A DNA stretch of 64,000 bases from Klebsormidium nitens (Eukaryota; Plantae; Klebsormidiophyceae), in the NCBI GenBank assembly GCA_000708835.1, contig DF236989.1:186001-250000 (forward strand), written 5' to 3'. Below, in pieces: positions 1-64,000 of this stretch (the first letter of the stretch is position 1; the number at the start of each line of letters is the position of its first letter). The notes under the pieces were generated by a model, which was not told where the DNA came from, searched no databases, and saw nothing but the letters and a program-made list of their open reading frames with translations. The position numbers and the translations under genes are program-made.

Positions 1-3000
1 GAACGACGGACGCGACGTGGTCAATCTGGACGACACCCTGGTGGACCTGAAGCTGGGTCCGGACGTCCTGGAGGTCCGGGTGCCCCGGTACTACCGGAAC
101 GACCGGGCAGTAGAACTGGAGAGCCGCCAGCAATTCTTGGTGAGGGCACTGGTTTCAAAATTTTAATTTGAGGGTTAGGCGCTCCTGCTAAGGTGTCCCC
201 TGATGAGGGCAGCGGTTTAAAGCTTTTGGGTTAGGAGCGTTGAACGCTCCGGGTACCTGAGAGTTCCCCGGTAGTACCGGAACGACCGGGCGGCTGAAGT
301 GGAGAATCGGCAGCACTTCCTGATGAGGGCAGCGGTTACAACTTTTCAATTTGAAGCTTGGTTCGGGCTCTTCCGATATTCCGAAACAGTGGATCTGGAG
401 AGCTGGCAGCATTCCTGGTAAGGGCGCTTTTGCGTTGGAACTTCAAAAAGGAGTCCGGGGTGGACAATTTGGAAGCCTCACGGGTGCTGGAATCTGTACG
501 AGCGGTTGGACTAGAAAACGCAGAGACCTTTTCAATCTCTCGAGTATCCCTGTCTTCTTGCTTTCAACTAAAGACTCTGAAGAGGCCATATGATCCTTGT
601 TCCTTTGTCTCGGGGGTCGAAAAGACCTTTTCTTTCAACGTGAAGCGCCTCGTTCACACAGACTCACACCAATGATTTAGGGCTTCCAACTTTTGCATTA
701 TTGAAACCCAGTCCTCCTTCCCTGGCCTCTGGGTTCTTTCTGCCAGTTCTCCTTGTGTCTGTTCTTTCCCCTGAATATTTCTCTTCTTGCAGCTCGCGCT
801 GATGGAGAAGTACGAGCGGCCGGCGACAGCCGATGACGCGGCCGCCACCGCGGCCGTCCCCGAACCCTCGGCCATGTCGCAGGAGGAGGCTATCGCAATC
901 CTGCAGGTAAGATGCTGCCAAGTGTCACCGCGCTCGTTGCTCTGGCGCCATCCCTACCTTCCCTCGCAAGAAACTTCTCGTCTCAATTTAAGACGGCTGC
1001 AGATTGTGTCGTAGCTGTGCCAGGCTTGTCTCCTTTGCTTCATCGTGAATTACTTCATGTATCTGGGTAAAACGAGTTTTCTTCTGAACCAGAAGTGCTG
1101 AGACAAACCCTCGAAATGGCCAGGCGAACGAGCGCGGCCGCCAGGCGCGCGCGCGCGTGAAGGCGCTTCTGGGCGCGCGCGCACAGCAGGAGGAGGACCT
1201 GCGGCGGCAGCGCATGGGCGGCGACAATATGAGCGCGGAGACCGCGGCCATCAAGATGCAGGCGGCCGCGCGCGGCTTCCTCGCGAAGCGGCGCGCGCGG
1301 CGGATGGTGAACGAAGAGCTGGTCTTCATAGGTGGGAAGACTTTCCTGTGTCGTCTCTTCTCTTCCTTGATTTCTATCGCCTTCTCCTGTGCTTCTTCCG
1401 GTTGCTTTCGCTATCTGATCGAAGGAACGCGCCGAGCGGACGGCGGAACAGGGATTCTCTTTCAGCGGAGCACGACTCTAACCCTTGGTCGTTTTTCTTT
1501 GTCTCTAATCTCCTTCTGTTGTACGGTATTCGCCCGTTCGTCCTATACATGTGGCCCAACCAAGGCCAACTGCTCTCAAGTCAGTGACGTAGCACCGAGA
1601 GCATTCTCCCCTCGAGTCGTTTGTTTTTCTGAAATGCTCCCGCGTTAAAAGCTGTTGCCCTTTTACCCCGACGGATGACATTACGTTTCGGGGACAACAC
1701 CTGGAAGTCAGAGACAGCAGCTATTACGGCGGATTGTGTAGAACCTTCAAGAATTCCATCGAGGCCCCCTATGAAACTGCTCACAGTCCTATAACTAAGT
1801 GGCACAACTACTAGGTATGATAAAGACAGTCTTTCGAAAACTTAAAGAATGGACGCGCTTCGAAACCCTGCCCCCCCTAACCCCCTGACGTAACCCCACC
1901 CTACCTAAACGATAGGTTTATGAGATCCCTCTTGCCCTGTCTTTACATACAGGGATGAAGCCACCCGCGCGCGAGTCCGCGCGCGATCCCGTCCTGCGCG
2001 AGGTCCAGAACCTCGCGCGCCGGAAGGGCGTGCAGGCGGCGAACCGGATCGAGTACGAGGAGTGCGTGGTTAGCATGAAAAAACGGGTTAAGGAGATCGA
2101 GGGCCAAGATATGCGGGAGATGGTCCAGGACCGGGTTAACAAGTGGTTCTTGGAGAACCGGGACCCGGTGACCGGTAACTACCCGGACTTCCCGGGACCT
2201 GACGTGGGCGGCTCGAAGTTTATTTTGAATCCCCCAATTGTGGATCCGAACGCGGGAGAAGAAGAGAACGCGAAAGACGGGAAAGGAAAGGGGGATAAGA
2301 AGGAAGGTGACAAGAAAGACAAGGTGGGGGACAAAAAGGTGAATTTATCGGCCGTGACCGAGTTCCTTGTCCTTCAACCACCGTACTAACTTTTAAGATC
2401 AGCAATTATCAATTGTTTTTCTCCGATGCAAGTCGAAAAGAAATGTTCTGAGAAGCTTGCCAACTTGTCGGGAAACGTTGTCAAGCACTTTTCACCACTT
2501 TCCCACTCAAAATTGGCAGGAAATGGCTAAAAAGCCCAATTTGCAGATTGATTCGAAAACTTTTAGCAGCCTGCTGATACGACAGATCGATTCGGACATA
2601 ATGAATCTGCATGGAAAGTGCCGATCTTAAAAGTTAGTACGGTTTGGCTCTTTGCTGCAGGATGCTATCCGAGCTTTGAGGTACTCTGGATGGCCTACAG
2701 GCGAGAAATGGATAGAGCATCTGGTCTCTTCCTCCTTTAAGAAATCCTTTCGCGGGCTTTGAACCTGACTTTACTGCCAGTACGTCAGGCTTCGTCTCCG
2801 AACTTGCAAGACACCGAAAGAAAGGCATACACCTTCTTCTGGATTCAAGACTTCCAGAGGCTCAGTATCCAAGGGTGGAAAGCTCCCCCTGCTTCGCTTT
2901 CTGTCGAGAACAAGTTTGCACGCATGCACCCACAACTGGTGAGAGCGCAGATACAGTCTGATTCACCTGCAAAACTTTCCTTCCAGGGGGGGAAGGACGA

Positions 3001-6000
3001 AAAGAAGGGAAAGAAGGACGCACCCGAGGAGCCCCCCCCAGAGCCGGCGCCCGCGTGCTTCTTTGCGAAGCATGTCAAGGACGCGGTCCAATCGTACTGC
3101 GCCACGTGGCAGGACAAGGACGAGACAACCAACTTCGTTCAGAGGCACGACGTGGAGATGGTCAAGGCGACGCTGCGGCCGCTCGTCTTCGAGGAAGTGC
3201 GACAGGAGGTGGGTTAGCGCACTAACCAGATGTGAAGTTTTGGGTTTGCTTCAGAGTCGTAGGGTTAGGTCAGCGCGTTGAACACGGTATCAGCTTGGAG
3301 TTTCCTCAGGATCTTTGAATGCGCTAGCCAGCTTCTAGCTAAGCACTTCCGGTTCTTGGTCTCTGGGTCGGCGGTTTTGGACATTGCATACGAAATTTGC
3401 TCTTGCCAACCCCGATGCGCTGTGAATGGGGCCTTGGCGGAGGTAGATGAAGAGATGGCCGAAAGTAGGGCGAAGAAAGGATTGTTCCAAGATGCAAGAC
3501 AAGTTCTTTGAAGCCAAACTTGTTCAAGCCTTCCGCAGTTTAAAAGGGGAATATGGTCCATCCAGTTCAGACATTCCAACAGCCCTTGTAACATTTCAAA
3601 AGCTCAGAAAGTTAGGACGAGGAACCCATGGTGCTGAACAAAAACCAATCAGTTTGCTACCGCTCATCCTCTCCCCAGGTGGACGTCGAAATGGCGGTTC
3701 TGCTGCAGAAGCTCAAGGACATGGTCGCTGCGGAAAAGGCGGGCGGGTCGCCCAAAAAGGGCAAGAAGGGCGGGAAAAAGGGCGACAAACAAGGCAAAAG
3801 TGGCGACGGTGCGAAGAAGGAAAAGAAGCCCAAGGGCGAGAAAGCGGAGAAAGGAGGGGGCGGCAAGAAGGGCAAAAAGGACCCCACGGGGGATCGCAGC
3901 GCCGAATCGCTGTACGCGGAGTTAGTGAGTAACGGCATAGTGCAGCCCTGCCCGCCACGTGGCTTCGCGGAGTTCGTCGGCGCGTACAGCTATCTGGGGA
4001 CGACGCTCGAGAAGGCGGACATCCGGCCGGACCCGTCGATCGCGCAGGTGAGGGGTTTGGGGGACTGGGGGGTTTTCGGGTTTAAAGTTCTGACCGTTGA
4101 AAGTTTTGGCCGTTGTCGGGTTTCGGGTTTTCTTAAAGTTTTTTGGAATGTAAATCTAGGGGTTCGGGTTTGGGGCGTCGGGATGCAGGGTTTGCAAAAG
4201 TTTTGGAAGCCATTTGTTGGAGAAACTGAGAACGTTGCTGCCACCCTTTGGAAAGCGGCTGTCTCTTCCAATATAATCACATGAGCTTGAAGTAGACAGT
4301 CGATATGGGGCGGACTAGCTGTTCTCATCCCGGAGAAGGAAGAGTAACAAACGATTTATTCAGGACTCTTGAATTCGACCTTGCAGTCGCCTAACATATT
4401 CACGCAATCTCCGTCTGCGCTTCACACAGTTACATTCGACCTTTATACCCCTACAATTTCTTTTCATATTTTACCGCATAAGCAATCAACAAAGAATAAG
4501 GTGACGGTAAGTAAGAATGCGGTCCGCCCTCGCAGGTGCGGCAACTGGTGACCGAGTACTGCGTTCTCCCCATCGGCTCCCGCTTCGTGCACGAGAACGC
4601 GCCCTTCGTCCGGTCGGTGCTGCTCTACGGGCCACCCGGGTGCGGCAAAACGCTGCTGGTAAGTCTTTCTCGGAAGCGTTCAAAGAATCTTCGCTTCTTT
4701 CCGCATTTCTCGTAGAGGCGGCTCGAGAAGAGGAATTATCCTCGATAGAGTGCGGGATATCGAACTTCGGTTGGAGAGGCGTTCCACTTTACAGCCAAAT
4801 CGTTGGTTGTACAGAATAGGAAGAGCTTGAGAATTTCTCCTCAGCTTGGAAAGGCAGTGTGAACTGCTTCCCATGTCAAATAGGTTTCTAATCCACGCAA
4901 CCGTTCAGTGACAGGCTTTCCTCAATGACGGTACCCGAGGGCCCGGACCTCTTCCCATCCGTCAGATTCGCGGTTATCACCCCGCGCCAAAAATAGACGA
5001 TACGTTAGTTTAATCCATAAAACCGAGAATCCTCGAACCCTGGTATTCGAAACCCTGGAACTTTGTTGTCCAGGCGCACGCGGCGTGCCACGGCGCGGGC
5101 GCGAACCTGATCAACCTGAGCCCGGCCGCGATCGCGGGGCGGTACGGTGGCAAGCAGGTGGCGCTCATGCTGCACCTCGCGTTCAAGCTCGCGCGCGTAA
5201 TGGCGCCAACAGTCATTCTCGTCGACCAAGTGGAGCAGGTAAGTTGATTTGTTGTTTTTTTTGGGAATTTTTGAGTAGATTGTGACTTCGAGGACTTACT
5301 TGGTCCCGTTTGCAGCTCTCCTTTGTCTCGCTTGGCATTCAGTACCACTCTCGCACTCGCTTTAAAGCTCGCAGCTGTCACGGTCAGAACCGTTATCTTC
5401 GTAAAAGGAGTGAGACAGCTGTAAGAAATTGAAGAGCTATTGTTTGCGTCGCATTTGCTCCCCGTTTCCTTGGATTTTCAGCTTGTCCCATCCGCGACGG
5501 CCAAAGCGTTTGGTTGTACGTCATGCGCCAGTTCAGGAATCTCAACGAATGTAAAAGGCAAGCGCGATGTTTCTTTTATCTTACAGGTGTTTTCATCCGA
5601 CAAAAAGAAAGCAAAGAAGAAGCCCAAGGATGGGGAGGGTGGGGCGGAGGGCGAGGCCCCGGTAGAGCCCCCCAGTCGCATCAAGAAAGAGCTGCTGAAA
5701 GAGATGAAGGGCCTCGCGCCTGGGGACCGGGTCGTTGTGATCGGGTGCACGTCTCGGCCGCAGGTGGGTGGGACCCGATCTTACAAAGGCATATTGAAAA
5801 CTTTCTGAGAAGAGGAGCGGGTGCAAATGCTTAGTACGTTCAACAACAGAAGCGCGCAGTTCAACCGCAGCCAGGATGAATTCGCAGGAGTCGTCAAAGA
5901 GAAGAGGATCGGAGGAACACAAAGGCTTGACGACTGCAAATGATTCCATGCAATAGTTTCATGGAAGAGCAACAAGCGAGTAGACGGTTTTGAAAAGCGA

Positions 6001-7501
6001 TCTGCGCAAGCACAGAAACCGTGCGAGACAGAAATTACTAACTTGAGATACATCCTAAGAGGTGGGCTCTTGAGATCTCATCTCTAACCATTCAGAAATT
6101 TAGACACCCTCACAGAATCCTAGACACCCTCACTCTTGTGGAAATACTTGATTTCTTCAAAACCTTCATGGCACAAACTTCTGCGCCCGCAGGACTGCTC
6201 GTCTTCCGACTCCAAGGCACTCATCGGCGCCTTCGCAAAGCACATCCACGTTCCGCTTCCGGACTACGCCTCGCTCCGGCTGCTGTGGCCGGCGCTGGTC
6301 GAGCGGAACGGCGGAGGGCCCCTGCCGACCGACTTCGACCTCTCCACACTGTGCACAATGAGTCTTGGCTACCCGCCCGGGGCGATCGACCGGGCGCTTA
6401 AGATGGTGCTCACGGAACGACGGAGAATGAAGGTGGGCAGAGCTTTTGAAGTGTGAACTTAATGTTAGCTAGTCTGTTGGTTACTTGGTGGTTGATCTAG
6501 TTCGTCGGTTTGTGAGTGCGCGGTTGAAGGTCTGGTTGTACCTCTGGCGAAATGCCTGGACCCCGTTTAGTGAGAAGTCCCGGCACGCCCCCTCGCATCT
6601 CTTCCTCATGGCACCTTTTTCGACTGATGCCGGAGCCCCCAAAAGTGTATGTCAACGCCTCAATTGCTTTGCTCACCTATCCTTTTTTCCCAGAGCCCTT
6701 CTCTTTGAACTTTCGACTGGAGACGCCACAGCCCTGTTTCAGTCCCTGGGTGACACCCCGACTCGTGTTTAACGCTTAACATAGTCATTGAACGGTGTTT
6801 GCAGCTGGCTGAGAAGCCTCTAAGTCTGGACGAGATCATGGCTGGGCTGTACCGACAGCAGGCCGTCAACAAAGAGGACGACCAAGCGCTACGAGTGAGC
6901 ATTCACAAGACAATCTGAGAAGTTTTCTCGTTGCATTCTATAGATTTGATGATGTTTGTCGTCGCTTATAGGAGCCGTCGACTTGCATCAGAAGCCGCGT
7001 ATATATTTAGGGGCCATGGTTCTAAAGCTGGGGCCTCGCATTTCGGTCGACATCGAAACTGCGACGGTTGCGGAAAAGTTTCCCCGACAAGCCACAGTCC
7101 GTTTCCCTCGTCCTCTACATTTTACTTAGCATCAGGCCGTGGCATCTCCCTATGCCTCCGGGTATCCGGAAGGAGATTCAAGATTTGACCAATCGCAAAG
7201 CGAGTCTCAGGCAGCTTTCGTTTCTCCCCTTTCCTTTCCTTTTTGGTTAAGGCCGAAGCACGGTGATTTTGCGCTCAGCAACTTCCTTCAATGTCGCCAG
7301 ATCCGAGTGGAATCAAAGTGGTTCCCAAGAGATGCCAGTTGCAAAGACTCGTTCGGCATCTAATGCCATCAATCCCGGTCGCCTTCTGCTCAGGATTGGG
7401 CGACCAAGCTGCCCGTGAACCAGCCCAAAACGCCGCCCGAAGAACCGGAGGACGCCAAGAAGAAGGGCGGGAAGGACTCGAAGGGTGGCAAGAAGAAGTA
7501 A
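1..7501 (+). CDS. IQCA1: IQ motif and AAA domain-containing protein (dynein regulatory complex subunit DRC11/IQCA1), 5'-partial, 12 exons in window
   Basis: Phase-consistent GT-AG exons: 1-139, 793-906, 1124-1331, 1953-2323, 2987-3208, 3679-4047, 4536-4658, 5074-5238, 5587-5763, 6193-6432, 6805-6894, 7394-7501 (TAA). IQ motif IKMQAAARGFLAKRR, Walker A LLYGPPGCGKTLL, Lys-rich linkers, DPTGDRSAESLYAELV and PLPDYASLRLLW segments typical of IQCA1/DRC11. Confidence 0.9.
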
Positions 7502-8219
7502 AGCTGCATTGAAGCCTTAACACAGGGCCGGCTCTCAACAGGGCTGAATAGTCCTAGTAGGCGGTCCTGCGAACTGGAACTTGAGTACATTAAGTTGGGT
7601 ACGCGGAGTCTCCAGTAAACAGCAAACGATCATTCCGGCCCTGTGGTCGACGTATGAATCCAGCTTTTCGTCGCGGACGTTGTTCACATGGTACACTGGA
7701 CATTCGCGGCGCTTGTTCAGACTGGTGGTGTATGGCATGCCGGCCCAAATATGACCAATGATAGCGCGCGACCGCGACCGCGCATCTGTGCAGCTCGGCT
7801 CCATCATAGGCGACGGTGACCACAATTAATAATGATCAGCTGCAACAACGCAAGTATCATGCCCGCCAGAAGTGGGATATCATCCTTAAATCATCTCAGT
7901 ACTAACTACTAGATGTATGACAGACTAATCAGTGCTGTATGGTAAGGATCTCGATCAGCTAGGTACGTACTGCATGCAGCCCAGGTACGCGCGATGCGTT
8001 GCAATCATGCGAGCAGTATGTCTGCGCTTGAAATCTCTAGGTGAGCTCAGTGCAATTTCGTCATGCAGGAAATAGAGCATCAAGCTGAATTGATGTGGCA
8101 TAATTCATGAAACACTATCTCCGACAATGAAAGCGGCTTCTTCCATTCGACATCACACCCGACTCTGACCGATCATAATTATCAACAGTTATGGGTACAA
8201 TTCAATCTCGGCCCAACGG

Positions 8220-11200
8220 TCAGTCCCAACTCAACAGATCCTGCAGCGGCTGCGGCGCCACGACTGTTGGCGTCACCACCTTCGCGGTCGGCGTTCTCGT
8301 CGTGTCTCTCGGCGGCGTCGGCGGCCGTCCGAGATCCGGCGCTCGACTCGTCACCCGTCCCGGCGCGTGCCGCCGCGCGTTCGGCCCGTGGCTCACGCAC
8401 ACCCGGTGCGTCACGTAGTCCGACGCCAACGGCCCCCGGACCAAAATCACCAGACTGACGGACACGTCTTTCTCGTCGTTCGCCCACCAACTGTGTTTCC
8501 GCCCCGATCCGCTCGCCTCACTTTCCTCGTCCTCGTCGACGCCCTTCCGCGCGAACTCGAACTCGATCGCGACGCTCTGCGCGCCCGGCACGATCCCCGC
8601 AGCCGGCCGGACCTTCAGCCACGACGGGAAACCCGCGCCCTTGTCCGCGCTCATACTTATACAGCAGTCGCAGTCGGTCGGCGGCTTATTGTCGGCCCGC
8701 ACGACGTACCAGCAGGGCGACTCCGTCCCGTGGTTCGTCAGCCGTACGGTCGCCGGAACGCGCCCGTCGACGATGATCTGCCGGTCGCTGACCGTGCAGT
8801 CCGGGAGCGCGTTGCAGCGGTGGTGGAAAGAGAGAAGCTCAGGGTTGGTGCGCAAAACGCGCCCGTACTCGCGCCGGCGCGCGGCCTCGTCGATGACCGC
8901 GAGATCGACGGCGAGCTCCGCGCGCACCGGCTTGTGGTCGCTGTCAGTCACGTCCATGACGCCCTCGTAGCTGCGGAAGGAGTGCAACTGCAATGTCAGC
9001 ACGGGCAGGAGCGGTGCAAGATGGATGCGGCAGGGGGAAGCAAAGATCGTGAACGAGATCTTTGACGCCATGAGGGCCTCGTAGTTGCAGAGGAGCGGAC
9101 GGGTTCATGTCAGCAGGAGCAAGTTCCAGTAGCTTGTTGCATAAGCCAGGACGGAGGGAATCAGTGCTGTGTGACGTCAGCACATGTGTCAGTGAGGGAA
9201 CGTCTTCAAAAGCTACTTCAGTAAGTCGAGCACCACAGACAAAAAAGCGTCGAGCCGGGGCCTAAGCGAAGCGGACCACGAAGGATCCTCCGAATCGCCT
9301 CGAGGAAAACTGAGGCAAAAGAATCAGTGGGATAAAACACAAACCACAGCGCGGACAAAAAGCTGGTAATCAATTCGCCCCCATATCCATTTAAACGGAC
9401 GAGGAACGAAGAATTATGCACAAAGCAGATCATAGCGGTGAAGATTCAAAGAGGTAGATGAAAGCAGGAAAGCTGGAACGGAGGGGTGTGCCAATCGAAA
9501 ACAACACCCAACTGAGAGAGAAAACCCGGGGGGATACAGAAATGAACGGGAGCAGAAATGTGGTGTAAACTAGAGCGGGACGAAAGGGCACGCACCTGAC
9601 GACAGTGGCCCGCACTGGCTGCGCGAGCTTGGACACCTTTTCCGCCTCCGGCTTGTCGAAGCTGTCCCGGAACAGGATCCGGTCGCACCACGCCGGAATC
9701 CGCTTCTTCTCGCTCGAGTCATACCCCATCGGGTCGCCCGTGTTCTTGTCGAACTTGTAAGTCGGCGGAAACAGAATCGCCCCTTCGCACATCCCCTGAA
9801 ACGCGCGACCGCCCGCCATTTCTGTCCGGAGCTGATCGTTAGCCAGGAGCCAATCCCACTTCTTCTCCCGAACCGCGTCGACCACTTCCTCGAACGGCAG
9901 GTTATCGATCCGGTAGTTAAAGTCGCCGAGCCAAATCAGCAGGTCCGCTTCGGACAGGTCCGGCTGTCCGAGCGGGTCCGTATCGACGATCGGGCTCGGG
10001 AGCTCCGCGTCGAGATCCGGAACCTGCACGTTTCCCCCGGTTTCCAAAACGACCGTCAGGTTCTTCCCGCTTTCGCCCCGTTTCTGCGCGTTCTGGACCG
10101 CGTTCTTGACCGCGGACGATAACCCGTACGCCGCTGCGTTAACCGCGTTGCCGACCGCGCTAACCCCCGCCACAACCACCCCCTGGTACTTCCCGAACAC
10201 CATCCGCCGCGCGATGTGCTCGTAGTCCTCGTTGCGCTTCGCGACCGCATCCATGTGCGCGGCAAAATGCGAGTTGACAAAACACACCGTTCGCCGAAAC
10301 ATGTTGAACCGCACGCCGACTGCGCCCTTGTTCCCGAGCGCGCGCCCGAACCCGCACGCGACCGCGCCGTACTCAAACTCCCCCGCGTAAGGCAGCAACT
10401 CTCGCCGCACCCAAACCCCGACCAGCATGCTCGCCATTTGCCGACTCGCGACCTTCTCCCACTCCTCCGCACCGAGAGCGGCGGTTATCGCCCCTAACCA
10501 CCACTGACCCATCGCGGAACCCTTTTCCTGGAGGCCTAACCCGACGGTTTCCTTCGCGAGGCTTGACGCGAGGCTCCCCGCGCCCATCTCGACCTCTTGC
10601 AGCCCAATCACGACCACGCTCGCCGGCCTCGACTTCTCGGCAATCCATTCCTGGGAGAGAGCGAGTCAAGCAAGATGAGCATTGCAACAAGCAAAGTGGC
10701 TACAATTTTGCGGGGCCATAGAGAATTAAGTGTATTATAACGCTCTTCCCAAAAACTTGAAATGCCATCGGTAGCAGTAGGTGACAATCAACAATGAAAC
10801 GAAGTGAAAGCATATTGCGTCAGCCAATATGTCGATTTGACAAGGCAGGTTGAACGCTGGGTCACTACCGGTTTGCTCGTGATCATATGGAACGACTTAT
10901 CCGGGAGATTTATTGCAAGGACCAGTGACGTCTAAGCTTCGATCAACACACCGCATAAGAGGGGCAATGCACCCAGGAAAACAGTACATTCTGCAAAAGG
11001 CAATAGCAGAAACTGGAAGAAGAACAAGAGTAACAAATTGATAGCAAGCCTCACATTGAGCGCCTTGGGCGTCGCCTTCTGCTCGTTCACGTTCCACGTC
11101 CCCGCCAGGATCTGGATCGCCTTGGACCTCGTATACGTATCGCAGCACGCCGTCATCTCCTCCCGTATGATATGCTCCACCGTGTTCGGCGTCCGCATAC

Positions 11201-14200
11201 TCCACCCCCGGATCCCCCCCCTCGCCGCGAGACTGAAAACCCACTCCCCCGCTTGCGCCAATTTCGTCACCTCCGAACTGTGCGCGCGCCACACCGCGAG
11301 CGCCTTCCCGCTGCGCCCGTTCAAAATGTGAATGCGCCCGTCCGCGTACCCGATCCAGACGCGCAGCCCGACGACCCACATGCACCGCACGGGAACTAGA
11401 CTCGGCTGACTTTCCGAGACCTTGTTGCCCTGCCAGTCCCACTGCACCAAGCGGCCGTCGCCGTACCCGCCCCAGATCGTCCCGTCCGGCGCCGCGACGA
11501 GAGCGCTCAACCGCGTCGGGTCGTTCGCGGGGCCCCCGGGGGGCGTATTCACACCCGCCGCCGAAACCATCGCCGCCGCGCCTTTCAACACCGCGTCGCG
11601 CGACTTGCGCAGGAACGACATCGCGCCGCCCCCGTGCCGTTCCGTCTTCGTGCTCAGCCGGCTGAACCCCGCGCGTTCTTTCCGCTCTTCTTTCCGCTCC
11701 TTCTTGTCGTCTTTCCGGGCATCCGCAATCTCCGGGCCGTCCTCCTCCGCCGGGCGGATCTCGATCGGGGACGGCTCGCGGGACGCAAGCGCGCGGGGAG
11801 GGTGCACGAACTCGTTCTGGATGTTGGTGCCGACGACTCGCACCAGAGTATGGGTGCGGGCATCCCTGGGAGAGGTAAACGGGGGAAGGCTGGTTTAAGG
11901 ATGAAGCCAGTGTTAGTTTGAAGCATCCGAGGAGCTTCCACTGACGTTTCCGTATGTCCACGCTAGTCAACACATCAACAGGGAGAACTGGAAAGAAAGG
12001 TGCGGAGATCCAACGAAGCCTGCCAGAATGAGCGCAGGTCAATAAAGAAGGATATGCTATCTCATGGGCCTCGATCATTCCGGCAGATTTTTGATCACCG
12101 AGGTTGCGAATATTGTAAAAAGTCGTTATTCTTGAACTTTGGCAGTGCTGTTTTCCTGAGAAGAAAAACAAGCCAACCAAAAGCAGCCTTACAAGAAGAA
12201 CACGTAGAGGAATGAGCCCCAAACTCCGAACCCTGAAAAACTGCTCTTCACCCTTCTCAAACCAAACGTCTACTTGAAGTTGAGTGAGATGTACGAGCCC
12301 AAACCATGGGAAAGGCAGTCCTGGCACCTGCCGGTCCTCACGTGAGCGCAACCGGGTTGATCCATGTGCGGCAGCAAAATCCCAGTAGACTCCCTCAAGA
12401 AGCGACGCAGCCAAGCAAGAAAGAAAGCGGAAATCGATTCTTGCACAAAACCCTCCGAACAACGCAATCGATTTCGACACCACAAAGCGAACCCTGTACT
12501 TTCAAGTAGACAGAACCGGCGCAAAAACAGGAAGCACGTTGCGCAAAGCGTATGAGACCCCATCCTCACCAGAGCGCGACCGAGTGCTGCCCTCCGCTCC
12601 ACACCCGGCTGTACACCCGCTCGACCATCAGGAACCGCACCTCGGAGTGCACCTGGTTGCTGTCGCCCGCGAGCTTGCCCTTGAGCGTGAACCCCGCGTG
12701 CTGCATATACTGCGCGGCCGTGTGGTCATGCTTCGCGCCCTGCGTGATCGAGCGGGCGCACGCGTCGCTCGGCCAGCACTTGATGTTGCCGCTCTCGGAG
12801 CCCGTCCAGAGATCGCCTGCACGAATAACAAGGGACATGAGTAACTAGATGCAGGGTGCTGAATCTAGGACTACGGAGGGGTTGGTAATCGAGCGGGCGC
12901 ACGCGTCGCTCGGCCAGCACTTGATGTTGCCGCTCTCGGAGCCCGTCCACAGGTCGCCTGCCCAAGAAAGAAGGAGATGAGTAACTAGAAGCGGGCCGGA
13001 TACGATTCTAAAAATTCCGAAAGATGCATCAGCGTTCGAGATTGCGCACGCGTCGCTCGGCCAGCACTTGACGTTGCCGCTCTCGGAGCCCGTCCACAGG
13101 TCGCCTGCTCAGATAACGAGGATATGAGTAACTAGACGCGAGGCGCAACGATTCTGGCTCCTAATGAAGTGACCGCACGAGCACCTGTCAAGGTCACAAG
13201 GCTCCTTTCTTCTGCTGTTGGTGCGGTAGCCCCCCTCAAAACACACGAAATAGCGGGCTTATTTGTCAACACCTCTTCACCCAGAAGCTAGCCTGCCCAC
13301 TTTGAAAGCTTCTCTCTGCCAACTGCAGGGACAAGAGCACTCTCTGTAAGCGTGTTGCCAAACTTGGGGTTATAAGGACCTATGTGAGAACAAAGCACAC
13401 CAGCAATGGGCAAAGGCCACTGAGACACCAAAAGAGTCAGCCTGAGTAACTCAGAAGGCCAACAAGCGGGGACTCACCATACGGTGTCACACACAGCGCC
13501 GTCACAGCCGACTTGTGCGCACCCCAGATCAGCGACGACGTCACCGCCTCGCCCGCCCCCGGGCCCGGCACCGCCATCGGCCACGCGCGCGCCTTCCCGT
13601 CACTATGCCCACTCCACACGACTTCCCGCCCGAAGTCGGCGCACAAACACAGCACTTTCGTTGTCCCGTGCACCGCCAAGAACGTGAACGCGGCCGCGTC
13701 TTCGTCCCCCGACGTCACGTTGTTCTCCCCGCTGCTCGCGCTCGCGGTCGCCGCCTCGACGTCCCACACTTTGACCCCCCCGTCGACGGCGGCCCAGACG
13801 GCCGTCTCGGTGCACGCGAGAGCGCGCGCGGGTTGGTCCGCTTTCGAGCCGCGGAGGGGGGCCGGCCGAAGCTCGATGCACGTCGGGCGGTTTGGGGAGA
13901 CGGCGGCGCGCATCGGGGCGGCGGCGCCTCCCTTCCTCCCCACGAAGACGGGGGGCTGCTTCGCTACCTTTGGGCTGTCGAGCTTGAACGACGGCGCGAG
14001 AGTCAGGCTGGCTTCGGACTCCGGCGCGGGCTCGAGGCCCTGTGTGTTGAGGACTTTCCATATTGTGCCTGCGGGAGAGGGCCCGGCGGGTTCCTCCGCA
14101 GCAAAAGAGGGCCCCGCACTTTCCGTCACACTTTCTGTGACGGTGCCCGGAGGGGGGGAGCTGGGGGGGAGCCTGTTGTTCACGAAGAAGTCGAACTGAT

Positions 14201-15737
14201 CCTCCCAGTCTGTGGCAGCCGGGTAGGTGACATCAGCGGGCGCTCCCTCTGCTGTATCCGTGCTTTCTGCCAAGGGGGTGAGTGCGCTGGGCGTGAAGAA
14301 TGGGTTGGCCTTGCCGAACTGGAACGTGAAGCCGTCTGCTCCGTTCTGGGGGGGNNNNNNNNNNNNNNNNNNNNNNNNNNNNNNNNNNNNNNNNNNNNNN
14401 NNNNNNNNNNNNNNNNNNNNNNNNNNNNNNNNNNNNNNNNNNNNNNNNNNNNNNNNNNNNNNNNNNNNNNNNNNNNNNNNNNNNNNNNNNNNNNNNNNNN
14501 NNNNNNNNNNNNNNNNNNNNNNNNNNNNNNNNNNNNNNNNNNNNNNNNNNNNNNNNNNNNNNNNNNNNNNNNNNNNNNNNNNNNNNNNNNNNNNNNNNNN
14601 NNNNNNNNNNNNNNNNNNNNNNNNNNNNNNNNNNNNNNNNNNNNNNNNNNNNNNNNNNNNNNNNNNNNNNNNNNNNNNNNNNNNNNNNNNNNNNNNNNNN
14701 NNNNNNNNNNNNNNNNNNNNNNNNNNNNNNNNNNNNNNNNNNNNNNNNNNNNNNNNNNNNNNNNNNNNNNNNNNNNNNNNNNNNNNNNNNNNNNNNNNNN
14801 NNNCAAAGGGATTGCTGCTTGCGGTGGCCCCCGGGAGGGAGGCCGTCCGTGGCACGGGGGGGGCTGCGAGGCCGTCTCCTTGTCGCTGCCCGCTTAGGGT
14901 CGCAAAGAGCTTGTCAATGGAGTCGGCAGCAGGGGCAGAGGCACGCATCGGGGACGACCGCCGTGCAATGGGGGGTATGCCTGAGCTGCTGGGGGTACCC
15001 CCCCTGGAGGCGAAGTCGGTGGATCTATTTACAGGGGGGCCGTGGAACGACGAAGCGGAGGATGCCAGAGAAGCGGGCTCCGACCGGGCCTGGCCAAAAT
15101 TTGGTGGCAAGTGCGGGGAGTCTGACAAAATGGGGGATGGTAGGGGGGGCAGGCTGGACGGATCTGCTAAAGGGGGGGCATCTCTGCTGAGGGGGGGGAG
15201 CGGGCTCTTGGAGCGCACCCGGGACGGAGGGGCAATTCCCACCCCATTGGAAAGGGTTATTGACTGCTCATTAGGGTTCCTCGGCGCAGCCTGACTGCTT
15301 AAGAGATCGTCCCTTGAGCTCAGCATACTAGGAGGCAGCGAATGAGACGTCCGAGAACTAGGCGTGTGCGCAACGTCGTAGCTCCGCCTGACCGCCTCAT
15401 CGCGGTACCCCGGGTACGCGCCGGTGCTCTGATTCAAGGGGGTGCTCCCATTTGCACTCAAGAAGGGATTGCCGGCAGGGGGGCCAGCCAGAGGCACTGA
15501 GTCGCTGAGCAGATCAAGCGCGGCAAACGACTGGACCCCCTGTTTTGGCGCATCCTGAACAGGGCTTGTCGCGAGCGGGAAGAGAGACGGCTCGGAGCGT
15601 CTCCTCCGAGGAGGGCCTTCCGGTGGCGGGGGCAGGACGACCTTGCTTTTGTGAAAGTGGGGCGTCGGTGCTGCTTCTGGTGGAGGGGGGTCCAATCCCC
15701 AGTCGCCTAGATCAATCAGCGGACGAGATCCTGCCAT
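8220..15737 (-). CDS. Type II inositol polyphosphate 5-phosphatase with WD40-like repeats (plant 5PTase12-15/FRA3 class), long low-complexity N-terminus and C-terminal Ig/MSP-like domain
   Basis: Minus-strand exons 15737-13478 (spans N-gap), 12816-12570, 11865-11055, 10650-9596, 8970-8220; phases consistent. Catalytic motifs WLGDFNYR and PAWCDRIL; GTWNVNE, GLQEVEMG, SDHKPV; WD-like repeats (DLWTGSESG, VWSGHSDGKARAW, VWIGYADG). Confidence 0.93.
12746..13140 (-). repeat. Three tandem copies (141 and 147 bp apart) of the intron 3' end plus start of 5PTase exon 2
   Basis: CGCGTCGCTCGGCCAGCACTTGA(T/C)GTTGCCGCTCTCGGAGCCCGTCCA..G.TCGCCTGC and ATGAGTAACTAGA each recur three times. Confidence 0.95.
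14355..14803. other. Assembly gap (N run) inside 5PTase exon 1
   Basis: Run of N; both flanks read in the same ORF frame. Confidence 1.
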
Positions 15738-16918
15738 CCTGCCTCAAAGCTATTGGTTCTGCTTCTTGTTCACCACTTCTCAATTTCTTGCTGTGTCCAT
15801 GAACAATGAACCCCGTCAGTCAAAACAGAAGCTCCTCCTTCCATCTTTGTCGAAGCCAGCCACCAGCAATACCTATGGCTTCTAAGATTTGAACAATCCT
15901 TTCAGAGCCGAAGACAGATCGTGATGCCAATGGTGAAGGCTGAAGCTTCCTCACCCTGCCGCCATGGCAAGTGTGCAGAAACCAGATTTGCACAGCTGTT
16001 CAACCCTAGAAACTAAATTGCTGCACAAGGGGTTACATCATGATAACCATAGGTTCGGTTCGCAAGGGGTTAGCTAAACGGTACCGAGCAGCCGAACTGC
16101 CAAACATCGCGTGGGTCGGTGCGCTGCATGCTGTGTTCACCCGGTCACTGACAACTTGGTTTTGAAAATACGGTTTGACATGACGGAGCTCTGTTTTGAG
16201 ATGGTGACAGAGTCACGCGACCGCGATCTTGCACACACGCGCTCGCGCTTTCAAGGGGAAATCTACCGTCGGCGTAGACACGCATGAGGAGCAAACACTT
16301 TCAGCATTTCCTGATTACCTAATCAGCAGGGCTGAGCAGCGAATGATTCGCTCAGGGCGCCTGCCAACAGGGTGCCGCTGTCAACAGCCTGCTTTCGTAC
16401 TTTCAGCGCTGCATGACAGCCTGCGATGAGGGTTCAAGGCCTTTGGGAACTTGGATCAGAGCAAACTAGGTTAAGAGAGTTTGTGCGCTTGCGCAGCGTC
16501 CGGTGATCGGGCCGCTCTTTCGGCCCCGAATTCAAGCTTTGTATTTGAGAGCTGTTCTCTGGACAAGTCCTCTGGTGGGGCCACAATGACGAAAGTCAAG
16601 CATTCCGGTAGCGTCTAGCGACAGAGCGCTTGTCTCTTAGCTATTCAGTGCATAGAAAGTTCGATCTAGAATAAGTGTTGCCAGAGACGGTGGTATGCGA
16701 TTCCAAAGCAAGGGGGTCTAAGGTTTTAAGGCAGGGGAATTCTCGTTGGCATTCTCAGCTATCTCAGGGGGAAAATTGAATCTTGCGGCTAGAATACGGC
16801 AGCTGTTCTGGGTCTAGCTACATGTGGTGATTTTGGGAGTGTCCTCCTGAAGACTCTGAGAAGATAGGGACAGCAATCTTGCGGAGCGAATTAGTGGCGG
16901 GGGGTTAGCAGCGAGATC

Positions 16919-19316
16919 ATGGCTAGCACGTCCGCTGCACCCCCTGCAAGCTTGGAAGGGAATGAGGAGGTCGATGCCGAGAAGCATCCCTCAGGAATCA
17001 TCCCAACTTTACAGTGAGTGCGGATGCTAGCACTTGTTGAAAGCAATCAGTTTGCAAGCTGTTTCTCCAAATCCTCGGAATTGAGGATTGGCCTGAATGC
17101 GTCGTTACTGTGGTTCAACTGAAGCGTTAAGCTCTGACAGCAGCACTTGTGCTGAACAAGTTCATGCAGTCTAAGAGATGAAGAATCTTTAGGGTTTTTG
17201 GTCTGACTGTCCTGCATCTGGTCTGACTGTCCTGCATCACTCGTCCAGGAATATTGTAGCCACGGCGAATATGGGCTGCCAGTTGGACCTCAAGGCCATT
17301 GCCATGCAGGCGCGCAATGCTGAGTACAATCCAAAGGTGAGCGCAAACTCTGCATAGGGTGTTGTCAAACAGCATTTGTTAACATCTGGGGTCATGCCCA
17401 GTTTACTCCAGTTGGAAGCTCTAAGAAGATCAATTGTTTTGTTACAACTTTGTACCGGAGGGTCCGGCTTGTGCAGTGGTTGGTTGCTCAGTATGTTTGG
17501 ATTCGCCAAAGAACGGTGTTTGTATCCTCACCTTACTCCTGTCGAACTGGCCCAGATTGTCTCAGAAGGCAAAGACACTGAAGAATGTCAGCGAAGCTTG
17601 CCCTTAGTTTAGTTTTGGTTTATGGTGGTCTCAAACGTGAGCAAAATTGGATTGCACGCTCCTTGCACGTTTTGAATCTTGGAGGCGTTGCGCAAGCATC
17701 TGCGCATCCCACGCAAAGAGAACGACCGTTTGCTGGAGCTTCCGCAAACTTTTGACAGTGCGTTCGTGGATATTGTGCAGCGGTTTGCTGCCGTGATCAT
17801 TCGGATACGAGAGCCAAAAACGACGGCCCTGATTTTTGCCTCAGGCAAGATGGTGAGTCACCAGTGTCTCAACTGAGTGATGTTTGGGGCAGCAGGTGTC
17901 CCTGCTACCCCAATCGATGCTCGCTCTTTGAATCAACTTCCGTATGTTCCTAATTTCTGGGCCGCTTGATTGACAAAAGTGGTTGACAAGAGGCAAACTT
18001 CAGAGCAAGCTGAACAGCTCGTCATGCAATCGAAGACGTCAGAAATTGCTTGAAAGCACTGGTGCCGCAGACCTGTCTAGCGCCGATAGCATGATGTGGA
18101 GAAGGCCTCGTCTGTTCGTGGCGGTTTGTGAGGGGTTTGTGCAGACGCGCTGCATAGCGATCAAGCCCGTAGCTCAGTGCTTTTGATGTATGCGTTGATG
18201 ATCTTCAAGCAGTGTTCGGACGATTTTAACGGGTATGAGCAGTTTTGTCGTTCAACTTCGAAAACGTAGTTGCCGTTGCAGGTCGCAGTCGGACCCGTTG
18301 AGGATCGCTTAGCCGCTCGTATCTGTCCTTTTGCAGGTGTGTACTGGCGCAAAAAGCGAGGAGAATGCCAGGACTGCCGCTCGGAAAGTGAGTTTTGTCT
18401 GCTTGCAAATCCTGGTTGTCTTGCTCGAAGGCCTTATGACGTGATCGAAGAGAGGATGTCTTCACTGCTTTTAGGAGTGCCTGCCTTTCGCTTCTTTGTC
18501 CCCTCCCCTCTCTTCCCCCTTCCTTGTTTCTCTGTTGCTACTTTCTTGAACGCATCTGAGTGAGGGGCTTTTTTATACTCACTGGCTCGTTTTGCCGTCT
18601 GCTGCAGTACGCAAGAATCGTCCAAAAGCTCGGGTTCCCCGTCACCTTCAAAGTGAGACTCCCTGCTCTTATCTCTGTTCTATTTGGCTATTGTGCTGTC
18701 TGCTTATAAGAATTCCAGAAGGATCTATCGACCTTCTGGAAGTCCAATCCTTATCCAAATTCTTGACTGCTTGCATCTTTTAGGAGGTTCCAAAGTTGGA
18801 CACATCCGCCTTCCCTCAGATCGACTCTTGCACATTTGCAACAAAGGCGTGTACCCGGATTCGTTGCTTGCAATGATCGATCATCCGATGCCCATGATCT
18901 GATGTAGAATTGAAGCATGCATTGCTGTCGTTTTGCAGGACTTCAAAATCCAAAATATAGTTGCGTCCTGTGACGTCAAATTTCCCATCCGATTAGAAGG
19001 TCTAGCGTACGCCCATCAGATGTTTTCAAACTACGAGCCGGAGCTGTTCCCTGGTCTGATCTACCGGATGCGGTCTCCAAAGATTGTCCTCCTTATCTTC
19101 GTGTCGGGCAAAGTCGTTCTCACGGGCGCCAAGCAACGAGACGAGATTTACAAGGCTTTCGAAAATATCTACCCAGTTCTGAACGACTATAAAAAGCAGA
19201 TGGGGCCAGCGCCACCCGGTGCTCTTAGCCCGGCAGATGCCCAAGCTAGGGTTGCGGCCACGAGTCGGCCAAGCCCGAGTGAAAAACCACCCGAACCAAT
19301 GAGAATCCAACAATAG
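16919..19316 (+). CDS. TBP: TATA-box binding protein, 242 aa, with a C-terminal extension
   Basis: Exons 16919-17013, 17249-17336, 17781-17852, 18337-18387, 18608-18652, 18939-19316. Core [15 protein letters not shown]...[35 protein letters not shown]...[22 protein letters not shown]...[13 protein letters not shown]. Confidence 0.98.
17200..17238 (+). repeat. 20-bp tandem duplication GGTCTGACTGTCCTGCATC(T) containing a CTGAC branch-point-like motif in TBP intron 1
   Basis: Directly visible just upstream of the acceptor at 17248. Confidence 0.9.
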
Positions 19317-20430
19317 TGAAGTTCTTAACAACCATGATGTCTAGGGCTGTAAAGCTGCTATTTGATGCGTCTCTTTTCAAGTTGCAATGAGACCTTGTTA
19401 CGAATTTCTGATCAATGGACAGTCTTGGGCCTTCTGCTCGAACACTGTTGGGGATGTTTTTCCTACACTTCACTGCTTCCTTGTTTGTGCAATCATTCTT
19501 GACCATCTTGTTTCGGCTTAACTTTGAAATCCTAAAGTTCGCCCTAGCCTTTGTCTTCAGGCGCAATCTAATATTCCTTTGTAGGAGACGTCGCAACTGT
19601 AGGAAGCTAGATGTTTCTGTAATGTTGCACGTCTCCATTCCTTATTGATAGCCTAGTCTACCGAAGGATATGTTGGAGCCGCACGAAAGTGATAGTGCAT
19701 GTCAAAATGGTAAGTCAGCATAGACCGTCTTCAGCTCATGTTTAGTCGAACTACGAGTGGTCCGGACGTCAAATATATCATGAAAGATCAAAAATCAACA
19801 ATTCGGCGTCCTCTATCATAATGATGTAGCCCGGCTGATTTCAGTAACGGTGTTTGCAATAACGATATTGGGTTTTGCATGAAGTCCGTGACTTTGCTGA
19901 GCGGGCCGTCAGGACGATGAACTAGGCTTGGCAAAGATTCTATCTGGGTACTGCTTGAAGGTGCAAATTAATCGTACAAGAAGCGAACGGCTACGATTGC
20001 ATCGAGGATGTTACTGTATTGCACGTTTGAAGCCGTTCATGGTCCTGCTTGTGTTTTGGATCGACGGCTAACATCTCACATGGCTCGGGCACAGCAGCAC
20101 AGTTGACACTGCCTGAGAAGCTGGGTCTCAATATTATCCAGTACTACTCTGAACAAGAGTGTCAAGTTCTAGCATGCACTGCAGGCGAGGAATCTCGATG
20201 GTATCCAGCTGGCAGGGCTTGACCTGCTCGTCTTCCAAGTTCCTCGTTCTTCTGCCATCAGTGGCATTGGCATTGGAACCTAGCAAGGCGTTGAACTTGA
20301 AGAGACGCGCACCCCATGGTGGTTGTCCTCCTCGGCAGTGCTTGTCGGTAGTCTCCCCTCGCCATTTTGCCTCTAAGCTTTATTTCAAACCTGAAAGAGG
20401 GCTTCGGGAGATCTACCGACGAAATCCACG

Positions 20431-20683
20431 ATGAGTCGCCCAGTTGCACAGCGCACCCTGGGGCTGATCCACCGGTCGCTTCAGCAGGGACGAGCCGGTT
20501 CCTTTCTCCGCAGAGCCGCGGTTGCTGGGGAAGGATCGGGGGGGGCTGACAATGCTTCCCAGACCAGGAACCGGGAGCATCCCAACAGAAGGTTGCCGAG
20601 CCTGGGCGGCGCTTCGTTGCTGGCAGGAGCCTTGACGACGGGGGTGGCTGTGCATGTATTGGCTGAGGCGCCACCTCGCTCAG
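20431..20683 (+). CDS. First exon: Arg/Ser/Leu/Ala-rich mitochondrial presequence-like peptide followed by a hydrophobic segment
   Basis: MSRPVAQRTLGLIHRSLQQGRAGSFLRRAA... then GGASLLAGALTTGVAVHVLAEAPP; donor TCAG|GTGATC at 20683/4 in phase 1 matches the acceptor at 22557. Confidence 0.6.
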
Positions 20684-23600
20684 GTGATCATCATTGAAAA
20701 GCTTTGTCTGGCTTGCCCTCCCTGCTTGTACACAATCTGCCAAACTATCTATCATGATTGAGTGACTCAGGAGCAGCTTATCTATTGACGCCTTATAGAT
20801 ATGCCACATTTTCCTTTCTGGATCAGTTTCGGCACCTTTGGCTGCTTATTCTTCACAGAGGGCTTTGGCCGTCTTGATGTGCATTGTGAGTGAGTTTACA
20901 ATGAGCTTCAAGGAGTTGGAGTGTCACAATGCTGGATCCCTGCGAGAGTTTAAGTATTCTCAAGCAAGGCAATGTACTGCTTTCAACTTCGAAGCCTGCA
21001 TGCAAATCTTCCTTCTTGATCAGAGAGAAGCTGCTGGTGAATACTGCACCTTTACCATGGCTTCATCATAGATGCGCTCGTGCATCAGTGCCATTGCTTC
21101 TACAGTCCTTTACTTGCTGCCTACATGGTTTTCGAGCTGCACACTTAGAGGAGATGTGCGCTAGACTCTGACATGTCTGCATCAAGCTTGCAATGTTGTT
21201 TGATCGGTGCAATTTGGTGACTTTGCAGGTATTGTTTTTGCCCTAGTCCACAAAGTCCCCTGGCTGCATCTTTCTTCTGCGCTCTGCTATTCCTTTTGTT
21301 TTGACCGTGTACAAGGGATTTCGGATGTGAAATCCAGATCCTGCTTCCACAAATCTTTAGGAGTTGATCAGGTACGTGAGACAGATTAGGTCTTGATAGT
21401 TGAGTTATATCCTTGGTTTGCCAGAAGTCCATCTCTTAAAAACAACTGCCTTTTATATTGTCCAGACAGTGGCTTCCATTGATGCTCTTGGAGTAATGGC
21501 TCGTCCATCATTTGTCCATCATCATCAAAACTCCCCATCTCTGATTTTCAGCACTGCCTCCTATGATTGACCAGCTGTTTGTTTGAAGATATTGAAAACC
21601 AGATTAAGGTCGATGCAAACGCAAGGTCTGTGGGGTGGCTGAAATACGAAGCAACCTTTGTAATTTACCCCAAAGCAGTCTGGTGCATCGTCTAGTTCAT
21701 TACCTTCGCAAGTTCGACAGAATATCAGGAACTTTCTGCTCCCTGATTCCTTCCAGAAATCTGAGTAATACTTTAACTCAGCAGTGGGCATCTTGATGTT
21801 GTCGCTCAATCTCTCTTTGAATCTGGTTTGGTGTCTCGAGTCTTTTCCATAGGAACCATAATTTCCAAGCATATTCTTTGAACCTAGACACAGCTCAGCA
21901 TTGTGTAGAGACAGTTCAGCATTGTATAACACAAGCTTGTGCTTTTACCTCTCTGGTTGTGTGCCTTTCTCCAAGACTCTCAAAGGAGTCATTGGCACTA
22001 TTGCTACCAGGATTGAACGGATCTCTTTAGCAACTTTTGACTGCCAGTGGTGCTATGTTGCAAGCCACCTTACTTCGTACTTGTTTTTGTCGTGTCAAGT
22101 CCCTTTACAACATCTTCTGAGTCTCCAGAAGGTCCACTTAAAAGTCATTCTCTTCACCGTATCTTGTCCTGTGGCAGTCTCTTCGAATTCCCCTTTTCTG
22201 CCCCTCCTCAGAGATTTTGTGCAATTTTGAAACATCGTCTCCGGCCCCTCTGAAGGGGCTTATCGCTCGGAGAAACAACTGATTAAGCATGTTGTAAAAG
22301 CTGCTCGTGTGTTCCTGTCACACCACCACTCCTCAGATTCTGTGCAATCGCGTCAGCATATCCTTTTCCTTCAGAAGAGACGCTCACTTTTTTTTAATCG
22401 TATTTTTTTAAAACATTTTGTCAAAGCTGCTCTTGTACTTCCGTCACAGATTCTGTGCCATCTTCAAGTTTCTGCACCCTCCCCAGAAAGGGGGCTTACT
22501 TAGGCACATAACTTTAGGAGCATTTTGTAAAAGCTGCTCGTGTGCTTCTGTCACAGACGGCGGCGCTGAGCCAGAGGCCCCCCCAGCAGAAGAAGATGCC
22601 GATGATTGCCCTTTCTGCGCTTTCATGAAGGCAGGCCCCTGCGGGCAGGCCTTCCGCGACTGGGAGAAGTGCGTGGACACCGCAAACAAAGACGAAGAGG
22701 ACATTGTGACCAAATGCACGGGCCCGACCCGTGCGCTAAAGGAGTGTATGGAAGCCAATCCCGAGTATTATGCCCCGGTATTGGATGCAGATGACGCAAA
22801 GGAAGAGGGGGCACTGGCTGCGGAGAAGCCGGCTGGTGGCGAGGGGAGCGCGAGGAAGGAAGCTGCGCGCAAGGCTGAGGTGAGTGTCCTGGCGAATTCT
22901 TGATTTGCCCAATGTTTGGTTGTGTGTGCTTTGTCAAGAGTTTGACTTCTGCTCCTGGTTTTCTAATTCAAAGGGTGCAAGTGCATCTCCTCTTTGTTTC
23001 AAAGAAGATGTGACAGCGTAGGCTGTGTGTTCGATTACCGGGGTGGCTGATATGGGGAGAATCAGCGTCAGGGAAGTCGAACTTTAGTGTTTGTATAATG
23101 ATTTGTTGGATGGGCTTAGCTTACTGTTGCTGGGGCAATAGAATTTCTGATTGAGGGGGCCGAAATATACTGGAGTTGGTTACGTCACACTTATAGATGT
23201 GGCTGCAACAGGCTGGTTGGTCACAGAATGATACTATCGTTCTCTGAAGGACTCTGTTGCAAGTAACTGGAAAACAGAAGTTTAGGGCCAGTTTCTCTCG
23301 GTTTAAGCTTAAGAGTCGTCTAGGCGTTTGGTCTCTGGATGCATATTGTAATTGACTTTCGAATTTGCAGTGTCCATCTTGCTTCGTATTGCAGTCGCTA
23401 CGGCTGATTGCAGTCACAGTTGTTTTTGCGATATTGGCCGACTTCTTGAGGTAGTTTTGTTTCTGAGGCTGATTACGTTGGGGTCAACGTCTCCTTTCCC
23501 AGTTGGAGTCGTGGGGAGCATTCCTTGAAGAGGCCACGTCTCTTCTCCAGGCAGCGGAGGCCACCGTCGTGAGCAAGGTGGTCGGTGCCAAGGACTCCGT

Positions 23601-26600
23601 CGTCGAGAAAGCGACCGAGCTGAAGGACGCCGCTGTCGAGACGGTTCACGATCTGGAGAAGCGCGCATCGGACACAGTTCACAATCTGGAAAAGCGCGCC
23701 TCGGACACAGTTCACAATGTAGAGAAGCGCGCGTCGGACGCGGTTCACTTGGTTTATGACAAGACGAGCGAGACGCTCGGCGGAGCGAAGGAGTCAGCGG
23801 TGAGGGCGAAAGAGACGGCGGAGGGAAAGGCCTTGCAGGCGAAGGAGGCAGTCGTTGACAAGGCTGAGGGAGTTAAGGAGGGAGCGAAGCAGGCGGCGGA
23901 CACGGCCTCCGAAACGGTGCAGGGGGCGAAGGAGAGTGCGAAGGAGACTGTTGGGAAAGCACAGGAGAGCGTCAAGGAGACGGCTGAGAAGGCGAAGGCG
24001 ACCGCGAAAGAAACGGCGGATAAGGCTTCCGAGAGGGTGCAGGGGGCCAAGGAGAGCGTGAAGGNNNNNNNNNNNNNNNNNNNNNNNNNNNNNNNNNNNN
24101 NNNNNNNNNNNNNNNNNNNNNNNNNNNNNNNNNNNNNNNNNNNNNNNNNNNNNNNNNNNNNNNNNNNNNNNNNNNNNNNNNNNNNNNNNNNNNNNNNNNN
24201 NNNNNNNNNNNNNNNNNNNNNNNNNNNNNNNNNNNNNNNNNNNNNNNNNNNNNNNNNNNNNNNNNNNNNNNNNNNNNNNNNNNNNNNNNNNNNNNNNNNN
24301 NNNNNNNNNNNNNNNNNNNNNNNNNNNNNNNNNNNNNNNNNNNNNNNNNNNNNNNNNNNNNNNNNNNNNNNNNNNNNNNNNNNNNNNNNNNNNNNNNNNN
24401 NNNNNNNNNNNNNNNNNNNNNNNNNNNNNNNNNNNNNNNNNNNNNNNNNNNNNNNNNNNNNNNNNNNNNNNNNNNNNNNNNNNNNNNNNNNNNNNNNNNN
24501 NNNNNNNNNNNNNNNNNNNNNNNNNNNNNNNNNNNNNNNNNNNNNNNNNNNNNNNNNNNNNNNNNNNNNNNNNNNNNGGATAAGGCTTCCGAGAAGGTGC
24601 AGGGGGCCAAGGAGAGCGTGAAGGAAAGCGCGAAGGGCGCGGCTGACAAGGCCTCCGAGAAGGTTCAGGGTGCGAAAGAGAGCGCTAAGGAGACGGCTGA
24701 GAAGGTCAAGCAGACCGCGAAAGAGACGGCGGACAAGGCGTCTGAGAAAGTGCAGGGTGCGAAGGAGAGCGTGAAGGAAAGCGCGAAGGGAGCGGCTGAC
24801 AAGGCGTCCGAGAAGACGGAAGAAGCGAAGCAAGTGGTGAAGGATACGGCAAACAAAGTGGCGGAGAAAGCGCAGGGGGCCAAGGAGAGCGCCAAGGCGA
24901 CTGCACAGGAGACAGCGGATAAGGCGTCGGAGAAAGCGCAGGGGGTGAAGGAAAGCGCGAAAGAGACTGTTGACAAGGCTGCAGAGAAGGCGCAAGGTGC
25001 CAAGGAAAGCGTCAAGGACACCACGAAGCAGGCGGCTGGGAAAGCGCAAGAGACGAAGGAGAGTGTCAAGGCCGGCGCAAAGGAAACGGCTGACAAGGTC
25101 TCTGGGAAAGCGCAGGAAGCGAAGGAGAGCGTCAAGGCCGGAGCGAAGGAAACGGCCGACAAGGTTTCTGGCAAGGCCCAGGAAACAAAGGAGAGCGTGA
25201 AGGAGACGGCCGACAAGGCGTCGGCGAAAGCTCAGGAGCATAAGGAGTCGGTGCAGGAAGCGACGGGCAAGCCTGGGGAGGGCGCAAAGGGTTCGCAGGC
25301 GGTTGCCCGTACGAGCGCCAAGGCGGCGCAGGATTGGATCGTGGACCGAACTGAGGATGCCAAAGAAGTGGTGATCAGTGGTAAGGAAGCCGTGATGGGG
25401 AGTGGACGGACGGCGAGCGATTGGGTGAATGCGGCGGCAGTGACCGTCGCGGGGGCGGCGGAGAGTGCCAAGGAGAGCGTCAAGGGCGCGGTCGGCGCGG
25501 GGAAGGAGAAGGCGGAGGAGGTTAAGGATGGGGTTAAGGAGAAGGCGGAAGGGGCGAAGGAAGCGGTTAAGGAGACGGCGGAAGATGTGAAAGAGACGGT
25601 TGAGGACAAGGCGGATGAAGCAAAGGAGGCTGTGGGCGCGTCGGAGGGAGAGGGAGGATCGGACGGCGGAGATGAGGCGGCGGGAGAGGCGGACGGTGGA
25701 GATGACGCGCCAGAGGAGGAGGAGGAGCCCGAGAAGAAGATTACAGTGAGTCTCGGGCTTCTGTATCAATCCTAACTTGCGGCGTTGTGCCTCTCTGGGG
25801 TTTGGGATGCTGTCTTCTTGACCCGGCTTGTTTCGAGAAGCAGTAGTCTTTGCAACCGACCCCTTAAAAAGTGCGTTTGCTAGACGCAAAACCTGCTTAG
25901 TACTCCGATCGGTCTCCATCTGCGCTACATCTGAAAGGGGCTGAAAAGTCTTGATGACTTAGTCTACTTTCTGTCGCTCGTGAATAAAACAGTCTCTTCT
26001 CTTTCTCCAACGTGAAAACGCTGTTGAAAAGGCTAAGCAGGGTACTGTTGTAGGAACCGATGTAAGAAGACGCGTGTGAAGGCTACGCAATTACCATGAT
26101 GCTCTCAGTCAATCACATCGGTAATGTCCAGAAGTGACAGCTGCTCTTTCTGGTGCACTTAAAAGACCGACGGTACAAGCGTTGATTATGTTCGCCCCGT
26201 CGAAAGTTGCTCCTTATCATGTCAAGGGCTCGCCTCTGCTCGTGTTCAAATTTCGATTGTTCTTTCTGCAGATCGAGGACATAAAGACTGCTCCCATGGA
26301 CTACCGCTTCCCAACCACCAATCAGGTGCGCATCGTACTTTTCAGCCCTCATCGTGAAAGTTCTTCACGTCCGCACTTGCCGCATTTCCAGCCTAGAAAG
26401 CCGATTTGCCGAACACAAGACATGAAGAGAGATTGTATTGTTGGTGGCAGAACAGAGGAGAATCTGGTGAAAGGCACACTTCTTCGGCCTCTCTGGCAAG
26501 GCTATCAGTATTGTCGGAGATCACACGCTTCGAGTTTTGCACAGGCTTTCAACTATTGCTTCAAGAAAGTCTGGGCCAGGTTTCGCCGGCCAACACATGC

Positions 26601-27795
26601 ATTGGATTCTCTGCCAGCAAAGCAGTGGCGCACGCAGAGTCACGGGTGTCCATTATCAATGCGGCTGAGACCCTCAAACCTTCCAGGCTCGGACCCCCCC
26701 GTAGCCTTCGCAATTGTTTCTCAAACACGTGTATTTTTCTGTGTCCAGGCCAAGCACTGCTACACCCGGTATAACGAGTTCCACAAGTAAGTGAACGGTC
26801 AAATGTCTCTTCGGTTCCGAGATTGAAAAACCCTTCATAATCAAGCTTCTGATGCGACTCTTGCGACTTTCGAATGGTGAAGAATGTGTCAAACCTTCAC
26901 GACGGGTTCTTCAGTTTCGAAAGTCGATGGTCGTTTGTGGTCATCATATTTCAATCTTTCATGAAAGTGAGCGGACGTAAGTCATTGGTTACGATATTGT
27001 GAGGGGTTGACATCCGCGTTATCAATCTCAAAATCGAGTGCAACGCACGTGAGTCAGTACCTTTCCGTGGAAGGCAGGCGAAATGCTCGTTCAAAGTTTT
27101 TTTGAAACAAAAACTCACGAGCGCATGTGCGGTGACAGGTGTGCGGCCCAGAAGGGCGAGGACGACCCGGAGTGCAAGCAGTACCAACGCTGGTACCGCT
27201 CACTGTGCCCAGGAGAATGGGTAAGTTCGTCTACTTCCGCTCGTCCACTCCCGTTCGATCCATACTGTGAGTGTGGAAACTTTTGCGTGAGCCTTTCAGC
27301 TTACTGCCACGTAATCCTTCTGGGATTCCCCTAGCAACATGCGCGCGTTTCTCATGACCCTTTCTGTTCCGAGTGTTTCGACGATCGTTTCCGATGCTCC
27401 CTCTCTTCTTTTTTGAAACCCTATTGCTAGGACACTGATCAAACGATAGAACGTCTGTGGCATACTCGAATGACTTTGGCCCCGGTTCTGACAACCTGCC
27501 TGATCACAAGGTTGGACTTCTGATCAGGAAAGTATGGACTGGTATTTGGCGGCTGTGTGAGCTCAATAGAGAATGGTCATTATAGAATCCGAGGTGTCGG
27601 GCCTTTAACAAGTAAAGTTGGGCTTCAATTATGCAGAATATCTGGAAGAAGCTTTGAATTGCAACTTTTGACTTCTCAAGGACTTTGAAGTGTGCGCTTA
27701 CATTCAAATAATGAAACATCTGCATTGTGTTCTCTGACCAGGTCGAAAAGTGGAACGAGCAGAGGGAGGAAGGCACGTGGGCGGGTCGGTACTGA
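20431..27795 (+). CDS. COX6B: Putative chimeric mitochondrial protein: presequence + TM anchor, GCK (twin CX9C) domain, LEA-like repeats, COX6B (about 1000 aa, gap-dependent)
   Basis: Exons 20431-20683 (phase 1), 22557-22879 (1/0), 23503-25745 (0/0, contains N-gap), 26272-26325, 26749-26786, 27139-27220, 27742-27795 (TGA). All junctions are GT-AG and phase-compatible. The LEA exon has no in-frame ATG of its own before the gap. The COX6B identity is secure; the single-transcript model is inference. Confidence 0.62.
22200..22556 (+). repeat. Three degenerate ~110-125 bp units, each ending in the acceptor-like AAAGCTGCTC.TGT..TT..GTCACA(G/C)
   Basis: Units end near 22322, 22449 and 22556; the last is the used acceptor of the GCK exon. 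Confidence 0.8.
22557..22879 (+). CDS. GCK-domain (Mia40/CHCH-like twin CX9C) exon
   Basis: CPFCAFMKAGPCGQAFRDWEKC...KCTGPTRALKECMEANPEYY: CxxC, GxC, and two CX9C motifs; acceptor TCACAG at 22556, donor GAG|GTGAGT at 22879/80. Confidence 0.85.
23503..25745 (+). CDS. Group-3 LEA-like Ala/Lys/Glu repeat exon ending in an acidic linker
   Basis: Repeats such as QGAKESVKESAKGAADKASEKV (22 aa), QGVKESAKETVDKAAEKA (18 aa) and TVHDLEKRASD x3 (11 aa); acidic tail EEEEEPEKKIT; acceptor TTTCCCAG at 23502, donor ACA|GTGAGT at 25745/6. Confidence 0.85.
24065..24577. other. Assembly gap (N run) inside the LEA repeat exon
   Basis: Run of N between near-identical repeats; the flanking reading frames differ by the estimated gap length, so the size is approximate. 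Confidence 1.
26272..27795 (+). CDS. COX6B: Cytochrome c oxidase subunit 6B domain (4 exons)
   Basis: IEDIKTAPMDYRFPTTNQ|AKHCYTRYNEFHK|CAAQKGEDDPECKQYQRWYRSLCPGEW|VEKWNEQREEGTWAGRY*; CX9C plus CX10C pattern and conserved plant COX6B intron layout. Confidence 0.96.
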
Positions 27796-28429
27796 GCGGG
27801 TCCGTACGCATTCAGTATACTGCAGAGAACCGCTGTCCCATGGAGAGTGATGTGGTCAGCATCACGTGCGGGACTAAGAGGTCATCTATACCTTTTTGAA
27901 ACGTCGACTTTTGTCAAACTTTGAAAGCGCTAGCAAGCATAGGCATCACGCATAAAAGACCTCATCGCCTACAGCAATATGTCCTTCACACACCGTCAGA
28001 TAAACCTGGTCTTCACGACTCAAACCCCCGTCCGTGTTACTCTGTCTTGATTTACCATGTCACGGCCAGCGTCACCAAACCCCTAAATCAGTGTTGATTG
28101 AGGACCCGATGCAAGCCTAGCCGCCCCGTTTCACAGTCCAAAATTCTTCTGGTTTCGAAGGCACTTACACGTCTAAATGGCCGGCCCATGTTTCATGAGC
28201 ACGCGCTGAGTTGATACAAACGATGATCATCCATGGCGGGTCCGATCACAAACGTGCAACACTTGCCAATCTGGATCGAGCTCTCGACGAAATGGTTTCC
28301 AACCGGAATGCTTCCAACAGCTCCCGACAAAGGCATCACAAACCTGAATAATCAAGGTGATACAGCGGCCATGGCGGCTGCCGGGCTCGAAGTTGTCGAA
28401 TTGATGCACTGGCCGCGGCTGAGAATTGA

Positions 28430-28920
28430 CCCATTGCATGCATGCATGCTTTGAATCGGAATGCATGGACTCGCCAGTCTAATATGACCGTCCACAGCGC
28501 AACTTTAATTCATCCGCGACTTGCTTGCACCGTGCCAGAAACAGATGCCAAGTGACTGCTGCTATGTGCATATATCAGATCGACCCCGATCGATTGCGTT
28601 CCGCGATGCATTGTCATCCTACTCAGTTCGAATGATTGACAGCCTGAGCCGCCGCATCAGGAGATAGCCTTGCACCATATCCTGGTCGAAACATTGGCTT
28701 CAGAACTTGCAAATAAGAGTGAGTCCGTGACCCTTGCCAGGGGCGGCGCATACCGTACCTAGCACTTCAACCGCGCCGCCGCGCGGCCGCGCCTTTCTCT
28801 ATCCCGGCCGCCCGCGACCCCGGCGCGAGTGCGTGCCACGTCATCAGCACCGCTCGCCATGCATATTTTGGCTGCGCCCAGTCGATCACGCGTGCATGCT
28901 GCATGCAAGTACGAGATGTA
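28430..28920. promoter_or_regulatory. Cluster of RY (CATGCA) repeats with CCACGTCA and ACGCGTG elements upstream of the 29564 gene
   Basis: TGCATGCATGCATGC near 28436, GCCACGTCATC near 28834, CCATGCAT near 28857, CACGCGTGCATGCTGCATGCAA near 28887. Motifs are seen; function is inferred. Confidence 0.3.
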
Positions 28921-29563
28921 CGCCGAGGTCTCGCATGACGTCGATCAAGCCCCGGGGAGCGATACCGTATGCAGACGGCCGATGACGGACTGCTACAGAA
29001 GATCAGTGGCTTCTTCTGCAGCCTCAGGCGCTCGCCAAGTTACAGTTCACCTATACCCAGCGAAACCAGCTGTGTAAGCACGCCAGACATCTGCAGGGTG
29101 TTGTCGACCAGCTCTTGACAGAATCTGGAGCGCCCCGTTTTATACGTGCGCATGCACAGTCAGAGGGCTTCCTGGTGCTAGTTTCCTATGAGCGACTTCG
29201 AGCTGGATTGGCGAGTCTGAAACAGTTCCTAGCTAGCGCCGGTGCATCGAGCAACGAGGGAGCTGCCGCTTTGCGGGGATCTTAGTCTGTCACCAGAAAG
29301 AGCTGCGTAACGACGTTTTATCAGATTGTCTCTCAGGCTGTGCTTCGCTCTCTGCACTCGTCGCTCTTGCTTTCGTAATCCGTTTCAGGAGCTAGCTCTT
29401 AAAGCTGAAGAAGGGGAAGGTCGAAAGGGGGCTCTCTCGAAGGAAGACTGTTTGGTGAAACGTTGGAAGCGACACCAACTTCACCCACTTCTTGAACAAA
29501 CCTTTGTGAAACTAAGCTAGTTTCCCGATTCCTGCTGCACACCCGACGCCGAGTGACGTCATC

Positions 29564-30023
29564 ATGCATTCTGCACGCAGCCTCTGGGAGGCGACCAGGC
29601 GCCAGCCCCTTGTGCCAGTTTTCGTGGGGTCTATCGCGGTCCTGGTCGCCGCGTTTACTCTCCCCCCCAGATTGACCGGGGGAGAAGCACCGGGACCGTA
29701 CGCCCCTTCCCCCGACAAGGCCGTCCGCACTGGGGGGATCATCGGCAACCGCCCGGTGAAAAGCACCGGGTCGGCATCAGGGACGGAGCCGGAGACCGGG
29801 CCTGAGATTGGAGATACGAAGAAGGATGCTCGGGGCAAGGTAAGTTTTTGCACATAGCCCAGATTTTACTTTGATTTTGAGGACCTTTGTTTCTGAAGTT
29901 TTTGGGTTTACTAGGATTTCAGCTCAGTTCTGACGTTGACGTTTCATGATCTGGGGTCTCGATTATTAGTCCACCAATTCTCTGCAGTGTACACTTACTC
30001 GTGAACAGCGGGTTGGTGTCTAG
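29564..30023 (+). CDS. Small single-pass membrane protein of unknown function (about 96-103 aa)
   Basis: Exon 29564-29839 (MHSARSLWEATRRQPLVPVFVGSIAVLVAAFTLPP...DARGK), strong donor AAG|GTAAGT; two in-frame acceptors (29987, 30008) both reach TAG at 30021-30023. Confidence 0.55.
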
Positions 30024-32342
30024 TGAAGAATTGGGGCGACCGAGGTCGGTCTTCAAAGAAGAAGATAAGAGGCGGAGACTTTGAAGGTTACGGGGTTTCA
30101 AGACAGCGCTGGGGTGGATCTCTGAGACGCCCTCTGCGGTTCGTTGTTGGAGGCCAAACGTTTTGCACGAGCCATGCGCCGACGGTTCGTCTGGTTTGGA
30201 TCAATTGATTTGCGGGGGGTGATTCAAATCGATCAGAGAGACGCAGCGCGGTTAGGATGGACTGGTGTTCGACAGCTTGCAGTGTTGATTATCTGAAACC
30301 AGGCCAGACGAGCAAGGTTTGGAATTGGGTAGAAGATGCGAAGGTGTGTAGATCATCATATCTCTGTTGAGAATGATTCTGGAACAAACGGAGATGCTAG
30401 CTTCATAACGAGCGAGTTCGGGCTTACTTTCCTAATTTCTAAGAACGGAGTGGAACAAAGAGTTGTAGCCGAAACTCTATTGGAAGTGCACTGGTTTGTG
30501 AGTTCGGCCCGATCCAAAAGCTGTTTTTCTGTCGAAGTGCGCTGCTGCTTTCAACGAGATTCGTGGGAAGTTCCACTGGTACCTTGCCAAACCGGGCACG
30601 TATCTGCTACGAGATTAGGGTCGGTTCTTATTTTCTGTGAAATCTGTGACAGCGGTCGAGTCTTCGACCAACAGGACGCCTTTTGAATTGCTTGTGGGTT
30701 GCTTGTCCTTCCTGTGATCGTCGACTGTCGTGGATGTACTCAACGGTTTGGCGGAGCATCTAGGCTCACAGATAGATTCACACACTTGAGATTTCTCTTG
30801 TCGAAAGGTTCCCAAATTCGTCACTTTCTCAAAGCACGGCCCCCATTTTCGCAGGGTTCTACGTAAGCCGTTTCTTTGCCCGAGAGGTTGTTGACTGGTG
30901 ACGGTGTCGAACCAAACGCACTTGCAACCTTGCTGACAGGTGTGATGGAGGGAACGCGTGCAAGGTGATCAGGAGGGGTCGCCGGACTACAGTGGAGCTT
31001 TTCTATACTTGAGCATGTATTGATTACCACAAGTTTGGAAAAGACGGCTCGCCAGCCCTTAAGTTGCAGGCATCGCGGTAGCTTGGTCTTTAGGCACTGC
31101 ATCTCAAATATTGATCAAGAGGAGAAGTCTAAGCAGCGCTCTGCAACGGGTTCCAGGTGGTGATGCATAGCTAAACAGAGCCGTACGTGAGCATAGACAA
31201 ACGGGTTTGAACGGGGCCCCACGTGAGCATTGCACAGGCCGCCAGTTGGTAGTTCAATCAGCGCGGCAATGCACCTGCACTCGTTCAAAGTGAATTTGGC
31301 GGGTGAGGCTATATAAGTCAAAGCCTTGCTGCATGAAAATTTTACTCTTTTCAAGTTTTGACCGGCAAACGTACATAGACCTGAAGCAGAAACTGTACTG
31401 AGCGTAAGAACTTGGTGTAGAGAGGCATGCATGTTGCCAGTTCAACCGCGCACGTACCAGCATGAGCTTACTCATGCATTTCGTGATCATATGGATCATA
31501 GATGAAGTACCGTCTGGGCAGGACATGCAATCTTGCGGTCCGTTGTCGAAGCCCTGATCATGCAATTGTTAAACGTCTGACGTCGGTGGCAGTCATGCCA
31601 GCATCCGCGCCTCAGGGCCGTTTAATCGATCCCTTTTACAGTATCCGATCGGGCTATGCCAGCACGGTAACCAGCCATATCGGCTTTGTCAGCTTAACTG
31701 AATGTCGTTTGGATCCAACTCGACTAATCTATCAGATGTGTACGTGACCCACTTTCGCTACTTGGTTCGAGCTTAAAGCTTATCTTTGAATTCCTGATAC
31801 TGTTTGGTTTTTACTAGTTTGCTAGCTGTCGCTGAGTCGTCCAGAAACACGTATCAGCACAAAGACCCTATGGCCAACTTGCCTAGACACACCCATTTCT
31901 GAAGTGCATTTCTCTCAAATCTGCTTTGGCACTTCCTCTTGACTAATAACATGCTACGATTATTCTACTTTCGCCGTTCCGGATCGAAGCTTACCAATCA
32001 GACTTTTACAACATCGATCTGAGTCACACAGTACATCCATAATACAGACACGTCACGCCACCTTTGCATTAACCTGCTATGTTATACGCAATCTAAACGT
32101 CCCGGGCTCATTTAGCCTACTTACCAGACCTCGAGAGCGCTAAATGACATCATTTCGGCCCGCCAGACTTCGCAGGCAGTCGGCAGCGCCAGAGTCTTTG
32201 GGTCAGCCCAAGCTTTCTTTATCCACCGAACGCCTCGTCTTTGGTATGATCACACAAATAAAATCATAAAAATGCTATCAGAAATTCAACCATCGGACAA
32301 CGCCCACCACTGCGCGGCCACCGCCTTTTCAATCTCAGATGT

Positions 32343-35300
32343 CTATGTAATGTCCGACGTCATCTGTTTCTCGACCTTCGAGCGCAGCGCGGCCGCGGTC
32401 GAGCTCTGGGCCGTCGGATGCCCCCGGAGGACGCTTGACGGACTCTCCCCGCCGTCCGATTCCGCCGGACCAATCATCCGCGACAGCGCGCGCGCACTCG
32501 CCAAGAGACCGGCCATCCTTTCCTCCAAGCCAGCAACGACCGCTTCCAGCTGTGCCGCGCGCCGCTCTTTCTCTACGATTCTGGTCTCCAGCGTTCCGCC
32601 GGGCGGAACGTCCGTCGGCGCTGCTTCCGGAGATCCTGCGATCGGGAGAAATGGGTTCAGATTGCTGCACAGATAAGGAAGGGTGTTCTTTGTTCCTGTG
32701 CCCTTGGACCGGGCCCTGCTTTTGAAATCCAATGCTGGCTTATTTCAAACGGGCAACATCTTTGACGAATTGAAAGCTTTATGTTCATTTATTTGGGTCA
32801 ACCTCTTCATTCAGGCAAATCGCTTGAGATGATAGCTTCTCGTGTGTCGTTCCTACAGCACGGTTCATAAAATACCCTTTTGCACGGGAAGAGCTCGACG
32901 AAAAACGAACCCAAAAGTATGACAGAAAACAAAAAAGTGACTTTCGTTTTAAAAACAAGATTGCAATGTTGCACAATTACGAAAATCTCGGCAGTTTCAT
33001 CGCTTGCTCGGGAGTAACCAATAGAGACTTCGGATGTCAAACGTACACGAGTTCTGGACAAATCTGCTTGGTGTTTGTGATTTCGAGCTCAGCCAGCGAC
33101 GTCAATATAGGCTGCAATTTACTATCGTGGATGCCATTCCTGCTCAGAACGTGCCAAACAGGCGTTGTGTTGTTGACACCATACCACTATTTCTCCTATG
33201 AGATTCCTGTTTGTAAGTACTCGAGCCTTACGTGCTCTTGTTTGAACAGTAGAGCTTGAAAAGTAGGCGGTGTAAGCAACTCGACCTCACACACTCAACC
33301 CTCATCTGCAACCTCGACCAGCTTTTGGTGCGGGCCGGAATCCCAGTCGAAGTCAACAATCTTAGATACTCGGCGCAGTCACTAGGGCCTTTCGACTGCG
33401 CCCCTTCTGGTTTTGTCGCAGAGAGAAGTCGAACCGACAGCTGTTTACCTGGCACAAAGCCGATTACCCGGGGCCCCGCCTTTTTCACCCGCGGCCTGTT
33501 GCGACCGGTTGCGTCCCCTACCCCGTGCGTCTTTATTGCAGCATCTGAGTACCCCCGGCGGTTCGCAGCGTACGAACCGCGCCAAGAAGTGGCTGACGGT
33601 GGAAACGTGGGAACGGGAATCGATTTAGGTTCTGGGTTGCTCAGAGGTTGGCGATAGGAAAATAGGGAAATGAAAAGTAGAGTCCACTCAGGTTCTGGGT
33701 TGCTCCGAGATCGGCTCTGGCTTGTTCGCAGAATCTCCAAGCTTGTGCCGTGTTTGCCAAAGACTATTTCGTCGCAATCCTTCCGACAGGCATCACTGAC
33801 CTTTGAGCCAAACGAGATACCCGACAACAGCAGAGACGAGATTAAAAAGCGCGCGAAAAAACGCAGCACGGCAAGCGTGTGGGTACAGCGGTGTCGATGA
33901 ATTGATAGAGAGAACTTGAGGGCTTCCAAATGAGCGTGCGGAGAAACATAGCATTTGTACTAAGAGAGGAAAGGCCTTCAATGAAGTGTCCGACTGACAC
34001 CTTTGGCAAGACCGTACACGTTAACGAGAGGTTTTTAGGAGCCGCAAAAGGAAGGCGTTCCAACCACCGCAATGCGAATCCTTTCCGTTACAACGGCTGA
34101 CCTACAGCAGAAGAGTCTCAACAGATTCCCTGAGAACCTGAAAGCACTCAGCGGAAGGGTAAGCTCAAATCAAAATGCTCTGAACTCCCGCAATCGAGGG
34201 TCCTTGGTGGAGCAACTCCGATAAAGCAGAATTAAGCAGGCAGCTTGCCTGATTCTGCTGTTGCCATTGCTCCGTTTGGTTTCTTTGCATGAGCCTCCCG
34301 TTTGCCAGTCGCCCCGTACGGCGCGGCCGGATTGTCCGCAGCGTCCGAAACCTCAATGGCGTCCTCAGAAGCTTCTCCGTCCGCATAGTCGAATTCTCTC
34401 GTGACCTCAGCACCCTCACCGCTGTCTGAAGCGTCCCCAAGACTCCTCTCACCGTCCACGCTCTTCTCGTCCGTTCCGTCGGAGCTGCCGTCCGTTCCGT
34501 CAGACTCGGAGCTGCCCTCCGTACTGTCCGAGTCAGCGTCCGTAAAGTTCAAAATGCCGTCCGAACCGTCCGACTCCGCGGCCGCACCGTCCGAGCTCCC
34601 GTCCGCACCGTTCGCCACAGGGTCCGATGCAGCGTCCGCAACGTCCGAAGGGTCAGCCGCGACCATTTCCGCTGTTCCGCCTGCTCTTCTCACCAGCAGA
34701 ACATACCTGATGACAGGGACCGCCGAATCGGACATTAAGGTACCGTCCGATCCTGGCAGCGCCGTCCGAACGCCGGCCTTCACACCCTGCTGCGGCCCTG
34801 CGGTCGACAGGGTGTGAACAGGATTCCTCGGGGAGGGGCCAAGCGACGGACGGCTTGGCCGCGACGCCTGCGCGGCCCTATTCACATCGCCCGCAGTTAC
34901 GCCTCTGGGCGCAAGTACACTCTCCGGGCGGAGTGCTTGCTCCTGCCGTTCAGCCGGGAAGGTTCCGCGGGCCTCCGTTTCCGCTTCCGCGCCACCCACG
35001 GAGGGTTCCGCCTTGACTTGCGGAGACGGGCCGGGACTTCGGGAGATGGGGAACGGTTCGCTTCTTTCCTCCCCACCGGTGTTTCTTGACCCCGGAAGAG
35101 TATTCGTCCCCGTCTCAGTCGACTCGGTCCAGAATGACGGACAGCTGAGATGGGGCCGATCGTGCAGGGACTGCGCCCGGGCCGTCTCGACTGGCAACTC
35201 CGCTCCGACCCTCTTCCGCTCGTCGCGGTCCAACAGGGCCCCGGAAATGGAACTTGGGGGCAACGAGAGCGGCGCGCTTTGCTCCTGCTCTCCCGCGGTG

Positions 35301-38300
35301 GGCGACGGAATCCTTCCCATTCCCGTAGAAGCCCTCCGGCGGTGCGGACCGGCGCGAGGGGAGTTGTCTTCCAATTGTTGCGGCTGCAGGAGCTCTGGAG
35401 GCGCGGTCTGCGCGCGGTTCGGCTTGGCGGAGGAATGCGCCCCCACTTTGTCGGGGCCCGACAGCGGGCCCCGTTTCAGAGAGAGGAGCTCCACCCCCCG
35501 CAACAAGAGCCTGGGGTTTCGGAAGCCTGCCGGGACCAGGATTCCCCGTTTCGGGGGGGTCGTTTCCGAATGCGGCCCCCGCTCAACCAGGGACATGGCT
35601 GGGGAGAAGCTCGGCGCTGCTCGGCGGCCGGGCTGCCGACTGCGGAGTTCGACGGGAGCTGCTAGCCCGTGCCGCGCGTTTCGGGCGTTGCTTCGCTCGA
35701 GAGTCGGGGACGGCGTTGTCGCCTCGGGGCCAGGTGCCGCGGAATCCGGGGCGGAACCCCTGCTCCCGGGCGGAACCGGACCGGCTTCCCTGGCCCGGAC
35801 CAGGATCGCCAATCTCTGCTCGAGGGAAATGGGATGAAATTCCGATTGCTCCGCGGGCGGCGGCATAAATGCCGCCGCGGCATTTAGGAGCTCGTTGCCC
35901 TCGTCGCGTTGCGGATGAAAGTTTCCGTGTGCGGGAAGGGTCTGCTCATCGACATAGGTGGCAAAGTCCAATGCTCCGGACGCCAACAGTTGCGGCACCA
36001 GCCACCTGAACTCTCTCTCTTGCAAAAGCTGGCGCTCCTCCCCCCGGACCGGATCCCCAAACTGGACTTCGCAAACGCCATCCAACGAATTGAGGATTTC
36101 GTCTAGCGTAGGCAGTTGCCCCTGGTCCCAAATAGGCAGGACAGAAAGGCTGTCCAACCCCGGATCGTCATCTTCCGCTTGTAGCTGCGCCTCAGAAGGA
36201 CCCTGCCTTCCGTTACCCCCCTCCACATCCATGGGAACCATTTGGCCCCTGGGCGCATCCAAATAGGACGCTTTTTCTGCTCCCGGGGGGCCGAAAGGCC
36301 CCGTCGCGTGCCCCCCGGGACCGCCGACTACCGGTTCGTCATATTCGCGTGAGCTGACTTCCGTTCCGGGGGACTTCTTGCCCGCGCTGACTGTCTCAGT
36401 CAAGCCCGAGCCCTGCGCCGGGGGCTCTCCGCTCGCTTGGGGGAGTGTCCAGGTCTCTCTCTGCCCACTGCGCCCTACGTCGGTAGGGAGAAGTAACAGT
36501 CCCATGGGGGGCTCCTTCCGTGCACGCTTCTTGCGTGCCTTCTTACTAGCCGCCGCGAGCAACTCAACCCTGTCTCCGCTGCCTTGCTCCGCTTTGAGGT
36601 CATCGTTTCCGCGCAGGGCATCCAGCTCGGCGGCAGCGCCTGAGCCCGGTCCCCCCCCCCCATCTGTACCCCTGTTCCCGCCCCCCCGCTGCGCAGCCTC
36701 CGCCTCCAACGCGTCGAAGTAGCACTTGAGGCCGGCCCAGTTTCCGACGCTGTCCCCCAGAGGGCGGTAGCTCTTCTCGAGAAGCATGGCGCGGAGCTTG
36801 CGAACGTCCGCAAGGTCCCACGTCCGGACGTGGTCGAAGATGGCGTCCATGACGGGGAACAGCTCCTCCAGCCGCATGTTTTGGACGCGCTCGGCGTACA
36901 CCTTGGCGAAGTTGGGGAAGCGGGGGAACCAGGGCGGCACCTGCGGGAGAGGCGGACCGCAGACGATCAAAGTGGCTGGGAAAGAGGACACTCGTCTATT
37001 TCTTGAGACGTCAAAAAATGGAGGCTTCAGATTTGTTGTTCCCAAGCGGTTCTGCAAAGTTGACCTCCAAACCCAATCCGGTACCCTGTCCTCACGCTGT
37101 TGAACCCCTTGAGGCTAGAGATTGCAGACTGGGATTGTTATGTGAAGATCGGACGGCTGCGACGTAATTTCGGCCATCTTGAGCTTCTGCGGTGCGCCTG
37201 CGGAAACACCCGTCAAATGATTAGCAGGCTGAGTCAGTCAGGTCGAAAGCAAGTGTTTCACGCCGGCCTGTGCTTACCTGCTTTTGAGGCGGAAACCTAT
37301 CCAGACTCTACAGGCTGACGCCGAGTGCTCTTTGCCACTATTCTGCAGGAATGTTCAGGTGCCAATGCTAGGTAGGTGAAAGCCTTCCCTACAGGACCCC
37401 AGGAAAGGGGCAAGCTGGTGACAGAAATCGATATTTGCAAGAAGCATCATCTGCAAGCTGTTTTGCATAGTGCTTCATCTGAAGAAGCAGATGAACAAGT
37501 AACCATCGCCTAACAGATTGGCACCTCAAGGTTCAGAAAGAGACTGGAAACGAGGAGTAGCACCTGAGATCATTTAGAGGTCTGGGGAGCCTTTACAGAT
37601 CTTAAAGGGTTTTGAGTACAGACGGAAACAAGAGTCCCCCGTAACCAGAAGCTCCACGCTACTGTTTCGTCATTGCAAGTGACCACGCTTGCTCTAGCAA
37701 AACGGCAACCAGAATTAGAGGCATCACCGGCGTGAAGCTAGTCACTCAAAGAGCGCCGGAACCTTCGGGCATACTCTTTCGGAATGGACTTCGACCCCGA
37801 CTTCAAAGCAATAACTTGACACTCTGGAAAAATTTCTCAAGTATGAAGTACAGGCATTCTGGCTGCGAGATTGCTCGTCCCATTAGAGGACACGAAGAGG
37901 AGCTGCTCACTGTGCTGGGGTCGTCTTTGGCCTTTGTCCTGGGGAAGTTGTGATCGTTGATATCGTTCAGCCCCTTGATAAGAGCCGCTACAATCGGATG
38001 CAGCTCAACATGCTTGGTGTTTACCAGGTCCTTGAGACACTCTGCTTTCCGGAGGCCTCCAGGTGAGTCGTTGACCACTTCGAAGCACCTGCACAGGGAC
38101 GGTAAGAAGCACATTTTTTATTCCATACAGCAGAATGCTGCAGACGCTGAATAGGCCCCACTCTTCAAAAAGAGATGACTTGGACATCAACAATCTTTTG
38201 TTGCACCTCAATGTAGTCATAATGTGCAGAGCTTTCAAAAGAGCTTCTGAGTCGGAGTTGCAGCCCTGAGCAGGAGAAGACCATCAAGTGCTAGACAAGG

Positions 38301-39074
38301 ACAGTGGTTAAGCTGTTAATGTACACGGCTGATGTGAGTGCAGATCATGTCAATTGAAGCTGCAGCCTTAAACGACAAGTTCAATTCCTGCGCAATCCCA
38401 TGAACCATGGCAAGACCATTGTCAATCCACAATCACCAACTTCAGTGTAAGATCAGCTGGCAAGCATCTCAGAGTGCTTGTGAATCTTTACAAGCTTTTT
38501 CAACTTAACAAAAGCTCAGACCGGGTGGGGCTCTCTTTCTAAAGATGCTCAAAATGTGTATGCAGATTGCCGTCATACTCACACTCCTGCTGCTGCCTTC
38601 ACGACTTCCTTCAACGTCCAATGGAAGTCCTTGAGCGAGGGCGAGCATGCGCCATTCGTTCCCCCTTCCTCGTCCACAAGCATCCAGACATGTGCCTTGG
38701 CCCCTGTCAACTCAGCCAGAGTCTGGAGATCTCTGGACACTCTCGCTTTCAGCTCCTCAACATCCATCCTATTTGATTGTGCTTTTATCTACACAAGGCT
38801 TTGCACATCTTAGTCTGCCCTTTGGGACCACCAGTGCCCCTTCTACAGCTGGTTCATCTGACTGAGCTCTTTCATTGGTCTGCGGAGTGTGCCTGCCAGC
38901 AGCACATGGAAGTGTTTGTCAGGTCCTGCAATGGAGAGGATGGAGCTCACCATCTTCTCAAGGCGCTAAGCTTACACCAAGTACTGAAGCGCGGCAAGTG
39001 TTTATGCATAGAGGTGTCACTAAGACTTCTTGGAGTGCTGCAACTATCCTGTTATATCCAACTTCGAAGGTCAT
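32343..39074 (-). CDS. Divergent EIN3/EIL-like DNA-binding protein with a long disordered C-terminus (about 1200 aa model)
   Basis: Phase-consistent exons 39074-38976 (tentative), 38788-38583, 38088-37911, 36940-34249, 33592-33449, 32635-32343. Motifs MDVEELKARVSRD, AKAHVWMLVDEEGG..GACSPSLK, LxxLxxT...LxxxxALI, FPxxK...PPWFP and HxxxWDLADVRKL resemble recalled EIN3 motifs in collinear order. The gene itself is well supported; the family call is moderate. Confidence 0.6.
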
Positions 39075-41957
39075 CCTGACGGCCACTCTTCGAGTTTTCA
39101 AGTATGTCAGAATTTTTTGAAGGTCCATGCTATAACGGGAGAAGTTACAATTTCAGGAATGCAGATACAATCTCAATCTATCTTCAACAAGAATTGAGGA
39201 TCAACACCATGTGCAATAGCCAATTGGAAGACCGACGGGGTCGGAGGTGAGATGTTGAAGGGGACAACACGAGCTTGACATGACCTTGAGATGACCTTGG
39301 TATATTTATTGGAGAGAGAGAAAGCACATTATTTGGATACAGGCCTTACATGAGATTGGTCTTCTCACCTGATGAATTTCTCAGCACATCAGAAAGGTAA
39401 GTAGGTTGGCATTTATAAGTGACATTCAGGTCCTTGAAACTGAAGCAGCAACCAAGTCTTTCACCCCTATCTCCAACGTGTGTGCGAAATGGCCCTCTCT
39501 AATCAGTCACCTTCACTGACTCGTCTTAGAGCAGATGCTGCTTGTCCTGGAAGGATGCTTTACAGCTCAAGTCAGTGCATTGCTTATCCAGGCAGAAGTT
39601 CCTTTTGGCCCAGGATACGCCTCCCCAGAACCATGACAAAGTAGATGTCGCTGGAGACGTGTTTGGTCCAGGGGGCAGCTCTAGCAAGGTAGGGCTTCCA
39701 CCACCTGATCGAAGGCAAGAGCGCCGTTGCCAATGCCGTCTAGCTCAAATGCAAGAAGGTTGCTCAACCGTGTCCGCATCACTTGCTCTTATCATCTTGA
39801 GGATTGCAAGCTGTTCATGCGAGCTACTGAGAAACCAGGCAGAGAGAATTTGACCTTGCACAAGCAGTTTCTCCACCTTCCTCAGAAGAAATGCTGCGTG
39901 AGTACATTCGAGGTCCCATGATGGCAGCGTCCCGAAGATGCGTCAGGCTTGAATCATGGTCTGAAGCAAACCGCCTAAGCGATTGAATCCTGGCAAAGAG
40001 CTCTAGCTCGTTTAGCCTTAGGCACAAGTTGGTGTCAGAAAGAGAGCATTCCAATTTCCCGGTGTGATATAGGGAATGTTCCCCGTAGCTAGAAAAGCAG
40101 GGAATGCTGCCAAATGGAAGCTGCTCAAAGAGCGCGGAGCTCCAGAGGAGTGGGCATTCCCTCACGGGGTACTTCCCGCTAGCTTCTGGCCAACCGCCGT
40201 CTTGACAAGTACCCAAGGCCTGAATTCTCGAGTCGAAGCCTTTCCTTTTAAGCCGACAAACCGGGTTCACTTTTTATAGTGCATTGCGTATGTGATAGAA
40301 GCTGGAACCCCGCAGCAAGCGGCAAGCCGCCACGAGTTCCGTTTGTACGGCCCAGAATCCAGATCAAGATCCGTGATGATTGCAAACATCATTGAAGACT
40401 CCCGACCGTCCCGGCCGACCGTCGATTATACACCGGACTCGACGGTCATTGGACCACGGTCGGCGTCGCTGCGGCCGCGCGGGGCCGCGCACGCGCGGGC
40501 CCCCGCCGCGCGACCGTACGCCCATGTGGGCCGCGCCAATTATTTATGAGCTTCCAATCGATCATTCACAGAGGCTACACTCAGCAGTCCTCCTACAGTC
40601 AATCTGTTTTGATCTCGACAGTGCGCCGAAATGACGTCGAATCATCCTTGAAGGCTCGGACTCAGCTATCCGAAGCTTGTTCTTGGGCTGCCTTTGGGCT
40701 GCCCTTGATTGTGAATTGAATAATTTTCGACAATAGTACGTTCCTTCGACACAGAAGTCGTGTGTACGTTTCAACACACGCAGCACTGCAGGCCGCGGAT
40801 GGCTTTTGGAGCCTGAAATGGAGGCGCCGCCAGAGGAACTGGAGCATCTTGCTCCGATAAGACGCGATGATGGACAAAGCTCATTTGCCTGAGCCTCTGC
40901 AGTGGCCGATGGTTGGTGCAGGGACTTGTGCTGAAAGGGAACAATTCTTTGTGATTCGAAGCCGTGGCATGTGTACTAAAGGACCTGGTTCTCGGTTTCT
41001 ACGAGACTTTGCACTCCCATGCTTCGATTTGCCTCCAAATCGATTCCAACTTGGGGGCGGCACGCCCTATGTATCGGAAGAAAGGGCTGCATCACGGGCC
41101 AATCAAAGCAGGTGTGACGTGCTTGAAGCAGCCTCCACACGTCGCATAGCATGGTACTTTTGACAAACAGTCCGCAAAGCACTGAGCAGCCCTTCGACCA
41201 GGTCCTTACCGTAAATTTTCACTTCGTCTACACTAACAGTTACAACTGGTTCTCCACTTCATCTATGCTAACGCTTACGTATAATCAAAGCATGTAGGAG
41301 TAACCACCGCGTTGATCCAAAGAATGACACAATGAAAGATGACCAAAAGAGCTGTTGAGCAACCCATGATCAATCGGGCCCCTGTTTATTACATGATCGT
41401 CAGGCCGGTGAGTCCACCATATGAGATTCCTTACGAATCTGTGCCGCCGTGCTTATCTATTCCAAGTCTTCGTCAGCGTATCGTCATTCCTGGAGGGCCT
41501 GCTGGCCTTTCGGACGTCACGTGCCTGCGTCGAGCTTTCGGCGCAGACGTTTGTATCTCGCTTCCGAAGCAGGAACTCGAGTCGATCTAGTTCCTATCCA
41601 CCTCTGCGCTTCTCGATCTAGTCCTAGTCCCGTGTATGACAATGTGTCAAGCCAGCTCCTACTCTGCGCGCGCATTGTTCCTAAACATCTGTCTCCTACT
41701 GATCAGTGATTTGGAGTACAGGCGACGCTAGTGGGCGGCGATGGGCTTCGAATCCGTTGCCCCGAACCCAGGAAAGACTTTCGCCATGTCGTTGAAGTGG
41801 CTCTCGAGCAAGAGCTGCAAGTCTCGTCGCACTGCAAGCCAAGGAGAAATTGCGGTTTCTTACATTGACTTCGGAAAGCTTTTGGAAGCACGTTTGGACC
41901 ACGGTCGAAAGAACGAATCAATTAAAGACAGAGCCGATATGTCTTTGAGCTCTGTTT

Positions 41958-42025
41958 GACGAGAAGCCAAGTAGAGGGGGTGATAAGTTAAATTTGACGA
42001 GAAGCCAGGTAGAGGGGCTGATAAG
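41958..42025. repeat. Two tandem ~40-bp copies of GACGAGAAGCCA.GTAGAGGGG..TGATAAGTTAA
   Basis: Directly visible near the 3' end of the unknown minus-strand gene. Confidence 0.85.
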
Positions 42026-45000
42026 TTAAGAAGATCAACCTAGACGACGGCGTTACTTCCTTCCTCGGGAACAGATTACCACTGAGTATTCTAGATCTGT
42101 TGTGTTGATTTTTGGGTTTGAAGCAGTCCGCGCCGGTTCCTTCTGACGCACGTTCACAGTTGCTCGACGTCTTACACGAGGCGACGATCTCTTTTTTCAG
42201 CTCATATCGGTCGTAACGATCTGCTGAGAAGCAAGCTAGAGCGTTACGCGCTCGGTTCCTCACCGGCTTGCGAGTAGGCGGCCCCGTCTAGCAACAGCTC
42301 CCGGAGGAAGTACGCGAGCGCGGCGGACAAGAGCGACCGCTGCAACCGGTTCATTTTCGCGAGAGCTTCGTGGTCCACCTGCGGAAAAGAAATGGCTAGC
42401 CTTAGACAAGCAGGTCTGGAGGCTTCTTTCTGGACGTCAATGAGTCCCAATGTCTTAACCACACGGATTACAAGGGTTCCGAAGGTTGTCGAAATATTAG
42501 GCTCTGAACCGGTCTCCTCGGACTTGAAGCACTTCGAATGCAAGAGCTAGGGGTGCGGCCCGAGAAAGGAGTTGATCTCGTCGAGTCCGAATCTTGTGAG
42601 CGGCGACTGTTGGGACCGTCTCAGGGCTCTACCGCAAATTCTTGAACTCCACACGAGTTCGCCTACAAAGGGTGGGTCTATCCGTGTCCTTTGTCCATGC
42701 TTACCAGTCCTTTGATGACTTTGCGCTTTCCAAGGTCCGCCAATACATATATATCTCTTCCCTTCAGATTTCAACATCCAGAATCAGGTGTGAACAGGCC
42801 TCACCTCGAAGGGGTTGCTCTGGTCATGTCCGATGTTCATGAGCACCAACTCCTCGACGATGTCCCAGACGCGCAGGCGGCGGGACTCCCATTCCCGCGT
42901 CGACTGCAGGTCCAGCGGCAAGTCCATGTCCAGCGTGGCGTCCGCTATCCGCGGGTTCTGCGACCGGAGCTGCAACGGAGCGGGTTTCGACGTTTCAGGG
43001 AACTGACGTTTCAGATTCTTGGGGCTTTCTGAAGTTCGACGTTCCAGAGCTTCAGCGAATTTCATTGTTACAGAATGTCAAGCAGGTTCATGTCCAGCGT
43101 GGCGTCCGCTATCCGGGGGTTCTGCGACCGGAGCTGCAGCGGAACGTTGGCCGTCGGTCTCAGGCTTTGAAGGGACTTCACAATCAGATCACGGAGGCAC
43201 AAGGCTGTGCGCCCACTACTTATCAACGTGGTGAACTTCAGAATTTCAGAACAGATTTCAGAACAGATGCTTTCTAGAGAATGTTCTCATTCTGTTGACG
43301 AATGAGTTCGTAACAGATGCTTTTCAAAGATAAGTTCTCGTTCTGATCATAGACGACCTGTCGCACGTACTCAAAGCAGGCGCGTAGGGCCGGGGCATCA
43401 AAGAGACATGGCACTCACCCAAACGTACGGCCAGTTATACCGAGCATACGCCCCCACAAGAAACACGGTCTCCTCCGGTGCTACCTGCAACATCGGTATT
43501 GCTATTAGAATCACAATGCAATCGAGACGGTTTTAGCACGGGATGTCCGCTTTGAAAAGCTCTCTGGCGCGAATGAAGCGAGCTTCTGATAGAGTCTCCT
43601 TGCGGAAGTCAACTGATGGAAGTGCGTGGAGCTTTTCCTTGAACGATCATTTGGCAAAAACACGGAACTCGAGGCAAGCTCGTCACGTGCTGCGAGACTT
43701 GCCTAAGCTGCTCTCCAAAGAAGTGCTGACGTCACTCTGTAGAAACTGCCGCCCCACTTCCTCCTCAAAGACCGCTGTGCTTTTGCTGACGTCACACCTC
43801 AGAAGCGCCATTAGAAATTGAAAGTCTGACTCCGACGGGAGTACTTACATGCATGCCCGCTCAAAATCTCCTTCTAAAACTTAGCTTCACCAAAGCTTCG
43901 CGCGTGCTCTGATGCTTACCGGTTTGACAGCTTCTGCAATTGCGGGGCTCGCGGGCGGGAACGACTTCCCCGTTCGTAGGCTGCTGACCCGTTGCAACCG
44001 CTTGCTGCATCCAAAAAAGAATTCGTATTGTTCAAAGGTTCTCGGGGTCTCGCAGGTGGTCTCTCTCTGGCAAGATCTTAAATACAGGGTGTGGAGTATG
44101 ATTTCAAGAGACCTCTCCAGAAAACTCCCCTCGTTGCTGTGTTGATTGTTAGGACTCACAAATCTTCAGGTCGAGCTCAAGCTTTGAAAGCAGCGTTCCG
44201 ACTCGTTTCACGTTGGTCGAGGCAGCTCAAGGGTTGCACCTATCAGTATCTGAGTCGTTGCGACTGTTTTCCTTCGTTCTGTGCAACCATACAGTCCCCC
44301 GTGTAGGTCTCAAACTTTGGCGTAGCTCTCCCAAAGCTGGACGCAACGCTCCGCGATCGCCTACCTTGATTGCCGCAGAATAGAGAGACAATGACTTTCC
44401 TATGATTCATGATGTCAAGCCCGAGTGTATGACAAGCATCCACCACAGAATCTTGCTTTGCAATTGCTCATATGCCACGGCTTATGCCCTTCGGAAACTT
44501 GTGGCTAGGATGACTCACCTGGGCGACACCACGGCGTTTTCACAGTGCGCTACGGGCTCGCAGTCCGCATTTGGGGGCGTTCTGACCGTGATCAGCAGCT
44601 CCTCTCTACCGCGCAGGTAGACAGAGAAGTGCTTAAAGCCCTGGAAACCACACAGTGCCTGATGTAAGCTATAATGCTACTTGCAAGATTCTGGAGAGGT
44701 ATGCTAGAGATCCGCAACAGGCCCAGGATGATTCTGGTCCACTCTTTATCCTTTTAAACTTGCTGCAACAATTTAGGTCCTTTTTCTGTGCGTCTCCGGG
44801 ACTATTCACAAGGAAGAAACGTGGGAACAAAGTTCCAGTCGATTGAGCAGTCTCGGTTTCAAACTTTGTCAATTGAAACATCTCGGCAAGAAGTCCCACC
44901 CCTGTTCCTTCTGGCTGCAATCGTAGTATGCAAAAACGTTTAGATTGTCCCTCCAAAGCTGCTCGTATTTCAATTGCTGGCATTGCATGGCCGATTTCTT

Positions 45001-45447
45001 GCTTAGCCACCAGGATATTACTTATGCCTCAAGCTTCTGCTGTCTTCTATGCGCCTTGAACCGCACCAAATCGCTTATGTTCAAACACTGCGTTCATGTG
45101 TACTAACATGAGGCAAAAGCAGTCCCCTTGCTATGTGGTCCTTCTCTTCTCAAGTGCCTTGGCTTCATTTTACCGGTGCTCTCTGTAGACATGAGTCTTT
45201 CTTGATCTAAACCCCTTGAGAAGAGGCCAGGCCTCTTCTTCACGGTCTACAGCCTGGAATTCCCTTTTGTCATCCACTCACCTCCCGAGAGTCTCACACA
45301 TCCTGGGGGCTTTGATTGATTCCAACCCTCAAAACTGGTGCACTATTGTGGCTCTTTGCATGAGACAAAGAGAAACCATCCTGTGCCGTCAGTATTGCTT
45401 ACCTTGAGGCACCCAAAGCGCAGCAAGTCTTTGTACAAGTCCTCCAT
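41988..45447 (-). CDS. Conserved-looking protein of unknown function (205 or 277 aa depending on the 3' end)
   Basis: Exons 45447-45403 (MEDLYKDLLRFGCLK), 44640-44519 (GFKHFSVYLRGREELLITV), 44004-43920, 43484-43419 (FLVGAYARYNWPYVW), 42969-42805 (LRSQNPR...RVWDIVEELV...NPFE), 42378-42264. It then either stops at 42244 or continues through a 40-nt intron into 42223-41988. Confidence 0.72.
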
Positions 45448-47139
45448 AGCGACTGGTCCGACACAGGATCCCGCCCACGCGCCTTTCTAAACAGGCCCCG
45501 AATCCTCAGTCCGGAAACCCTCAAGTAGGATTACCTTCGCATAACTGCCATTCAGACGCAATGCTGAGGCTCTTGATTGCCTCTGCGCCTCACGCTGAGA
45601 GACTTTCTTGCTTTCACGGGGCTCTTGATTCTCTGCATGAAAGATGATCGAATCTGCAATGATGCCCTGATGTCAGGGTCTGCAATGCTGCTGCAAGGAT
45701 TCTGGTGGCTCAATCAGAACTACTTGTGATTACAACATTGTGTGCCAGAGTGATCAGCAGGTGTATTACCAGACTGAATAATGGCTTTGGATGCTAGCGA
45801 GGTAGATCACAGGAGTGCATTCTCGCACCGCAGAGCAGCCTGCTAATTCCCTGCCCGCTACAGATGATTGAACACACTCAACCAAGATCAAGAGCGAAAT
45901 CAAAGCTGCCGCGTTCCAATATTCACCTCCCTGTTGGCCTGCTTGGGAGGTGAGCGTTTGTATGTGTAGGTATGCTTTGTTGTGCCACAAATTCAGGCTA
46001 CCGTTGGCGCGGCTGCGCGGTCAGTTTTGTGTGGGCCGTCCGATGAAGAGGTGTCAAAGCATCGGATGGTTGAATCAATAGAGTGAAAATCAACGCGCGC
46101 GGGAAGTGGTGTCCCGCGGCAGCCTGACCGTACTTTGACATGGATGTTTCAAGTCGAGATTTGCGTCGCTAGTAGCTACAGACCATCTACAGACTCAATC
46201 GACTCCTTAATATACCTAGGTATTGCCAACTCGACTTGGTCCAGGCTGCTGCTGGGTACGAGTGATGTGCACTGGCTACACAAACAAAGTAGGTAAGCTG
46301 AATGGAGAGGGCATTTTGCAAGCTGAATGCAGACTCAGCACATTTTGCAAAGTTTAATTACCAGCACTCAGCCTAACTCTTAAGCAGAACTGCTCTGGGC
46401 CTAGGCAGTGCTGACAAATCCTCTTTGGCAGACTGGCGCCAGCAAAAAAGACTGTCTGAGCATTGTTGTGCTCCCCACGTGGCAACTCAAATACTTTTAC
46501 CTACTCAGCTTTTTGTAAGGTTAAGTGTCTCCGTTTGTCCGAAGCTCAAGTAGCTGCCGAGTTCACATCCTTGATCACCAGCTGAGCTGCATTCCCTATT
46601 CTGATAGAAAATCAGAGAGGGCTATGTATTATCGGAGCACGGTTTGTGTAGCAGCTTATGGAGTAGAGCCAAGCTTGAAGTCCAATTACGAGTATGCAGC
46701 ATGTCCTTTTTCTTGAATCCGATTTAGCCTGGCCACCAGTGCCCGGAGCTGGAGGTCCATCAAGGAACTCCGTGTAAGAGACACTCACACAGTTATGTTA
46801 ATGATCAGGGACGTGGGTCAGGTAACCTGGACGTGAACCGCTTGCGCGCACGTCTTTGAAGCACAAAACAAATCCCAAGGAAACATGCAATGAAGTGCTT
46901 CAGCATCTGATGGTAAACCGAACGAAGAGCTTCAAGCACGTTACTTCCTCGTACTAAGTCAAGCTCCATAAGTATCATCACACACGTGAGCCAGAGCACA
47001 GCTTTGTCTAGAGAACCTGAATCAGTGACAGAGCTTCACGCTAGCAACGCAAGATTGTGGTTCTTCCGATGAATGCTGAGCCGGCTACAGGAATCTATAA
47101 GCATGCTTTTTCAAGCGGGTAAAAGTTGAGCAACTAGAA

Positions 47140-50100
47140 ATGGCAGCTAAATTTGGCGGCAGCCTCTCAACGCTGCACTCGGGCGGGCTCCCGGCAGATT
47201 ACCTGGAGAAGCAGGAGCAGAAGACCAGATATGCCCGTGAGCTAGGTGAGACAGTTTCGGTAGCTAGAGAGAGGAAACTTTACTCGGCCCGGCACCTTAC
47301 TCCTAACTTTACCATGAGCAGGGTCACATCTGCTAAACGAATTTTACAATGAGTGGCTTTGCGCCAGTTTGCAGAGAGCTGGGATTGCTTTGTTGGCGCT
47401 TTAGAGCCCCCTTGCAGACGTCTTTAGGATCCTTGGAGCTTAATTGGGATGGCCTTTTGATTTAGCTCCATTAAAAGGGCCCTCCTGAGGACGTCAATTT
47501 TACAGATTGATTGGACGTCCGTAGGGAGTCTGTTGCAGGCTTTTGCCAAGCAGCCTGGTGATTTATTTTTCATTCGTCTTTGGTTCCACCTGGAGAGAAG
47601 TACTTTCAGATGCCGGTAATTGAGCTCGTTAACCCGATTTTCTCTAGCGCTTCTGAGCAATCAAGAGAAAGTTGTAAGCTAGTAAAGTCTCTGGGTCTGA
47701 ACCTGAAGGTTTGTACTCTTTGGAGAATCTCAGCCAATGCGTGGGCCTCTTAGAGTAAAACCTGACATCGGAAGGGATCTTAGGATATTGCCATCTCCCT
47801 TTGATTGAATTGCCATCTCTCTTTTGTCAATCAGTTCTGCATTACGATGTCAATATGAAACAATAGAAGTTTCACAAGGCCTCGTAAAGGCTGGTAAAAG
47901 TTAACAAGAGGCCGGGAGAGAGTTGTGCAGTGATATCCTTTTAGCCTGGCATCGCTCTAGAACGGCAATGAATCTAATAGGCAGTTAGAGTTATGCAGGA
48001 CGTTTTGATACAATCTGCGACAGGCCACTTGCTCACTCGCACACGTACTCAGCAACCGGTTCCTAACATCTTATCGGGACTCTTTTAGCATCAGTTTCCA
48101 GACACAGGGAAGAACATGATTGCAGATGAGGACGTATCATTATTTGGTGGGGACTCGACGTTTGATACGCTTCTTGATAATGGATTTTTGCAGAGCAGCA
48201 GATCCGAGACAAGAAGGAGCGTCTCCGTCGGGAGAAGGACGGCGGGGGCGCGCGCGGCCCTTTCGAGGCAAATCCGCAGACAGTCCACCAAAGGCGCCTC
48301 CTAGCTGACGGGGGGGCGGTCCTCGCAAATGCGAACGGGGGGCCGGATGACAGCTTGTCACCACAGTATTCGCAACCCCCCCATTTGTCATATCAAGGGC
48401 GGGAGGCTTATGACGCAGACCGCTCATACCCTATGCGAAGCCCAGAGGCTTATAACGCGGAGCGCTCGTTTCCTGGGCGGAGCCCGCCGTACAATTCGAC
48501 GCTGTCCCCGAATTCGGACAGCCAGAAAAACTGGTCGCCGGCAGCGGACGGTGTGAATGCGCTCCCAAGCGCCACGTGGCAGAGCCAGAACGAGCCGTGG
48601 TCGCCCGGGGGGGCGAGCCAGACGCTGTCTCCTGATTCCCGGTGGGGGGGTGAGTCGGGGCAGTCGGTGTCCCCTCCGAAAGCGAGGACTTTCATGAGTG
48701 GCGTGGCGGATCTGCACGGGGTGAAAGCAGCAGATCGCGTGAGAGAAGAGCAGAGACGGCAGGTGGGTATATGAAAAAGGGGGGGGAAATAGGGGGGAAA
48801 AACTTGAAAGGAAGGTGTGAGCTAATGCCCTGATGCGCTCTGATGAATTTAACTTGTGCTCGTTTGTGAGTCGAACCCGTTTCATCGAATGCTACCCATC
48901 GATTCGCTGACAATGACGCGAAGCGGGACAGGAAATGCTTGCGTTTGGATGTCTTGAATCCAGTGACGTCAAGGTGTCTGCTCATCGTTATTCCGAATTC
49001 CAATCCGCTTCTGGACAGAGAGGGCCGTTTGGATTGTCTTCAGACATTACTACAATCGGAAGCGAGCTTTCTAGGGATAGGAATGGGACCATCCAAGGTT
49101 TTCGCATGACCGAAACGAGCCTTCTTTGCCGCTTAACCACGGACAATCACCGACGCAAATAGAGCAAGCGGCGTTGAAAGGACGCGAGCATCACTGTGAC
49201 CACGGACACAGCTACGATTGCGTGCCGTCAAGCAACGCTTGAGAGTTTGCTTTCAAGCAAAAGCATGAAAGCCTACGTTGATCCCAGTCTCGAGGATGAG
49301 CTGGGCCTTTTCGACAGCGAAAAACCTAAAAATGTAACATTCTAGAGATCGGTTTGAAGGCAGCCTATCCCCACGCGGCACGTCAAGCGTTTTTACTTCT
49401 GGTCTTCTCCCAATCGCTTCTGCTTTACAGGGATACGCGATAAAACTGGAGTAGCAGGTTCCAGAACAAAGCGCGCGCAAATTGCGGCTAAGCGAACTCC
49501 GGAGACGGCCCCAGTGTTCGACATCTCTATTGCTCATCACTTTCAGGAATACGCGATGGAGCTGGAGCGACAGGTCCAGGAAAAGGCGCGCGCGAAAGCC
49601 GCGGAACGCGAAGCGCGCATCGCCCGGGAGCGTCGGGAAGAACAAGAGGCGGCAGCATACAACCCTTGGGGTCGGGGCGGGGGCGGGGCGCCCCTCCGAG
49701 ACCCGACCGGGGGAATCATTACCGAGCTTCGGGGCAGGAGAACGCAGCCTGACCAGGTAAGTTGGTCATGACAGGCTTCGCGTTGAGTTAGGCCTATCCG
49801 TCCTCTGTTGAGTGAAAGCAGGTATCCGAGCTTGAAGACACTGCAAGCCTACACCCACATGTACCATGCTCCACGAACACATCCACCTTGAATGCCCAAA
49901 CGAGCCCACCGTCCCCCGGACATTCAAAACTCAATAGAGTCGCGAGTGCGATTATAGTCCACTCTCGCCTCATAGGTTTACATATTGTTTGGTTTGACAT
50001 CGACTGTCAAAAGTATTTTGGTCGCTGGCCGGAAGCAATGCTTGTGCCCAACTATGTGGAGCCCAGAGTTTCCAAATTTTAATGATACTTCGTTGGAGGC

Positions 50101-53034
50101 TGACCGTCCGGTCCAAAAGAGATGCTTTTAACCAATCAACATAAAATCGAGCTCACTTTTGGCCAGGCTTCCCCCGGGCACTATGCAACCGGTTCCAGCC
50201 CGGGATCGTCAGGAGCGCTGGGCCTCGGTGGATTCCAACCGGCCGAGCAACAGACGAATTTCCGGCGGCGGAACCACTTCACGTCGGGGGCGGAGCAGCG
50301 GAACGGGGTGACGAGTCCCCTGGGACGGTCGGTAGAGTTCGCCGGGGAGACAATGAGCCCCCGGTTTGGGGGCGTCGGGTCACCCCCCGGGGGACCCTCC
50401 CGGGAGGATTTTGCTGAGCAAACAAGCGCAAGCGGGCAGGCGTGGCAGGAGGAAAAGGACGCAAACTGGGGTTCGCCCACGTCACAAACTTCGGACGGTG
50501 CGAAGGACGCGGACGGCGGGAACCATTCGTACGGGCGCATGCGGCAGGAGCGGATGTCCGAATGGGAGCGCGCGCAGTTCGCGCAGAAGCAGGCAGCCAA
50601 GGTGGGGGCGCGCGCGGTCAAGAAAGGCATCATCGGAAATCCATCTCAAAGATCAGACATTTGCACGCCTGACAAAATGACGCTCTTTTCAAGGATCAGA
50701 AAAAAGTGGCAACGAGATATCTCTTCAATGTTTAAAAGTGGAAGATCAAGCATGCGGTTGATCGGAAAACCTTCCTGACACGCGGAGCAAGAGAGTACTA
50801 CATGATTAGAGGAGGCCCTCAAGACGGGTGGGGGGGTTCATTTGAGAAAGGCAACCTGAAGCCGTTTGTATCTAGTAACTTCCAATTTTCCTCCACAAGC
50901 GCAACCCAAACGACACGCCAAAGAGAGAGAGACCGGGTTGATGGTCGAACGATAGATGACGCTCCCCTTCTCTTCCCTCCAAAGGCATCGACGGGCCGAT
51001 TGAGGAAAGGAAGCGAAATCCAATAGCAAGTGTTAGAGGTTTCAAAATACTTATGACGAGCATCCAGGCAGAATGTGCGCGCGCATATTGACAAAGTACT
51101 CGCGGGGAGGGGTTCTAACTCATAAAAGCTTGTACTTTTATTCTCAGGAGCGCGTTCAGGCGGAGTTGCGTGCTCAGATCGAAGAAAAGAAGCGGCGGAA
51201 AGACGAGGAGGACGCGCGGCGACGGCGCGAGGAGGAGGCACAGGAGCGCAGGATTGCGCAGGACCAGGTGAGGCTTTAGAGGCAGCTACTGAAACCCTTA
51301 GTCAACTTAAGAAACCCCTCTCTCCGGACGTCTTTGGAATCAACATCTATATCCTTCAAAATTGATTCCAACGCATCAGATTTGAAGATGTTGTTCCATC
51401 CGCTTTGCGGCTAGCTTAGGGACAGGACCAATTGAGGGTTTACAGGGTTAAAGAGCGTCGAGATCTGAACAGGGTCGTGAGTTAAAGCTTTGTAATGGAG
51501 CGCGAGGTCACGCACGAACAGGTCAGGTTTCGAATGCTCTTAAAGAGGAGCGTGCGTCAAAGCGATACCGATTGAGTTTCAGCCCTGAATGCTAGATTAA
51601 GGTCTCAGACCGTTAACTTTGTCAAGAGATCAATGTTGATCTCTTCGAGGCTATTGATTAAGGTGAGAGTGCACCGCTACTAGGTTTGACGCAAACCGTG
51701 GTAGATACTTCGGCGTTGTGCGAAACGCTTTGATACAAGCGCAAAACGACGCAGGACCAGGCAAGGGTTTAGGGGTTGTTAGAGCATCAGAGGAGCTCAG
51801 AATTGTGCGAGAAGCTTTGCGACACAGCACAACGACAAGATCGGGGATTAGAGTATTTTCAGGCGCCCATTATCAGTCGAGTTTGCCAGCTAGACAGATT
51901 GTAATGATGATCTGGCTTCAAAGAGGCTTTTCTTAAGCATCAACTCCATTTTTCGACCAGGAGCGAATGCGCGCCGCGTTCGAAGCCGAGCAGGCCAAAG
52001 CGCGTGCTAAGGCGACGCAATTCGAAGCCGCGGCCGCTACTGCGGCCGCGCCCGCCGGCAAGGCGGCCAAGGGTAGGCCCCGCGGCGGACAGGTGGTTGA
52101 GATTTCCGGTGACGATATCAAGTCTAAGGGTCTTGACAAGGCCTTTGAGGAGCCGGCCGCGGCAGCGCCGCCGGCCGCGCCATCGCCGCGACGGCGACCG
52201 GGGCGAGACCATAAAACGTCTGCGGACGAGGGTCTGGACGCGGCCGCGAGCGGAACGGAATCGTTTTCGAACGCCTTGACGGACAGAAGAGACGAAGTAG
52301 AGAAGGAGAGCTTTGGCAGACATCAAAGTGGGCCAGATTTAGGTCCGTTCAGAGGGCACTTGTACGATCCCCCAGTCAGCAAGTCGCCCCTCGGCAGACG
52401 AGCCGCACTTGGTAGAGTCGCGGAAGAGGACTCGCCGGACCGCCACGTGGGCGGCGGACCGGGGCGCCACGTGGCCGACGGCCATTCACCGGGAGGAGGC
52501 TTCTCGGAGATGGAAAAGTTCCAGATGCAGATGCGGCAGGAGCAAATGGAAATGATGCTCAGACTCGAACGGCAAGAGAGAGAGCTAGGCGATCTGCGCG
52601 CGGCCGCGCTGAGCTCGCAGGCTGAGGCACGTGCCGCGGTGTCGGAGCTCGAGAAGGTGCGATACGCTATGCGGCTCGGGGCCTCCCCCCTGGCGCGGAG
52701 CACAGACTCCGGGAAGCTGAGCTTAGAGTCGCCGGTGGGGCGGCTTGAGCTGGCGTTACTGCCCATCAACAGCAGCTTCGATTTCGGGGGGGTAGACGTC
52801 GCGGCTTCGATGCACTCGGAAAGCATGATGATCTACCCCCCAAACGCGAAGCTCGCGGGAGGCAGCCGGTTGCCTACCAGGAGCGGCCGGGGGGGGCTTC
52901 TACAGGGGGGAGAAGGGGAGGCGACGTATGACCCGATCGCGCTCGCGAGCGCGCGGCCGTTGTCGTCACTGCCCGGGGGACGGGCGATGCAGAATAGGCC
53001 GCCGTCCGCTCGGATTGCTGAGTCGAGCTCGTGA
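47140..53034 (+). CDS. CSPP1: Centrosome and spindle pole-associated protein 1 (CSPP1)/CCDC66-like coiled-coil protein, 837 aa
   Basis: Exons 47140-47245, 48194-48762, 49547-49756, 50167-50601, 51148-51267, 51961-53034; phases consistent. Signature YNPWGRGGGGAPLRD and repeated YxxELExQ(I/V)xEK coiled-coil motifs (ELRAQIEEKKRRK). Confidence 0.8.
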
Positions 53035-53895
53035 ATACCGTCGGATCTCTAAGCCCCTAGTTGTAGGACTCCTTCGCATGATGCAGCATGGTAAGCGAAA
53101 GCTTTGGAGAGGGTCTGCCGTTCCATCATACAACGTGGACGTTCGCTGTCGGGCGGCTGCTCTGATAGGCACGGCTTGTCAAACGCTTTTGTTCTCGGCA
53201 CGTTCGACCTCGTGAACAAATCGCTTTATGAAACTTGCTCCAGGACACAGATTTTCAAACGCTTACAGTTCGGTTTCATTGATGTCAATCGAATGGGTGG
53301 ATGCGTCTTTCGAGCGCTTGAATGGGTGTAACTTGTCAGCAGACACTTTTGCGATGCCCCTGCAAAACTGATGTTACTGAGTCGCCAGCCGACAGCACCC
53401 ATTCATGCAATCATGCGATTCGTACACGCACATTCAACAGCACGAAGTCAACATGTATGTTTCTCCACTGGCCGAAGTAACAACCTTTCTGTGGTCTGAT
53501 TCATACCAAGCATTCCCTGTGATTGGCAACCATATGCATAGACCTCAAAGCCATCATGTTAAGAGAAGTTCTTCTCTCGCTTGCAAAAGCGTTCAGACAA
53601 TCACTTCGAGGTAAAAAGTTGGTTTCGACAGATATTGTTGACCAGAACACTTGAAACAGGACATTCGCCCAACATCCTTACCCCTTATGATACAATTTCG
53701 ACGTCAAAGATTATTCTTCCCAACATTCTTCTCATTATTCAATCAGATGTGCAAACAAATATAGCATAGTCAAACACTGACACTGCACCTCGATTAAAGT
53801 TTCAAATTGAACCTGACCTGTCTTGTTCGACACATTTTCCCCCACAACTTTCCGACACTCGTTACCGCCACTTCCCAAAAGCAACATGATGGAGA

Positions 53896-56800
53896 TTAAG
53901 CGGGTGCGGGCGCTGCGGACGCTGCCGAACCGCCCGCTGAAACCGGGCTAGACGCACCAGACCCGGTTGAAGGAGGCGGGGCGAGGGCACTCGGTTGGCC
54001 ACTTGGTCGTGCACCGAGCGGCGCTTGTGCGTTGAAACTCAAAGACTCGACGGGGCCGTATACGAAGATGCCTTTGACACTGGGCGCATCCCGGCCGGTC
54101 GAGACGGCCTCGAACTGGATCGACATCATGTTGGTGTCGCATTGGACCGCCTGCAAAGAGAAGGAATATTATGTCGAAAGCGGAGACCTCGCGAACGAGG
54201 AGATTGATAGCAGACACGAAAATTCGAACTTCAATCCTTTCATTTAAGTTTGAGTACTTTTGAGATTGATGAAGAATTGGGTAAAGACGGGATGCAAAGG
54301 TGTCATGTAAGATACAAACTGAGAAAATGACCTGCCTAATAGTAAACTCCTCCTAGGTTGGGTAAGAAAGCGCTGCCTATTTACACCCGCCTGCGCCTTT
54401 GGGAGTGACAGACAAAACAGCCATCCTCAATGCATTGTCAAGCCGCCGCTCCCCGGTTTCGTCGACTGACAAGCAGTAACCACAGTATGCCAAGAAGTGA
54501 GGCACTTCAAAAGAATTTACTGTAGCTTCATAATCCAGAACCGGAAACCAACAGCTCTTGGGTTTATAAGAGCGGCACAAACGTACCTTTCCCTGTGATG
54601 GATCCGCTGCGAACTTGGCGTCCCCCGCCAGCGCGAACGGATCGATGGGCCCTATCGCGTCCGAGTTGTCGCCGTTGAAGTGCACGTAGAACAGGCGCAG
54701 ACCGGGCTTGTTCACATCAACGGTCGGGCTGCTGGGGCCGAGCGAGATCTCGGCGAAGTAGGCGGTTGCGTAGTAGATGCCGGGGGTGGGCAGCTGGATG
54801 CTGCAGGATAAGTAAAGAAAAATGAGAAAATACGTCATACAAAAGTGACCACGTGCTGAGTTTACGGAAGGTAAAGGCATCGGTAGTGATAGAGGTCGAG
54901 ATGTGGCGGGAAGAAAGGTGTTTTTGGAGAACAGGCGTCGCGTAGAAGATGCCGAGGCTGGGAAGTAGGGGGGTTTGGCGGGCGGTTGCAATGAAGTTCA
55001 AAAAGCTGAGGTGGACAATTTGAGGCGAATAGACTCGGACCAATGGCTTGAAGTGAAGAGAGGATAATGACTCTGCGGTTGGGGAACTCCACTGTTTTTC
55101 AAGATAACGTCTCCTCGCTTTTTTAGATCATCACTTCGATTAGGGTGCTATTTTCGTCTCCTCTCTACTTCAGCAGTCCATAGTCGATGGTAGGCATAGC
55201 ACCCGATAGACTTATTACGCACTGCAGGCTTTTCTTCACCTCCAAAAAGCAAGCACTGCAGCTACGGAGACTCACTAGTAGGCGTTGTATCCGATGAACT
55301 CGCTCTGGAAGATGGTGGGGTCGGACGTGTCAAAGATTCCGTTGGGGGTGTCGTACTGGTAGCCGCCCGTGGGGCCCTTGATGTTGGTCCTGCGCGAAAG
55401 GGAGCGAAAGTTTCCGTTTACGACTCACTGAGAAAGAGGGCAAGACAAACGAATAGTGGGTACTGCGATCGTTGAAAACAAAGGGGCAGAAGAAGGCGTC
55501 AAGAGCATTTTCTGAGCAGAAACCTCTAGCAGACTTACACCGCTGTATACCAAAGTTGCTCCAAAATACTTTAACGAGGAACTGAGGTTCTAAGGTCAGA
55601 ACATTGCGCTCTTAGCACTAGCGAGGGACTTGGTCGACAACGAGCTCGATCTACCAAGGAAACTCTGCAAACCTTGTTTCTGAGAGCTCGTGAACTTGCT
55701 TTCGTGACTTTGAAGATTTTGACACGAGACACTCTTGAAGTTTGAGCCCCTATCCCAGACAGGCAGGTCCGGCAGCTCCCACAAACTATGGAACAGTCAG
55801 CCTCTTCAATATCACCTGCTTCCGCTTTCTCTCCTTCCTTTTCTGGATGCACAGAACGCGCAAAAAAACTTGATGGCGCACAAAAAACATGAGAAGCTGC
55901 CTGGAATCAACTCCGATCAAAGAAAATTCAGTGGGGCTTACCCAACCAAGATAGTAAAATACTCGCTGCTGCCAGTTCCCAGAAATATATGTCACGGAGG
56001 TCTCTCACCTGCACCAGGTCCGACCGGGCGGCATGATGCCAGCCTGCGTCACGGGCGTCAGGCTGCTGACGCCATCGCTGCACCGGGACGAGTTGTTGGA
56101 GTCGTCCTCAAAAACCACTCCGCAGCTGGACACGTAACGAGGCCCGGCGGAGTTGATGGCGACGCTGAAGGCGAATGGCGGCGACCAGAGCGGGCAGGGA
56201 CCGGTGCAGTTGAGGCCCTGTCAGGAAAAGTGTTGGTGACTGAAGAGGGTTAGAAGTGGATTACCTTCAGAGGCTTCGATTCTGGAAGCTTTGGATTGGA
56301 AGCTACGTTGAAATGGGAAGGGCGGCGCCTAGTGGGGGCAGGGACCGGTGCATTTGAGGCCCTGTCGGGAGGGAAAACACCTCGCAGTCCCTACCTCTGG
56401 ACACACGTCAACAAAGAGGTTTCGGGTAACATCAGCAAACAACTTTCTTGGTTAGCAGTAACCCTACCTGAGGTGGCGCCCCATTGGCGGGGCAGCTCGG
56501 ATTTGCGGTCGCCGCCCCCGCGAACGTGGGCACCGGTGAAATCGGGGCCTGCGGAGCGTCTGCCGGAGTGTAGGCGAATGCAAACAGTGGATTCGGTGGG
56601 GGGGGTCCGACTGGCCCGGGTGGAGGGGGGGGTCCGCGAGGCGCGGGGGCAAGGCGCGACGACTGAGAACCGGGGGCCGGGGCTGGAGACCTGCACGGTC
56701 GAGATCAGAAATAGCAAGCTCGCATCTAACCCCGGAACTAACCCCAAACATAACCTGTTCCGCACCTGTACCCACCCTGAGACTGGAACTAACCGCACCC

Positions 56801-59800
56801 AGTGTGCTCAGCTTGCAAATCCTGCCCCTTACTATTCCTGGTATTGACACTCACCTATGGACTGTGCGCGGAGCAGGGGCAGGGGTAAAAGTGGTACTCG
56901 GGGTTGCCATTCCCGGTTGAATGAATAGGGCGCTGACGAAAGGGGGCAAAAGTGTGTTGATGTAGTTAGTGCCCCCCAGCGTGAAGTTGCTGAGCGTGAA
57001 GTTTTGGAGGGTCGAGAGGTCGGAGCCTTGGAAGCGAATGAGCAGAAAATCGGAGGTGACATTGACGGGCGCCTGCAGAAGAATGGGCGTTGTGTTTCAT
57101 TTTTGGAGGATAGAAGCTGCAGAACAGAAAGTTCAAAAAGAAGGCTCCTTTGGGCGAGCAGGAGAACAAGAAGATTTCAAGGTTTCGGGATGAATAAGAA
57201 ACTAGGTTTGAACTATAGCGCGGAAGGTTTTGCAAACTTCCAGAGAGACAAACTTGAGAAGTATTGGGGCGGATCCTCAGAGCTTCTGTGCTGGAGAGGC
57301 TAAAAGTCGAAATTGGTCTTTCTGAAGGATGCACGTTACAAAAGACGTCATTCTGACTCATTTCCAGAGGATCGTGTTCGCAAAGGGGGTCACAAGCGAC
57401 TACCTACCTGGTAGATGAAGACGCTGATGTTTTCGCCAGTTCGAGCGAAAACGTCCAGGTTTGACAGGATCTTCGTGTTTTGAAGAAAGACGTCGAAGAC
57501 GCGTTGTCCTGGGCCTGCAAACCGGGTTGTGACTCAGGATTGTGGTGAGATTCGTTCAGCAAGGAAGAAGGGTTAAACGTCAACCGCATACGGTCCGCAG
57601 CACAAAAGAGCAGTGCTTCTACGTTTGGAGAGAGATGGCTAACAAACTTCCGCAAGAATAGCCTTATGTAGCGAGTGTTTGTTGACGTGCAGCGCGATCA
57701 AAACAAAGCTCGTCAAGCTTTCATCTTAACGAAGACCCTTCATGCAGAAAGTGTTTGCCCAGAACGTGCCCGGCGTGAAGTGAAACCAAATTCAAGATAA
57801 GAACGCGTAACTGATGCAAGGAAGGCCACAGTGCAAGTCTCGGGGACTGGCACGTGCAGCTTGAGATGTTTCACGTGCAGCTTGAGATGTTTCACGTGCA
57901 GATTGAGCTGTTTCCTTGCCTCTTCCTAACGAAAAAGGTATGCTACAAGGCTTCCTTGTACCGCATCTGTGTCGTGCGTCGACATAAAAGAGCAAGTGGA
58001 GAACGACGGCCCTCTTTCTTCCAGACGCTCACCTGTCGCATTCAGGTCGGCGAAGTGCAGGTCGACGAGGTACGTCCCGTTGGCCACAGAGAACTTGTAC
58101 GAGAAGTTGCCCTGGCGCACGGTGGAGTAGAGGAAGTCGTCGTTGTCAGCGTTGTACGGAAGGAAGACCTGATACGGGTTGGTCAGCAACGCCACTCCTG
58201 CAGTGGAGATGAGAAGCAATTCAAGCGACATGGACAACTTTAAAAGTGGGTCCAAATTGGACATGAAGGAAGCCTTCAAGAGTGCGATTATGGCGGTCAG
58301 GAATTCGCAGCGGTTCTTAAACGGAACCAAGGTGTGGTACGGAATGAAGCCAGAGCATTCAATGGCTACCCGTCCGAGGACTTCAGGGTGTTGAACGTGC
58401 AGTGGTGAAGAGAACCGATGATCGTCGTGCATTAAAAGCAAGGGAGGGTTGAGCGGAGACCGGATGCATGGGTTGACGAGTAACGAGAGGAGCAGGCAAG
58501 AAGTCAACGCATTGGCTGTTCTGCGCATGCTCACCTCCCGAATAGTTCTGATCTGCATTGAAAATTACCCCGTTCCCGCTGATGACGTCAATCGCAGATC
58601 CGCAATCTACGGCGAGCGTGAGCTTCGTCGTGCTGACAAGGGGCGCAACGCGGATCGCCGAGACGGTGGCGTTCGTTCCGTTTAACCCGGCAAAATCGAT
58701 GCGGAGCAGACCATTCGATACGGAAGCTGCTGTCGATAGGCTATAGGGTGCGGGTGTATATACGTCTGCGGGACTGGGGGCAGGAGCCGAGGCTGGCGAG
58801 AGGGTATATGTCGAGTTGGCAATGATGTCGATGGCTGGGAACGCTTTCACGCCCTGCATCAGGAGAAACAGAAGAAAGCAGGTTCAGGCAAGGTTTGGTA
58901 GCCGTTAACGCAGGGGCAGAGCAAGATTCCCACAGGGGTCAAAGCAGGATTTGCTGCAGGGTGTAACGGCAGATTTCTATTCAGCAAAAGTGCGCCAACA
59001 GGCAAGTTGCGGTATTGAAGGAGTAGCTAAAACCGCACCTGATCTGGCAGTGGCGAAGTTAGGATCCGATCAGAAGCGAGATGACAAGGTGGAGCGAAAG
59101 CAGATGATAGAGCTTGTAGCGCAGGTGAATTCCGAGAGCTGTAACCTTTTTGTATCCTTGGATCAAATCGACACGTTCGGTTAGCAAACCCCACTCTGTG
59201 GAAAGGCTGACCGTCGGCTAACTGGATGTTCCGTCGAACAAGTGGATGTTGTAGCCAGAAATGAATCTCAAAGCCATAGATATGCGTACCTGGACGGCCA
59301 CTGTGAAAACCCGTTGGCCAGCCCTGCTGTAGTTGTCCTCCACAAAGTCGAGCTCGATCTGGTAGCTTCCCAGCGGCAGATTGAAGTAGTAGGAGAAGGA
59401 TGCGCCGGTCCGAGCGTAGGCGTAGATCGAAGGTTCGCGGCTTTGGGAGATCGAAGAGGGGGCCGGAGAGAGCAGATTCGTGAAGGTCGAAGTCGCTGTA
59501 AAAAAGGCGAAGGAGAGCGTGATGTTTTCTGACTTTCGGTTTCAAAGACGATATGGAGAAGAGCGTGTGTAACAAGAATAGCTTAAATGCGAGAAGCTGA
59601 GAGTTGCAAATCTCAGAAGCAAAAGTATGGGTCTAAAGAACTTTGGTCTTGATTCCTCTGGAACTATCAAAATCAAGAGATATAAGAGATGTATGACAGA
59701 GGCAAGCAAAGACAGGATGACCTACATCCCCCCACGTAGAAGGAGTCGGCAGAATACTTGGTGCCATCAGCTGCGGTATAGGAGGCGCTCGACCCTGCGT

Positions 59801-61768
59801 TGATGTTGTAAGAAGATGGAGGTGCGGGGAAGGGGACGTGCTCAGTGTTACTGGAGTATACGTGGATGGCGTTCACCTTCGCCTCCCCGTCATTCAGGTT
59901 TGAAGACACCGTTTGGAAGGCGATGCTGCAGAGGGTGGTGTACACTTTACTTAAGATGGATTCAGGAAACAAGAAAAGAGAAGCACTTAAACTCACTGGC
60001 TCTCTGGATTCTGTGCACCGTCGGTGCCTTGGGACCAGAGAGGGTCCTTCAAATGATAAAGGTCTGTCAACCTCGACAGTGCGAGACAGACTCGGCAATG
60101 TGAGAAGGCAGGCCAAGGTGAACCAGAAAGAAGAAGCTATCCTTCTGCCGTCCGGATGTCGCCGATTGCCATTGCAGTGTGCCACTGAAAAGCATAAAGT
60201 ACAAGACTAGCTGATGGGTAGGTATCGTTTTCAGAGCTTTGAGGTTCCTGATTGGGTTCTGCGGATCTTGAAGTTGTCAGCAAATTTTTGTGTCGCTTTT
60301 ACCACCAGGGTCATCTCAGCTCAGATTGGTGCTGATCAGTTCTGCATGTACACAAGGCTGTCGTGCTTACCGCTTTCATTAGCTGAAGGCGCTGTCGAGA
60401 TCCAAATTACACGGACAGAACCAAGCCCCTTCACATTATCAGATGCGTAGGAGTCTTTTTAGTTGGACTTAGTGACAAGGCTCCAAGAGCAGATGAGGAA
60501 GCCAGCTACACGCACCTTAGGAGGCCGTTTGACACCACTGCTGGCTGTGTGATGATAAGGCTCTGATTCATCCCCACTCTTGCAAAGATGTCCAAGTCTG
60601 CGACTGCAATCTGTCCCTGGATGAGTATGCTGAACACGCGTGCTCCAGGCTGGTCGAATTGAGTCTCAGCAAAGAAGAGCTCGACGCTGTAGCTGCCGTT
60701 GGGAACGTTCAGTTCATACCTGCAAAAGAGGTAGTATGCTTTTCAAAGTTTTGGTAGGAGCATCTTGTCCTCATAGTAATCAACACCCAGAATTGATTAC
60801 TGCGCTGTGGTCCGAGAGCAGTGGTCCAGTTTTTGGAATAATATTTTGACTGTTATATTTTTCCGAGGACAACTTCCAGGATCCTAGGACAGCATCAATC
60901 AGTGAGGATACTTGCTCTTTTGGCAGGTTTGCAGATCCCTTAGTCCACCTTCTCCTGTGGAGCCTCCAATTAGTCAAACTGAAACCCTTAAGCTGTGGTT
61001 TTTGGGGGATTCTACCAACAGGTAGTCAACGAACATGGACAAAACTGAGAAGCTGGACACTTTATTGATTGGCTTCCTGGGCGCCTTCAGACAAACCACT
61101 GGGTACTGCCTGACTTAGAGTACCAGAGGGAGCCTGTCACTGGATTACAAGATTGATCTTCAAGGACCACAGGACGTTGTGTTGGCACCGATGTAAATTA
61201 TTCTCCCTATCTTCTTGCCAAGTAGGTTTACTCTTCTTCTGTCAGGGGCTACACTCTTCATTGTTGCATAAGATACTCTCACTCAATCACTCACGCCTCA
61301 TCGCTTAAATATCATATTTGAGCGAACGTTGGGGAGAAACTTGCCCCATATTCAAAAGAGAACTTACTGGAAATCAAGACCATATCTCTCCGTCAGGTAC
61401 AGAGATCCGTCTGGCACATTCAGTGGTGGGGCGAAGCCAAGGTATTGCCTGGGTTTAGTGCTTGTTCCGAAGTAGTACTTGTCAGCTTGGAAAACCACTG
61501 GTCCTGAAACCGAACCTGTCGAAACATGTGAGTTGTTTGGCTGGTAGAATGGCCCAGAGCCATATGTGACTCCTCCATAGTAGCTGGGAATGCTGGCACT
61601 CGCTGGAGTGAGACCTCCGCAGTTGATGGCCAAGTACGAGGGTGCTCCAGAGCTACTACTTTGTGCAGGCGCACTGGCGGATCCTGTTGTTTGACACTGG
61701 ACGTTCTTGGCAAAGAACACGAGAATGGCCAGCATGCACCACCTCGGAAAGCCACCAGACCGTCCCAT
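53896..61768 (-). CDS. Secreted protein with four malectin domains and AP/Pro-rich (AGP-like) linkers, 944 aa
   Basis: Exons 61768-61368, 60719-60516, 59925-59726, 59495-59290, 58853-58535, 58197-58033, 57514-57408, 57072-56855, 56690-56468, 56217-56009, 55389-55276, 54800-54587, 54150-53896 (2835 nt, all phases consistent). Signal peptide MGRSGGFPRWCMLAILVFFAKNVQC. Four repeats of INxG...AD..Y...Y.TER...Y...V.NG.Y.V.L.FAE...G.RVF.V. Confidence 0.88.
57851..57905. repeat. Intronic 21-bp tandem repeat x3 (CACGTGCAGCTTGAGATGTTT)
   Basis: Directly visible; no spacers; the third copy is degenerate. Confidence 0.92.
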
Positions 61769-62601
61769 TGTGCAGCAGTGATGAATTTGATGCTGCTCTT
61801 CAGCTGATTTAGAGACAGCAACAGCTCTCCAGATGATGCTGACCACTACTAGTCCTTTGAAACTGAGAAAGTGGATTGCTCTGCTGGCAAAGACGCTGGC
61901 ATTGGGAGTCGCGAAAGCACCACAGTTGGCCACTGTTTTGAAAAGGTAAAATGTGAAAGAAGCGCGAAACACGATCGAGGTGTGTTGACTTCAGTTGTTC
62001 TGCATGGTCGTCTGCAGGACGCATTTGCTGATTTTATGAGCTCTTGGTTCAGTGCCCCTCTGTACAACACCTTAGGTAGTGAGCACTACTTCAGGTATGC
62101 CGACCTTGTACAGCTGATCGACGTTCGAACGTGCTCTCGCGGCCGCAGCTCGTGCCGCGGTGCATATGCACAAACTGGGTACCGGGCCGGTGCAAGATTG
62201 ATCGACAGCAGGTACCCACCCGGTGCCTTTTGTTCAATTGAAATCTGCTCGAAACCGTACACGTGGCACCGATTCGAGGGACACATAGGACTGCAGAACT
62301 CTGCTCATAAGCAGATGCAAATTGGCATCGGGACAACGGACCAGCTGAAAGGTGGCCGCGTTTTCCATTCTCTAGGTTGCGATGATGGAGCAAATGGTCA
62401 AGCACTTGAGATATACGCCGACAACGTTTAGGTGTGTGGCCGGGGGAAATGTCGATGCAGCCTGGGACCAGCCTGCCGTTTCTTTCCCGGGGCTTCAGCA
62501 GAGCTTGCAGACTGTACAAGACCATAAACCGGACTCGGTCGCAAGTTGACTCGCAACCACAAACACCTTCAAGTTTCGAACAGGAAGGGCCAGCTCTGAA
62601 A

Positions 62602-63978
62602 ATGGCGTTTGTTTGGATCCTGGGCGTTTACATAGCTTTCATCGCTTTGTTTCTCCTCGTCATGCTCTTTGGAGAGTCACCGGCATTCGAAGGCACCATT
62701 GTGCATTCTGCACACACTTTTATAACGTCGCGGAGCTGCGAATTGATCCAGTAAGCACCACATTTCTGACGCGCCTGCTACATCTTTAGGACTGATTATG
62801 CCAGCCAAACATTCTTACTATCAATCTTGTATATGAGCACGACTGTGTTAAAAAGCACGGGAGTACAGGTCTTGTAAGTTGCCTTCTTATGAAAGATTGC
62901 AAGGATTCTCGCCAACTCTGCTTTCACATGTGACATCGCCCTTCTGGAATGCAGATTGATTGCAGGCACATCGCTTGGGTCAAGGAATCTGAGTTTTCAG
63001 ACAATTCAACACCACCATTGCAAGTGCTTGTTGGAAACAGCAGGGGTTAGTGGAGGCAACACAGAGCTTAGCGAACAAAGTTGGGGATAAGAAAAATGAA
63101 ACAGGAAGGGGGACCACTTAGTGCAACGCCGCACTACCAGCTCCGTAAGCTACAGATCTTCTTTGTCAATGTCTTTCAACACTCCGTCAGTCGGACGAAT
63201 GCTGCCATGCTGGCCGGTACGATTTCTGTCATGTGTTTTTGCAGAGTGGGGATACAGCGCGCCTGCGGGGAGCGTGCCGCGCGCTTCTGCTCAGGGGCCT
63301 GCGATGCTTTTCTGAACAAACCAAACCCAGCCTTGCAGGTAAGCCTCAAACACACGAGATTCTCTCAAAGCCACTTTCTTACTTTTCTGATGGAATACAC
63401 TCCCCAATCAGAACTATATTGTAGAAACTGAGAAGCATGTGATAGGTTGGATGGATATTCATAATACCCAAATGTTTGCCATGTCAGGAAGAAGGCATGG
63501 TCGTGGATTGAGGGGGAACTAAGTATGAAATTGAGCTGGCAAACATTTCAGATTTTAAGAGGCGAAAGGAACTAGAAGTTTGGGTACAAACATTCCGTTG
63601 AACGTGGCCCGATCCAAAGATCTGAATCAACCCCATCAATTAGATTTTAAAAAAAAAATCCATTCAACATCAGTCATGCACAAGTTTAAGTGGACTTGTG
63701 TTTCATGCACACAAGATGTCCATTGAAAGACACACAGTCTGTTACTCGGTGCTTGGCGCAACTGCTGGTTTAATGAACACTGCAAGCGTCCTTCCTTCCA
63801 GATTCGTGTCCTTTTGGAAAACCTCAATCGCCTCATGGTCTGAACAAATCGAGAGTGATGCTAAACCCCTCAGTTTTCCACAGATCTTCTACTTGGTCCT
63901 GATCGGAGGGGGTTGGCTGCTGTTTGCAACTGTCGCGCTTCCGCTCATCCCGGGTCTTTACCTCTCCGCTATACACAG
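62602..63978 (+). CDS. PAT17: DHHC protein S-acyltransferase of the PAT17/SWF1/ZDHHC4 class, 3'-partial
   Basis: Exons 62602-62750, 63245-63338, 63884-63978: MAFVWILGVYIAFIALFLLVMLFGESPAFEGTIVHSAHTFIT...NKPNPALQIFYLVLIGGG...IPGLYLSAIH, matching the recalled N-terminal layout of this class. The DHHC motif lies beyond the window. Confidence 0.72.
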
Positions 63979-64000
63979 GTAAGATAGCCAACGCCTCCTG

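Follow-up and report, generated by a model that had tools for sequence, protein, structure and literature searches.

A probable seven-exon gene of Klebsormidium nitens predicted to combine a GCK domain, a LEA-like repeat and COX6B in one mitochondrial precursor

Gene Structure of the Locus

The window is a 64,000-nucleotide stretch of the Klebsormidium nitens genome (GCA_000708835.1, contig DF236989.1, positions 186,001 to 250,000 of the forward strand). It was compared with two gap-free orthologous loci from related species, L001 and L003. The features of the locus are as follows.

20309–20430, + strand: conserved 5′ flank (promoter / 5′ UTR); blastn block 20309–21085 against L001 4555–5357
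20431–20683, + strand: exon 1, leader and hydrophobic segment; ends in phase 1; donor CAG/GTGATC, conserved
20684–22556, + strand: intron 1, 1873 nt; conserved non-coding block 20865–21085
22557–22879, + strand: exon 2, acidic spacer, GCK and A/E/K tail; ends in phase 0 at GAG/GTGAGT
22880–23502, + strand: intron 2, 623 nt; GCK-to-repeat junction
23503–25745, + strand: exon 3, whole; repeat exon containing the assembly gap
23503–24064, + strand: left-hand part of exon 3; 11-residue repeats after the conserved start LESWGAFLEEA; no Met
24065–24577, no strand: assembly gap in the repeat array; written as 513 N, a length out of frame by one
24578–25745, + strand: right-hand part of exon 3; 22/18-residue repeats, then two DW motifs in non-repeat sequence, further 11-mers and an acidic linker
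25746–26271, + strand: intron 3, 526 nt; repeat-to-COX6B junction
26272–26325, + strand: exon 4, IEDIKTAPMDYRFPTTNQ; the COX6B domain begins here
26749–26786, + strand: exon 5, COX6B; first Cys of CX9C
27139–27220, + strand: exon 6, COX6B; second Cys of CX9C and the CX10C pair; 96% nucleotide identity to L001
27742–27795, + strand: exon 7, COX6B C-terminus; stop TGA at 27793–27795
27796–28021, + strand: conserved 3′ UTR; blastn 27715–28021 against L001 11322–11646

The seven-exon chain was read directly from the window, with AG upstream and GT downstream at the junctions and GT-AG introns throughout. The phases following exons 1 to 6 were 1, 0, 0, 0, 2, and 0, given that the register is kept across the gap. 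All seven exons, their splice sites and these phases had been described in the initial annotation and were present in the sequence, as was the strong donor reported for exon 3, seen as ATTACA/GTGAGT in phase 0, which splices in frame onto IEDIKTAP. The predicted protein has ~830 aa should no sequence be missing at the gap, and otherwise up to ~1000 aa.

Taken at its written length of 513 N, the gap shifts the frame by one base. As 24064 is codon position 1 and the right-hand codon starts at 24579, the hidden length must be 1 mod 3, while 513 is 0 mod 3. This shift, and the position of the gap inside a repeat array, would suit a mis-scaffold at 24065–24577 that joined GCK and the left repeat to a right repeat and COX6B from a different locus, a fault that the initial annotation had named as a threat to its reading. 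The flanks of the gap, against this, were near-identical copies of the same repeat motif, differing at one position in ~46 nt and sharing their codon register. Both mapped to L001 residues 162–176, where L001 and L003 are uninterrupted. The left part of exon 3 mapped to residues 1–176 of the L001 repeat exon (84% identity; dN/dS 0.10) and the right part to residues 162–569 (86% identity; dN/dS 0.078), and L003 showed the same order. Because the flanks agree in sequence and register and are collinear on one exon in two orthologous loci, a mis-scaffold is extremely unlikely. The gap could conceal a defect in this particular genome.

Conservation across Orthologous Loci

The same seven exons gave an intact open reading frame of 836 aa in L001 and 825 aa in L003. 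Exon lengths varied solely by multiples of three, 12 of 12 splice sites were conserved across the window, L001 and L003, and the divergence among the loci was dS about 0.3–1.2. Purifying selection was detected on every module in the comparison of the window with the orthologous loci. As L002 is close to L003, independent support for conservation amounts to only ~2.5 lineages. The single-gene layout proposed at the outset (leader with hydrophobic segment, GCK, repeat, COX6B) was thus kept in relatives, where the same architecture had been suggested as a check, and is backed by comparative genomics of three diverged loci. From this sequence comparison, the locus is likely to be one nuclear gene with seven coding exons for a composite intermembrane-space mitochondrial precursor.

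Modules of the Predicted Protein

The predicted module order is an arginine-rich presequence, a stop-transfer or sorting segment, an acidic spacer, GCK, the repeat, an acidic linker and COX6B. Exon 1 showed a presequence-like N-terminus (residues 1–33, nt 20431–20529) followed by a moderately hydrophobic segment, GASLLAGALTTGVAVHVLA (residues 60–78, nt 20608–20664). The first 35 residues in the window held 6 K/R and 1 D/E, the first acidic residue being at 34, and the maximum Kyte-Doolittle 19-residue mean of the leader was 1.59. All three species had 6–7 K/R and 1 D/E in the first 35 residues and a hydrophobic 19-mer with a mean of 1.4–1.6. A positive N-terminus followed by a hydrophobic segment, conserved in three species, would fit a bipartite intermembrane-space sorting signal or an N-terminal anchor in the inner membrane. 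The hydrophobicity of the segment is only moderate (1.4–1.6), and we counted this against the single-gene reading.

Exon 2 matched the Pfam GCK profile PF07802 with 92.4 bits (cut-off 27.2; E = 2.4e-26; nt 22604–22810), which confirmed the earlier domain call. It carried CPFC and a twin CX9C, and 13 of 13 family-invariant residues from a 38-sequence alignment were present, including CxFC, G, two CX9C pairs and YY. The family occurs throughout plants, with six invariant cysteines, and is barely mentioned in the literature; it belongs to the CHCH clan (PMC11836899). Typical members are proteins of 130–250 aa that carry the domain close to their C-terminus, and GCK proteins with a predicted membrane anchor were seen elsewhere in Mesotaenium (P0022 and P0059).

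The resemblance to Mia40 pointed out initially was recovered in sequence and, more tentatively, in predicted fold. The GCK exon matched human MIA40 (2k3j) with E = 2.9e-6, CPFC lying over CPC and the twin CX9C cysteines in register. The predicted GCK core had pLDDT above 90, and its top PDB fold match was again 2k3j (probability 0.98, rmsd 2.3 Å over 53 columns; Foldseek E-value 0.24, for a small domain), with yeast Mia40 3a3c at rank 5. The CPC redox motif of Mia40/CHCHD4 was absent, since CPFC aligned over CPC-L and has CxxC spacing. Unlike Mia40, therefore, the window has the family-invariant CxFC in place of CPC, and its domain is assigned to Pfam GCK rather than to the Mia40 family. The GCK module would be a CHCH fold with this motif placed where Mia40 has CPC. 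The order of leader, anchor, spacer and CHCH resembles that of yeast Mia40; fungal Mia40 has a presequence, a membrane anchor and a CHCH core.

The repeat had autocorrelation peaks at 11, 22, 18, and 40 and was composed of A (20–22%), K (16–17%) and E (15%). In its right part the hydrophobic moment peaked at 98–100 degrees (z about 9 against shuffles; z 6–9 overall). The 11-residue period, amphipathic helix and hydrophilic A/K/E-rich composition are those of group 3 LEA proteins, which share the A/K/E/T-rich character and the near absence of aromatic residues and Cys. The Pfam LEA_4 profile PF02987 gave 20.4 bits in the window, 21.0 in L001 and 23.5 in L003, below the cut-off of 51.1, and scores on Apolipoprotein and YtxH were similar or better. 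The group 3 LEA call of the initial annotation thus holds for the 11/22-residue amphipathic period and the composition, and LEA_4 membership does not. Likewise a long LEA-like repeat is there, whereas the length of ~750 aa given for it includes an estimated gap: 576 codons were sequenced, the total would be 561 should both gap flanks represent a single copy, compared with 569 and 549 in the orthologues. The repeat also differs from group 3 LEA proteins in not being free-standing. Its acidic linker (25611–25745) had a net charge of −15 over 45 residues.

The COX6B domain, described earlier as full, was complete by Pfam (PF02297: 77.2 bits against a cut-off of 26, E = 1.1e-21, positions 2–65 of 66). 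Its cysteines occurred as HC-x9-C and EC-x10-C (CX9C and CX10C), and the TAPxDxRFPxxNQ motif, IKTAPMDYRFPTTNQ, was conserved in three species. The closest solved structure was Vigna radiata COX6b-1, chain 7jro_g (E = 1.1e-31, residues 110–179), a protein of 181 aa with its domain at 110–179. Arabidopsis COX6b-1 (AT1G22450) has 191 aa, and the larger complex IV band contained the long form (PMC5877523). COX6B therefore tolerates N-terminal extensions, as both plant proteins carry them. The plant long form likewise has a complete C-terminal COX6B behind an N-terminal extension encoded upstream, but that extension is ~110 residues long with no recognised domain, whereas the extension in the window is ~760–930 residues and holds a targeting leader, hydrophobic segment, GCK and long repeat. 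No similarity of the repeat or linker to PDB COX6b chains was found.

Junction Introns and Outer Flanks

The locus could also hold three separate tandem genes on the same strand, a GCK gene of ~200 aa, a LEA-like gene and a short COX6B gene, each with its own promoter and poly(A) site, the phase fit being coincidental. The usual GCK family size (~130–250 aa) suits such a layout, and exons 1 and 2 with a 7-codon read-through would give a normal-looking 199-aa GCK protein, which counts against the single-gene reading. In the window, stops occur 7–12 codons past both junction donors, and an AATAAA was spotted by eye ~200 nt past the read-through stop of the repeat exon. An internal promoter together with the Met of exon 4 (MDYRF...) could yield a normal COX6B of 66 aa.

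The repeat exon does not fit a gene of its own. It was coding from its first codon, with three synonymous changes in codons 1–3 and dN/dS of 0.08–0.10, yet it had no Met for about 375–440 codons in any of the three species; an upstream start is therefore needed. The initial annotation had reported no in-frame ATG before the gap, and indeed the 187 codons sequenced there lacked Met; an in-frame TGA stands at 23470, just 10 codons 5′ of the acceptor. In exon 4, the 8 codons before Met showed six variable sites across three species, 5 of them in third position (binomial p about 0.02); 4 were synonymous and 2 conservative. As the variable sites are mostly in third position, exon 4 appears to be coding upstream of its only Met, contrary to a short COX6B gene.

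Both junction donors kept GTRAG in the three species (exon 2: GTGAGT, GTAAGG, GTAAGG; exon 3: GTGAGT, GTAAGT, GTGAGT), while the sequence beyond them was randomised. Read-through past the exon 2 donor ran for 7 codons to the first stop in the window, against 22 codons in L001 and 35 in L003; past the exon 3 donor it ran for 9, 4, and 16 codons across the three loci. The tails were unrelated in each case. By rough arithmetic, a GTRAGT in phase 0 among the final ~12 codons of a reading frame is expected in ~0.5% of cases per junction, and there are two junctions. This expectation and the conservation of both donors suggest more than chance.

UTR-like conservation was confined to the two outer ends, 5′ of exon 1 and 3′ of exon 7. 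The 250 nt before the ATG had a Smith-Waterman (SW) score of 36 (9.3 ± 1.3 for shuffles), and the 3′ UTR scored 99 (9.6 ± 1.1). Downstream of the exon 2 and exon 3 donors, UTR-like conservation was absent by the same comparison with shuffles; the first 250 nt of intron 2 scored 10, the shuffle level. Global identity to L001 was 0.51 for intron 2 and 0.47 for intron 3, against 0.51–0.58 for the undisputed introns, and both junction introns were as diverged as introns 1, 4, 5, and 6. The sole conserved block of intron 2 (23468–23493) adjoined the acceptor. No conserved ATG start exon was found in introns 2 and 3 across the three loci; the in-frame ATG of intron 3 at 26188 lacked conservation, as an in-frame TAA lies 7 codons ahead of the acceptor in L001. 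Under three genes, introns of 526–623 nt lacking any conserved first exon, promoter-like or UTR-like block would each have to fit a 3′ UTR, promoter, 5′ UTR and start exon. We regard separate genes as highly improbable.

The fused reading frame could alternatively exist with processing that mainly gives separate products, either or both of an mRNA for GCK alone that ends in intron 2 and a short COX6B mRNA whose transcription starts in intron 3 and whose translation starts at Met 26296, the full fusion being a minor read-through (conjoined) isoform. The early stops past both junction donors, the conservation of the internal Met in all three species and a 25-nt block of intron 3 (25872–25896) common to the window and L001 are compatible with such products. 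Translation of the constrained repeat exon would nevertheless stay unexplained unless exon 2 is spliced to exon 3, UTR-like conservation is missing at the expected internal ends, and the 8 codons ahead of the Met look coding. Predominant alternative processing is thus rather unlikely.

Proposed Role and Precedents

For the single gene, we propose that the presequence would engage TIM23 and the hydrophobic segment would arrest in the inner membrane, so that all parts downstream would end in the intermembrane space, the compartment of CHCH oxidation and of COX6B on complex IV. The COX6B end may dock on complex IV. The amphipathic LEA-like helix of the repeat, with its 11/22-residue period and a length of at least 560 residues, may shield membranes and proteins, and GCK may act as a thiol-redox or metal-handling unit near the COX2/CuA side. 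That the mature protein stays in one piece, anchored, with the Mia40-like CxFC/CHCH module and a 560–750-residue array, and with COX6B plugged into complex IV, is conceivable but doubtful. A protease of the intermembrane space or inner membrane may instead cut it, and the hydrophobic segment may serve either as a lasting anchor or as a sorting signal that is cleaved off.

Composite mitochondrial precursors are known from yeast Arg5,6 and Atp25, S. pombe Rsm22-Cox11 and rice RPS14 (PMC8734313). They likewise carry several functional units in one imported precursor behind one targeting signal, but MPP cleaves them in the matrix at presequence-like sites within the chain, whereas the modules of the window are expected in the intermembrane space. 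Judged by charge, the junctions showed no presequence-like segments: the COX6B linker is acidic, as noted above, and the GCK/repeat junction is of mixed charge. The initial annotation knew of no such architecture, which agrees with our limited searches: 0 of the 150 best GCK representatives had a long C-terminal extension, and a limited literature search gave no paper linking COX6B and LEA as a fusion. Protein searches and metagenome DNA scans gave no hits, but their controls failed as well, so these negatives carry little weight.

In the mitochondrial matrix, protection of the LEA type has a precedent in pea LEAM, which guards the inner membrane in the dry state; the repeat of the window is instead predicted in the intermembrane space. 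If real, the fusion would be a respiratory-chain subunit permanently or transiently joined to a LEA-like protectant and a Mia40-like domain. An array of this kind on complex IV, placed in the intermembrane space, would represent a novel means of making respiration more resistant to drying. If it stays in one piece, cytochrome c oxidase of a terrestrial streptophyte-type alga would have a built-in intermembrane-space protectant and redox module. The fusion may bear on the origin of the long N-terminal extension of land-plant COX6b-1. It would also be the first functional lead for the GCK family, suggesting that it probably acts close to cytochrome c oxidase in the intermembrane space, and, if true, the gene-fusion (‘Rosetta stone’) argument would tie this uncharacterised plant family to complex IV biogenesis or protection.

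Gene Model

We read the region 19800-28600 of the window and rebuilt the gene model by script, with the following result.

20431-20683, + strand, exon 1 (leader)
22557-22879, + strand, exon 2 (GCK)
23503-25745, + strand, exon 3 (repeat)
26272-26325, + strand, exon 4 (start of the COX6B domain)
26749-26786, + strand, exon 5
27139-27220, + strand, exon 6
27742-27795, + strand, exon 7, with the stop codon at 27793-27795

All seven exons claimed by the initial annotation were recovered, AG and GT border every exon, and the phases (1, 0, 0, 0, 2, 0) were the same in both models. The claim that exon 3 has no ATG before its assembly gap also held, as the 187 codons on the left-hand side lack Met. A TGA lies in frame 10 codons upstream of the exon 3 acceptor, and therefore exon 3 cannot begin a protein alone. 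Past the exon 2 donor the open frame runs for 7 codons before a stop, and past the exon 3 donor 9 sense codons are followed by a stop as the tenth. Judging by the window alone, these early stops mean that each junction could be an intron or could mark the end of a gene.

On the upstream side, the last exon of the neighbouring gene (18933-19316, + strand) encodes the C-terminal repeat of the TATA-box-binding protein. The strand opposite exon 1 has an ORF of 183 aa with an ATG start (20258-20809, − strand); it matched no family and probably just reflects the GC richness of the coding strand. A second assembly gap of 449 N (14355-14803) lies away from the candidate gene.

Orthologous Loci and the Assembly Gap

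An exhaustive GCK search gave three exon-like ORFs with 75-88% identity, and their contigs were fetched. These are L001 (Logan SRR23617307, 25.9 kb), L002 (partial), and L003 (a JGI metagenome contig, 97 kb). The seven pieces occur in L001 and L003 in the same order and strand as in the window, and the same splice sites yield intact ORFs of 836 aa and 825 aa, respectively. The dS of the window was about 0.25-0.7 against L001 and about 1.0-1.2 against L003. The dN/dS values for exons 1-2, the repeat exon, and COX6B were 0.19, 0.08-0.10, and 0.02-0.05, respectively. No second COX6B or GCK copy was found within the 64-kb window or the three fetched loci. Among GCK relatives with names, the nearest are streptophytes. 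A search of Rfam for clues to the organism gave no hits.

The gap in exon 3 (24065-24577) is written as 513 N, a length that is an estimate only. As written, its flanks differ in frame by one base: 24064 is codon position 1 on the left, and on the right a codon begins at 24579. Both edges consist of one ~46-nt motif with one mismatch and equal codon register. On the gap-free repeat exon of L001, residues 1-176 were matched by the left flank and residues 162-569 by the right one; from this overlap, both edges fall on one motif copy. Either the contig ends overlap, giving an exon 3 of 561 codons, or extra repeat units are present here, and the frame is kept either way. A mis-scaffold at the gap, which the initial annotation had raised against a single gene, was checked against L001 and is very unlikely, because the flanks share motif and register and map onto one L001 exon.

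Several blocks outside the exons were also seen in this comparison. The TATA-box-binding protein exon showed 91% nucleotide identity to L001 2903-3229. In intron 1, a block of ~220 nt (20865-21085) showed ~70% identity to intron 1 of L001; tblastx gave no consistent frame, so it was rejected as coding, and its sequence is possibly that of a first-intron regulatory element. Intron 3 contains a 25-nt block without ATG (25872-25896) common to L001 only. Intron 4 (26326-26748, 423 nt) is stop-free in the exon 4 frame within the window; the L001 intron, whose length is not divisible by three, contains 3 stops, and the L003 intron contains 15. The open frame in the window most likely reflects chance.

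Identity of the Encoded Modules

Exon 1 encodes a presequence-like start followed by a moderately hydrophobic 19-mer. Scans with Pfam models bore out the proposed GCK and COX6B domains. Exon 2 scored 92.4 bits against GCK, a member of the CHCH/CX9C group (PMC11836899). An alignment of 38 GCK sequences showed six invariant cysteines, arranged as CxFC and two CX9C pairs. Exon 2 matched human MIA40 (2k3j, E=2.9e-6), with CPFC over CPC. The AlphaFold core of the GCK exon (residues ~20-70) had pLDDT above 90, and its best PDB match was again 2k3j, with a weak Foldseek E-value. The 75 spliced residues of COX6B gave 77.2 bits, and the closest solved relative of this part is Vigna COX6b-1.

The LEA assignment stood only in part. 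The repeat periods (11/22/18 residues) and the A/K/E-rich composition are LEA-like, but the score (20-23 bits) missed the LEA_4 threshold of 51.1 and was comparable to the scores on Apolipoprotein and YtxH. The hydrophobic moment peaked at 98-100 degrees (z 6-9). We therefore describe the repeat as an amphipathic LEA-like array with LEA_4 membership unproven.

One Gene or Separate Genes

A single gene spanning 20431-27795 appears fairly probable and is favoured by five lines of sequence evidence. Separate genes are a very unlikely alternative, and an internal promoter feeding the only Met of exon 4 (26296) is an unlikely one; the usual GCK protein, with 130-250 aa and the domain close to its C-terminus, speaks for separate genes.

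In the repeat exon, constraint begins at codon 1 and Met is absent for ~375-440 codons in the window, L001, and L003. The repeat exon must therefore be entered from a coding exon further upstream that finishes in phase 0, a role closed to exon 1 by its phase 1 end. The eight codons upstream of the exon 4 Met encode the family motif IKTAP and hold six variable sites across three species. Five of the six are third positions (binomial p about 0.02, our own arithmetic), four are synonymous, and the remaining two are I/V and E/D exchanges. As these codons vary like coding sequence, exon 4 is entered by translation from upstream.

The motif GTRAG is kept at both junction donors in all three species, and the read-through tails past them vary in length and sequence. 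Identity to L001 was 0.47-0.51 for the junction introns 2 and 3 (22880-23502 and 25746-26271) and 0.51-0.58 for the undisputed introns, and introns 2 and 3 contained no conserved ATG-plus-donor candidate. UTR-like conservation against L001 was observed at both outer ends, with SW 36 ahead of exon 1 and SW 99 past exon 7. Directly past the exon 2 donor it was absent (SW 10, the shuffle level), and past the exon 3 donor it was weak (SW 17), inside the ordinary-intron range of 10-21.

Some candidates were discarded. All candidates for a hidden start exon within introns 2 and 3 were listed for three species, and none kept its position or its peptide. The in-frame ATG at 26188 is ruled out as an unspliced COX6B start by an in-frame TAA in L001. 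A donor weight matrix built from 12 sites was overfitted to exon-side bases and was dropped as evidence.

Database searches added little. Queries of the protein database for a transcript trace (repeat exon, unique tail, and L001 tail) gave only low-complexity bacterial and plant matches and also missed the 590-aa ORF called in L001 itself, so this result is uninformative. The spliced-junction DNA pattern had 0 matches in metagenome contigs, as did a control pattern (exon 6, fitting L003), which makes it a weak negative for this clade. Exact look-ups of the 67-residue COX6B from the internal Met and of the window ORFs of exons 1 and 2 found none on record, with little weight since positive controls failed.

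Proposed Mechanism and Comparison with Known Proteins

Stop-transfer or bipartite signals for the intermembrane space, like fungal Mia40, have a presequence and then a hydrophobic segment. The leader and hydrophobic segment would bring all three downstream modules (GCK, repeat, and COX6B) into the intermembrane space, to our knowledge the sole compartment that oxidises both CHCH-type modules and in which COX6B is bound to complex IV. Plant COX6B tolerates N-terminal extensions (PMC5877523), and the Vigna COX6b-1 match is a further case. Composite mitochondrial precursors are known, and matrix MPP cleaves them at sites resembling presequences (PMC8734313). The linker ahead of COX6B has a net charge of −15, so cleavage, if any, would need a protease other than MPP. 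The mature protein may stay whole as a tether or may end up as separate pieces.

The closest known kinds include the long plant COX6b-1 and the composite precursors. A homology search of the linker and repeat against the Vigna COX6b-1 extension gave no match. Mia40 is alike in layout and in predicted fold, but the candidate has CxxC where Mia40 has CPC. Group 3 LEA/LEAM proteins are alike in repeat type, whereas the candidate is sub-threshold for the family and would lie in another compartment. A limited literature search found no paper on a fusion of COX6B with LEA, and a long C-terminal extension occurred in 0 of the best 150 GCK representatives.

Other streptophyte algae also have anchored GCK proteins. 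In both P0022 (Mesotaenium, 680 aa) and P0059 (570 aa), GCK is accompanied by an N-terminus resembling a presequence, by a hydrophobic segment, and by a long acidic spacer, from which the anchored-GCK layout predates or recurs outside this locus. In a third protein, P0039 (537 aa, ENA contig), the GCK domain is C-terminal and comes after ~430 residues that are rich in Ala/Glu/Gly/Val and show a weak Apolipoprotein-like match. This layout indicates that an amphipathic array and GCK were joined in another lineage in the reversed order.
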